A stretch of DNA of 64,000 bases from Eledone cirrhosa (lineage: Eukaryota): contig OZ024740.1 of assembly GCA_964016885.1 (NCBI GenBank), positions 329,034,001-329,098,000 of the forward strand. Direction: 5' to 3'. Shown here piece after piece: positions 1-64,000 of the stretch (its first letter is position 1; the number at the start of each line of letters is the position of its first letter). Below the pieces are notes generated by a model. It did no database searches. It was not told where the DNA came from and saw nothing but the letters and a program-made list of their open reading frames with translations. Made by a program: the position numbers and the translations under genes.

Positions 1-1368
1 AGATACTTAATTGTATATCAATAATCATAGAGTTTTTGAAATAATCCGCGATGTTGTTCGCCAGGCAACAATAATCAAATTATTTATATATACTCACTCG
101 ATGAGACAAACTATTTTTTCTTGGATTAGTGTGAAGTTCTTAGATATAGACGGATGACAACAATTCACGAAGAAAGCAAAAGGGATTGATTGATAAAAAT
201 ACATAACTACCTACACCACGTGGTGGTTTCTAATGGACTACATTTTTCTATTGCAATTGCAGTCGCAAATGCAGAGTGAACTGTGATTACATAAGTGATC
301 CTAGTTTGATCACATTTCTGTCAATAGAACTATTCCCAGATGGAGCATGCTTGTTAAAATGCCGCTCCCAGTCCATTGTATTCACCCTGTTTCGCCCAGC
401 AGTCACTCACCTATAGAGGATGTCCCCGTAGCACTATCAAAGCGAGAACGAAAGCTCTCAACTAGTTTGTAAATAAATTCATAAACAAAGTGTGAAAAGA
501 GTTATACTCATACTGTTTTTGAAATTAACCAGGCCGCAACATAAATCGAATGAATTACAATTAATCCCCACTCAATGAGGCAAGAGATAGTTCTTGAATC
601 TGAGTGGATTCATTATATATATGTTATTTGAAATGTCGTCCTTACGTAAACAAACGAATGAATAGTCAAGCACATATAACTAATCGTTTTGAAAATCGGG
701 ATGCGTACCACCGATGACGGAAAATGTAGATGGATGTGCTAAGAAAGAATAGAAGTCTGCATCTCGCAGATGCTGGCGTATTTTGTTAAATATTACCCTA
801 ACGACTCACTGGCTATTAACTGTTTTATTTAGAAGATTTCAAGGCTATAGGCAGAATTGTTACTGGCTTAAGAACGAATTTGAAACAATGTTTGTGTCAC
901 ACGAAAAGTCAAATCTACCGAAATGATTCCGCCGACGGGCCTCGAAATGGAAGTCAACCGTTTTGTGTCTATTTTTACTAATATATGCACCATGCTGATT
1001 TATGCAGCATATTTTGCCCCGCTATTACAAGTTTGCTGTTATAAATATATTAACATTTTGTATTTGTTTATCAATTTAGAATGCTAGTCATTGGCAATTA
1101 AAAATAATTACTGTATTCGTAACACAATGTTTGAACATGTTGACGTTTTTCATTTAAAATCATTACAGAAGAAATAAAATGGAATAAAGTGGAATGATGA
1201 ATGGAATAGCATTCTGATTTATGCTTCAGAATGAGTTAATAGGTAAATAACTAAAGAATGGATTTTCAACAATACCGATGAAAAAGTTCTTAATATTCCT
1301 ACCGACTAAAAGGCAAATTACATTTTGCTCACGAGAATATGACATGTAGTAAAATAGAATATGTATGC

Positions 1369-1803
<435 letters not shown>

Positions 1804-4281
1804 CGCACGCATACGCGCTCACACATATATAAATATATATATACACATAATTTGTTAATGCAAAAAAGAAACCAAATAATGAAAGTTCAGAAACAAACAA
1901 AAATAATCAAAGAAAATGTTTTTGAAAGTGTGGGATTCAAAAGAATTCTGTCTTCAGAAAGGTTAGAGTATGATAAATCAACTTAAAAATAAATTCAAAA
2001 AAAGTAGAATAAACCATTAAGTGTAAGAGAGAGTGATAAAGATTGAACTGATGAGTTATATGGTTGATCAATAAATATATCACGCAGAAGAGCAATAATA
2101 AACGAATTCTTTCGACCAATAATCATAGTAATAGTTAGATAGAATAGGCAGAGCATTGCAACGTATATGGTGGTATTGATCGAAATCAAGCGATTGCTAG
2201 CGTACAAACTTTGTTCATCCTTCCAATGAATTTTCATTATAACTCGCAAAGATCTATGAGGAATATTTTAAGGAAACTACGATAATAGCGTATAAAATAC
2301 CGTTCAGTTTAAGTAGTTTTGGGGAATAGCTGATATATCTTTTATAATAAAATAAAAAAAAGTCTTCCAGATTACATTTAACTACAATAAGGATGTGGAT
2401 ATAGATGGAATGTGAAAAGACCCGCTACTTAAAAAAAATACGCCTGAGAGAAATTAAATCCCAAAAGCAGAAAATCATTCATAAAAAAATCAATCCTGAT
2501 ATCAGAACATAGCGAAAACGATTGAACAAGAATCGAAAAGCACGTTAATATCATGGCATTACACTGCTCGTTTTCCAGTCGAAAACATATAGGTTCTTTG
2601 TGCTCTGTAAAAAGTAAAAGGAAAAGAAGTTAATCTTAATATTATCACTGGTGTCTTGAACCAAATCATGTATTTTCAGCCAATCTATATATCCACCTTA
2701 ATGCATAGTTATTTCTTCTATATCTTACTACTGAATCGATGTTTAACTACAACTATTATATCTAACCTTTAATCTACGTACATTCTTGAATTTGTGTTTA
2801 AATCGAATGGATATTAATCCTATTCCCCACTCTTACAGTGAATGCAGTATGACTCATCAACTCTTACAAATGATTGTTGACTTACACATACCAGACTAAA
2901 TGTATTTTAATGTTGCATACGTTCACATTTCACTGACGAATATATTCATTAATATTTCTATAAAATACATTATTTTATATATGCATTCGCTTGAATCGAA
3001 CATCAGGAAATAAGCTCCTAGTAGAGGTTTGGACAATCTCGCTCTTATTCTGTATCGGTAGAGATTATGTGTATAATAACATATGCTTCTTAGTGTTTGG
3101 CGAAGATTTAAAAAAAAAATCGAAACCCAAAACTAACAATATGGCATAGTAATTGACATTTACTATAAATCAAGACACTTCGTTCAGAGTAAATATAATC
3201 TAAGTGAATGTTTCTTGTAAATGAATGCAAATTGTAAACAAAGATAAATAGTAAGAATGTGTGACGCATGAGAGAGAAATGCATCAAACATTGAAGAGAA
3301 TTCCGTAATTAACAGGTTCGTATGATTACCAAACAAATACTATATTTCCATGTAGTGGATTTGTGACAGATCTACCCGACTTTCAGCTCAATTTCGTGGA
3401 TTGTTCGAGATGTAATTCTTGGAAACAAACATAACACATTGCCGTTGAAAGACGGTGAACAGCTGATCGTACCTACGTACTTATATCTATCTTAGATATT
3501 AGATAAAATACACAAACTTCGTCTTAGTTCATCGATAAATTAATTATAATATAATTCACAAGAGTGTAGATAAGTTCGATATAAAACACTTTCAATTATA
3601 ATGAATAAATGGAAGAATTACTGAAATCTGTAATAAAATGTAATAAAGCGAATACAAACATACGCCTACATAGATTTGGCCAAACCAGTAATGGACATTT
3701 CACATACACATAAACACACTTTTGCATATATCTTGCACATATCAATGTAATCGAACTTGTCGAACTCGTCTACATACAGTCAAATTTTATATGGCTTTGT
3801 TCTTGAATAATTTACTACTTTAAATTTGAAATAAATTTATTCATTAGCGTAATTGTTTTCACGTATGAATCAGCAAGTTGTATATTAGAGAGATCGGTTC
3901 CAAGAAAATGCAATTTGTTAGTTATTGAATATTTTCCGTATTGATTCTGATGCTGTTAGTGTAATTGTCTATTTTTGCAACTGCATTATCAAAAGGATTG
4001 GTATAATTCATTAACCAACAACGCTAAAATTCAGGCTGTAAAATTCTATATTCATATTTGTTTATTTGTTAATAAACGTATACAAAGGTACAAAATATGC
4101 GTATTCATAAAAGCCAAAGAAAATTTAAAATGTATATTTATGGTTAGGAAATCGTATAAAGAAAGATGCTTCTTGGAAAATCATTTTAGAATTAAACACA
4201 TACACACACATATAAACACACAAAACACAGACATATGGGCATACAGAGCCATACACATATATATACATACATAAAAACATA

Positions 4282-4332
<51 letters not shown>

Positions 4333-5151
4333 GTATATGTATGTATGTTTGTGTGTGTAAATATTGCTAGACAAAGCGTCAGAAAATGCTACTTGTATTT
4401 TTTAATCTAAAACTTGTATACTACAGTGCAAATGTTTGAGCATCTTAACCCGATCCCGACTTGATGTAATATTCCACAAGGCTCACATTGTTTGACTATA
4501 TTACTGTTAATTACAAAAATAGGTGTACGCGAATTATAATGAGAAGAGAATTTATGAGCCAAACACTATAAATGTTTTAATTACATTACTGACACACCAG
4601 GTTTGGATAATGGAATTCTGTAAACCATGACTGTAGATTGTATGCGTAAATTCATATGCAATCAGATTAAGATTATATACATACGTTAGACCGTCGTAAG
4701 TCTGTCCCTTATTTTTCTACACAGCCACATTAATGTTTATGTTCACAGTAACATTTTATATAGAAAAGCAGATTTTAAGAATCTATATCGTATTCATGTA
4801 ATCTAAATTTGTTTACATTTGTTGTCACATCTTATATCTACTGCTGTATCCTAAGGCCAACCTTAGTATCCAAAACAAACAATACTGGCGCGTCACTACT
4901 ATATTTGATAAAATTAGCTGCTAAGAATGTTTAATATTGAAATCAATAAACCTTATGTTTATAAACAACTCACTTGATGGTAGTAGTTTGAATAAAACTT
5001 CACAATGATTTGTGGGAAAGCATTTGCTGAAGATAGCGTAAGGACGCTAGAAATTATAGTCCGGCTGATCCCTCTCTTTCTGTTCACAGTAAGTTTGGGA
5101 AAGGCAGCCATTAGAGTATCTTACATATTCATGTAATATTATTTCATATCC

Positions 5152-5735
5152 ACGGTGGTGGATTGGCAGTATCGGTAGAGGGTCTCTACGCCATGCTTTG
5201 ACGCATAGAGTTACGATCCTTGACATTCTGAGTTCAAATCCCGCCGAAGGTAACTTTGCCGTTCATCCTTACGGGGTCGATAAAATAAATTACCAGTAAT
5301 GCACTGGATAATTGCTGGCCTTGTGCCAAAACTAGAAACAATTATAAGGGCGGTGGATTGGCAGTATCGGTAGAGAGTCGGACGCCATGCTTTCCAGCAT
5401 AGTTACGTCCCTTTACGGTCTGAGTTCAAATCCCGCCGAGGTTCACTTTGCATTTCATCCTTACGGGGTCGATAACATAAATTACCAGTAATGTACTGGG
5501 TAATTGCTGGCCTTGTGCCAAAAGTAGAAACGTTATTTTATATCCACGGTGGATTGGCAGTATCGGTAGAAGGTCAGACGCCATGCTTTGAAGCATAGAG
5601 TTACGCCCCTTATGATCTGAGTTCAAATCTCGCCGAGGTTAACTTTGCCTTTCATCCTTACGGGGTCGATAAAATAAAGTACCAGTAATGTACTGGGTAA
5701 TTTGCTGGCCTTGTGCCAAAAGTAGAAACAATTAT
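5152..5735 (+). mobile_element. Three tandem copies (~190 bp) of a tRNA-derived SINE with Nin/Deu-like central domain
   Basis: Units at ~5152, 5348 and 5546. Each has an A-box-like TGGCAGTATCGG, B-box GAGTTCAAATC, central TTTCATCCTTACGGGGTCGATAAAATAAAGTACCAG and tail TGCTGGCCTTGTGCCAAAAGTAGAAAC. Confidence 0.85.
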
Positions 5736-6576
5736 TTCATATCCACGTATGTTGACGGCTAAAATATATAGCCTTGACATTACGTTCTTAACATTTTCTA
5801 TAAATATACATATATATGAAAAATGTGCAATATTTACAAAAAAAAAAAAAGAAATCAATAATGTATGAATGAAAGACTGCAAGGAAAATTGCTTTAGGTG
5901 TCTGAAAGCTATAAAACCTTTAAACGGAGTGAGATACAATCTATGTTTCATTCTGAATGTTTGAAATATTCCTGGATTCAGCTCTCTGAGGCAACAAATT
6001 CATTTGGGTAGGGAGTATATCTATGCGTGCTTGCAACAGCCCAGCACCTTAAAATTTTCAATCAATAAATTAATGTTATTTAATATAATGATACAGTTAT
6101 CATCTATACAACTTTCATTCACGTGTTCAGTAAGAGAAATCTTATTTGTATCTAACAGTAAGGTAATATCCTAACATTCACATGTAATATGATTAAAGTA
6201 GACTTTAATTCATAAAACAATTTTACTAAAACATTTAATGAGGCAATTTTCTAAATATAATTAATTCGTGACTATTCAAATTCTGTGAGATTAAAAGTCC
6301 GTCGTCTCTAGAAATAATATATATTCCAATAATTTTGTATAATTTTGCTTAATATAATCTATAAAATAAACAAAGTGTCAGGGACGTTAGCGTGTTGTTA
6401 ATAAAGGTAAAAATATTTACTTATTTGTATATTACCTTAAATTTACATAGAAGCCCTTAACAAAAATGTAATGAAAATGTTATTTGAATAAGATTTCTAT
6501 TTCCCTCTCTCTATTTTACAGAATTGTGATAGTGTGTTTCAATAAGTTTTAATGTTCACAAGAAATATTGTCTGAC

Positions 6577-6698
6577 ATAATTGTTTCTACTTTTGGCACA
6601 AGCCAGCAATTATCTCAGTGTATTACTGGTACTTTATTTTATCGACCCCGTAAGGATGAAAGGCAAAGTTAACCTCGGCGGGATTTGAACTCAGATCA
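6577..6698 (-). mobile_element. 5'-truncated copy of the same SINE
   Basis: Reverse complement of the B-box, central domain and tail of the 5152-5735 units. Confidence 0.8.
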
Positions 6699-8798
6699 TT
6701 GTCTGAAATAATAGTCATCAATTTAAGATTATAAAATACTATTACCTAATATTTACCTATTTATTTTTTCGATGAATCATAGATATTATAACATGTTATG
6801 GAAAAACACACTTAAGGTAAGTTATTTCGTTGTAAAAACGATACGGAGGCGAATTACACACATCTGTCCCAAAGACATATTAAACAACAATAACATAGAC
6901 TTTTCTATTACCTGTAATTTCCCTATTTCAAAATTGAGAATGGTTCTTAAGTACGCTTTTATCATCATTCTTTTTCGCCAAGTTTATTTGCACGTGGTTT
7001 TAAAAGAAACATCTTTGATGGCATTTAAATTTAAAGTAGGAAATATTGGTAATTTACCCTCAAAATTGCATGGTAGCACTGCTTCGAATTCATGCTGTAA
7101 ATGAAGCAAATATTTCATTATGTGTTAAGGTTAAAGTGAAAGTTTTATATTTTGGGCTATTAAAACCACGATTCAATATACGTAAATAATGTACCGTCAA
7201 ATAGATGACTCCAGAACCATTCCATGGATAAGAATAACAAGTATCTTATCACCACTTTGAAGGATCCTGTAGGCGAAAAGGACATCGAAGTTTATAAATA
7301 GGCAATCATTTTATATTTTCGAAAATATGTACATAATCTTGTTTTCCCTTGAACAATTAAATCTCTTTATACTCATTAAATAACATTTAGATTATCAACC
7401 AATAATTTACATTAGTTCTATTTCAACCATCCACCATTTTAAGACAGTTGACTATTTCAAATTGATATTAACTTTTCTAATCCATCTTTCAGAATTGTTC
7501 GAAGATCAGAAACGAAAACAAAAACCTATATAAGGATGTATGATGTTTCAGAATCCAATGAATTCTAAAACGTTGCACTTACTATTGTTAACATATAGAT
7601 ACATACATATACAGACATACACACAGAAACATTAATGTGCCCACACCTACATACACTTAAATACGCACACGCATATATACACATATGTAAGCACATATAT
7701 AAGCCCATATATGAGATTAGAGATGAAGGAGCAAATACCAAATATAAATAATATGTGTCCAATCTCATTTTCACTGAAAGTTAAATGTGATATGAAATGT
7801 CAACCAATTGAATGTGAAGTGCTAGTGCGACTGGCGTAGAATGAGCATGAGAGTGAGTGGTGTAATTTGACAGTATTGCAAAGAGTAACACCACTAACCT
7901 CACCAAGAAGAACAACAGCAATAATAAAGAGAATATCAACAGTGAATTGTCATTGTGAATAATGAATGTTATGTTCTGGAAACCAGTTTGCTATGAGTCA
8001 TTGCATTCGTCTGGCCTCACTAAAAAAATTCGATTTTTCTGTGAATTATCATAGAATAATAGATGAGTGTAGCGGGCAAATAGAAATGACCTTTCCAATA
8101 AAATAGTCTTTAACAGAAAATGTACTTAGCAGCATGTTGAACATCATCGTTATAACGAGCAAACAATACTTCATTTCTCTCCATTCTTTTTCTCAGTCCA
8201 TTTCCGTCTTTATCAGTATCTATCTCGCTATCTCTTTTCATAATTCTGCTTTCCGTTCTGCTATTTAATGTGTAATACCTCTTTCTTTCCTTCTTTCGTT
8301 TCATTCATTCATTCCTTTATTCTTTCTTTCCGTTTTCTTCCCGTCTTCTTTCAATCTAATGTAATTATCTTTTATCTTCATATTTTTTACCTCACATATT
8401 TTTCAATATATATATATATATTGTTCTAGTTTGCTTCTTTCCTTTCTCTTATACTTTATACCATCCAACAAGAATGTGTACATTTTTGTCTGTATAGAAT
8501 TTAGAGGAGATGAAATTAAATATATTAAAAAATAACCTTCTATTTGTTTATATATGTCGATGTTATCTCTTTATATTTCTTATATTTCATCATCCGAACG
8601 AAATATAGAAATATATTAAATATATGAAACAAAATAATAGAACAATACCTTACTAAAATAACCGTTTATTTATATTTCGTGGTTCAATGTAGTTTTTCAA
8701 TGTGGAACAAAAAAAGTAAAATATAGAAGTATAAAGAAATAATAATTTTAGTTTGAAACATTTCGAACGCCAAGCACAGAAATATATATAAGCACTTA

Positions 8799-9712
8799 TC
8801 TATATATATAAAACTGTGGTTGTCTGTCTGTCTATCGATTTTTGGCACACATCTCCTCTTAGAATCTCTCACGGAATTGCACCGAAATTGCTATACTTGT
8901 ACATTGAGCCCTAGCGAAGACATCGGAAAAAAAAATTTCAAATTGACCCACCCTATGTGACGAAATCGAATATAATGTATCGATTTTTGAGCGTAAGTGA
9001 TCAGTTATTTCCCTTTGTTCTGTTTACATTGAGCGTCTTACGTAAAAAATTACGCTGGCTTTCTCAGCGTTTAAAATGACATTAACACAATACACGAACA
9101 GACAGTTGTCGAGCCAGCAAAATATTGACCTGCAAAATTCATCAGTTCGAACACTAAGCTTCCGTTTTGCTTCATTTCCATTTAAAAGCATTTTAAAACA
9201 ATATTTTTACTTGAAAACAAGTCTATTTAAAGACTACGTAAAACAAACAAATATTTCGTCGTTAGGCGTGCAGACAGACAGTCGTGCAGACAGACAGTCG
9301 TGCAGAGAGGTGATATAGGCGTGCAGACAGACAGTCGTGCAGAGAGGTGATATAGGCGTGCAGACAGACAGTCGTGCAGAGAGGTGATATAGGCGTGCAG
9401 ACAGACATAACTGATAATTTGGTTACGCTAATGTTTTTCTCTGCGTTGCAGTGTTTACATTTTCGATCTTTGTTAATAAATAACCAGTGCAGTTTTTATC
9501 CCCAGCATCCTCTTTTGTTATAACATTCGGGTTATCGTTATGTTTTCTTAACTTCATAAGGCATATTGTTGGTTGAGGGAATATTAATCAAAAACACCAC
9601 ATGCAAGTCTGCACAGTAGACACTACAGTTTTTAAGCCAAAAAAGAAACTTAACATTGTAACTTTAACACAGCTACTGAGCGACCCCGAGCAACGCCGGG
9701 CTTTACTGCTAG
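8799..9712 (+). mobile_element. Non-autonomous Helitron
   Basis: 5' A|TCTATATATATAAAA, 3' subterminal hairpin CCCGAGCAACGCCGGG (9685-9700) followed by CTAG|T. Inserted between A and T with no TSD. Confidence 0.88.
9262..9407 (+). repeat. 37-bp minisatellite inside the Helitron
   Basis: TAGGCGTGCAGACAGACAGTCGTGCAGAGAGGTGATA recurring at 9316, 9353 and 9390, plus a variant unit at 9262. Confidence 0.92.
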
Positions 9713-10339
9713 TGTATGATAAATGCATATAGGCACATAATCAAAAATATATATATATACGTTGTATGGTTTAACTAATAGATAGTTGCGGTTGTGATCC
9801 AACTATTCCGATCAGCAGACAGGTGTGGTGCATCTTCCATCACAGATGTGATAACACGTGGGTGTTAGCGGAACGGAATTAAATACATCAATAAAAAAAA
9901 ACCTGTGATGTTCAAATACCTTTAACTTCTTTTTTCTTGCATAGTATGTATTTCTCTGACTAATTGATCAGGTAATCAGACCATGTAGCAATACATCGGT
10001 GATGTTAACAGATGGCATGGGCATAATACATTCTTTTAAATATCTTTATTGACAGTAATAATACTAACTCGGCTGCCGCCTTATACTTCATTCTTTGTCT
10101 TTTGCTCCTAATTTTGATGCAACTCAGTAAAGATTATTTAACTAAATCTAGTATGTTCATGTCACCTGTTAACGTTGTCGATTTTATTGCGTCATGGTCT
10201 GATTACGCAATCAATACGTATTGAAATACGTATTACGCAACAATATTCGAATTATTAGAATCCGGCCTACATATATGTTTTCTTGACTATATATATACAC
10301 GCACATAAAGTACACCCTACTGCTTAACTCCCTTCGCTC

Positions 10340-10855
10340 TAAGTTGGGCAGCTTTCAACAAGAACAAGGAAATACTAACATCAAAATGAGTTTCCTATCC
10401 TTTGAAGGCTAAGATCTTTGATACTTATATCCTACCATATGGTATTGACTGTGTTATTGGACGACAAGGTCACACCAGAAGCTCTCTACATTCCAGAACC
10501 ACATCATAGACTTTTGACTGGCAAGCAGCTCAGCGACCGTATCTGTATCAGTGAGCTGCTCAACATTACCAAATTTAGAACAATTACATCCATTGTCAAG
10601 TCAAGAGTACTTAAACTATACGGTCATATAAAAAGATCAAATCGTGGTGTGGGTAGGTTATGCCTGGAAGGAATGCTGGCTGGTAAGAGAAGCAGAAGCC
10701 GACAGCCAAAACGATGGCTTGATAATGTCAACGTATGGACTGGACTTGATCTTTGCTCTTTAAACCCTGCTGCTAGTGATCGAACTTTGTGGAGAAGACT
10801 ATCTCATGTTAATGCGCATTCTGCAACTGGCGATGTTTAGCGTCACAAGAAGAAA
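10340..10855 (+). mobile_element. Degenerate RTE-clade LINE 3' ORF fragment
   Basis: ORF 10418-10840 contains LKLYGHIKR...LEGMLAGKRSRSRQPKRWLDNV...DRTLWR, matching the RTE C-terminal L.W.GH..R / G.R..GRP..RW pattern. Confidence 0.8.
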
Positions 10856-13800
10856 ACGTACATAAAAATTCAAGGAAAACAATGCTCAATCTATTGCAAG
10901 ATGCAAGAGAGCTTATTTAATATGAATAATGTTTCATACTATTAACATGTATGTGCAACCATTGGTTACTGGATCAAGGTATGGCCACCACTATATTGTG
11001 GAGGAGGCTCTTCTAAACTGGCCTCTCATCGGTATTTCTGTCCGATGAGGGGCCAGGTTAAAAGAGCCACCTCCACTATATAGTGTTGGGCATAACTGGA
11101 CACCCAAACCAATTGTCGCATAAACATGTTAAGTGTATGAAACTTGTGTGTGTGTGTGTGTGTGTGTTCGTGTGTATGTATGTATGCGTGTGTGGATGTC
11201 TGTATGTGAGTGATCGTGTGTTCATGCATGTGTGTCTGTATCTATATTTATGTGTGCAGAAGGAAATTTATATCTCGATTTCGGGAATATATGAAAAGAT
11301 TTGCTGCGTGTGAAAGCAATTCTGGTTACAAATACACTGCAGAATACATTGTTTATAATACTGTGTACAATTGTGTGTCCAATAACGAATTCACATGTAC
11401 TTAAGATGGTGAGAAATAAAATTAATGACTTATATATATTTGTTCACACATTATGTTAGTGTAAATGCGAGGAGATTTAGGTACTTGCCTTTCAAATATG
11501 TCAAAAGACCTTTCACCGATACCAACATACAGGTAGTTCGGTCACGTCTCGAGTTAATTGATAGTTCAACGATACCAATGCTACCATGCCCACTACTAAG
11601 GATATCATTGAATGAGAGAGAGAGATAGAGAGGGGGGAGATATTGAGAGAGAAAGGGGGGGGAGAAATAGAGAGAGGGAGAGAAAAAGTAGGGAGACTGA
11701 TGTGACTGGAGAGGTTGAGAGCAATAGAAATAAAGGGAGTCTATATTAAAACAAAGACCTGTTTTGGTTGAAATGATGAGGGTGTTGGTAAGTTAAATGC
11801 TACAAAAACTTTCTACACGACGCTATGCATGATATATTTAAAGCTCTTCAACTAGAGAAACAGATTTAGAAAAACACACTGGCTGGCGCTTACGCGTCGT
11901 TTTAAAACTTCGATATTTTCATGATATTAGTGGCTAGATAATTAAGTTCACCTTTCTCCTTTGTGGAATTTACGGAAATATAATTATTTCTCAGTTATTC
12001 AATATCATAATGGACAGAAATATATCATTAGAATTATCTAGACACTTTATCAATTTTGTAACGTTATTATAGGGAGAGGGAGAGAGGAAGAGAGATAGTG
12101 GGTGATTGTTAATGTTATTAGTTTTAAATTGGCGTCGTAATTCTTCTTTATCTTTCATCACTATGCATTGAGAAGCAAAGATGGAAACGAGGATTGTGTG
12201 AAACACGGGAATAAAATAAAAGAATGTAGAAAAGCAAGAAACTGTTAAGGTGAATAAAGACAATCATTTTAAAACAATGAAGAATTCAAGGAAAGGGAAA
12301 AGTTGAAGAGAAAAGTTTACTGATAATAGAAGACACTTTAAATGAAAGAATGAAGCGCGAAAACTAAAGTGTGAATACGAAAGATACAATAGCATAGAGA
12401 ATAATAGAATAATAGAGATATTAATATTATGCAAATGAAATGAACATGGCATATTTTATCGCAAATCTCTATATAGTGTGTTATGGATTTTGCCATGTGC
12501 ATTCTGAATATGAATATATATTAAACATTCTCTAAACGTAGCAGAATTAAACAAGCTTTAGACGACCAGATAATAAATCTGGATTTGAAGTTTGTTGCAG
12601 TTGTTTGCATATTTGTTTACGTTGAAAATATTATTTTGACAACGTTTACAAAGCTACTGAGATCAAGTTATCTAGAAATTTTCTGCATATATTAAAAGAA
12701 ATAGATGAGCCTCAAATTTAGTGGAAGATATGTATCGACCCCTTTGAACAGTGAAACAATGGCATGCTAATTTGTTATATACATCCTCAAGAAACACGAG
12801 TTTAATTCTGCATTTAAATTTGGCTTCAATGCATATTTTCATATTTGATTAGATCACTTCATCTCTAATGAAGTTTCCTTTGTTTTGCTGGAAAGTAACG
12901 CCGAAGAAGGCTAAATGTGAAACTTGACTTCAATGCTCAAAATAATATTCTTGACACAATACGAATATATTTCTTCTGAATTGAAAGATCCCCTCTCTAT
13001 GTTTGGTTCTACCTCCCTTCATAACTTAATTCTGATCGATTTTCTATAAAATTGTCCCACATTTTCACAAGTAGAATTAAATAGAGAAACATCTTTATTT
13101 CCAGCAACAAAACTAATTGTGGATTGACATATAGCTAGATGATCTATCCTAGCTTGCTTGTATAAAACACCACTTTTCGGTGTTAAAACTTTGCTGTGAT
13201 GTATCTTAGATTATTCTCATAATTGTTGACTTCATAGAAGAAATACAAGTTATATACTATGATTGATGGGATACACCTGATTTTCAAACGAATAATTGCA
13301 AACATTTGCAAACACCTATTTGGTAAATATGTATGTTATATATATAATTTATAACAATATATTGTGATAGTCAAATTTGGTACGAGGAAGTTTTATTTTA
13401 CTTCACATCTCAAAAAGAAATAATTGTCTAACCAATTGTGTTTCAAGCATAAAAACCATGGTTTCAATTTCTTTTGTATGCGATTGATTCGATGGTTTAT
13501 TTGAATCAACATTCTCGTATTTAGATGGATTGCATAACATCAAAGAGATATTAACTGGTATAGAATTTGCTATTCAGAAACATCATGGTAAATTTTCCCC
13601 CTGAGCCAATTTAAATGTGACAGCCTTCTTGTATCAACGTCACTACAGCTTTAATTTGAAGAACTGAAGTAATTATAACACGAAACTGAAACAAACGTTA
13701 TACAAATTGAAGATATGTGCTTCTTAACAGTGAAAACAAAACAAATACATTACCTGAAGCAATGAAGAATCCATCCTGAAATCGTTCTCTTTCATACTTT

Positions 13801-16800
13801 AATCCACAAATAGTTATTCAGAAAAGTATATTCTTCATTTAAGGAGAATTTTATGAAAACGATTCGTTTGTGTTTCAATAAGCTTGCTACCAACTTATAC
13901 GTTTCTATATATCTATGAGTATTTTGGATTTTACTCACCAGGATTTGACATTACTTTCGTTTATATTTATATTGTATCTCTTTCCTTTCCTCCCTTTTCC
14001 CTCTTAACAATAAAATGCTGCTATGATTATGGGTAAAACTTATATCTGTTTGAGACTTGCTACAATTTCCCCAGCTAGCAAATAGAAATAGACGCTTTTT
14101 CCCACGTTGATCATAAGGATAATTACAAAAAAGAAACAAAAATGTAGTTATTAGCAGTACTAACATTACGTAGCTGCTATCTCACACTTGTCATATTCCG
14201 TCCGTGCTTTTGTCTATAATTTCTCTGCAAAGATACTCCGCCCATTATTTGCACAAGCCATAAATAATTTTCTTTTCAGTTTTATGCACTCAGTGTACAG
14301 GAACTCGCTATGCCAGAACAATTGAAGACAGAAATGCTTATTGTTCAATATAATTTCTATTTATTAAAACACGTTGTTTTGAAATTGTCAGATCTGTTTT
14401 TGTTTTCGTTAGGAGTTTTTGCGTTGTCTTAGGCTTGCAACTATGAAAACACTAGCTGAGTTTAAATTCTTTTCTTGGTTGTTTCCATGATGTCGGTTAT
14501 GATGTTAAAAAATACAATATAAACATTAATGTTAATACGAACCACAATATCAATAATATCAAATAGGTTAATCTCCCAGTCAACAGTCTAATTGCAATGT
14601 AAACATTTCAATTTTCTTTGTTGAGTTTAGCGATTGTTAATTCAAAAGAGAATTATGTACAGCTTAGCGCTTATAAAGAACATACAGAAGTGGATAATAT
14701 TTAAACAGTGATGTTTAAAATATTGTGGATAACATAATGTTCCTGAAGAATGATGTAGGTGTCAGGAGGCTGGCATCCATTCACATTCAATACTAATAAC
14801 CTCCCTCCCCAGCAGATATGTTTAATTCTGGCATCTGTATAACGCCTCCACAATTTATTGGTCTTGTGATAATGGGAGAAATAATTCTGAATATGAACAT
14901 TTATTAAATAGTTTAAGAAGAGGAAGTGTATTGTCAGAATCGTTAGCGTGATGTCTTGCGCTTTTTCCCTAGTGTTTCGAGTACTAAACACTCTGACATC
15001 AACCTTTCCTTTAAACCTTCAAGGTCGATAAAACAAGATATTATTAAATTACTGGAGCTGATTTAATGCGTTAGAAATATATAGTAGAGAACGACACCCC
15101 ATCTAACTGATGAGCGCTAACGACAAGTGAAGTGAGTCATCAATATTACCTATCCGTAGCGTCTACTACAAACACACCCCACTCACATATTCTTTCATTC
15201 AATGACACTTAAGCACAAACACATTTTCATTCCTTCTCTGTCGGTAATTATGTCTCCCTTCTACCTCTTTCTCTCTCTCTACAGGAAACTCTTAAAAATG
15301 AATAACACAAAGTAAACAATTAAAACATAAGAGAAAAACTTTTAATCTATTATGATGTTTATTGTTGTCCCTGTTTAAGAGAACTCAACATGCCACAGCA
15401 GAAAATCAAAACCCTTTCGTACTTTTGAGATGATAGAACGTCAGATCAAATTCCATACATCATTTATTTACGTACCTCTCCGATTTAAGTTCAATTTTCC
15501 GCTGTGGTTAACTTTACCTTGCACCATTTCAAGTTCGATATAATAAGTAGCATTCATGTACTTAAAAATCAAAATATCTCTCCAGTCAAGCTACTCATGA
15601 GGCTTAACCTGAGTGGTTTCAAGAATATTAAGCGAAAGCACAGCCCCCCCCCCCCCCTAATCCGTTGCTGATTTAGCGCATAGCTGAAACTATTGCTCAG
15701 TTAAAACATAGAAGGGCAATATGACACCCAATCCTGGAATAGAATATACGATCGAGAGAGCCTAACAACATAACATTTAGGCCACGCATCTTCACATAAA
15801 ATATTTGAGTCTTTTAGTTCATATCTTGTGGTTATTTCAGAAACAGTTTGTATTTACAGGTATATCCATATCATATAGTTATGAACGTCGAAAGCAAATG
15901 TAATCAACTACCTAAGCATAACTGGTACTGACAATATTGACTCTACAGAGAGGAATATATAACATTTAATCTGTTCTTGTATGGATTATGAAGATAGAAA
16001 GGTGGAAGTAAATACTAAAACCCGTTTATTTCATTCTTCTATCTTTTATCAAACGAAATTAATTTCTTATTGGAGAAAATTTCCCATGTTTGTAATGAAG
16101 GGATATAGTGACTCTACTGCAATAAGTTTCTGGTACATTATTATAACAACACCTTTAGAATACAAATTATTAAATATATGGTGTCTAAGCATAAATCATG
16201 AAAATTAATGAGAAACATTACGAAAAAAACAACAATAACACATTATACATCTAGTGCAAATTGGTCTTAAATGAAGGCTTTAAGAGTGAAAATAAGGTAG
16301 GTAACTAAACACCGTTAATTACAATCCAGCATATCCACTAATGCTACTATTCTTGTACACTAGTGATAATGAGAAACATCCTAATAATTATGCCATTCTA
16401 GAAAATAATGTTATCGACCAATTCATTAATTGACATTTCAGAGACATATCGTGTTTAGTCACACTGCTGTATTAGTAACGCCATGATTATGAATGCATTC
16501 ATAAACTGATATGGAGTACAGTGAATCATGCAGGTTTCTTTTATTATAAATGCTTTTCGAACAAAGATGCTGTCTTCCGTTAAAAACAGATAACCTCATG
16601 TAATGATATATCTCCATTGATTTTTGGAATGGTATTTCAATCAATACTGGTTATCACATCAAGTCAACTTGTTAAAGCTGTGTACTTGTCCGTATTTAAT
16701 AGCAGCTATTCCAGCATATTTATGTTGATTCAGAGAAGACAAACAAATGTTAAATTAACCTAACGACCTCGGAATCTAATTTGCGAAGTGACTGATGATG

Positions 16801-17270
16801 GCTGTGAGGTTGTGGGCAGTTACCGCAGAGTCATGTACACCATCAACTTTCTATTAACAATTGGTATTGTTTCTATCACATTAATATTTCCCTGAACAAA
16901 TGCACACACCTTCCAGCTTATCATTTTTAGTATATATTTCCTATAATCTACCAAAACATGAATAGCCACTATTTATTTTATATACAGTTTTATAGATAAG
17001 AAACATTTTTTATATTCCATTGATTCAAACATACTACTTTAATAACCACACAAAGTACTAAATACATTGTTTGTGTTGGTTGCAATTCAACGTAGGACGA
17101 AAATAGACATTATCAAATACAATGCGTCATTGAATTTTAACTCCCTAAGTTTTAAATAGCATACAACTATTCATGGTTTGTAACGCTCACACATATACAC
17201 GCATATGTATAATATATATATATATATAAATTGTTAAAACAGAAAACAGAAAACAATAATAAAGCGAAGA

Positions 17271-17555
<285 letters not shown>

Positions 17556-17744
17556 AGCTCTTCTATATTCTCCAGTAACTTTCGAAGATATAGTAGCCAG
17601 ATTGTGATTAAATCAGTTCTATGATGTTATAAAAGGAGAGGAAACATTAAACATTGTAGTTGTAGATATATCGAAAAACATTGAACCGTCACAGTTTGTA
17701 TTGAATTGAAAATATTCATGCTCAGCAAAAGTTTATCTGGGAGT

Positions 17745-17832
17745 GAATGTGGCTAGTGTTTAGTGTGTTGGGCTGACAATCACAAGGTCTTGAGTTCAAT
17801 TCCAGGAGCCGCTTGTGCATTGTGTTCTTAAG
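17745..17832 (+). mobile_element. tRNA-derived SINE head fragment
   Basis: GTGGCTAGTGTTTAG...GAGTTCAATTCC...TTGTGTTCTTAAG; similar to the 43030-43182 SINE. Confidence 0.6.
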
Positions 17833-17869
17833 TTGAGTAGGAGAATTTGACCGTTGATCTATTTAAAAT

Positions 17870-19410
17870 TTGATGGTATTTATGGTTTGGCGGGAAGATT
17901 TTCTCTAGGATAGTAAACATTTTTTAGGTATATTATCTTTAATTTGTAGATTTAATGGAGCATTATACCATTTTAAATAGATCAAAGGTCAAATTCTCCT
18001 ACTCAACAACCAAAAATATACAACAAAATATAAGTGCATATAAATGTAAAAAGAAACCATGAATATACCACCAACACATCAAACTAACCATAATACTAAA
18101 ATAAACCACAGCAAACCACCATCTCATTCACATACTACAAGTCGAGAAAATTCCACACCTAATTCGACTAACTCCCCTGATATAACAGTCACGAAAGGTT
18201 GTAGAAATTGCCTTATTAATAACATAGTATATAAATGTAAAATTAGGACTAAGGACTCAACTTATTCATATATAGGAGATACTTCTAACCAATTTAAAGT
18301 AAGATTTAATACCCACGAACACAGTTTTAAAAATGCCGCATTAGCTAATACAACATCCTTAGCTGAAATAATTAATAATTAGAGAAAAAATAATATCGAT
18401 TATAACTTGACCTGGAGTGTTATCAAAATAATAGATATGAATGTAGATTATGTTCCCAGAAACTTTTTGAAATAATGAAATCTAAGGATATCCTATTAAA
18501 TAAGCGACAAGAATTAATTATATCATGCAATCATAGAATTAGAAAAACTTTTAAATATTATAAACCTAATTAATATACACTTATATTTTACAAATTATTA
18601 TAATTAATTTTTTTAAATTAGTTAACCTATAATTAATATTCTACTACTAAGAACTGCATAATTTTATTTTCCTTTTACAGCTATCTTTTCCTAAAATTTA
18701 TACCAATAAGTATACATATAAACTATTTTAATTTCCTGTTATGAATTTAAATTCCTTATAATCTATATAAGTTTGTTATTTCTCACTAATACATTTATCC
18801 CCCCCCAAAAAAATTCTTTTTCCTTAGTTTTTAACAACATTCTTTAATAACATCTAACTCTTATTTATCATATCTATATGAATTAATATAAATTTATTCC
18901 TATAAATATACCTATCAATTAAATTAATTTAATTTCTTTTTATAGATCTATATTCCTTATGTTTTAAATAAGATTGATATTTTTCACTAACACATTTATA
19001 GTAAAACTTTATTCTCCTTAGATTTTAACATTAGCATTATATTATAGACCTATTATATTAAATCTTTGTTGGGTTTTTTCAATAAACAAATATCATTATT
19101 TCTGAAGACAGCATATATATGTGTAGGTATGTATATTCCCTCTCATAGTTTGTAAACATTTTACATAGATATATATGATATACATACCAACACACACACA
19201 TATATCCTAGAAACGATCGTAAAATGATGAATTGTTTAATATAAGGAACTGTTTCTTTGTTTTTATTCATTATTTTTATTAATTTATCTTGACTCTGTTT
19301 TCCTGTGTTTTTCATCGAAAAAATGTTGAATACATCTTCTCTTTTCATGATATTTGGATTACATTGAGTTCTTCATACGGATTGGACACTACCGTATATT
19401 TTGGTAGATT
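17870..19410 (+). mobile_element. 5'-truncated, degraded Naiad-like PLE (GIY-YIG endonuclease remnant, AT-rich 3' UTR, HHR-bearing terminal repeat)
   Basis: Translation gives KFSYSTTKN...NCLINNIVYKC...SYIGDTSNQFKVRFNTHEHSF...W...LLNKRQEL..SCNHR, collinear with the 37059-37724 endonuclease. HHR at 19093-19230. Confidence 0.85.
19093..19230 (+). ncRNA. Type-I hammerhead ribozyme motif with ~100-nt stem II
   Basis: Stem I TCATTATTT/AAATGATGA, CTGAAGA (19102), long imperfect stem II (ATATATATGTGT..GGTATGTATAT / ATATACATACC..ACACATATAT), GAAA (19210), palindromic CGATCG, then TA. Confidence 0.65.
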
Positions 19411-19483
<73 letters not shown>

Positions 19484-19507
19484 AAATAATCGTTTCTTTC
19501 ACCCAGC

Positions 19508-19561
<54 letters not shown>

Positions 19562-19758
19562 GTTTTTGTAGTAAATTTACATAGGTTTCCACTTTTAAAG
19601 TTCCTTTCTAGCAATAGTTCATGCATGCCCTTCTCACCGCCATCGAAGCCGGTATCGTTTAGTACCTCGCTGTGTGTGCGACACCCAAATCATCATGATG
19701 CCAATCCGTCTCAGGGTTGGCCTCCCCAACCCCAGCTGTTGTTACTGCTGGTACTCAT

Positions 19759-19910
19759 TTTGAATGAAACAGTTCTAGTTCTGTAAAGTAATTTCTATAT
19801 TAAATATGTGTGGAAGGGGTGTCTCTGCGTGTGTGTGTGTATGATATTTAATATAGAAATTACTTTACAGGACTAGAACAGTTTCATTCAAAAGATATCA
19901 TCAGGCATAA
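19759..19910 (-). repeat. ~48-bp inverted repeat containing a degenerate HHR
   Basis: 19759-19806 vs 19845-19893 are inverted. The minus strand reads CTGATGA TATCTTTTGAAT GAAA CTGTTCTAG TC. Confidence 0.6.
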
Positions 19911-19973
19911 ATATTCTACATAATCTACTATGTATTGAGTACCTTAGTTACTGTGGTTACCTCCGATTGAACC

Positions 19974-20185
<212 letters not shown>

Positions 20186-23100
20186 TACAGTGAGGGAGAG
20201 AGAGAAAAAGATGGGAAAGAGGGAGACTGGGACGAGGAAGACGGAGAGAAGTGAGGGAGAGAATGGGGCAAATAGAGATACATTAGTCTAACGTAGTTCT
20301 ATCACATGTTAATACATAGTCGTGTTCGTGGAAAATGGATCCTGTACGCATTAGGCACAATAGAAATGATAAAAATCTAAGGTGATAAGAATTAGCGAGA
20401 AAGAGTTAGTGCTGCTAGAAATATCTTCAGGGTCCAAACTCAAACATATGGTAATTAGGGAAGACGTGATGGATAGTAATTTTAACGATCCGTTATCTTT
20501 TAGTGTTGAGAGCCACTGGAAGTTTATGGATCACTTCCTAGCATCAAACGTCACGTAATAAAACATTTTGTTGAACCTAATTTATATATATTGCCAAACG
20601 TGATAGATGACCATTTCTCCTAAACACATTCACATATACAGACGTATGCTAACATATACACATACATGTGAATATATATATATATATATGTATAGTTATA
20701 GTTACAAGAGGTGTTTACATGAAGGTTCTAATTTTGCATATTTATGGATAAACGCCATACATCTAATATGATAAATATCTATTGTCTGGTGTAGTTACTA
20801 CCTTATCGAGCGAATCATAATTCGAAAATACTTTCCTTGTGCTATAAGTATTATTGGGGTTAGGGTGGAGGTATAAAAGATATTCATCAACAGACTCTAC
20901 TAATTAAATCATTCATTATTGTGACCTACATTAGTTATCTATTATTTCTAATTAATAGTAATAGTCTGACCTATACTAATGATAAATAGGCGGCTGATTG
21001 AAACACCATTAAATATTTAAAAGTCACTTTATTATCTTCAATACTAAAGTGTTAAGAAATCTGTTTATTATTGCGTGAATCATTACTACGTGTAGCTTGA
21101 GTGAAATATAATATAAATTATTGGTTTATCATTATCATTCAAGATGATCAAATATATTTCATGAATCAGCAGAATGCAGGAGCGTATCATCTATAATCAA
21201 TTAGATACCGATATTCAATACCTTATTACTGGTATCAAATGTATTAGGTTGATTGGGTAAAACTGGAGATAAAAACGAGTAAATTTCAAGTTAATTGTAA
21301 TATATGATGTAATAGTGTTTAGATACTCACTGCCAACCTCTAAAAACCTAAACGGGGTGTACCATCAAAGAAAGTGCCCCAAAACGGGGAGAAATGAGGC
21401 AAAATGGGGAGATTTTACATAATGAAAGCTAGATCACCCCGTCCGACGGTAAAAGTTGACAGTCATCACTAAAGAACAGGGTTAATGAAGAATATTTACA
21501 TTTTTTTGTTACATGATTTTTGTATTACAGTGAGATTACAAATATTAATGATGAATATTCTGATAGAGACAGACTACGAATCAGCCAAAATATATATTTA
21601 CATATTCAACCACATGTTTTCCGAGAAGCGACTAAACATAGGTTAATGAAGCATCGAACGATAACTGATTAGTTTTTAATGGGATAATGAGAGAGGAGGA
21701 TAGAGAAGGGGGAGAGGAAAGAGACTGCGAAAAAGAGAGACGCGTGAAAGAGAGGGAGAGAGATAAAAGAGAAATAGAGACAGATAGCGAGAGAAAGTCG
21801 CTATTGAGGAATGGCAAACAGACAATAAAGATAAACTATGGAGCAGCAAAACATGTAACAGATAGTTGCAATATACAATGATATGCAGATAACGACAATG
21901 TTCGTAACTGTAATTCTTTTTATTTGACTATACACAGAGCTGCATGAGGCAGTGAATTGGCAGTATTGTTACGAATACCGATAGAATGCATTGCTGTATT
22001 CTTGTCGGCTCTCTGTGCTTTGAGCTGAAATCCTGACGGCGTCAAATTTATCTATCATCACCATCATCATTTCTCTCCTTTTATTTTTCTTACCCTTTCA
22101 CCTTTTTTATCGGGAAGAAACCAGTTGTTTTCAGACCTGATAAGCACCATTCAATGTATAATTCCCAAGGAATGCTTGCACTTTTACAACTCCTACAGGC
22201 GTTCAGGGCTCAATATATCAGTGTGTCCAATTAACCCTGGGGCAACAATTTGTTATATTGTTTTTAATCGACACTTCAATGAAAGAGATCACCTCGTGTA
22301 GCTTGTTATAAGTAGCATGAGGTTTATTTTGCTGTTTTATCGCGGAGGGAAAGGAAGTCGCCTTTCATAGAATAAGCTTAGGGTTTGCAAGAACAATGCA
22401 AGGATAAAGAAGCTATTTTTAAACCAAAGACCTGTCATAAATGCTTGCAATATATGTAAATCCGTTAGAAGTACCAAAGACCTTTTGGATAAGGTTAAAG
22501 TGGATAAAGGATTAATTCATCAAGGATAGGGAAGCTATTATTAATCCAAATACCTCTCATAAATGCTTGTAACATAGCGAAATCCATTAAAAGTACCAAT
22601 AACCGTAATTCTAGATTGATTCGATTGCATTTTCTGTTAGATAAATTACAGATTATGTTTTTGTTGGTTGCCTCCGCACCCGAAAAGGTTGAGTAGACCT
22701 ATATGCAAATTTCTTCGAGCCATTACCATCCCATCTTCTCTCAGGAAATCCAACTGCGACAGTTACAGTGTTTCTATGCAGTTGGGAGATTTGGAACCAA
22801 ATCGAAAGATAGATATTTTGAACATAACATTAACAACAAAATACAAAGCTGTTGGTATAATACGAACATGTGATCCTTCGAAAGATAGACCAACTTGCGA
22901 GTACATTTTAAACGTAGAAAAATTTCCAATATAAAAACAAGTTATTGTGATGCTTTTTTTAATATAATATTTAATACATTTTGTTTTACCTATTTTCGTT
23001 CCGTTGAATAAATGTCCTCCCGAAAGGCGATCCCATGAGAATAATCCAGCTTTTACAGTGACGTGCTTAGATAATGTTTATTTTAAGAATAACAATACTA

Positions 23101-23639
23101 AGCTCACAATCACTTGAGAATTAATATGATACACGTCCTGCTAAGAATATTGCTGCGCGTCCAGTAATCAGATTACACTATCTCGGAGGATTATTATTTC
23201 GAGTATTATTTTGACAGCATGTAATAAATTTAATCCATATTTCTCAAACAAGGTTTCTTTAGTATTCTTCTGGAATATAATGCAGATTGTAATTCATATC
23301 AAGTTTAATTTGATTTAAAACTTCACATTTCCTTGCAACATTCCTCATGAGGAAAAGTTGAGAAATTCTGAAATTGGTGTATTCATATACTGTAACATGT
23401 AACTTAATCTAAATTAATCAGTTGTGTATTTATTAGATTGAATACTTTCAATGATACTTATTTCATGTATGTGTACTAATGTCGAACACATGATTTAGCT
23501 AGATATATAATATTTCATTAAAAAAACTGCATTACGTGTTGTGCACAATTTTATTATGTTATTTGATGTCATAGTGTCTGTAATATATTGCATCAAAATT
23601 CGCCTGGTTATTGTTTAACACGGCGTATATATTGTAAAA

Positions 23640-24440
23640 CAATACCAGTATATAAGAATGTATACGTACATACATATATGTATACAGACGTACAGTAGTA
23701 TGTATATATGTATACATACATGCACACATATATATATGTACGTATGGATTCACCGAACATTTAATATAATGCTCGGTGTGTTTGTAAACAAACATCCCGA
23801 ATTAAGCCGTACAGTGTCTAGCAACCATCGTTGCTCATTTGTTCAACACTGATCATACGTACATATATATGTGTGCATGTATGTATATATATATACATAC
23901 TACTGTACGTCTGTATACATATATGTATGTACGTATACATACATATATGTATGTACGTATACATACATATATAAATATGTACGTATACATACTCATTTTT
24001 TCCGTTTATCGTTTTCGGTACCCCGGCCGATTACCTCACTCGATATGCAAATTAGGTTACTCAGCCGTTAATAAGCATAAGGAAAATATATACTTTCAGA
24101 CGTTCAACCATCTGGCAGGAAGGTATACGTTGCTGAGGATAGCTAATAAGCTTGAAACTAGTACAGCGTTCCTTTGTCAGTGTTGAACAAATGAGCAACG
24201 ATGGTTGCTAGACACTGTACGGCTTAATTTGGGATGTTTGTTTACAAACACACCGAGCATTATAATAAATGTTCGGCGAATCCATACGTACATATATATA
24301 TGTGTGCATGTATGTATATATACATACGACTGTACGTCTGTATACATATATGTATGTACGTATACATACTTATATTTAAGTAACAGCCGTACGAAGAGTG
24401 AGAAATGAAATTTCGTTTCATTTTTTTCCGAATACCAGTA
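23640..24440 (+). mobile_element. Fold-back composite of a PLE-pLTR/retrozyme-like repeat
   Basis: 23655-23851 is the reverse complement of ~24177-24370, and 23855-23995 directly repeats part of the right arm. Another family member lies at 58360-58730. Confidence 0.8.
24127..24169 (+). ncRNA. Minimal type-I hammerhead ribozyme motif
   Basis: ACGTTG-CTGAGGA-TAGCTAATAAGCTT-GAAA-CTAG-TA-CAGCGT: 6-bp stem I, AGCT/AGCT stem II, palindromic stem III. Confidence 0.8.
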
Positions 24441-25229
24441 AAATGTCATTCAAATGAAGGTGCAAGCCAGTCTAAAGTCCTGGTAAATGTGGATATTCGG
24501 TTTCGGGGATGACAGATACCAGGCAAACGGAGCATTTGCCTAATAAGGATGCTGATGCTGATTACACTGATGATATCGATTATGATTACGATGATGGTAT
24601 TGATGAATGATGAGGATAATGATGATGAAGATGATGTTGATAATGAAGATGGTGATGATGATGATGCTGATGTTGATGTTGGTGAATGTTTGTGCGCAAA
24701 ACAGTTGCAAATATGACATTGAACCATGGAATCCGACAGCAAGTTATTCAATTAAATATTTAGATTCAAACGGCAAAATCTTCAGGAAAAACCTGAAAAA
24801 TCCTTGGGTGTGTGGTGAATAGCTAGCTCCTTTAAGTGGTTGTCTTAAACAAGAAGCAAGAATCAATTAATATTCTCAGAAGTAACTAACAATCTAAACT
24901 TCGTAGACATACTGATGGCAATGTATAACATTTATAATTGTTGTGTACGTGTTAATGCTGATTTGTGGTATTAGTGAGGTAAGTTAATCGAAACGGCCAT
25001 GGTCTCCTATTGACTGATGATTTGATGTTGCCAATGCTAATACCTTGATAAAAGGCTCAAGGTTGCAAAAATGCACGGGGACTTTAAAGAACACAATGTA
25101 GAAATTCCGGCTACGTGTAAGGGGAGAATAAGGGCAAATTCATCAATGTCAGACATGAAAACAGTAAATGGCCGGACGGTACGAAGATGAGAGCATAGAG
25201 TCTGAAGTATAGAGATCATTATCTGATTT

Positions 25230-25710
25230 ATAAGAGCTTGGGAACTATTTATTAGGGTTGCCCATAGTTAGAGAAGGCACCAATATAAAACCAATCAAAC
25301 ACACTACAGCACATACGTATCTATTCTTCTGTATGGCACTGAAACATAGCAACTAAACAAAAGTGGTGAGAAAAGACGGAATGTATTGCAACAAAGAAGT
25401 GTGAATATTGTCATGTGACATATTAGAATTGAATCAAATGTTTAGGAGAGCAGAGCATAAGAAACTAATGGGAATACTGAGAACAGCACGAGTATGGTGG
25501 ATAGGTTATATACTGAGAATGTCTGATTGAAGGTAACAGAAATGGTGCTAAACGAGAAGTGACAAGCGTATATTGTCATGGAAGAGATGAATAAAAAGTT
25601 ATTTGAAATCTGTCAATTTGCCATAATACTAAGCTAAACAGAGAACAGCTAAGCGCCAAACATATTGTGCGACGACGGGCGGAGCTTGGCACAGCATATC
25701 ACAGACTATG
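25230..25710 (+). mobile_element. Highly degraded RTE-like LINE fragment
   Basis: YVSILLYGTET*QLNK motif (LLYG.ETW) at ~25315-25360, with stops and frameshifts. Confidence 0.5.
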
Positions 25711-26109
25711 ATAAAGGGGAAACTTTCGTTGTTAGAAATAGCCGTCTGAAATAAATAACATAATATTCCCTCTCTTCCAGCTCCCCCTCTTCCCTCCCCT
25801 TTCCTTTGTATTCATCGTTGTCAATGTCATCATCATCATCGTCTTTATCATCACCATCATAATCATCATCATCATCATCGTCAATCGTATTTTTCAATAC
25901 TTGCTTAGATTGCATATGACTTATTTAGCACAGGAATTCTTCGTTCGTTGCTGCCCTTTTTAATGACCTCTGTGGGGAACATAATTAGATTGTGCGATAA
26001 TTATGCGTTTCATTAAAATAGACGTGATATAAATAAAACGAAACGAGGCAAATTGTGTATCAAACTCATTTTGGAACGAAACACTGCCCTCCTGCGATCG
26101 ACATTTTAA

Positions 26110-26189
<80 letters not shown>

Positions 26190-26281
26190 CTATGTATATA
26201 TGTATGTATGTGTGTATGTATGTATGTATGTATCTATGTTTATATGTATCTATGTATGTATTATTGCTCCATTATTATTTG

Positions 26282-26462
26282 ATGGACTGGCAGTATCGGT
26301 AGTGTCGGGCGCCATCCTTTGCAGCATAGAGTTACGTCCCTGTTCGGTCTGAGTTGAAATCCCGCCGAGGTTAACTTTTCCTTTCATCCTTACGGAGTTG
26401 ATAAAATAAAATACCAGTAATGCACTGGGATAATTGCTGTGCCAAAAGTAGAAACAATTATT
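26282..26462 (+). mobile_element. Nin/Deu-domain SINE copy
   Basis: Same head, central domain and tail as 5152-5735. Confidence 0.85.
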
Positions 26463-27610
26463 ATTTAAATTTAGTTATTTTGATTCCTAATTTTACATTA
26501 AATAAGATATAAATGCTTCTTTCCTTCTTTTGTAATAACATTTCGTATTGAACCTGTTGCTAGATCTACCCAGAGAAAGAAGATCTAACAATTAGCATTA
26601 TCTGTTTCAAAAACATGGGGGATTATGGTTAGTTTTCACATTTTCCAGATAAGGAGAATGTTATTGACTACCATAGAAACGTTTTATCATAATTATCTCA
26701 ACGTATCTTATCTGGAAATTATGTAATAATTCCTAAATTTAGTATGGTTTAACTATAATATCCTGCTTTTGATTCTGAAAGGTAATTAAATCGATTCAGC
26801 AATGTCGTTACAAGAAATAATGTTTCAAAATAACTAACATACCCAAATTAGATTGAAATTGTGTGATAACTGATAATGAGGTGAAATGCAAAACTTGCAT
26901 AGATGATGTCTGCTTAATTGTTAATGCATAATAGACGAAAAGTTCGTAAAAACAAAGAGACTTATGCTGTATGCTCCTCAATTAACGTGTTAATTAGATG
27001 GCTAAAGAATGAAAGTGAAGGTCATTTATCGCTGCATTACTTTGGGTAATTGCTGGCCTTGTGCCAAAAGTAGAAACAATTATTTATATATATTACATTG
27101 TGAAATACACAACAGAAATATACGACAAGGCTATATAAGGTGCAGAGTTAGCTGTGATTGAGTTAATGTGTCATTGCTGATGTATATATTCTCTGACGAG
27201 TCCACAACAAATATTGCTTTAGTTCATTTGGGAAGACGTAAATTTGATATTTTTACATGTCTCTATACTCAGCAAATTCTATACTGTATATATATATACA
27301 ATTTGTAATGATCACAAATGAGATACACTAAAAAGAATAGCAGTAAACTATCGATATCTCATTAGAATATGATATTGGACATGCACTCGATTAGGTTGCA
27401 GCCGAGCACGACAAGAATGAAAATCGTTCCTCACATGGAAGCCTACGCAGTGCTTTCTACATGTGAAGGGAGAATCTCTGAGATTGTGCGTAACCACAAT
27501 AAGTTACGTACTCAAATCATTAGTAAAGTGTGTACAACAAAAGCTAATATAGAAATGACTTCTGCAAGACTACAATTGTTTCACTCGAAGGAAATCATCA
27601 TCATCATATG

Positions 27611-27654
<44 letters not shown>

Positions 27655-27698
27655 CATTTGTTTGTACTGCCTCTCTGTTTTTGTTCCTGTCCGAGTTT

Positions 27699-27740
<42 letters not shown>

Positions 27741-27785
27741 TTAAAACAATGAATACAAAATCAAGTCAATAGAAATATACTTCAC

Positions 27786-27910
27786 TGCTTTACGATCGTT
27801 TCTAGGTGATGATAATACATCGTAACTATACTTCGATATCGATCTATGTAAGGTTAGTTACAAAATATCAGATAAAGACAATATTTACTTACATGCCTAT
27901 CATCAGCTGT
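27786..27910 (-). ncRNA. HHR motif with 97-nt stem II insert (diverged relative of the 19093 motif)
   Basis: Minus strand: CTGATGA TAGG...(97 nt total)...CCTA GAAA CGATCG TA. Stem I is degraded. Confidence 0.55.
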
Positions 27911-28184
27911 TGTCAAAAGCTTTTTACAACAGCTGGTGATATCATGACTCTGTTTTCCTTTTAATGTTTTATTGTTTTCCGGGATTTATTTTAACCTACA
28001 ACATTTTCAACATATGGATTACATTGAGTTATTCATGCAGACTAGACCCCACAACTTACCGTGGATATCTATCTGTAAATATATATTTTTTAAAGATTAT
28101 TTTCCCCTATTACTTAGACATGTAAAATGAATGGATAAAATATACAGATAAGTTATCACTCAGCGAAGCAATTTCACATGTTAA

Positions 28185-28465
28185 CCTATGCCAAAAAACA
28201 AACTCTATTTAGTGGAGTATAAGTAAGACAAAGTAAAATATGAATGTCTCACTCAAAGAAACATCTCGCTACCATGGTTTCAAAATCCGAAGAAACAACA
28301 GTAGGCATTTCAAATTATTGGACTAACCAATAACGTAAGGATTCGTGTTTTCCTAATGCCTGGTGCTGCTTCTTCCGTTTTGGAATCATGATTGGAAGAC
28401 ATTTACACGAGTAAAACCTTCTTAGTTTAGTCTGTCTGACTAAATAGAGTTTTTTTCGCATAAGT
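28185..28465. repeat. Degraded fold-back element with HHR 3' half
   Basis: AAACTCTATTTAGT/ACTAAATAGAGTTT and CCATGGTTTCAAAA..GAAGAAAC..AGGCATT / AATGCCT..CTTCTTC..TTTTGGAATCATG arms. The minus strand has GAAA-CCATGG-TA. Confidence 0.55.
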
Positions 28466-29076
28466 GTAATATATATATATATATTCTTTAATATGGGTAA
28501 ACATCAAATGATTTAACAGGTGAAACTCTTAAGTAACAAGACTCACCACGTATACATAATATAGAATATTTAATCAGCATTTCGTTTGTCTTACGTTCGT
28601 CAATAATATACGTATATATACATACATATATCTATATATACGCACAATAGACAAACACAGACACACACAGACTTTTGTATTTAATCATTTTAAACGTCCT
28701 TATAGTGCTAGTAAGCTAAAACAGACTAACGAAATTATCTAGTACGTCTTACAGCTGAACCGCACACACACACAGAAAAAAAATAATAACAACAAGATAG
28801 ACAGAGATTAGTGAGTAAAGAAATAAAAGTAAGAAAAACATGTAAGGCCGGCGGGAGCAGCATAAGCATAAAAAGTAAAGAATAATTGGAAAACAAGGAA
28901 AGCTGTAAAGAAGCTAGAAGTATTGTTGTTGAATCGTTTCGTAAACTTAATGAACTCAAATATTTTCATAGTTGGTAGATCTTTCACAATATAGTGTGTC
29001 TGCAAACTTGGTAGTGGTTTCAATATAGACACATATATATATATATATATATATTTATATACATATACATATACAT

Positions 29077-29139
<63 letters not shown>

Positions 29140-29148
29140 AACACATAC

Positions 29149-29238
<90 letters not shown>

Positions 29239-29314
29239 GTATATATATGTATATGTATATATATATGTATATGTATATATATAGTAATAATAATAGATTT
29301 GAAGACTAAAATTG

Positions 29315-29702
<388 letters not shown>

Positions 29703-29726
29703 TCTCTCTCTCCCCCCGTCTCTCTC

Positions 29727-29846
<120 letters not shown>

Positions 29847-29924
29847 CATGTACATACATATATATATATATATTTATATACGTATACATACTTACATATA
29901 TATAAATATATACATATATATATA

Positions 29925-30118
29925 AATAAATTAATAAAAACAATGAATAAAAACAAAGAAACAGTTCCTTATATTAAAAAATTCATCATTTTACGATAGT
30001 TCTAGGATATATATTGTGTGTGTTGGTATGATATCATATAGATCTATGTAAACATTTTACAAACTATCAGAGGAAATATACATACCTACACATATATATG
30101 CTGTCTTCAGAAATAATA
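29925..30118 (-). mobile_element. Solo copy of the long-stem-II HHR terminal repeat (family of 19080-19410)
   Basis: Near-identical reverse complement of 19095-19285. GAAA is reduced to GAA. Confidence 0.85.
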
Positions 30119-30175
30119 TATATATAAAAATATATATATACATATATACATATATATATATATATATTTATATAC

Positions 30176-30563
30176 ATATGGTGGCTGCCAACTCGTTTTC
30201 GAGTACGACCACTACTTTATATCCATGTAGGAGAACTCCTACCGATACGCCTAAACGAGTGTGACTTTTTAGTCCAGCCAGCGATTTGAAAACTCTGGTA
30301 CAAACGCTACACTTGTCACAATTATTGACACTAGTGCTGGGCTCATGGTACCATGTGATAGCAAGTGCAGAGAGATCTCCAGATATAAAGCAATGCCTGT
30401 GCCGTGAAGCTTTTATAGTGAGCAAAGGCACTGCACAAAGCCAGTCCCACTCTCTTAACCAAGATGATATTTACCAAAAGAAGAACAAGTCAACATCATT
30501 GGATACCATCAGAGTTGCAGGTGTTATATCAGAGTTGTCCTTCTCCTAGAATTCTGCCTTGAC
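30176..30563 (-). mobile_element. Degraded RTE-clade LINE 3' end with C2H2-like zinc finger
   Basis: Minus strand KCSVCTRVFKSLAGLKSHTR, with upstream QL*W (LRW) and PLL.YK remnants. Confidence 0.65.
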
Positions 30564-30750
30564 ATATACATACATACATATATATACACATATACATACA
30601 TACATATACATACATACATAATATATACATACATATACATATATACATATATATCATATATACATATATACATATATACATATATACAATATACATATAT
30701 ACATATATATACATATACATACATACATATACATATACATACGTACATAC

Positions 30751-30785
<35 letters not shown>

Positions 30786-30817
30786 CATACATCCATACAT
30801 ATATAGATATAACATCC

Positions 30818-30852
<35 letters not shown>

Positions 30853-30880
30853 GGATGTTATATCTATATATGGATGTATG

Positions 30881-30920
<40 letters not shown>

Positions 30921-30923
<3 letters not shown>

Positions 30924-31109
30924 GAAGGAAATGTGGTAAGGAACCAGGTGGACCATAACGCACCAAAGTACTCAATACTTGAGGTAGTAGAGTGGGTAAT
31001 AGGAACCAGTAAGACCCCGACAGCTGAGCTCAAGCCGTTTCGACGGCTAATTCTGCCGAATTAGCCGTCGAATCGGCTTGAGCTCAGCTGTCGGGGTCTT
31101 ACTGGTTCC

Positions 31110-31112
<3 letters not shown>
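30921..31112. mobile_element. Short TA-embedded element ending in a near-perfect 55-bp-arm hairpin (30999-31112)
   Basis: Arms around a 4-nt loop TGCC, with one mismatch. Family members at 31766-31885 (-) and 40320-40518. Confidence 0.85.
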
Positions 31113-31179
<67 letters not shown>

Positions 31180-31194
31180 GTATATGTATATAAA

Positions 31195-31228
<34 letters not shown>

Positions 31229-31249
31229 AAATAAAATATTAAAAAAAAA

Positions 31250-31563
31250 GAAGACGGCATATATATGTGTTGGTAGTTTGTATAATTTTGTATAATTTTG
31301 TACATAGATCTGTGAATATGCATGCCAATTCTAACACATATATATCCTAGAAACGATCGTTAAATAATGAGCTTTTTTGTTTAATATAAGGAACTGTTTC
31401 ATTGTTTTATTCATTATTTTTAAATATTTTATCTTGACTCTGTATTCCGTTTATCTCTCGCCGAAAGTGATTTTTCATTGCATCTCTTCTTTCCATGATA
31501 TCCGGATTACATTGAGTTCTTCATACGGATTGGACACTACCGTAAACTCTTGGTAGATTTATC

Positions 31564-31565
<2 letters not shown>
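31250..31565 (+). mobile_element. Solo copy of the long-stem-II HHR terminal repeat
   Basis: GAAGACGGCATATATATGTGTTGG...CTAACACATATATATCCTAGAAACGATCGTT, then the GGATTACATTGAGTTCTTCATACGGATTGGACACT block shared with 19356-19390. Confidence 0.8.
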
Positions 31566-31636
<71 letters not shown>

Positions 31637-31637
31637 T

Positions 31638-31719
<82 letters not shown>

Positions 31720-31765
31720 TATGTATATATTTATATACATATATATATATACGTATATAAATATA

Positions 31766-31885
31766 AACGCCTTGAGCTCTGGTCTGGGTCATACATTTTC
31801 CTATTACCCACTCTACTACCCTCAGTATTGAGAAATCTGGTGCCTTATGGTCCATCTGGTTCCTCACCAGAACTCCTTCGTTTTA
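31766..31885 (-). mobile_element. Partial copy of the 30921-31112 family
   Basis: Reverse complement of CGAAGGA..GGAACCAGATGGACCATAA..AGTGGGTAATAGGAA. Confidence 0.8.
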
Positions 31886-31893
31886 TAGATATG

Positions 31894-31978
<85 letters not shown>

Positions 31979-31996
31979 ATATATATTATACATAAT

Positions 31997-32036
<40 letters not shown>

Positions 32037-32077
32037 CGATATTAAATAAATGGAAACTATATTTATAAAACCATATC

Positions 32078-32142
32078 TATTTCATTATATATATTTCAGG
32101 GATATCATATTAACAATATGTTATGCCTTCTTCAGACAAATA
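32078..32142 (-). ncRNA. HHR motif at the 3' end of the left PLE copy
   Basis: Mirror of 39109-39174 with a 1-nt deletion in stem I. Confidence 0.7.
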
Positions 32143-33514
32143 CAATATAGACAGTTTTATAGATAAATAGATTTGACATACCGTTCAACATCGACTTGTA
32201 TTTGAAAAAGTTGATTTGGCAGTGAAAAATTGTAAACAGAAAGAAAGAAAGAAAGAAAGAAAGAAGGAAAGAAAGAAAGAAAACGAAGAAAAAGAAGAAA
32301 AAAGAAGAAATACATGCAACAAAATAGAGAGATGGAAAGATAGATAAAGAGAAGAACTTCATGTAAAGAAACAGAGAGAGATATATAGAGAGAGGAAATA
32401 GATAGAGATAGATATATATAGAGAAAAGTAGGTAGTTGAACATCCGTTGAATGACGTATCAATGATACATTTATTTATTTATTCATTTATTTAGCTCTAG
32501 TATTAATGTAAGGGAGATATATGTGGTTAGGAAAGAAACCAGCCGTTATATAGAGAGAAAAATGAAAAGTAACCAGACATAGGCGAGGCAGAATTTAAAA
32601 ACCCTATGTTTTAATGTAGAAATATTAGTTCGTATAAAAACCAGGCACTATAATGTAAATATCAGTATTCCTGAATGAGACACGTATCTATAATGTGTGA
32701 AAAGTAATGATCTTATGTCTAGTTTTAAAAATTCATATGTTTATATGATAACTACAAACATCGATGTGAATTCACGTGATCAACTCTGCAAACCCCTATT
32801 TCACACGGAGAACATTCTCATTGTGCTATAAAAATTTAAGTATACATATATGTGTATATATACACATATATATAGAGTCTATATTAATTTTAACAATACT
32901 ATTCTTGTCTTTACTCTACATGATTATCTATCAAGCAGAAATAGAGAACAGATTTCAATATATTAATAAAAATATCAGAAACAAAAACAAAAACAAAAAA
33001 TAATAATAATAATAATAATAAAAATAAACAAATAAATAAAATAGAAAACTAAAAAATATTACATATTAAAAATAAAAATATTAAAAATATTAAAAATTAA
33101 AAATATTAAAAAATATTAAAATAATAAAAATAAAAACATAATATGCCACGCAAATCGACCACAAAGATCAACCCTTCAAAATTAATTGACAATATATTGC
33201 CAAGTTCATTATAAGCATCAGAGTCGAAAACAGATAAAGCTAAACATTATTTACCAAATCGCGTCTAGCAGAAATCATTTCAAAAGTTTAGGATGCCCAT
33301 TTGGTCTACATATGTTCTTATATTTAATATAGAAGTTTATCTAGTGTAACGTTTATTCGATATATTTGGAGCATCAACTTTTAGGGTAGTTTAATTTTTC
33401 ATGAAGAATGTTTAAAATAAAAATAAAAATAAAAATAAAAAGAAGAATAAAAAGAAGAAATCGAAAGATTTATCGGCTAGTTTCCCAAATAATTACAAAT
33501 CAAAACTAAATATA

Positions 33515-35746
33515 CTACATTTTAAATTTAAATTTATATTTAAAAGTTGAGTTCAATCTATGTTTGCAGCAACTGAATAAATTTGTCCGTAGATTAAGGG
33601 AATTTTTAGATTTTAGTATAAAGAATATCTCCTCCGCGCAGAGGTCACATGTCTCAGAGGATGAATTAAAAAGAATCCCTCTTGAGACTATATTCCAAGC
33701 CGTCGAATATCTAACGTTATCTTGCCTAAGTTGCCAGAGTACGCCTGATAGTGCTGTTGAAGATTTTTTGCTTGGATCTGTGAAAGAATTCTTGTGGTTA
33801 TTATAGCGAAGTTTAAATTCCGTCGATGTGGAACCGACGTAGTTAAAAGAATTAGAGTCCGTTTTAACATTACAGTTGTATATTATATTTTTAACTAAGC
33901 AGTTGTTATAAGCAGTTGTTATTTAACGGACATTTAGATCTATCTCTACAGTTACATTTGTTAACTTGTATATTATTTATGCTATTATCGCTAGGTTTTA
34001 AGTTCCTATTATTTATTCTATTAATATTTTGTGCTAAATTTTTGGTGGATGAGTAGGTTAATTTTATAGTATGTCTATTGAAAATTGAGTGATACCTATG
34101 TGTTCTAGGGAAGCGATTATCAAGAGCTTTAAAAAATAGTTTAGCGATGTGGGTTTTAATGTTTAGTGAGAAAGGGGGGGGGGGCAAACCATATTATGTT
34201 CCTAGTTCTATTTCTTTTTTGGCTTTTGGAATTATTGTAATGCTTTCTATTATAGTTGTTAAGGTTGTGGCCGTAATTAAAATAGTTGTTATTTTGTTTA
34301 GTTTGTCTATCATTATCTATGTACATAATCTTATCACTATATCCTGCTCTAGCTAATGCTTCATTGTAGTACTGGGCTTTTTCGTCGAAAATCTTTCTAT
34401 TAGACGAGATTCTAGAGATACGTTTTTGAACAGAGTTTACTATAGTGTTTTTGACAGATCTGGGGTGGTTAGAGTTAAAGCTGACATAGTTTAAGTTTTC
34501 ATTCAACTTGTGAAATGGATAGTGAAGACATGTGTTGAGATTTAATGTTATATCTAGGAAATTGACTATTCTATGGTTGTTCTCAATTTCTATTTTTAGA
34601 TTAAAGTAATTAAAAAATTGTGTAATTTGTTTTCTTTTTCTATTTAGTTCAGAGTTATTATTATCAATAAGTAAAAGCATGTCATCTCTATATAAACCTC
34701 CGGTAGTACCAGGTATTTTCCTATGTAGCGAATTGATTAAAAATAAGCCCACAAGGTCAGTTACCTGAGCTGAGTCGGATGATCCCATAGTAATGTCAAA
34801 ATTGCTATCTCTATCTGCTCTGGTCCATAGTTGGTCATTAAATTCTATCAATGTTTTCCTAGCCGATAATATAATGTGCATTTCATTGCTAGTTAGGTCT
34901 GTATGTTTGAATGCGTAATTTAGTGCCTTATTTAGTAGATTAGGGGTAATAGAAGAATAATAGTTAGCAATATCAAGTTGAATAAACTTATTATTATTGT
35001 TATATTTAATTTGCTTAAACCACTCAACAACCTCTCCAGTTCCCTTCCACAAGCTCAGGTTAGGTAAACAATCCAAGTTTTTAATTTGCTGTATCACCCT
35101 GTCAAGAATGTTTTTGCTTAATTTGCCCAGGTCCGATTTTGATGGTGCGATCAATCTAACTGGCAAGTCATTTTCAAAATTCCTTTTGTGATCTTTCATA
35201 TTGATCTTCGGTTTCCTGGGCACGAAAGGTTGTGTTCTGTTCTCAATTTCCAACTCGTGCATTATACAAGATGCTTCAACATTCATTTTCTCAAGCTCGG
35301 CCTTATCTGTTACCTTGTACTTTTTCCTCAGTTCCTTCAGTATGAGGCCATTATACATGTCTTTCTGCACTCCATAGAGGTTGTTGGTCTTGTCAGATTT
35401 CACCAAGATCTTCTCAGTTTTCTCTAAGCTCTCAATATTATCCTTAATGCCTTTCAGATATTCCTGGCCTTTGAAGTTTCTCTTGAATTTGACCCCTTGT
35501 ATGATAGAAATTATATCGTTTTCAAAGTCAGATAAAAGTTTGTTAGGGGGTGGATTTCTTTTAGATTTGAAAACTTTGTTTAAGTCCGGGACATTTTCAT
35601 TTATATTAGATTTATCAAAGTGGAATGCTCGCCACCTGATTCTCCTTATAAAAGAGTCAGATTTATCTATTAATTGTTTTATAAAGTCTTTGTTTCTAGG
35701 TAGAGGAAATGTCTTTTAAAGAGGAAGTAATCTTAAAGAATTCCAT
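33515..35746 (-). pseudogene. PLE RT + GIY-YIG endonuclease ORF (about 738 aa when three indels are repaired)
   Basis: MEFFKITSSLKDI.LP..FIRRIRWRA..VKSDKTNNLY..QLDIANYY..TMGSSDSAQV..YRDD..NFLDITLNL..SNHP..IIWF.PPFS..CNC..CPL..CL..IIY..YVG..CDLC..CCKH. Breaks: +1 near 35708, C-homopolymer near 34180, 13-bp duplication near 33900. Confidence 0.9.
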
Positions 35747-35893
35747 TTTTTCAGTTATAATATAAAGCGCTCAACAGTATTGGAGCAAGATATCAGTTAT
35801 AAATATTTACTAGTTGTAACCCAACAATTTAAATATAACTTTCCATGTATCTTGCTCCAATACTGTTGAGCGCTTTATATTATAACTGAAAAA

Positions 35894-37724
35894 ATGGAAT
35901 TCTTTAAGATTACTTCCTCTTTAAAAGACATACCTCTACATAGCTTGAGACATAGCTTGAGAAAATGAATGTTGAAGCATCTTGTATAATGCACGAGTTG
36001 GAAATTGAGAACAGAACACAACCTTTCGTGCCCAGGAAACCGAAGATCAATATGAAAGATCACAAAAGGAATTTTGAAAATGACTTGCCAGTTAGATTGA
36101 TCGCACCATCAAAATCGGACCTGGGCAAATTAAGCAAAAACATTCTTGACAGGGTGATACAGCAAATTAAAAACTTGGATTGTTTACCTAACCTGAGCTT
36201 GTGGAAGGGAACTGGAGAGGTTGTTGAGTGGTTTAAGCAAATTAAATATAACAATAATAATAAGTTTATTCAACTTGATATTGCTAACTATTATTCTTCT
36301 ATTACCCCTAATCTACTAAATAAGGCACTAAATTACGCATTCAAACATACAGACCTAACTAGCAATGAAATGCACATTATATTATCGGCTAGGAAAACAT
36401 TGATAGAATTTAATGACCAACTATGGACCAGAGCAGATAGAGATAGCAATTTTGACATTACTATGGGATCATCCGACTCAGCTCAGGTAACTGACCTTGT
36501 GGGCTTATTTTTAATCAATTCGCTACATAGGAAAATACCTGGTACTACCGGAGGTTTATATAGAGATGACATGCTTTTACTTATTGATAATAATAACTCT
36601 GAACTAAATAGAAAAAGAAAACAAATTACACAATTTTTTAATTACTTTAATCTAAAAATAGAAATTGAGAACAACCATAGAATAGTCAATTTCCTAGATA
36701 TAACATTAAATCTCAACACATGTCTTCACTATCCATTTCACAAGTTGAATGAAAACTTAAACTATGTCAGCTTTAACTCTAACCACCCCAGATCTGTCAA
36801 AAACACTATAGTAAACTCTGTTCAAAAACGTATCTCTAGAATCTCGTCTAATAGAAAGATTTTCGACGAAAAAGCCCAGTACTACAATGAAGCATTAGCT
36901 AGAGCAGGATATAGTGATAAGATTATGTACATAGATAATGATAGACAAACTAAACAAAATAACAACTATTTTAATTACGGCCACAACCTTAACAACTATA
37001 ATAGAAAGCATTACAATAATTCCAAAAGCCAAAAAAGAAATAGAACTAGGAACACAATATGGTTTGCCCCCCCCCCCCTTTCTCACTAAACATTAAAACC
37101 CACATCGCTAAACTATTTTTTAAAGCTCTTGATAATCGCTTCCCTAGAACACATAGGTATCACTCAATTTTCAATAGACATACTATAAAATTAACCTACT
37201 CATCCACCAAAAATTTAGCACAAAATATTAATAGAATAAATAATAGGAACTTAAAACCTAGCGATAATAGCATAAATAATATACAAGTTAACAAATGTAA
37301 CTGTAGAGATAGATCTAAATGTCCGTTAAATAACAACTGCTTAGTTAAAAATATAATATACAACTGTAATGTTAAAACGGACTCTAATTCTTTTAACTAC
37401 GTCGGTTCCACATCGACGGAATTTAAACTTCGCTATAATAACCACAAGAATTCTTTCACAGATCCAAGCAAAAAATCTTCAACAGCACTATCAGGCGTAC
37501 TCTGGCAACTTAGGCAAGATAACGTTAGATATTCGACGGCTTGGAATATAGTCTCAAGAGGGATTCCTTTTAATTCATCCTCTGAGACATGTGACCTCTG
37601 CGCGGAGGAGATATTCTTTATACTAAAATCTAAAAATTCCCTTAATCTACGGACAAATTTATTCAGTTGCTGCAAACATAGATTGAACTCAACTTTTAAA
37701 TATAAATTTAAATTTAAAATGTAG
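35894..37724 (+). pseudogene. PLE RT + GIY-YIG ORF with ~400-bp N-terminal deletion and a homopolymer frameshift
   Basis: ORFs 35965-37089 (RT, YRDD) and 37059-37724 (NIIY..YVG, CDLC, CCKH). The deletion junction carries a CATAGCTTGAGA duplication at ~35939-35962. Confidence 0.9.
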
Positions 37725-39108
37725 TATATTTAGTTTTGATTTGTAATTATTTGGGAAACTAGCCGATAAATCTTTCGATTTCTTCTTTTTATTCTTCTTT
37801 TTATTTTTATTTTTATTTTTATTTTAAACATTCTTCATGAAAAATTAAACTACCCTAAAAGTTGATGCTCCAAATATATCGAATAAACGTTACACTAGAT
37901 AAACTTCTATATTAAATATAAGAACATATGTAGACCAAATGGGCATCCTAAACTTTTGAAATGATTTCTGCTAGACGCGATTTGGTAAATAATGTTTAGC
38001 TTTATCTGTTTTCGACTCTGATGCTTATAATGAACTTGGCAATATATTGTCAATTAATTTTGAAGGGTTGATCTTTGTGGTCGATTTGCGTGGCATATTA
38101 TGTTTTTATTTTTATTATTTTAATATTTTTTAATATTTTTAATTTTTAATATTTTTAATATTTTTATTTTTAATATGTAATATTTTTTAGTTTTCTATTT
38201 TATTTATTTGTTTATTTTTATTATTATTATTATTATTATTTTTTGTTTTTGTTTTTGTTTCTGATATTTTTATTAATATATTGAAATCTGTTCTCTATTT
38301 CTGCTTGATAGATAATCATGTAGAGTAAAGACAAGAATAGTATTGTTAAAATTAATATAGACTCTATATATATGTGTATATATACACATATATGTATACT
38401 TAAATTTTTATAGCACAATGAGAATGTTCTCCGTGTGAAATAGGGGTTTGCAGAGTTGATCACGTGAATTCACATCGATGTTTGTAGTTATCATATAAAC
38501 ATATGAATTTTTAAAACTAGACATAAGATCATTACTTTTCACACATTATAGATACGTGTCTCATTCAGGAATACTGATATTTACATTATAGTGCCTGGTT
38601 TTTATACGAACTAATATTTCTACATTAAAACATAGGGTTTTTAAATTCTGCCTCGCCTATGTCTGGTTACTTTTCATTTTTCTCTCTATATAACGGCTGG
38701 TTTCTTTCCTAACCACATATATCTCCCTTACATTAATACTAGAGCTAAATAAATGAATAAATAAATAAATGTATCATTGATACGTCATTCAACGGATGTT
38801 CAACTACCTACTTTTCTCTATATATATCTATCTCTATCTATTTCCTCTCTCTATATATCTCTCTCTGTTTCTTTACATGAAGTTCTTCTCTTTATCTATC
38901 TTTCCATCTCTCTATTTTGTTGCATGCATTTCTTCTTTTTTCTTCTTTTTCTTCGTTTTCTTTCTTTCTTTCCTTCTTTCTTTCTTTCCTTCTTTCTTTC
39001 TTTCTTTCTTTCTGTTTACAATTTTTCACTGCCAAATCAACTTTTTCAAATACAAGTCGATGTTGAACGGTATGTCAAATCTATTTATCTATAAAACTGT
39101 CTATATTG

Positions 39109-39174
39109 TATTTTGTCTGAAGAAGGCATAACATATTGTTAATATGATATCCCTGAAATATATATAATGAAATA
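39109..39174 (+). ncRNA. Type-I hammerhead ribozyme motif in PLE 3' terminal region
   Basis: TATTTTGT-CTGAAGA-AGG C ATAACATATT..AATATGATAT C CCT-GAAA-TATATA-TA-ATGAAATA: 8-bp stem I (2 GU), extended stem II, palindromic stem III. Confidence 0.75.
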
Positions 39175-39307
39175 GATATGGTTTTATAAATATAGTTTCC
39201 ATTTATTTAATATCGTAAATATACTCCAAATACTTGTTGAGTGCTTTTATATCAGTTATAAATATTTACTAGTTGTAACCCAACAATTTAAATATAACTT
39301 TCCATAT

Positions 39308-40225
39308 ACAGGAGGGCCCTGTAGAAACAGTAGACAGCTTCTGCTACCTAGGTGACCGAATTAGCAACGGAGGTGGGTGCTCAGAAAGTACAATAACTAG
39401 GGTAAGAACGGGATGGAAGAAGTTTAGGGAACTACTACCACTGCTAGCTGCAAAAGGCTTCTCCCTCAGAATGAAAGGCAGACTGTATGATGCGTGTATC
39501 CGAACAGCGATGTTGCATGGTAGTGAGACCTGGGCGCTGAAGGTGGAAGACTTACGTAGATTAGAGAGAAACGAAGCCTGCATGCTCCGATGGATGTGTA
39601 ACAGTAATATACGTGAACGACAAAGCATAAATGAATTGAGAGAGAGACTGAGCATAAGAGGAATCAAATGCTGCGTGCAGGAGAGGCGGTTACGCTGGTA
39701 TGGACATGTGATGCGTATGAAGGATGACAGCTGCATAAAAAGGTGCAGAGCACTAGAAGTTGATGGAAACCGCGGAGTGGGGAGACCCAAGATGACTTGG
39801 GATGAGGTGATAAAAGCCGACCTTACCCAACTACACCTCTCAAAGTCAATGACACACGACCGTGACTTCTGGCGTCACGCAGTAATACAGGGTACCCGAC
39901 CTCCCATGGGTACATGCTGAAGCATATAAACAATATGCCCCCCCCCCCCCCCCACCGCAAGGTGGTCGTGGAGGTGCCACGGCAAAAAAGCACCCAGCCC
40001 ACACTGTAAAGTGGACGTGTAGGCGCCACGAAAAAGCACCCAGCACTCACTGTAAATGAGGTTGGTGTTAGGAAGGGCATCCAGCTGTAGAAATCAAGCC
40101 AGATCAGTTCCTGTATGAGCAAGGCATGGTCAGCCGACCAGACACTGCCCACAACAGGACAACCCGTCTAACCCATGCTAGCGTGGAAGAACGGACGTAA
40201 AACGGTGATGATGATGATGATGATG

Positions 40226-40227
<2 letters not shown>
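39308..40227 (+). mobile_element. 5'-truncated RTE-clade LINE with 3' UTR and (GAT)n tail
   Basis: VDSFCYLG..WKKF..KGRLY..MLHGSETW..MLRW..RRLRWYGHVMR..GRPKMTW..DRDFWR. The ORF ends at 39920 and the tail GATGATGAT is at 40207-40227. Confidence 0.92.
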
Positions 40228-40303
<76 letters not shown>

Positions 40304-40319
40304 TTATATATATATCTAT

Positions 40320-40514
40320 AAAACGAAGGAGTTCTGGTGAGGAATCAGATGGACCATAACGCACCAGACTATTCAATACTTAGTGTAGTAAAGTGGGTAA
40401 TAGGAAAATGTAGGACCTCGACCAGAGCTCGATGCGTTTCGACGGCTATTTCTGGACCATTACATAAATAGCTGTCGAAACGACTTGAGCTCTGCGGTCG
40501 GAGTCATACATTTT

Positions 40515-40518
<4 letters not shown>
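40320..40518. mobile_element. Older copy of the 30921-31112 hairpin element
   Basis: Same 5' block. Degenerate hairpin TAGGAAAATGTA..GAGCTC..GTTTCGACGGCTATT / AATAGCTGTCGAAAC..GAGCTC..TACATTTTCCTA. Confidence 0.8.
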
Positions 40519-40551
<33 letters not shown>

Positions 40552-40691
40552 AAATTTCGCTCTACATGGCCGAATACAATAAATGAAATCTGAGATTTTC
40601 GAATATTAATAATAACATTCGTTTCGTTTGCAATTTTTGCAAACAACCATCAATTTTATAGCCATGCCAGGAGAATGAACACTTCATTCTT

Positions 40692-40791
40692 GCTCATATG
40701 TTGGCATGCGAACAGAGCTGCAGATACTAATATTTCTGGGTATCACCCTTCATCAGTACAGCTCACTGTTCACTTGCCAAACTGTCAGAGC
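40692..40791 (-). ncRNA. Hammerhead ribozyme with extended, bulged stem I
   Basis: Minus strand: TTGGCAAGTGAACAG(TG)AGCTGTA-CTGATGA-AGGGTGATACCCA-GAAA-TATTAGTA-TC-TGCAGCT CTGTTCGCATGCCAA. The core spans 40715-40764. Confidence 0.82.
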
Positions 40792-42161
40792 TAGTGAAAA
40801 TATATGCAGACACGCACATGTATGCAGACACGCATACATATCTTCCTAGTTGATGGTGTGTAAATTCCAGCGAGTCTTGTATATATGTTAGAAACCGACT
40901 CACTCTCTATTGACAAAAATTTGTGAAATTATAAAACCAGAAGAACATACATATATATATTCCACTGTTCTACTTCTTTATAACGCTCAGTTTGGAAGTT
41001 TCAATCTCCATATTTTTATTTTTCAAATACCCCCAATTCCTTCCTATATTTTGTTTATTTTCTCCTCCATGTCTCCTTCAATCTCTCAGAATGTAGTCTT
41101 AAGCATTTATTATCACCTATTGTCGCTTATCTTTTAATTCAACTAGTGATTGTTTCTCGTTATATTAAGAAATGAGAACAATTAAAGTTGTAATTTTAAT
41201 ATCGTTATATACATTAGTTATTCGAAGGCAACATATTTACAGCTAGGAATCGAACATCGGTGGGGAACATGTGTTGCCAGATTGAATAAGTGTCCCATGT
41301 GGTATCCCTACAAAAATAAATCATTGTTGTCTGCTTCTGTGATGAATAATTCACTTTCACAACATATCGAAATATACATGGATATTTTAAGCAAATAAAT
41401 CAGATTACACACGTTATCTTATAGTTTCTGTTTATAATTAGATTAAAATGTAAAATTAGCTAAAGCAATTACTGTTTCACTTCCTTTCGTCAATCTTTTG
41501 GTTTTAATTTTGTAATTCCCCTTGCAGGATTTTTGAAATTAGTTCGTTGATTAGCTCATTTTATTTGTAAAAATACCTCAAGCAATTTCACTTTCATTCA
41601 AAATTAAATTTAGAACATTTTTATTAGTTTGAAAAATAAACAAATCACAAGTTTAACAATAAACAAATAAGCAAACAAAAATATTGTATTTTTGCCAGAA
41701 GATAAGACTTGAGTAAACTGTAGAATATTATATATGCAAAAAAATGCAAACGTATAAAACATAATCAATGCTTTTTCTCTGAAAGGGATGAAAATATTCT
41801 ATACTTAACATATAACAAAACAAAGGTTGAAGAAAGGAAAAATGTAAAATATAGATAATTTATTTGATTGAAAGTTTATATTATCTAAAAAGTTTATGGA
41901 AAGTGAACTTACGGTAGGAAATCAATTTACCATTACTAATGGAATATGTTATACTGAACCTTGATCTCAAGAGGAATTTGATCGTTTATATTGTCTTTTT
42001 CAAATAAAAGTAAAACTAATTAAAATTTAGATATTAATATATTTGATAGTTCTTTAACTTTCCCCTAACTTAAACAGATTTCATTCATATATTCAGTCAA
42101 TTACATCACGCAAAACGCTATATATCACGAACATTTTATAATATATACTTATATATATATA

Positions 42162-42228
<67 letters not shown>

Positions 42229-42872
42229 GTGTGCGTTTGCATGTGTGTGTATAAATATGCATAAACATATGCACATATACATACGTAATCAGGAATCTAC
42301 ACACAAATACGGACAGACGCACATAAGCAAAAATACACTCACAAACACATCTTATTAAGTATATGTATACTTACATACATAAAGTGACTTTCCAATCATG
42401 TGAGAAGACGTCGAACACTAACTTAAAAAGGATCCTTTTTTGTACTGTCGGCTCTATAAGCTCCTAAATATCTTTCGGTAAATCTTTTAAATAAAGCTGC
42501 AAGTACGTATATCAGTATGAACAAGTGTATTCGGATGTATAATATGTTAACTTTCATCTACAAATAGATGTATAGACTTTCCCACACGAATGTATGTATC
42601 GAAAATCGTTGTGGCGAATTTGATGTCTGGCATTATGCATTCGTTCGTTACTAATCAGGCCAGATGGGACTACAAACGCCAAAGAACTATTTTACTCCAT
42701 CAACTTCACAAAGTACATTTGTAAGGAGGTTCCCTCGGCACATAGTGTCAGTTTTATTCCTTCTTTATCTCTACCACTTCCCCTCCCCTTTCTAGGTATA
42801 TATATATACATATATTTTATATATGTATGCGCGCACACACTCACTCTCTCACACACACACACTTACATACAT

Positions 42873-42928
<56 letters not shown>

Positions 42929-43029
42929 GTTGTTGTTGTTTCAGCTCACACCTATGCAGGTTTAGCTGGCCTCCTCCAATGTATATTTCGCTGAAGGTGT
43001 CATGGGTGATTTAATGATAGGGACCCCAG

Positions 43030-43317
<288 letters not shown>

Positions 43318-43386
43318 GGGTAAACATTGATGCAATTCAATTCAACCATTCAACGTACTTTTTCCACATAGGAGTGACAGAGTAAT

Positions 43387-43527
43387 TATCGAATAAGGAA
43401 AAGCGAAGTAGTTTCAGATATTCAAGTCTTTTTAATAATAATGCTGTGATATATTGAAATATATATCACAGCATTATTATTAAAAAGACTTGAACATCTG
43501 AAACTACTTCGCTTTTCCTTATTCGAT
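43387..43527. repeat. Near-perfect ~140-bp palindrome
   Basis: TATCGAATAAGGAAAAGCGAAGTAGTTTCAGA...GTGATATAT / ATATATCAC...TCTGAAACTACTTCGCTTTTCCTTATTCGATA. Confidence 0.92.
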
Positions 43528-44169
43528 ATATATATATATATATATATTGGAAAATGTGTGTAATCCTTGGTACAGTTAGGTATATTATGACAGGGGGGGT
43601 AGAACAAAATAAATGGCTTCACTTGTGTTTTCAACAAATTTATTTTGTTCACAAAATCCAAAAATAATTTTTTTCCGGATTAGAAAAAAATTTTCTTAAA
43701 AATTTTTTTTTATAAATTAAGTTGTTGGTTGTTGGTTAGGTCTTAGGAGTTCTTGGTTAACGTAGGAGGTATTGTTTCGTTTTTAGAAAGACTTTTCACG
43801 CTGAGGTGCGCTTGTCAAACTGATGTGTATGTGGTGTGTTGTTCTATATATAAGGATTTAACATGTCTGTGGTGTGGTGGGTTTTTTTTTCTCCCCCTTT
43901 AATAAGTGTAGTGGTGTAGGTGTGTTGAAAAAATGTTAATAGCAGTAATGAGTTGAGACAGTGAGTAGGGTTGGGTGGGGAGAAATGTAGCAAGTGCGGC
44001 CTGCCTCGGTCATTCTCGAAAAATTCCTTTATTCAGGGGAAAAAGCTTTTAGTATTACTTTGTGTCGAGAATGGTCATAGGCAAACCGCACCTGCCAAGC
44101 TTGTAAACAATTATTTTTTTCTGAAGAATTTTTCTACGCCCATCCCAAAATTAGTCCTTTGTTCAACAC

Positions 44170-44451
44170 ACACATATGTGCGTATATACGTACATACACA
44201 CTCGGGCATATGTAGGAATATATAGGCACACACCATCAATCACACACCCATGTACATATACATCCACATACATACATAAAAACATATAAAGACACATATA
44301 AAACACATATACACATTCGTACACACACGAATATGTACTCATACCTCCACATGGGTATATATATATATACATACATACATATACATATACACACATAAAG
44401 ATACATAACTAAATATACATATATACACATACACGCACACATACACACACA

Positions 44452-44508
<57 letters not shown>

Positions 44509-44590
44509 GTCCGTATATATACATCTGTTCACACATACATGCATACACACACACACATACACATATATATATATATATATATAGAGGCAT

Positions 44591-44671
<81 letters not shown>

Positions 44672-44846
44672 AACACATACAGACACATACACACATATAC
44701 ATACATATACACATATATATCTATATCTATATATATATACACATATATATATTTATATATATATATATATATACATACATACACATACCCATACACATAC
44801 AAATACATACATACACACATACATATATACACATACATATACATAC

Positions 44847-44891
<45 letters not shown>

Positions 44892-45133
44892 CATACACAC
44901 ACATACATACACATATATATATATATGTGTACACACAAGCACATAAAGACACATATATACATATATATATATATATATATACATACATATACATACATCT
45001 ACATACATACATACATATACACATATAGAAACATACATATATGTACACACATACATACATATATGCACATACATACACACACACACATATATAGATACAT
45101 ACATATACATACACACACATATAAACATATATC

Positions 45134-45165
<32 letters not shown>

Positions 45166-45220
45166 CAAATATACACATAGATACATATACATATACATAT
45201 ATATATACACACATACACAC

Positions 45221-45251
<31 letters not shown>

Positions 45252-45362
45252 TACAAACATACATACATCCATACATATATATACACACACATACACACAC
45301 CCACATACATATATACCCACACGTACATACATCCATACATACCTACACACATATGTGTGTGT
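44170..45362. repeat. Degenerate mixed (TA)/(CA) low-complexity tract inside the PLE 3' UTR
   Basis: Direct reading; source of the many CVY/HTI pseudo-ORFs. Confidence 0.95.
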
Positions 45363-45442
45363 CTCACCGTTCACTCAGATATTCATGTGTACACATAAGA
45401 AGAGGGGGGTAGTGAAATGGAATTTTACCTCCGAGTGTTAAT

Positions 45443-47763
45443 TCATTTTTTCGTGTTCAGTAGTGGTTTAAATTTTTCAATGAAGAATTCTTCTTTATAT
45501 CTGCGGAAATGTTCGTTATCCGACCATATCTTGAAGAAAGGGAAGATTGTGAATTTTCCCTCCCGCATGATGCAAAGTGTGCGCTACATGTGGTATTTCT
45601 GACTGTGGGGTCTTTAATTTGTTGTTTATGTACCCGGACTCTATCATGTAGTCCCGTTCCGGTTTCCCCAATGTAATACTCTTTACACTGTGGACATGTT
45701 GCGCAATATATTAGGTTTTTTGTTTTGCAGTTCATGTTTGCATTGACCTTGAAAATATCATGGTTTTTGAAGGACAACTGTTTGCCCTCTTCGATGAGTT
45801 CACAGGTTCCACATCTAGGATCCCCGCATTTCGTCACTTGCATTGATTCCATGTTGGTCGTAAATTTTGCCTTGGTAATTAGTTGTTTAAGGTTGGGTGC
45901 TTGGCGTCTGCTATAAATTATCTGTGTGTTTTTTAAGAGTGCATTCATTTTGGTAGATTGCTGTAGAATCGGGAGATACTGCTTAGCAGTTTTCACAATG
46001 TTGATGTTCCCTGGGTTGTGAGTGATGACAAAAGAGAGAGCAGGGTTTTCTTTTTTATGTTGTGGGTTTGGTTTTCTCAGTGTTGTTATTGGGATGTTCT
46101 TAGCCTTGGAGATGGCTTCGTTGATGAGTTTCATCGGGTATTCTTGTTTTTAAAGGAATTTTTTCAGGTCACATAATCTTTTTTCTTGTAGTACGGGGTG
46201 TGTTGCTATAGTGCAGATGCGCCTTGCCATGTTGAAGGGAATGTTCCTTTTCGTATGTGAGGGGTGTGCTGACGGGAAATTTAAGTATTGGTGTGTGTCA
46301 GTGGGTTTGCAAAATAGGTCCGTTATGATATTTTCCCCTTCTTTAATGATGAGGATATCTAGAAAGGGCAGTTGCTTTTCGTTACATTCCATAGTGAATT
46401 GTATAGCTTCATGAAGCCTGTTTAAGATCGAATAAAATGTTTGTAGGTCTGTTTGGCTTCTGTTCCAGAAGATGAAGCAGTCATCTAGGTAACGTTTCCA
46501 GTTTTTATTAAAGTAGAAGGCGAAGTCGTGACTGAATGTTATCGGTAGTTGGGAATATAATTTTGCCTCTAAGTGACCCATAACGAGCGTTGCATATGTA
46601 GGGGCCACTTTGGTACCCATGGCTGTTCCTTTTATTTGTAGATAAAGTTCGTTGTCAAAGAGGAAGTGGTTGTTTTCCAATACTAATTTAAGTCCTTCCA
46701 AGATGAATTCTTTGGGGAATCTTTCTGAAATGTGACTTGAGTGTTTTGTAATCCAGAAGTCCACAGCTTCAATCCCTAGGTCGTGTGGCATGTTAGTGTA
46801 CAGGCTTATTACATCAAAACTGACTAGGATTGTATCCTGGTGTACTTTTTGGGGGATATAGTTAAGGAATTCCATATCATCTCTGATGTAGCTTGGAACT
46901 TTTTTACATAGGGGTTTGAGTATGATGTCTAATAGGTTGCTTAGACGTTGTGTGCTTGAGGCTGGGCCAGCAATAATGGGGCGTAATTTTAAGTCTGTCG
47001 GTTTTGGAGCTTCGATGTATGATGTATTTTTCCCTTTTATGTTGTTTTGGATTTCTATGGATTTGTGAATTTTTGGTAATCCATAGAAATTGCTGGTTTT
47101 CATTTCGAAGTTGGTTAGGTAATCTACTTCTTTTGGTGTTAGGTTGTGTTGGTACTTTGTTGTTAGTTTGCCTATTTGGTTCCTCGATTTCCTTTCTTCG
47201 TTTTTAGTGATTTTCCTGTAGAAGTTTTCGTCATTCAAGTGTGCTAGAACCATATCTTTGTAGTGGTTTATGTCCATGATGACGATTGCTCCACCTTTGT
47301 CCGCTTCTTTTATTATTATTGAGGAATCCCTTTGTAGCTTGTTCAATGCTAGTAGTTGGTCTGTAGGGATGTTGCGTTTGTGTTTCGTCTCGGCCGTATT
47401 TGTACGTGCCGATCGGCGAAGGCAGGTTATGTACTCCTCCATGTATTTATCTCTATTTAGCGGGGGTGTGAAGATGTTTTTGTTTTTCACCAGTGATTCT
47501 TCCTCGTATTGTACACCCTGGAAGAATTCTCCTAAGCGTAATTTTCGACAGTATTCTTCTGTGTCTTTTATAACATCGGCTGTATCTGTTTCGGAGTGGG
47601 AGTGAACTTCAGTCCATTTTCTAACAGTTGTATTTCTGGTTGTGTTAATTTCTTGGCTGTATATTGATTATTTTTGGTTCGATTGGTTCTTTCTCGTCAG
47701 GTGCCACTTGAAAGGTGGTGCTTTTTTCTTTTTATCTTTCATTTGGTGCGAGGCCCCTAGTCC
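45443..47763 (-). pseudogene. Neptune-type PLE RT-GIY-YIG ORF, frameshifted
   Basis: PKIINI..LT..EI.LLENGLKFTPTP..RKLRL.EFF..FTPP..IIIKEADKGG..FYGLPKIHK..SFDVISLYTN..GTAMGT..RYLDD..LPFLD..KPTD..AHP, linker CGDPRCGTC, NLIYCATCPQCKEYYIGET, ending ..FKPLLN. Several small indels (~47660, ~47590, ~46145, ~45560). Confidence 0.92.
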
Positions 47764-48881
47764 TAAAAAATGGGTGCCATTTGGGATAGGGTGTTTCTGT
47801 TGTGGTGAAACCTTTGGCCCGCCGGAACTTCATGCCGGTAACTGGTTGAGCGATAGACTCTTTCGTGGTCGTTGCTGTATGGGGGTCTGGTTCTTCTGTT
47901 GTTTCGTTCAGTATTCATGTGTCTTTGATTTTGTCTCCGGTAATTGTTCTTGGTGTTATGGCAGTGGTTGTATCTGGTTCTGGTGTTGAGTATTGGGTCT
48001 GTATGTAGTTGTGTGTTTGGGGTTACACAATATCTGATTGTTGTTGGTTTATTGTGTGTGGGTGCTTTATTTCTTGTGTTGTTGTATTTTCCTGAGTTCT
48101 GGGGTTTCCTATGGGTTTGTTTTCTGGGTTTTATTTGATCTTTCCCATAGTTATCCTCATATTCTTGAAGCCATTGAGTTCTTGACTCCAAGATTTTCTT
48201 TGATTTTAACTCCTCTCTAGTTGTATCTGTCTGCCATAGGTTAAGGAGTTTTTCACGTACATTGCCGCTGCTTCTTTTGTTTATATCCTCTTGGATGGTG
48301 GAGTCGCATTTTTCAAATTTCTCTTTGAATTTTGGCACTCTTAGGCAGAGTGGGATGATTTCGGTCTCAAGTGTTTGGAGTGCTAGATTTAGTCTTGTTG
48401 CAGTTTCTTCCTTTGATTCCGATGGTATTTCTTTAATTCGGAATTTTCTCGGGAGGATAACTGGTTCCTTGCTACGCCATATTTCGTATGTGTCTGCTAG
48501 GTTTTCACTCCTCAAGGCTTTCCAGTATGCCTGTTTTTTTTTATTTAATAATTGGTTCCAAATGTTTTTCATTTGGTTTCTTTTTCTGTAGGCTTCTTTT
48601 TCTAGATTCAGTTCATTCCATTCTTTGAATGCATTATTGGTGATGGAGTTCTGTTCATGTGTAGCTATTTCAGGGGAAAAGGTTGGTTCTTGTTTTTGTC
48701 GGTCTGTAATTAGTGAATAAAGTTTTTCCCTATAGCTGCGTGTCTGTTGTTCCATTTCTTGTACGGCATTCGTAAGGGAATCATATTTATCTATTATTAT
48801 GGTGAGTTTTTCTGATATTTCCTGTAGTAGTGTCTCCGATTTGAGGGATTCAGTAGAGGATTTTGAACGTGTGTTAGCCAT
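47763..48881 (-). CDS. PLE ORF1, 372 aa (MANTRSK...), helical/coiled-coil-like N-terminal region and basic N/R/H-rich C-terminal tail
   Basis: Uninterrupted ORF between the 5' pLTR and the RT ORF. Heptad-like LLQEISEKLTIIIDKYDSLTNAVQEMEQQ. The first ATG downstream of the pLTR is at 48881. Confidence 0.7.
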   Translation of the reverse strand: MANTRSKSSTESLKSETLLQEISEKLTIIIDKYDSLTNAVQEMEQQTRSYREKLYSLITDRQKQEPTFSPEIATHEQNSITNNAFKEWNELNLEKEAYRKRNQMKNIWNQLLNKKKQAYWKALRSENLADTYEIWRSKEPVILPRKFRIKEIPSESKEETATRLNLALQTLETEIIPLCLRVPKFKEKFEKCDSTIQEDINKRSSGNVREKLLNLWQTDTTREELKSKKILESRTQWLQEYEDNYGKDQIKPRKQTHRKPQNSGKYNNTRNKAPTHNKPTTIRYCVTPNTQLHTDPILNTRTRYNHCHNTKNNYRRQNQRHMNTERNNRRTRPPYSNDHERVYRSTSYRHEVPAGQRFHHNRNTLSQMAPIF

Positions 48882-49145
48882 TCTGTCTTGTACAAGGGGA
48901 TAGAATATTGGAAAATGTGTGTAATCCTTGGTACAGTTAGGTATATTAAGACAGGGGGGAAGAAAAAAATAAATGGCTTCACTTGTGCTTTCAACAAATC
49001 TATTTTCTTCACAAAATCCCAAAAGAATTTTTTTCCGGATTAGAAAAAATTTTTCTCAAAAGTTTTTTTAATAAATTAAGTTATTGGTTGTTGGTTAGGT
49101 CTTATATAAATATACATGAGTGTGTATGACTGTGCATAGAATATT

Positions 49146-49525
49146 ATATTAATAAAAGGAATTCCAACGCTGTCTGATTTACTCGTTTTATTTACAATCC
49201 TTTAAAATTATAATGATATTATAATTAAATAGTATGGTAGAATATTAAATGTTAAATATTTATCGCATTCTTCAGGTTCATATTCAGTGGTGACAGTCGA
49301 GTTTGCAATTTTCAACTGTCAATTTTCAACAGTTGAAAATTGCAAACTTGACTGTCACCACTGAATATGTACCTGAAGATTGCGAAAGCATAAAAGTACT
49401 TGTTCAATAAATATTTAACATTTAATATTCTATCATACAATTTCATTATAATATCATTATAATTTTAAAGGATTGTAAATAAAACGAGTAAATCAGACAA
49501 AGTTGGAATTCCTTTTATTAATATA
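49146..49525. mobile_element. ~380-bp fold-back element with HHR remnants in both arms
   Basis: Arms are reverse complements about ~49324. The right arm has CTGAAGA TTGC GAAA GCAT AAAA GTAC TT GTTCA. Confidence 0.88.
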
Positions 49526-49542
49526 TATATATATATATATAT

Positions 49543-49740
49543 TGGTAAACGGAATAGAAAATGCTGACAAATTGTTCACAGTTGAAAAATGGTTTAATTA
49601 GGAATAAAAGAGTATTAGTGATTGTATGGGTTAGTATTCAGTTGTGGTTTTAAGTTTTTAAGTTTTTACCGGTTGCGCATTTCTAAATGCTTTTCAAAAA
49701 TAATTTTGAGATAGAGTGTCCGTGCTGTTTGCTCTGATCT
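49543..49740 (-). mobile_element. Dispersed ~190-bp repeat (second copy 58055-58235) with HHR-like variant
   Basis: The two copies align along their length, and both adjoin microsatellite-rich sequence. Confidence 0.75.
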
Positions 49741-49764
49741 GATTAGTTTTGGGAATTCTACCTG

Positions 49765-50000
49765 TTTTTATGTTAAAAAAATGGCTCCAGCGTTATTTTT
49801 GTGTTGCAAAAATGCTTGTGGTCAAAACAATTTTGATTGGTCGGTAGAGGTCATGTGAATGAAAAAAGTTGATTTTGCGCCAAGACTGTTTTTATGTTAA
49901 AATGTTAGAAAAGTGGCTCCAGCAAAAATTATTGGTCAAAACAATTTTGATTGGTCGGTAGAGGTCATGTGGATAAAAAATTGGTTTTGCGCCAAGATTG
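49765..50000. repeat. Two-copy tandem repeat (~120 bp)
   Basis: GGTCAAAACAATTTTGATTGGTCGGTAGAGGTCATGTG..TTTTGCGCCAAGA appears twice. Confidence 0.85.
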
Positions 50001-50022
50001 AGAAATGACTCTTTCACAACAA

Positions 50023-50082
<60 letters not shown>

Positions 50083-50154
50083 TAGTAGTAGTAGTAAGGT
50101 GTTCGATGCTGCGACAATAGCCACCAGCGATGTGTGTCAAATGGCTATTAAGAT

Positions 50155-50188
<34 letters not shown>

Positions 50189-50725
50189 ACATACACACAG
50201 CAGAGTCATTCGAAGGTCAAAAGATATTTTTCAGCTTTTGTCTTATACGGAGAAGTGCGTGTGTGTGTGTGTGTATAAGTCTCTTTGTATGTTGATGTAC
50301 GCGTGTGTATGTGTTTGTGTATATATGTGTGCGTGTGTGTGTGTGCGTGTGTGGGTGGACCAGTATTTTTTTCCCCCCTGGTAAAATGGTGTACATTATT
50401 CGATTTTTTCAGTAAAATCGGTTCTCTTAATAGAACATCAACAATCTTAACAATAAAAGGTGTGAAATGATAATGTAGTACATGCATCGATTGGTGTTCT
50501 GTCTTTCTTTCCTTGGAAGAAATCGTCTATGATCAAACCAGGAGAGAGAGGAACTGCGCAAAGTTTGAAATCAACCAAAACAGGTTATGCGTCAGGACGG
50601 TTGTTATACGTCAGGACTTCATAAGTAATTAAGGTTCCTTTGCATATGCCATTTACAAACCCGCATATATATATATATAACTGCATAAGGTTTTGTATTT
50701 ACATAACCATAAATAGTATAACTAA

Positions 50726-50818
<93 letters not shown>

Positions 50819-50820
50819 GT

Positions 50821-51060
50821 AAAGAAATCGAAAATGCAACTGGAGTCTTTTTAAGAATATTTATTTGTCTCCTATAGCGGTTTCTCAGTTCTTATGATTT
50901 TCAAAAGTAGGATTGAGATGGAAGGTTTGTGGTTTTTGATGTGAGAAAAACCACAAACCCTCTATCTCAATTCTACTTTTGAAAATCATAAGTACTGTGA
51001 AACCGGTAAAGGAAACATAAATATTCTTAAAAAGACTCCAGTTGCATTTTCGATTTCTTT
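50821..51060. repeat. 240-bp fold-back element with HHR 3' half
   Basis: AAAGAAATCGAAAATGCAACTGGAGTC.../...GACTCCAGTTGCATTTTCGATTTCTTT, with GAAA-CCGG-TA at 50999-51008. Flanked by (TA)n. Confidence 0.88.
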
Positions 51061-51129
51061 TCCTAATAAATGTATGTATATATAATTATATACATATACC
51101 CTTATATATATATATATATATGTATAAAC

Positions 51130-52091
<962 letters not shown>

Positions 52092-53324
52092 CACATTTAG
52101 AGGTATATTAACAACATATATAGAGAAAGAACGGAATCATATATCTTATAACACATAGAGGTTTTCCATTGAGAAGCACGGATATCATACATACCTTAAA
52201 TTTGTATATATATATATATTTATTAACTAATATCTATCCTACGACGCAATTTCTTACAGTGCTCACACTCACACATGAACAAAAACAAACACAGTGTTAC
52301 ATATTTGCTTTAGATAGCACTATCTTATGGAAACACTAAATTATAAATTGTAGACAATGAAAATGTTTGACATATTTGATTTGAAGGTGTGGAAACATTA
52401 CTTTACAAGATATGCATGTGATATAATGAGATTACGGATGGTCTTTTCAAGATGTTTAACTCACTCCTGGCAATTGTGTCAATCTAAGTAATATTGCTAG
52501 CGAGAAGTGCCATTTAGTCAATTCAGGCTTTGAAGAATGACGAATTGATTTTATCAAGTTAAGTGCTATACCTTGAAGGTTAAATCTTAGCTTTCGTACA
52601 TCAGTACCAGCCCGATGAAAATATGCTTTCAACACTGGTTTCAGCACGGTAGTTTCGGATGTATGATGCCTTCGAACTGATATACAGAATAGCAGAAATG
52701 CTGCAAAATGTCACTAAATGCTACATGCTATCTAATTTAAAATTTCTGCGTTATCATATAGGAATCAACTTCGTTGTTCATTACAATAGCTTGAATAAAG
52801 TCAATACCAGCAATATAAGAAATCCATTCCTTCGACTATTTCCCATTTCCGTGATAGAGAAATAAAAAAAAAATGAAAATGAAATAAAACATATGTGATG
52901 GGCACTGTAGAATAAGAGAGAAATAACTAAGTGCTTGGTAATATAAATCTTTTACATTATTGTGTTGTTTTAATTTATGGGTTAGTCACAGGAGGCTAGA
53001 TAGTTGTTTTTAACAAGGAGGCGAATTATGTCTCCTACTCATAAAGTGGAACTTTTCTTTCGATGCGTTTTTACAGAGCTTCCGCCTACAAACTCATATA
53101 TACATGTCTTGCGTCCATTTTAGATAATGGAAGAAGGCCGATTTTCACTATAATGCAGGGTTCGATCGAAATTGCGAAAATCTAATTTTTGTAACAACAC
53201 GTTTCTCTTGGCACACGTTATATATATTCCTGAATGAAATTATAATTATATATTTAAGTTCTCTGCGTTATGAGCTCATATCTGATAGGAATCGACTTCC
53301 TTGTTCATTAAAATAGGTTCAATA

Positions 53325-53541
53325 GGGCGGTGGGTTGGTAGAATCGGTAGAGTTTCGGGAAACATGCGTTGTGACATAGAGTTACGGCCCTTCGCGTTAT
53401 GTGTTCAAATCCTACCAAGGTTAGCTTTGCCTTCTATCACTACTGTATCGATAAATAAAGCACCTGTCATTCACTAGTGTCGATTTAATCCACTTTCCCT
53501 TCCCCCAAAGATCGCTGGCCTTATGCCTAAAGTAGAAAGAA
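53325..53541 (+). mobile_element. Diverged Nin/Deu-domain SINE copy
   Basis: GGCGGTGGGTTGGTAGAATCGGTAG...GTTCAAATCC...TCGATAAATAAAG...GCTGGCCTTATGCCTAAAGTAGAAA. Confidence 0.75.
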
Positions 53542-53721
53542 GCTATTGATTTTGTAGCGACCTTAAACCATCAAACGACCTTAAACCAGCAAACTATTCA
53601 CTTAGATGATGTGATGCTGCGCATAGGGAAGCCTAGTTCTCACAACATAACATAAAACCGAATTAATAATCAAGACAATTCCAAGCTATTAAATAAATAA
53701 GTGTAACGAATAAAAGATGAA

Positions 53722-54435
53722 GGTCACAGTGAAGGTGAAAGCATATATGAATGAAAAATGGCGAGCTGTGTTGTTACAAATAGGATATATATATAATAAA
53801 TGAAGAATTAGAAATAGAAGCCTGGAATATCCGTCATCAGTGGTCTACTAGCCATCATAGGCATTTCTTCGCATTACATACCATATACCTTAAGCTAGGG
53901 TGATACAATAACTAAATTAAGTTATTAGGATAAGAAGAGTTGAGTGGAGAAAGAGAGACAGTTAAACAAACACGAATAGTGAGGCAACGTAAAGAGAGGA
54001 ACAAATGAGAAAATCAAGTCAATAATTCATTTTGAACATAAGAACTTGCGAATATTGACGAGAAGGCAAAGGCACATCTTGGCCGTGCGGATGTGAGCGA
54101 GGAAAGAATCTCGGACGATGGAGGAAGTGAGAGTGAGGGTGATTAGCAGAGAGTGAGTGAGTCAAAGAGGCTGCTGAGAGAGGGTTACTAGCAGATGGGG
54201 TGAGTGAAAGTAAGAAGGAGAGGGAGAGAGAAGGAGGGGGGGGGGGAGAGGATAGCAGTAAAGGAAGATAAAAAGACAAGTCACAGCGAAGGGGAAAGCA
54301 TATATGAATGAAAAATGGCGAGCTGTGTTGTTGCATATAGGATATATATAATAAATGAAGAATTAGAAATAGAAGCCAGGAATATCCGTCATCAGTGGTC
54401 TACTAGCCATCATAGGCATTTCTTCGCATTACATA
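53722..54435. repeat. ~155-bp direct repeats (53722-53880, 54280-54435) enclosing a purine-rich spacer
   Basis: GTCACAG..GAAAGCATATATGAATGAAAAATGGCGAGCTG...CCGTCATCAGTGGTC...CGCATTACATA appears twice. Confidence 0.88.
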
Positions 54436-54446
54436 TATAGATGGAT

Positions 54447-54531
<85 letters not shown>

Positions 54532-56263
54532 AGGTGTGATTGCACTTCAGAAAATTAAATAAAGCAATTATTTACCAAAAACATTTTTATACAATTAAAA
54601 CCATTTAACGAAGTCGTCCCTCAACTAACATTAACCGACTTTTTCTCATATTGCAATTAACTGCTCTTAAGCAGAATAAATATTTTTGACTGTTATAGAG
54701 GACCTACCTGATATTATTGATGTCTTGCTTATTTATTGGGTGGTTGATTTTTATGAACAATTTAGCACCAAACTGTAATTCTTATTTTAGTTATTTCATA
54801 CTGAGTAAGCATAGTTTGCTATCGGATCAATTAAAATTACTATATTTGTATAATTGTCAGCAGCGTGAATCATTTATTCTATATTACCATAAAGCGTTTA
54901 TTTTCGTTTGCTTTTAGTTACATCTCTTCACAAGTCGATGGAATTAAACTCTAGTAATGCTTATCATGTAGTGGAGAATATATAACCATTCTCTAAAAAA
55001 TTAACTGTTTTTTGTCATGATTTTTTATGTATTTCTTTAGTCTTTTATATGAAATTCTTACACGTGTGCGTGACCAGACGATTTCCATTGCTACTTTATT
55101 GTTGAATAAATGTTGTTGAGTCAGTCGACACTATGATTTGTTCATATATTGTTGGAGTAACCGAAAAATGCATAGAAACCTTTAGAGGTTTTCTTGAAGC
55201 TTGTTTCTGCTGGTTGTGACAACGTGTCATACATATCCCGAAATGATTTGTAGTAACCTGTATATCATGACTTCTATTTCAGTACTATTTCTCTCGTTAA
55301 CGTTGAATAACTCTAATTCCTTGAAGTTGGCAACATTCTATAATTTTCCTACTAATCTGTAATTTTCGAAATCAGGTAGACCACTGATATGCAATTAATG
55401 TACGTGGTTCTACTTACACAGCTGATGAAATTTACATCTATAGTTTGGAATTGGCAAACAAAACAAATTACCTCCACACTTATCCATTTTCAGGATTATA
55501 GATTCGTTAGGTATTCTTTGTTGATAAATGAGATATTGAAATCATTTTACTAACCGCTAAGTGTCTACAACGTGTAGCTGTTGAACGTGAGCCATTTGTA
55601 ATTCCAATTTTCTCCTTTTGTCGTTATCCTTGACGACCAGCCAAACATAAGGGTTTTAATAACCATTTCAAATATGCTTCGAAGCATTCTGCATGCGCTC
55701 CGGGTAGTTCCATGCCGTATTTTATATGCTTCACTTCATTCTGATAAAACCTATCACGAAGTTTGGTTTCTAGCCAAATACCTCAATCTCATCATTAAGA
55801 TATTTTTCTTATCATTTCTTCATTGATCTACAAAAGTCAATCCTATGACTTTACTCCTAACACAAATATTCTAGTACACATTTTTTCCCTCGTCTGGCTA
55901 GTCTTCCAATACAGCGTTTTCATTATATTCAAGTAAGCACGTACAGTTGTTTAGATAACTAAAGAAATTTTATTTAGACTTACATGTCACTTGTTTGAAT
56001 AAAGCCACCATATGTATAAAGCATGTTGACTAGTGGCTGCTTCTACTTATTTGCAAACTTTGTCTCTGACGTAATTAAAGTAATATCGGTATAGCCAGGA
56101 TATATATCGTGTTACAGTTAAAATATAATATTTCCCATTTCCACTTATACTCAAGTGTTTATTTTAGATTTTATTATGAATATCAGCCGAATCAGCTGGG
56201 ATTTACATACAACTATGCATTCGGTTTAATGTACCATATTTAGTCATCCTATCTTTCTTACTT

Positions 56264-56298
<35 letters not shown>

Positions 56299-56694
56299 CT
56301 CCCCCTGACTCTCTGTATGTGGATGTGCACGCGTGTGTATGTGTGACTTTCGGTGACAAATAATAATGCATGTATATTACTATTATTTAAATACATTCTC
56401 ATCTATGTTAATACTTAATTTGTTTAGTATATAATAAAATGTATTCTAACCATAACAATTCCAACTTTTCCATGCGAGTGTACCCGAATAATATTATGTG
56501 TGTGTTCCTTGTGCTTGCACCAATAGAACTTCAAATTGCAATAAAATCTAAATTAGCAGAATGGTTTTAACAAAATTTGAGAATTTAACCTTAGGCACAT
56601 TTGGTAGAAGACTGTATAATGTATTCCGGCGTGGTAAAGTGTTGCTTTATTGGAACTTTATCTACTCTGTGTCTGTGTGTGTTTATGTGTGTAG

Positions 56695-56783
<89 letters not shown>

Positions 56784-57766
56784 CTTTTCTTTTTATTACA
56801 GCGAAGAAGTTTGGCTTGGGAGTAAATTGTATGCTCTTTCTAGAAGATCGTTCGATCAGGTGGATGCCGCACTATAGGCTCTACCTAACTCCATTTGTAA
56901 ATATTCGTATACAGTTGTCGAGCAGCATGATGGATTATTTCTCTTTCTGTGATCTATATCTGAAATTGGGCATGAAAGATACTTGTATTGTAATATCAGA
57001 TATCGGATATGAAAGCCAGTTAACAAATTTGTACAATCATGCAATAGTTACCTCCGTTTATAATATTAATTTCTATTGTAATTTATGCTACAAATTAAGT
57101 GACATGCCGGAATAACGCGTTCTGTAAATATAACTCATGTAAAAGCAAAACCTACAGCGTAATCTATCTGAATAAAATCTCCATCACTTTAAGATAAATT
57201 AATATGAACTGAGTTGAAGTTATATTAATATATCCACGAAATATCCGGCCCATGAATTCAATATGTTTATGCATTTATAGGTATCATATAGCAAATAAGA
57301 GACTATCCAATCTAAATATGATATCCGTCTATTGTCAGTAACATTTCCAGAATTCGGGTCTATGTAATATATAGTAAACAATGGAACACAGAAAGACGAT
57401 ACTAAGACGGAATATTGCAAAGATTGTGAATAATGTTTTAACGCTCTTAAGAAGAGAGCAAAAGTAAATATCTAACGTTTCGGCCTATGCTTCCTTCAGG
57501 AAAATCACATGAACAGATACGTAAAACTAGGAAACATGAGAAAACTGTGAAACCGGAAAAAAAGTAAAATGTGTTTACATATTTAGAGTTTCAAGGCCAG
57601 AAGTGTTTGGCATGCTAAGCGTGACTCTATGACAAAAAGGGGTATGGTAGACTAATATTATCCGTATATGCACACAATCACATGAACACAAATCCCCCCC
57701 TCTCTCTCTCCCTCACACACAAACACACACACTCGCACAAGCATATGTACACACACACACACACAC

Positions 57767-57805
<39 letters not shown>

Positions 57806-57965
57806 TATATTGTCAAAGCTCTTTTGTCACACATTCTGTGTTCTCCTCAGTGACTGATTTCTTATTTTGTGTCCCTCCTTTGTTCTGTCGTACACAATCT
57901 TGGTGTAGAACATAACAAAAGAGGGACACTAATATATACATATATACCTATACATTTATATACCC

Positions 57966-58022
<57 letters not shown>

Positions 58023-58233
58023 AGAATAGAGGTGTAACACACGAATTATGATATATTGGTAAAAGGAAAAGAAAATGGTGACAAATTGTTCCCAGTGAAA
58101 AATAGTTTAATTAGGAATAAATAAAAATTAGTAATAGTATTGGTTAGTATTCAGTTTTGGTTTTAAGTTTTACCGGTAGCGCATTTCTAATGCTTTTCAA
58201 AAATAATTTTGAGATAGAGCGCCCATGATGTTT

Positions 58234-58321
<88 letters not shown>

Positions 58322-58324
58322 CCC

Positions 58325-58357
<33 letters not shown>

Positions 58358-58359
58358 AA

Positions 58360-58730
58360 CGGAAAAAATGAAACGAAATTTCATTTCCCACTGTTAGTAC
58401 GGCTGTTACTTAAATATAAGTATGTACACGTACATACATATATGTATACAGACGTACAGTAGTGTGTATATATATATACATACATGCACACATATATATA
58501 TGTACGTATGGATTCACCGAACATTTATTATACTGCTCGGTGTGTTTGTAAACAAACATCCCGTATTAAGCCGTAGTGTCTAGCAACCATCGCTGCTCGT
58601 TTGTTCAACACTGACAAAGCAACGCTGTACTAGTTTCAAGCTTATTAGCCATCATCAGCAACGTATACCTTCGTCAGCAACGTATACCAACATATACCAT
58701 CGTCAGCAACGTATACCAGCAACGTATACC
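58360..58730 (-). mobile_element. Copy of the 24100-24430 repeat with HHR at 58622-58664 and stuttered 5' half-ribozyme
   Basis: Minus strand ACGTTG-CTGATGA-TGGCTAATAAGCTT-GAAA-CTAG-TA-CAGCGT. CAGCAACGTATACC is repeated four times at 58656-58730. Confidence 0.85.
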
Positions 58731-59199
58731 TATATATATATACATATATATATATAGCTATATTTGGGGATGGTGAAGTTGCCAGTTTTGCTAATAAAAA
58801 CACACACAGCTTTATTAACACTAGTCATTGCCTATTGATTATTTCATGCAAGCTCTTTCGTCATACATTCTGTGACCTCCCCAATAACTATTTGTTCTTC
58901 TTTTCTGTGTCTCCTGTTCTTTCTGATTTATTTTATTTACTCCATCTTGTCTTTCTCTCTCTTTAAATACATACGCATACATACACCCATATACATTTGC
59001 AAATACACACTCGCATGCATACACGCACACTCGTACATAATCATGCAAGCAAAGATATAGGTTAAGCGTATGAGTGTTATATCGCATTTGTGTGTATCTG
59101 GTAAGTTGGTGCAGGAACTGGGATTGTGTAATATCTCAATGAGATGTGAAAGTTTGGAGAACGAATATGTGTTGTTGCTCTAGCTGAAGCCTTGACTAT

Positions 59200-59600
59200 T
59201 ACGTGACGTATTGTAATGTCAGTCGTAACACGCTCAGGTACCTCATGGAATTGTGGAAAGGTGACCTCAGACGTTGGAATCCTTATAGAGTTCCATATTA
59301 TGGAGATATTTCATGATTCGTTCTGCTAACTGGGGACCAATCAAGCGTGTGTATGAGGTGTTACACAAAGAGCATTGAAAGCAGTACACTTTCTTGGTGC
59401 TCGTGCTGTTGATAGTGTCAGAAATATTGAACGTACAGGATAGAGTTTCATTTTGCTAACTCTTGCCAATCATCTTCTGTCACTCGTCCTGTTTGCATTG
59501 ATGAAGAAACAAAGTTTGCCGAATTATAGGACAATCGAATAATATTTAAATGTTGAAGATTTTCACATATTTCTATGTATAACTATTTTGTGGACGTGAC
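59200..59600 (-). mobile_element. Ancient Neptune-like GIY-YIG relic
   Basis: Minus strand FNISDTINSTSTKKVYCFQCSLCNTSY...QLAERIMKYL...V*GHL parallels F.VN..MNC.TKNLIYC..C..C..YYIGET..L..R...H of the 45457-46134 ORF. Confidence 0.5.
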
Positions 59601-60584
59601 CAGTGGTAAGTTTTGCTTTGTGTTCACCTTACTGACTCCAATGGAAAACCCACACAACAAAACGAAATGAAATGAAAATAAGCAAGGGGGACACGTTCTA
59701 ACGATATAATAATATTGGGGTTAAATAGAGAAATGTATAACTGGATACGACCCTTTTTGTCTTCTTGAGAACTTGATCCTTTTGCTCCATATCAGTTTCT
59801 AAGAAAATAAGAAAAACTGTTTCTGACTTTTATCCTTCGTAGGATCATTAAACACATTTATAATACAAATACCTCATTCAGCGTGTTTACTATCGCTAAC
59901 AAAACCAGCACTGAACCAACAATGTTATGAAGCTAAGAACCAACAATGCAATAGACCTTGCATTAGAAACTTATTGTAAACGCATTATCTTGTGGAATTA
60001 TCAAAACAAACATAGAAAAGCACACCTCATCAACGTGATATCAAACAATTATTTGTACGAACAATGAAAACAAATCACCAAAGTAAAATTATTTCTGTGT
60101 ACTTAGTTTAAGATTAATTTCTTTCTCATTTTCTATCCTATAAATGGTAAAAAAGTCTCCAGCATGAACAAAGACGAAAACGGATAAAGAGCCCCGCGAG
60201 TTGGAGTGGGTTTTCCAGCTCGTCTCCCTTGCAGTCCTCTGGGGAAACGCCTTCTCCATTCTGTCAGCCGAGGCTGTGGGTGGGCTCCATCGCGTACCGT
60301 TGTAGTTGTTGTATACAGATATTAACTCATCAATTCCAATTCTAGAAACAATAAGAATTGCATCTAAGCCATAAAAGTAAAGCTCATGCTATCAACAAGT
60401 ATTGGAGTATTTTTTTTCTTTCTGATTTTGACATGCCGTTCAAAAAGCGCCAAACAGTGCAACCTTTAACTCGCTTGAGTAGCTGTTATGTTAAATTGAT
60501 TCATGGCGCAATTAATATGATTTGTTTCAACGAATATATGTTTCCCTACATATATATGAAATACACTACTGTGCTGTCGTCGGG

Positions 60585-61050
60585 TCGTGTGAGTTTGCGA
60601 CTTAGGAAATGAGAGATTTGGCTTCAGGATCGAGAGCAAGTTTGGTACCTGTGTGTGAAGCAAAAGAATGTGTGGATTAAAAGGTGACTTATGTTATTGG
60701 CACGCTGGAACGCGTGAAGAATTTGGGGAGAGGAGAAGGATGGTGTAATCAGACAGGAGGAGGCGGGACGAGGTGGGCTGGTAGGTGACAGATACAAAGA
60801 GAAGATTTGTTGTGTGAGGTAGGCTAGACGAAGGGGATGGTATACACGTCAAACCATGCGTTAGGGAGTGGAGATCAAATTCCTGGTCTCGGCTGCATGT
60901 TGACGGAGACGGTGAAATTGTGGGGTAAATATTGCCGGTTAGATGTCCCTAATTTGAGAAATAGTGAAATCAAGGTAGTAATGAAAGTCGGTAGATTTGT
61001 GGAAGGTGAAGATGAAAAGGGTATAGTTTGGAAAGAAGGATCGAAAGTGC
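60585..61050 (-). mobile_element. Ancient Neptune-like RT thumb/linker relic
   Basis: Minus strand HKSTDFHYYLDF (KPTD..YL), PQFHRLRQ (SQF.RLRR) and QRANNISHLLIH (R..NL...L). Confidence 0.55.
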
Positions 61051-61369
61051 TATTGAAGAAAGGAAACAGTTGTTATGCCATATAGTAACTTTGCAAAGGT
61101 ATAGGACTAAATGTTTGTGGCTTTATTAATACTGCATTGTTCTTGTCTAATATTCTTGATAATGGGTATGTGTATATGGTTATACATACATATATGCATA
61201 CATATGTATTTACATACGTACGTATATACATACCTACATACATACACATATAAATAGTTAATAATAGATAAGAAAAATACAGAGATGCAAAAACACAAAG
61301 TCTTAGGTTTACGTCTGACAAGAAGTAAATGAGGAAGTAAGTCTGAAAATTTGGATATATATATATATA

Positions 61370-62198
61370 TATATAATTGGCAATTTAGTAAAATCGAATC
61401 TCTGGCGGTTTGCAAGCAAATTCGGCTTAATTATATGAAATGATGAGTTAGCAAACCACTCGATAAGTTAGGTCCTTAGAGTAATAACATACGTTTAAAT
61501 AGCTTGACAAATCGAACATTGTGGTAGGCAAAATCTAACACACAATAATATACCAAAGTAACGATAGAACTAACAGGTTGAGAAAAATACACCTGGACAA
61601 ATCAAACGATTATACGTTTAAAGTGTTCCGAAATCAACTATCAGACTTATGTGACTGGCAAGCTCGTGGTGTTCATGATCGAACGGAGGATTCAGTTTTT
61701 CAACAGGCTTTTCGTTCTACCCAGAACAGGGGTGATAGGCTAAATGTTGCTGCTAAATGCAGCGTATCGTATCTATAGCTCTCACGTGTTAATTCCAGCA
61801 AGAGAAATAACCCCCAGTTTTTGGCTGGTCATTCAAAATGTTAGACAAAGGAAATATTTTAATTTCCGCTAATCATCATGATAAGCTCTCGACTAGATGT
61901 TATAAAACAAACACAAATAATTAACCAATCAACAGAATTGACTAATTACATTAATTAATTAATTATTAAATCTAGGAGAATAATATAATTGGAAATTTAG
62001 TTAAATCGAATCTCTGGCGGTTTGCAAGCAAATTCGGTCTACTTATATGAAATGATGAGTTAGCAAAGCACTCGATAAGTTAGGTCCTTAGAGTAATAAC
62101 ATACGTTTAAATAGCTTGACAAATCTAACATTGTGGTAGGCAAAATCTAACACACAATAATATACCAAAGTAACGATAGAACTAACAGGTTGAGAAAA
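61370..62198. repeat. ~215-bp near-identical direct repeats (61370-61588, 61984-62198) around a ~400-bp spacer
   Basis: AATCGAATCTCTGGCGGTTTGCAAGCAAATTCGG...GAACTAACAGGTTGAGAAAAA appears twice. Confidence 0.92.
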
Positions 62199-62979
62199 AA
62201 AATATATATAGAGAGAGAGAGAGTGAGAGAGAGCAAGAGTTGGAACAACGGACATTGGAAGGTTAGAAACAAATATTAAGAGGCGGCTACTTGAGTAGAA
62301 CGGCGTTCGGGTGTGTGAATCAAAGCGGTTTGTGTATCGTTAATGGAAGTATGCATGTGTGTATATCTGCGTGTATCAGTGAATTTTCTAAACAAATTTT
62401 TGTGAACATGCGTTTACACATTTCAGTGAGTGACACATGTGTGTCTGTGATGTGTACATGTGCATTGGGTGAAATTATGCGGTTATATGTTTGTGCATGC
62501 AGGTGTGTTTATGCATGCTATTGCATAAGCTTATAACACTGTCTGTATCTGAGGCCTGCAGGAAGGAATAGTGTGTGGCGGTCAAAGATGGGCTATTTCA
62601 GGAAGTTAGTGGTTTTATGTGTGTACTGATAGAAAAGGGATCTATTTTTGATGTTTAAGTTTGCCGTGTAGCATAGTTGGTCATGTTTGTACAATTAGGT
62701 AATTAGTAGCGTTAGTAAAATTAAATGTGTATATTTATCTATGGTCTTGTTGATGCGTTTATATATGTGTTTGTGTTTTTTGCTGGATTTGTTGTAGTGT
62801 GCTTTGGATAATTCGTGTGTGTTGTGTGAGTGACCTGTTGATATCATTAATTAGTTAATTAGAAGCGTTAATAAAATTAGATGTGCGTCTATGATCAGGT
62901 TGATGTAACTAATTAATTAGTTGGTGTATGCATGTGTTTTATTCGTATCTATGTGTGATAGTATGTCTATGTACGTGAG

Positions 62980-64000
62980 TGAGTGGGTGTGTTGGCGAGG
63001 TTGTAGTACACGTGTGTTGATGTGAGAGGTAAGTATTCGCTAAAGGAAGAGGGGTGTGGAATTAAGGCCATGTCCAGTAAAAGTTGGAAAAGAAAAAAAT
63101 ATAGCTGTATTTCTCTCCTCAAGTTCGAGTCCCGGGTTCCAGGGCAAGCGAAAAAAAAAAGCGAAATATAGGTGTTGAAGGGACTCCCCTGCAGTCGGTG
63201 GAAGAGAAATAGGATCGCCCTCTGGAGGGGCAAAGTTGAGTGATGGTATGTACGGGGGAATGGTAGTTGGTTTTGAGAAGTGATGGCGTGGTGTGAGGGC
63301 AGTGGTGTGGTCGACTTCAAGGGCACAAGTGAGGGTGGTTTAGACCAGGGTGGGTGATAATGAATCTGCATTTTGATGTCATGGTATCGACATTACAGAC
63401 GGCGGAATGTTTGAGAGTAGGAGAAGGAATGTTTGATATGATTGAGGTGTGAGGAAGAGACATCGAGATAGGATTAGTGATCGCTTGGTATGCAAATGCA
63501 GAACTGATGAGGGAACTATCGGAGAGATCAATGGAGACAGACATGTCCTGGAAGTGAACGGAGATGGAAATGGTAAAGTCAAATGCGGGGTGAAAGAAAC
63601 TGAGAAAAGAGAGAAATGAGACGAGATGCTTCTGGGTGAGTGAGTTGGCACCGACACCGTCGATATAACTGCCGTATTGATGGAAAGAAGGGAGGAATTT
63701 AACTGGCAGAGTTTGGTAAAGATGAAGAAATTGAAAATTGGTGTTTAAGATGTTGGACGAAGAGCAGGATTGAATGTACTAAGAAAGAGTGGCAGTTGGA
63801 AAAGGGAAGAAGAATAATTTGAGGATGTTGCGGTTGATAATGCGGATCATGGAGAGGTTGGAGCGGATGGTTGCATGCATGAAAATACGGGAGGATCGGC
63901 TGAATATGTGTTCGATAGAGGGGGACGAGTGGGTTGTGGGCTCGAAGTGTAGGGAAAAATCTCTGTGATGATATGGAGGTGAAGGCAGTGGATGAGGAAA
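62980..64000 (-). mobile_element. Possible degraded 5' part of a Neptune-like PLE ORF
   Basis: C/T-rich minus strand with FLIHCL...I and VP....L....RSLILSRCL.LTP remnants resembling the PLE N-terminal LS.GL.F.P region. Confidence 0.35.

Follow-up and report, generated by a model that had tools for sequence, protein, structure and literature searches.

How a reverse transcriptase (RT) is produced when its reading frame has no start codon and overlaps the end of another frame is the question raised by a locus in Eledone cirrhosa. The window analysed here is a stretch of 64,000 nt (GCA_964016885.1, OZ024740.1:329,034,001-329,098,000, forward strand), and all feature coordinates are positions within it. 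An earlier note on this DNA had described a 372-aa ORF1 on the minus strand that ends in CCC ATT TTT TAG, with a T6A run at 47764-47770, and behind it an ATG-less frame that leads through one TAA into the RT N-terminus. Both are present in the window. The note proposed a gag-pol-like fusion of the two products, either by -1 slippage or by +1 slippage at a UUU-UAG shifty stop.

Penelope-like elements (PLEs) are the sister group of telomerase, and the window element is a broken copy of a Neptune-type PLE family with two overlapping frames. The whole copy lies at 43526..49104 on the minus strand, as do all of its features, and comprises a pseudo-LTR (pLTR), ORF1, the RT-endonuclease frame, a microsatellite-rich 3' UTR and a second pLTR. 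Its ends are marked by four other copies, which align from ~49030-49104 to ~43526-43534, and (TA)n adjoins the 3' end. The 5' pLTR (48905..49104) is a repeat of the element's 3' end and matches the 3' pLTR (43544..43745) over 202 nt at 92.6% identity. The frame encoding RT, a Zn-finger-like linker and a GIY-YIG endonuclease (45443..47770) spans 775-776 codons from the T6A heptamer in unbroken copies; this length, with GIY-YIG at its end, is found in 5 of 8 extended copies, the eight having been picked for long frames. The RT frame matches Pfam RVT_1 (E 2e-9), and the PLE-type motifs GLKFTPTP, EADKGG, YGLPKIHK and YLDD are present (copy L005). The linker CGDPRCGTC (45802..45828) is read as the CX4CxxC motif typical of Neptune/Nematis, as defined in excerpts of PMC8557442, and recurs in L042, L051, L053, L060, L065 and L131. 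C-terminal to the RT, the region 45595..45717 carries the endonuclease motif IY...CxxC...YIGET; its Pfam GIY-YIG match (E 0.0012, 19.5 bits) falls under the cut-off of 22.6, and PF01541 is found in many close relatives. These RT, linker, endonuclease and pLTR features place the family with Neptune (or Nematis). In a quick RT tree, built without named reference elements, 10 two-frame loci stand apart from 10 single-ORF loci that have no Zn finger (SH-aLRT 100). Family copies are interstitial and spread over many chromosomes. An Rfam search of 43000-50500 gave no hammerhead match, and three copies searched in their 3' part have no CTGANGA core, although degenerate variants would escape both searches; Rfam returned only sub-threshold miRNA-like matches, on hairpins and microsatellites.

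The window copy was compared with 29 other genomic copies of the family (97-98% identical, ~2% substitutions). In the window copy, the ATG-started frame of 372 aa runs from 48881, the TTTTTTA at 47770-47764 is the sole T6AG within 45300-49200, and the ATG-less frame ...FFRTRGLAPNER*KEK...EPKIINI runs into the RT N-terminus. All 29 other copies have one more base at ~47791, some 20 nt upstream of the heptamer, and one more at both ~47659 and ~47588. They also have A at 47734, so that the TAA there is private to the window copy; the earlier note had advised a consensus check of this stop. Its -1 reading needed a single upstream indel, and the extra base at ~47791 supplies it, giving the predicted ...NGTHFLG...PP. 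The private lesions of the window copy are four 1-nt deletions (~47791, 47659, 47588 and 45561) and a stop at 46152. Its RT frame is broken at 47734, ~47659, ~47588, 46152 and ~45561, and its ORF1 ends early, at TAG 47765-47763, owing to the lesion at ~47791. Hence neither a 372-aa ORF1 with a TAG at its end nor the TAA at 47734 is a property of the family.

The family ORF1 (47668..48881) has 404 aa, reads the heptamer as His-Phe-Leu and terminates at TAA 47670-47668, 32 codons past the A-site Leu (exactly this stop in 23 of the 29 other copies). The RT frame is -1 relative to ORF1, and the heptamer U UUU UUA (47764..47770), present in 30/30 aligned copies, stands in X XXY YYZ phase with ORF1 in all 29 others. 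ORF1 and the RT frame overlap at 47668..47829 (163 nt in other copies), where the RT frame opens past TGA 47832-47830 without an ATG. In 29/29 other copies the -1 frame is open for 20 codons upstream of the heptamer and contains no Met; usually its first Met comes 165 codons further on, after the N-terminal motifs of the RT. The two-frame layout is kept in 25/29 other copies, the remaining four having private 1-nt indels. The earlier note had listed a single continuous ORF, an RT with an ATG of its own or a T6A that is not conserved as counting against its reading; the family instead has two frames, no ATG in the RT frame before codon 165 and a conserved T6A. Among 49 matches to the exact pattern the run is T6 in 45, T7 in 2 and T5 in 2. 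Short-read contigs (four runs of one study, kind unstated) span the L005 junction with no break, and the frame offset is therefore not an assembly error; among the rows listed they have no joint at the candidate intron, an observation that carries no weight on splicing. Long fused frames in L014 (window family) and L140-L143 (family C) were considered but not counted as a fused subfamily: inspected at the junction in L014 and L140-L142, they go back, where readable, to changes of one base in A-runs or in C-runs of variable length.

Five families with two overlapping frames (A to E, the window family being A) were found in the Eledone cirrhosa genome. All five carry in-phase TTTTTTA, and none matches the single RT plus endonuclease ORF of canonical endonuclease-bearing (EN+) PLEs. 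Families A and B are ~35% identical in ORF1 and ~51% in RT. Among the two-frame junctions examined, 16 of 18 have T TTT TT(A/G) in phase, against 0.4 expected from shuffles, and the kilobase preceding those 16 sites holds just one out-of-phase T6R; for the window-family overlap, 2 of 500 dinucleotide shuffles gave an in-phase T6R. The last codon is UUG in three junctions, which is a weaker eukaryotic shift site than UUA. At the protein level, Phe-Leu occurs within the last 45 residues of 81/92 full-length-like ORF1 homologues (3/92 and 6/92 in control windows). The residue preceding Phe is K, E, Q, M or W, which have no U-ending codon, in 0/82 cases (background 19%), and F372 and L373 are at least 90% invariant across 84 ORF1s with a mean column identity of 15%. 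The run is precisely six T's with no C among them, and is still translated as Phe-Leu. Judged from these alignments, conservation of the heptamer exceeds what the protein needs, and since distant relatives keep it in phase, ribosomes likely slip back one base there. A protein of fused length is found neither among the 120 best RT relatives (maximum 845 aa) nor among the 150 best ORF1 relatives (maximum 706 aa).

The two-frame layout, its phase, the conserved heptamer and an RT without a start codon are direct observations, and they are best read as programmed -1 ribosomal frameshifting, to which we assign a probability of about 0.8. Most ribosomes would finish ORF1, the 404-aa predicted coiled-coil and likely RNA-packaging protein. 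A minority would slip back one base with tRNA-Phe and tRNA-Leu on UUU UUA and produce an ORF1-RT-endonuclease fusion of ~1,150 aa, which would set a gag-pol-like ratio of the two products. An extra ORF in Neptune-like elements has already been mentioned in print, for a killifish Neptune (excerpts of PMC12602865); a literature search with partial coverage of the key papers found no printed description of such a junction in EN+ elements.

The most serious rival is splicing, in which TTTTTTAG would be a 3' splice acceptor, removal of a retained intron would link the RT frame to ORF1 or to an exon with an ATG further upstream, and unspliced RNA would give ORF1. TTTTTTAG is a good acceptor and stands in equal phase at 11/16 junctions, in family B a CAG in the same phase follows 14 nt later, and a G-starting codon follows Phe-Leu in 60/81 homologues. 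However, 5/16 junctions keep the run and its phase with no AG past it, L131 has no YAG within 60 nt, and 21/81 homologue proteins cannot have AG after the run. Among donors, L060 offers a strong one (8/9) for a nearby AG, and a weak in-frame GT...AG pair lies at 47763..47811 (minus strand; 49 nt in the window copy, 50 nt in others), but the donor of that pair matches 5/9 consensus positions and has no conserved equivalent in other families. Two families lack any compatible donor for the first AG; in the rest, such donors reach 3-5 of 9 and lie at unrelated distances. Introns are retained in PLEs (PMC8557442, in part), and two NCBI gene models from Mytilus join ORF1 to RT as if via an intron, yet these joins skip the conserved IINxS motif, land elsewhere and resemble annotation patches. 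The fixed T6, free of C and kept as Phe-Leu codons, also speaks against an acceptor. The intron that the earlier note had allowed for is accordingly disfavoured on sequence grounds, and splicing appears unlikely.

It is considerably less probable that the RT is translated alone, through reinitiation, a non-AUG start or a shorter transcript, with the T-run incidental. Family C does have an in-frame ATG just ahead of the RT N-terminus, and the killifish Neptune is described, in excerpts of PMC12602865, as having a separate ORF2 that begins with ATG. However, families A, B, D and E have no Met ahead of the N-terminal RT motifs, family C still has its heptamer in phase, and 16/18 junctions and 81/92 proteins would be left unexplained. 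Equally remote is transcriptional slippage, by which the polymerase would add one U on T6 in some transcripts to give a fused message. One added T would indeed fuse the frames, and T7 is seen in 2/49 genomic copies and in minor contigs, but T5 is just as frequent and six T's are short for this process, which moreover needs neither a fixed codon phase nor an invariant Leu codon, both of which are kept. As for +1 slippage at UUU-UAG, or plain decay of a single ORF, the window ORF1 as it stands does end in TTT TAG and the copy has several private lesions. The TAG is in the ORF1 frame in this damaged copy only, being put out of frame by the extra upstream base in 29/29 others, and the two-frame layout is common to family A and four more families; the +1 branch of the earlier proposal is refuted, and decay of a single ORF is very improbable.

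If programmed -1 frameshifting operates here, its stimulator would seem not to be an RNA fold, although this is a weaker point. The earlier note had suggested looking for a stem or pseudoknot; neither was found 5-9 nt downstream of the heptamer in the window family or at the other junctions. No conserved 3' structure was detected (z +1.1 for the window family; 1/17 junctions below -2), and a 106-nt fold of the window sequence was not significant (z -0.34). H-type pseudoknots were absent from 17/17 junctions with a finder that recovered 20/20 synthetic ones, and in the window family a local downstream search gave none even with 3-bp stems allowed.

The position of the ORF1 stop suggests a different kind of stimulator. 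In E. coli reporters, a trailing ribosome that collides with another one at a stop is stimulated to slip by -1, most of all at a spacing of 9 codons (excerpts of PMC6815119). In 27/81 homologues the ORF1 stop lies exactly 11 codons downstream of Phe-Leu, and in 0/81 at fewer than 10; the same spacing is found in 6/17 DNA junctions, with stops at +2 in L068 and +1 in L063. Family D is one of the families with a +11 stop. The 27 homologues share only 10% identity in their tails and are spread across several branches, but the 11-codon state is clustered on the ORF1 tree (11 changes against 22.9 when shuffled), so that the cases are not independent. By analogy, this spacing suggests that in many relatives the stimulator may be a ribosome that pauses at the ORF1 stop, 11 codons on. 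A small excess at 31-33 codons (8/81), which would fit a periodicity of 11, 21 and 31, was noticed post hoc and is not claimed.

The window family belongs to a branch of the ORF1 tree in which no member has the 11-codon spacing, and its own stop is at +32. Here slippage might occur at a basal rate or be promoted by a pause at an A-rich run coding for KEKKKK (47722..47739), at ORF1 codons +9 to +14 past the A-site Leu in 27/30 copies. A basic run also occurs at +7 to +12 in P0003-P0006 and in two Mytilus gene models, and basic residues at +9 to +12 are not clearly enriched over all long tails; the lysine run may serve as a ribosome pause site or as a nuclear localisation signal. A tentative and rather doubtful extension is that Neptune-type elements use a structure-free, collision-driven -1 frameshift, in which a ribosome paused one footprint downstream would hold the next on U UUU UUA up to the moment of slippage and enzyme output would scale with ribosome load on the RNA of the element. 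The pause would be at the +11 stop in most lineages, for which the window family would have swapped an A-rich lysine run at equal distance.

Structure prediction makes ORF1 an all-helical coiled-coil protein, for which searches gave no capsid-like match. Residues ~11-245 are predicted to be helical/coiled-coil and are followed by a disordered, basic R/N/Q-rich tail; in the AlphaFold model, all-helical, pLDDT is mostly >85 at residues 11-250 and about 40-50 past 270. Foldseek searches of PDB and of viral models gave nothing at E<=0.001, the matches of VIA-align were middling and generic helical bundles, with a top Z of 8.9 and an rmsd of 5.7 over 146 residues, and a PDB sequence search returned only generic coiled coils. 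The ORF1 sequence has no CCHC knuckle and no esterase match, and a scan of viral contigs gave no relative. Homologues at E<=0.001 form 750 clusters at 50% identity, and no Pfam family is common to more than one of 84 ORF1 members. The gag-pol comparison of the earlier note holds for the layout only.

The window element resembles Neptune (or Nematis) EN+ PLEs in its N-terminal GLKF and DKG RT motifs, CX2-5CxxC linker, C-terminal GIY-YIG, pLTRs and (TA)n insertion (PMC8557442, in part), and the killifish Neptune shares an upstream ORF1, which is unassigned there (PMC12602865, in part). Esterases of Neptune-like PLEs are mentioned in PMC5408684. Canonical EN+ elements are called single-ORF in excerpts of PMC8557442, whereas the window element has a separate ~400-aa helical ORF1 that overlaps the RT at -1 with a conserved heptamer; Fig. 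1 of that paper may also mark an optional ORF1 and frameshift for Neptune. The legend of this figure describes ORF1 of the endonuclease-less Athena/Coprina (Terminon) PLEs as "separated by a frameshift with a pseudoknot". These elements likewise have a coiled-coil ORF1 upstream of the RT with a frameshift between (excerpts of PMC8557442 and PMC6431247), but the window element has an endonuclease, is dispersed rather than telomeric, and no pseudoknot was detected in it. HIV shifts at U_UUU_UUA, and retroviral and Ty3/gypsy gag-pol share this heptamer and the -1 layout of a likely structural ORF overlapping an enzyme ORF (PMC5009743, in part). Unlike them, the window element has no LTR, protease or integrase, no stem-loop or pseudoknot was found 5-9 nt downstream, and no capsid-like fold was recognised in its ORF1. 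The collision reporters of PMC6815119 are alike in having a heptamer one ribosome-length upstream of a stop and no RNA structure, which fits the 27/81 relatives with 11-codon spacing; they differ in being synthetic bacterial constructs that work best at 9 codons, and the stop of the window family is at +32.

If the frameshift is real, a widespread branch of EN+ PLEs would have a gag-pol-like two-protein strategy in place of the single ORF usually drawn. The real enzyme of such elements would be a fusion of ~1,150 aa, and annotations and biochemical constructs that start from an internal Met would miss its N-terminus. An identity would also be given to a large ORF1 family of 750 clusters that have no Pfam family in common. 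Relatives with a sharp 11-codon spacing, in elements that lack an RNA stimulator, would provide a natural eukaryotic test of collision-driven programmed frameshifting, for which the window family, with its stop at +32, would be a ready contrast case.

A single copy of a Neptune-type Penelope-like retroelement (family A) lies on the minus strand of the window, from ~49104 to ~43526, with a 200-nt terminal repeat at each end (92.6% mutual identity), a reverse transcriptase (RT) domain (Pfam RVT_1, E 2e-9), the linker CGDPRCGTC and a GIY-YIG endonuclease motif. Its 3' UTR is microsatellite-rich, and the element end adjoins (TA)n. The earlier note had described a 372-aa upstream frame (ORF1) running from the ATG at 48881 (minus strand) to TTT TAG, the run TTTTTTA at 47770-47764, and a frame that lacks an ATG, contains one TAA and leads into the RT N-terminus; all are confirmed in the window copy. 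Within 200 nt, the RT region of this copy shows two further changes of frame, and one copy therefore cannot tell programmed recoding from decay.

Directly 5' of the element, a 390-nt self-palindrome (83%) at 49141-49530 is probably a separate foldback repeat; similar sequence adjoins family copy L163. The 213-aa open frame at 39279-39920 (plus strand) may correspond to the C-terminal portion of a reverse transcriptase of the non-LTR (RTE-like) kind. A near-perfect 6.7-kb inverted duplication at 32238-39001, whose arms of 1672 nt and 1127 nt match at 100%, is formed by two copies of a second Penelope-like element arranged tail-out. This element has the RWRA and DKT motifs that passages of PMC8557442 describe for the Hydra clade.

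A DNA search of the 3.0-Gb genome gave 183 candidates, of which 40 were scored, all 97-100% identical; 30 family A loci, the window copy among them, were retrieved and compared. TTTTTTAG is unbroken in 30/30. All 29 other copies carry an extra base at ~47791, so that ORF1 passes through the T-run as CAT TTT TTA, and one more base at both ~47659 and ~47588. The earlier note had offered two routes into the RT frame. Its -1 branch was right, because the extra upstream base puts TTT TTA in phase, while +1 slippage at a UUU-UAG shifty stop is refuted, the TAG being in frame by an accident of the window copy. The TAA that it suspected of being copy-specific is so, with A at 47734 in 29/29 other copies. 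Comparison with four longer natural copies shows 57-78 substitutions over 3.2-3.5 kb, together with four 1-nt deletions private to the window copy.

The ORF1 stop lies 33 codons from the Phe codon in 23 of the 29 copies (two stop earlier and four have private 1-nt indels). Upstream of the heptamer (T TTT TTA), the -1 frame is open for 20 codons only and has no Met there in 29/29. In copy L005, ORF1 has 404 aa and the first RT-frame Met lies 165 codons past the heptamer, where the IINxS, GLKF and DKG motifs have already been passed; 775-776 codons are open up to the endonuclease end in five of eight extended copies, which were chosen for long frames. An exact pattern search (49 matches) found T6 in 45, T7 in two and T5 in two, and short-read contigs, all from one study, span the junction gap-free. 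Given the shared extra base, the in-phase run and the open -1 frame, the -1 geometry is a property of family A. Loose ends in the contig runs X1, X3 and X4 (L005:1791-1830) represent a related subfamily with the same T-run and next few bases but different sequence on both sides; in it, a hairpin of 4 bp could form ~7 nt downstream, the counterpart of which in family A contains mismatches.

When two diverged ORF1s were used as queries in the same genome, with 20 loci drawn per search, four more families were recovered. In every own-genome family the RT frame lies at -1 to an overlapping ORF1, which reads TTTTTTA in phase. In family C (L137-L143, L152, L153, L156) the junction has an in-frame ATG ahead of the RT N-terminus, then a C-run of 6 to over 20; its length changes give fused frames of 1,157-1,181 aa in some copies, and may reflect either errors of sequencing or true slippage.

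Scans of metagenomes (80 of 268 confirmed loci kept) and genomes (6 loci) provided 86 loci altogether, of which the majority either are truncated or broken or consist of a single ORF with its own Met. In thirteen loci outside the single-ORF class, the RT frame is overlapped at -1 by an ORF lying upstream; L067 and L073, with short -1 ORFs lacking a heptamer but with their own Met and a long N-terminus, were left out. The heptamer is T TTT TT(A/G) in 11 of the 13 and T TTA AAC in L063; L116 shows weak heptamers of other kinds only. When the five own-genome families are added, T TTT TT(A/G) occurs in 16/18 two-frame junctions, against 0.4 expected from shuffling the 16 overlaps. A quick RT tree (51 rows, no named references) split 10 two-frame from 10 single-ORF loci (branch SH-aLRT 100), and Zn-finger linkers were detected on the two-frame side only.

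L063, L065, L068, L083 and L084 form a distant group (~28% RT identity), likewise with a -1 overlap; L065 and L084 have Zn-finger and endonuclease, and in L063 the stop follows T TTA AAC immediately. At L116:744-3201 an upstream ORF of 819 aa overlaps RT at -1 without a U6 heptamer, and no endonuclease motif was detected in this locus or its relatives (L098, L109, L110, L117, L126). Animal Penelope-like elements within bacterial assemblies (L131-L136) or symbiont protein records (P0045, P0059, P0068, P0096) are probably host contamination.

The ORF1 profile matched 750 clusters; 152 proteins were retrieved, 92 of them 330-540 aa long. Phe-Leu occurs within the last 45 residues of 81/92 (control windows, 3 and 6), and two of the other 11 show Phe-Phe instead. 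The residue preceding Phe is K, E, Q, M or W in 0/82, family A included, against a background of 19% (the sequences are related, hence this is not a probability), as expected if U must precede UUU. Neither the 120 best RT relatives, which are 506-845 aa long, nor the 150 best ORF1 relatives include a fused-length protein. In the Mytilus gene models P0016 and P0017, the ORF1 tail is joined to RT with the conserved IINxS motif left out, probably through a predicted intron that patches the frameshift. In the ORF1 structure model, residues 11-245 are helical and those after them disordered, and fold searches with it returned no specific match.

We infer that the junction works like a gag-pol -1 frameshift (probability about 0.8). 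TTTTTTAG also reads as a 3' splice acceptor, but it is improbable that a spliced intron ending there joins ORF1 and RT. An AG follows the T-run in 11/16 junctions but is absent from five, one of which has no YAG within 60 nt. Compatible donors are weak and at unrelated distances; that of family A lies in frame, 50 nt upstream of TTTTTTAG, and matches 5 of 9 consensus positions. Two observations favour splicing: a CAG of the same phase follows at 14 nt in family B, and in L060 a strong donor is available to a nearby AG.

What might stimulate the -1 frameshift is the weakest step in the whole argument. The stem or pseudoknot that the earlier note proposed looking for did not turn up: the 60 nt past the heptamer fold with z +1.1 in family A and below -2 in 1/17 junctions, and no H-type pseudoknot was detected in any of the 17. 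In E. coli reporters described in part of PMC6815119, a stop-paused ribosome stimulates -1 slippage of the trailing one, with an optimum of 9 codons. Counted from the A-site Leu, the ORF1 stop is at 11 codons in 27/81 proteins, above 11 in 53 and under 10 in none; the 27 are only 10% identical in the intervening residues and fall on several tree branches, yet are clustered. Among 17 DNA junctions the stop is at 11 in six, and at 1 and 2 in two. The family A stop is at +32, on an ORF1 branch with no member at 11, and family A is therefore no direct fit to such a collision. Family A and its four closest relatives share a basic, A-rich stretch, at roughly +7 to +14, that could pause the leading ribosome or serve only as a nuclear localisation signal; across long ORF1 tails as a whole, basic residues do not clearly peak there. 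A frameshift driven by ribosome collision seems less likely than not. Among the papers listed, none concerns a natural eukaryotic stop-spaced frameshift site.

Sections of PMC8557442 and its preprint (Craig et al. 2021) describe canonical endonuclease-bearing elements as single-ORF and define Neptune/Nematis by a Zn-finger linker; the Fig. 1 legend of PMC8557442 states that a frameshift with pseudoknot can set ORF1 apart, in clades that may include Neptune. Parts of PMC6431247 attribute two ORFs to endonuclease-less elements only. An excerpt of PMC12602865 presents a killifish Neptune whose ORF1 is unassigned, and does not mention frameshifting, and one of PMC5408684 mentions esterases for Neptune-like elements. 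Penelope is not mentioned in the first 300,000 characters of PMC5009743, and the portions of PMC3846280, PMC6515669 and bioRxiv 10.64898/2026.07.22.740005 covered hold nothing on two-frame or frameshift endonuclease-bearing elements. The text searched contained no description of a conserved heptamer in such elements; earlier primary papers or Repbase may have one.

The ORF1/RT junction is a real feature at the family level. By its motifs, including the Zn-finger linker, the family A element belongs to Neptune/Nematis, but it departs from canonical endonuclease-bearing Penelope-like elements, described as single-ORF, in having two overlapping frames.
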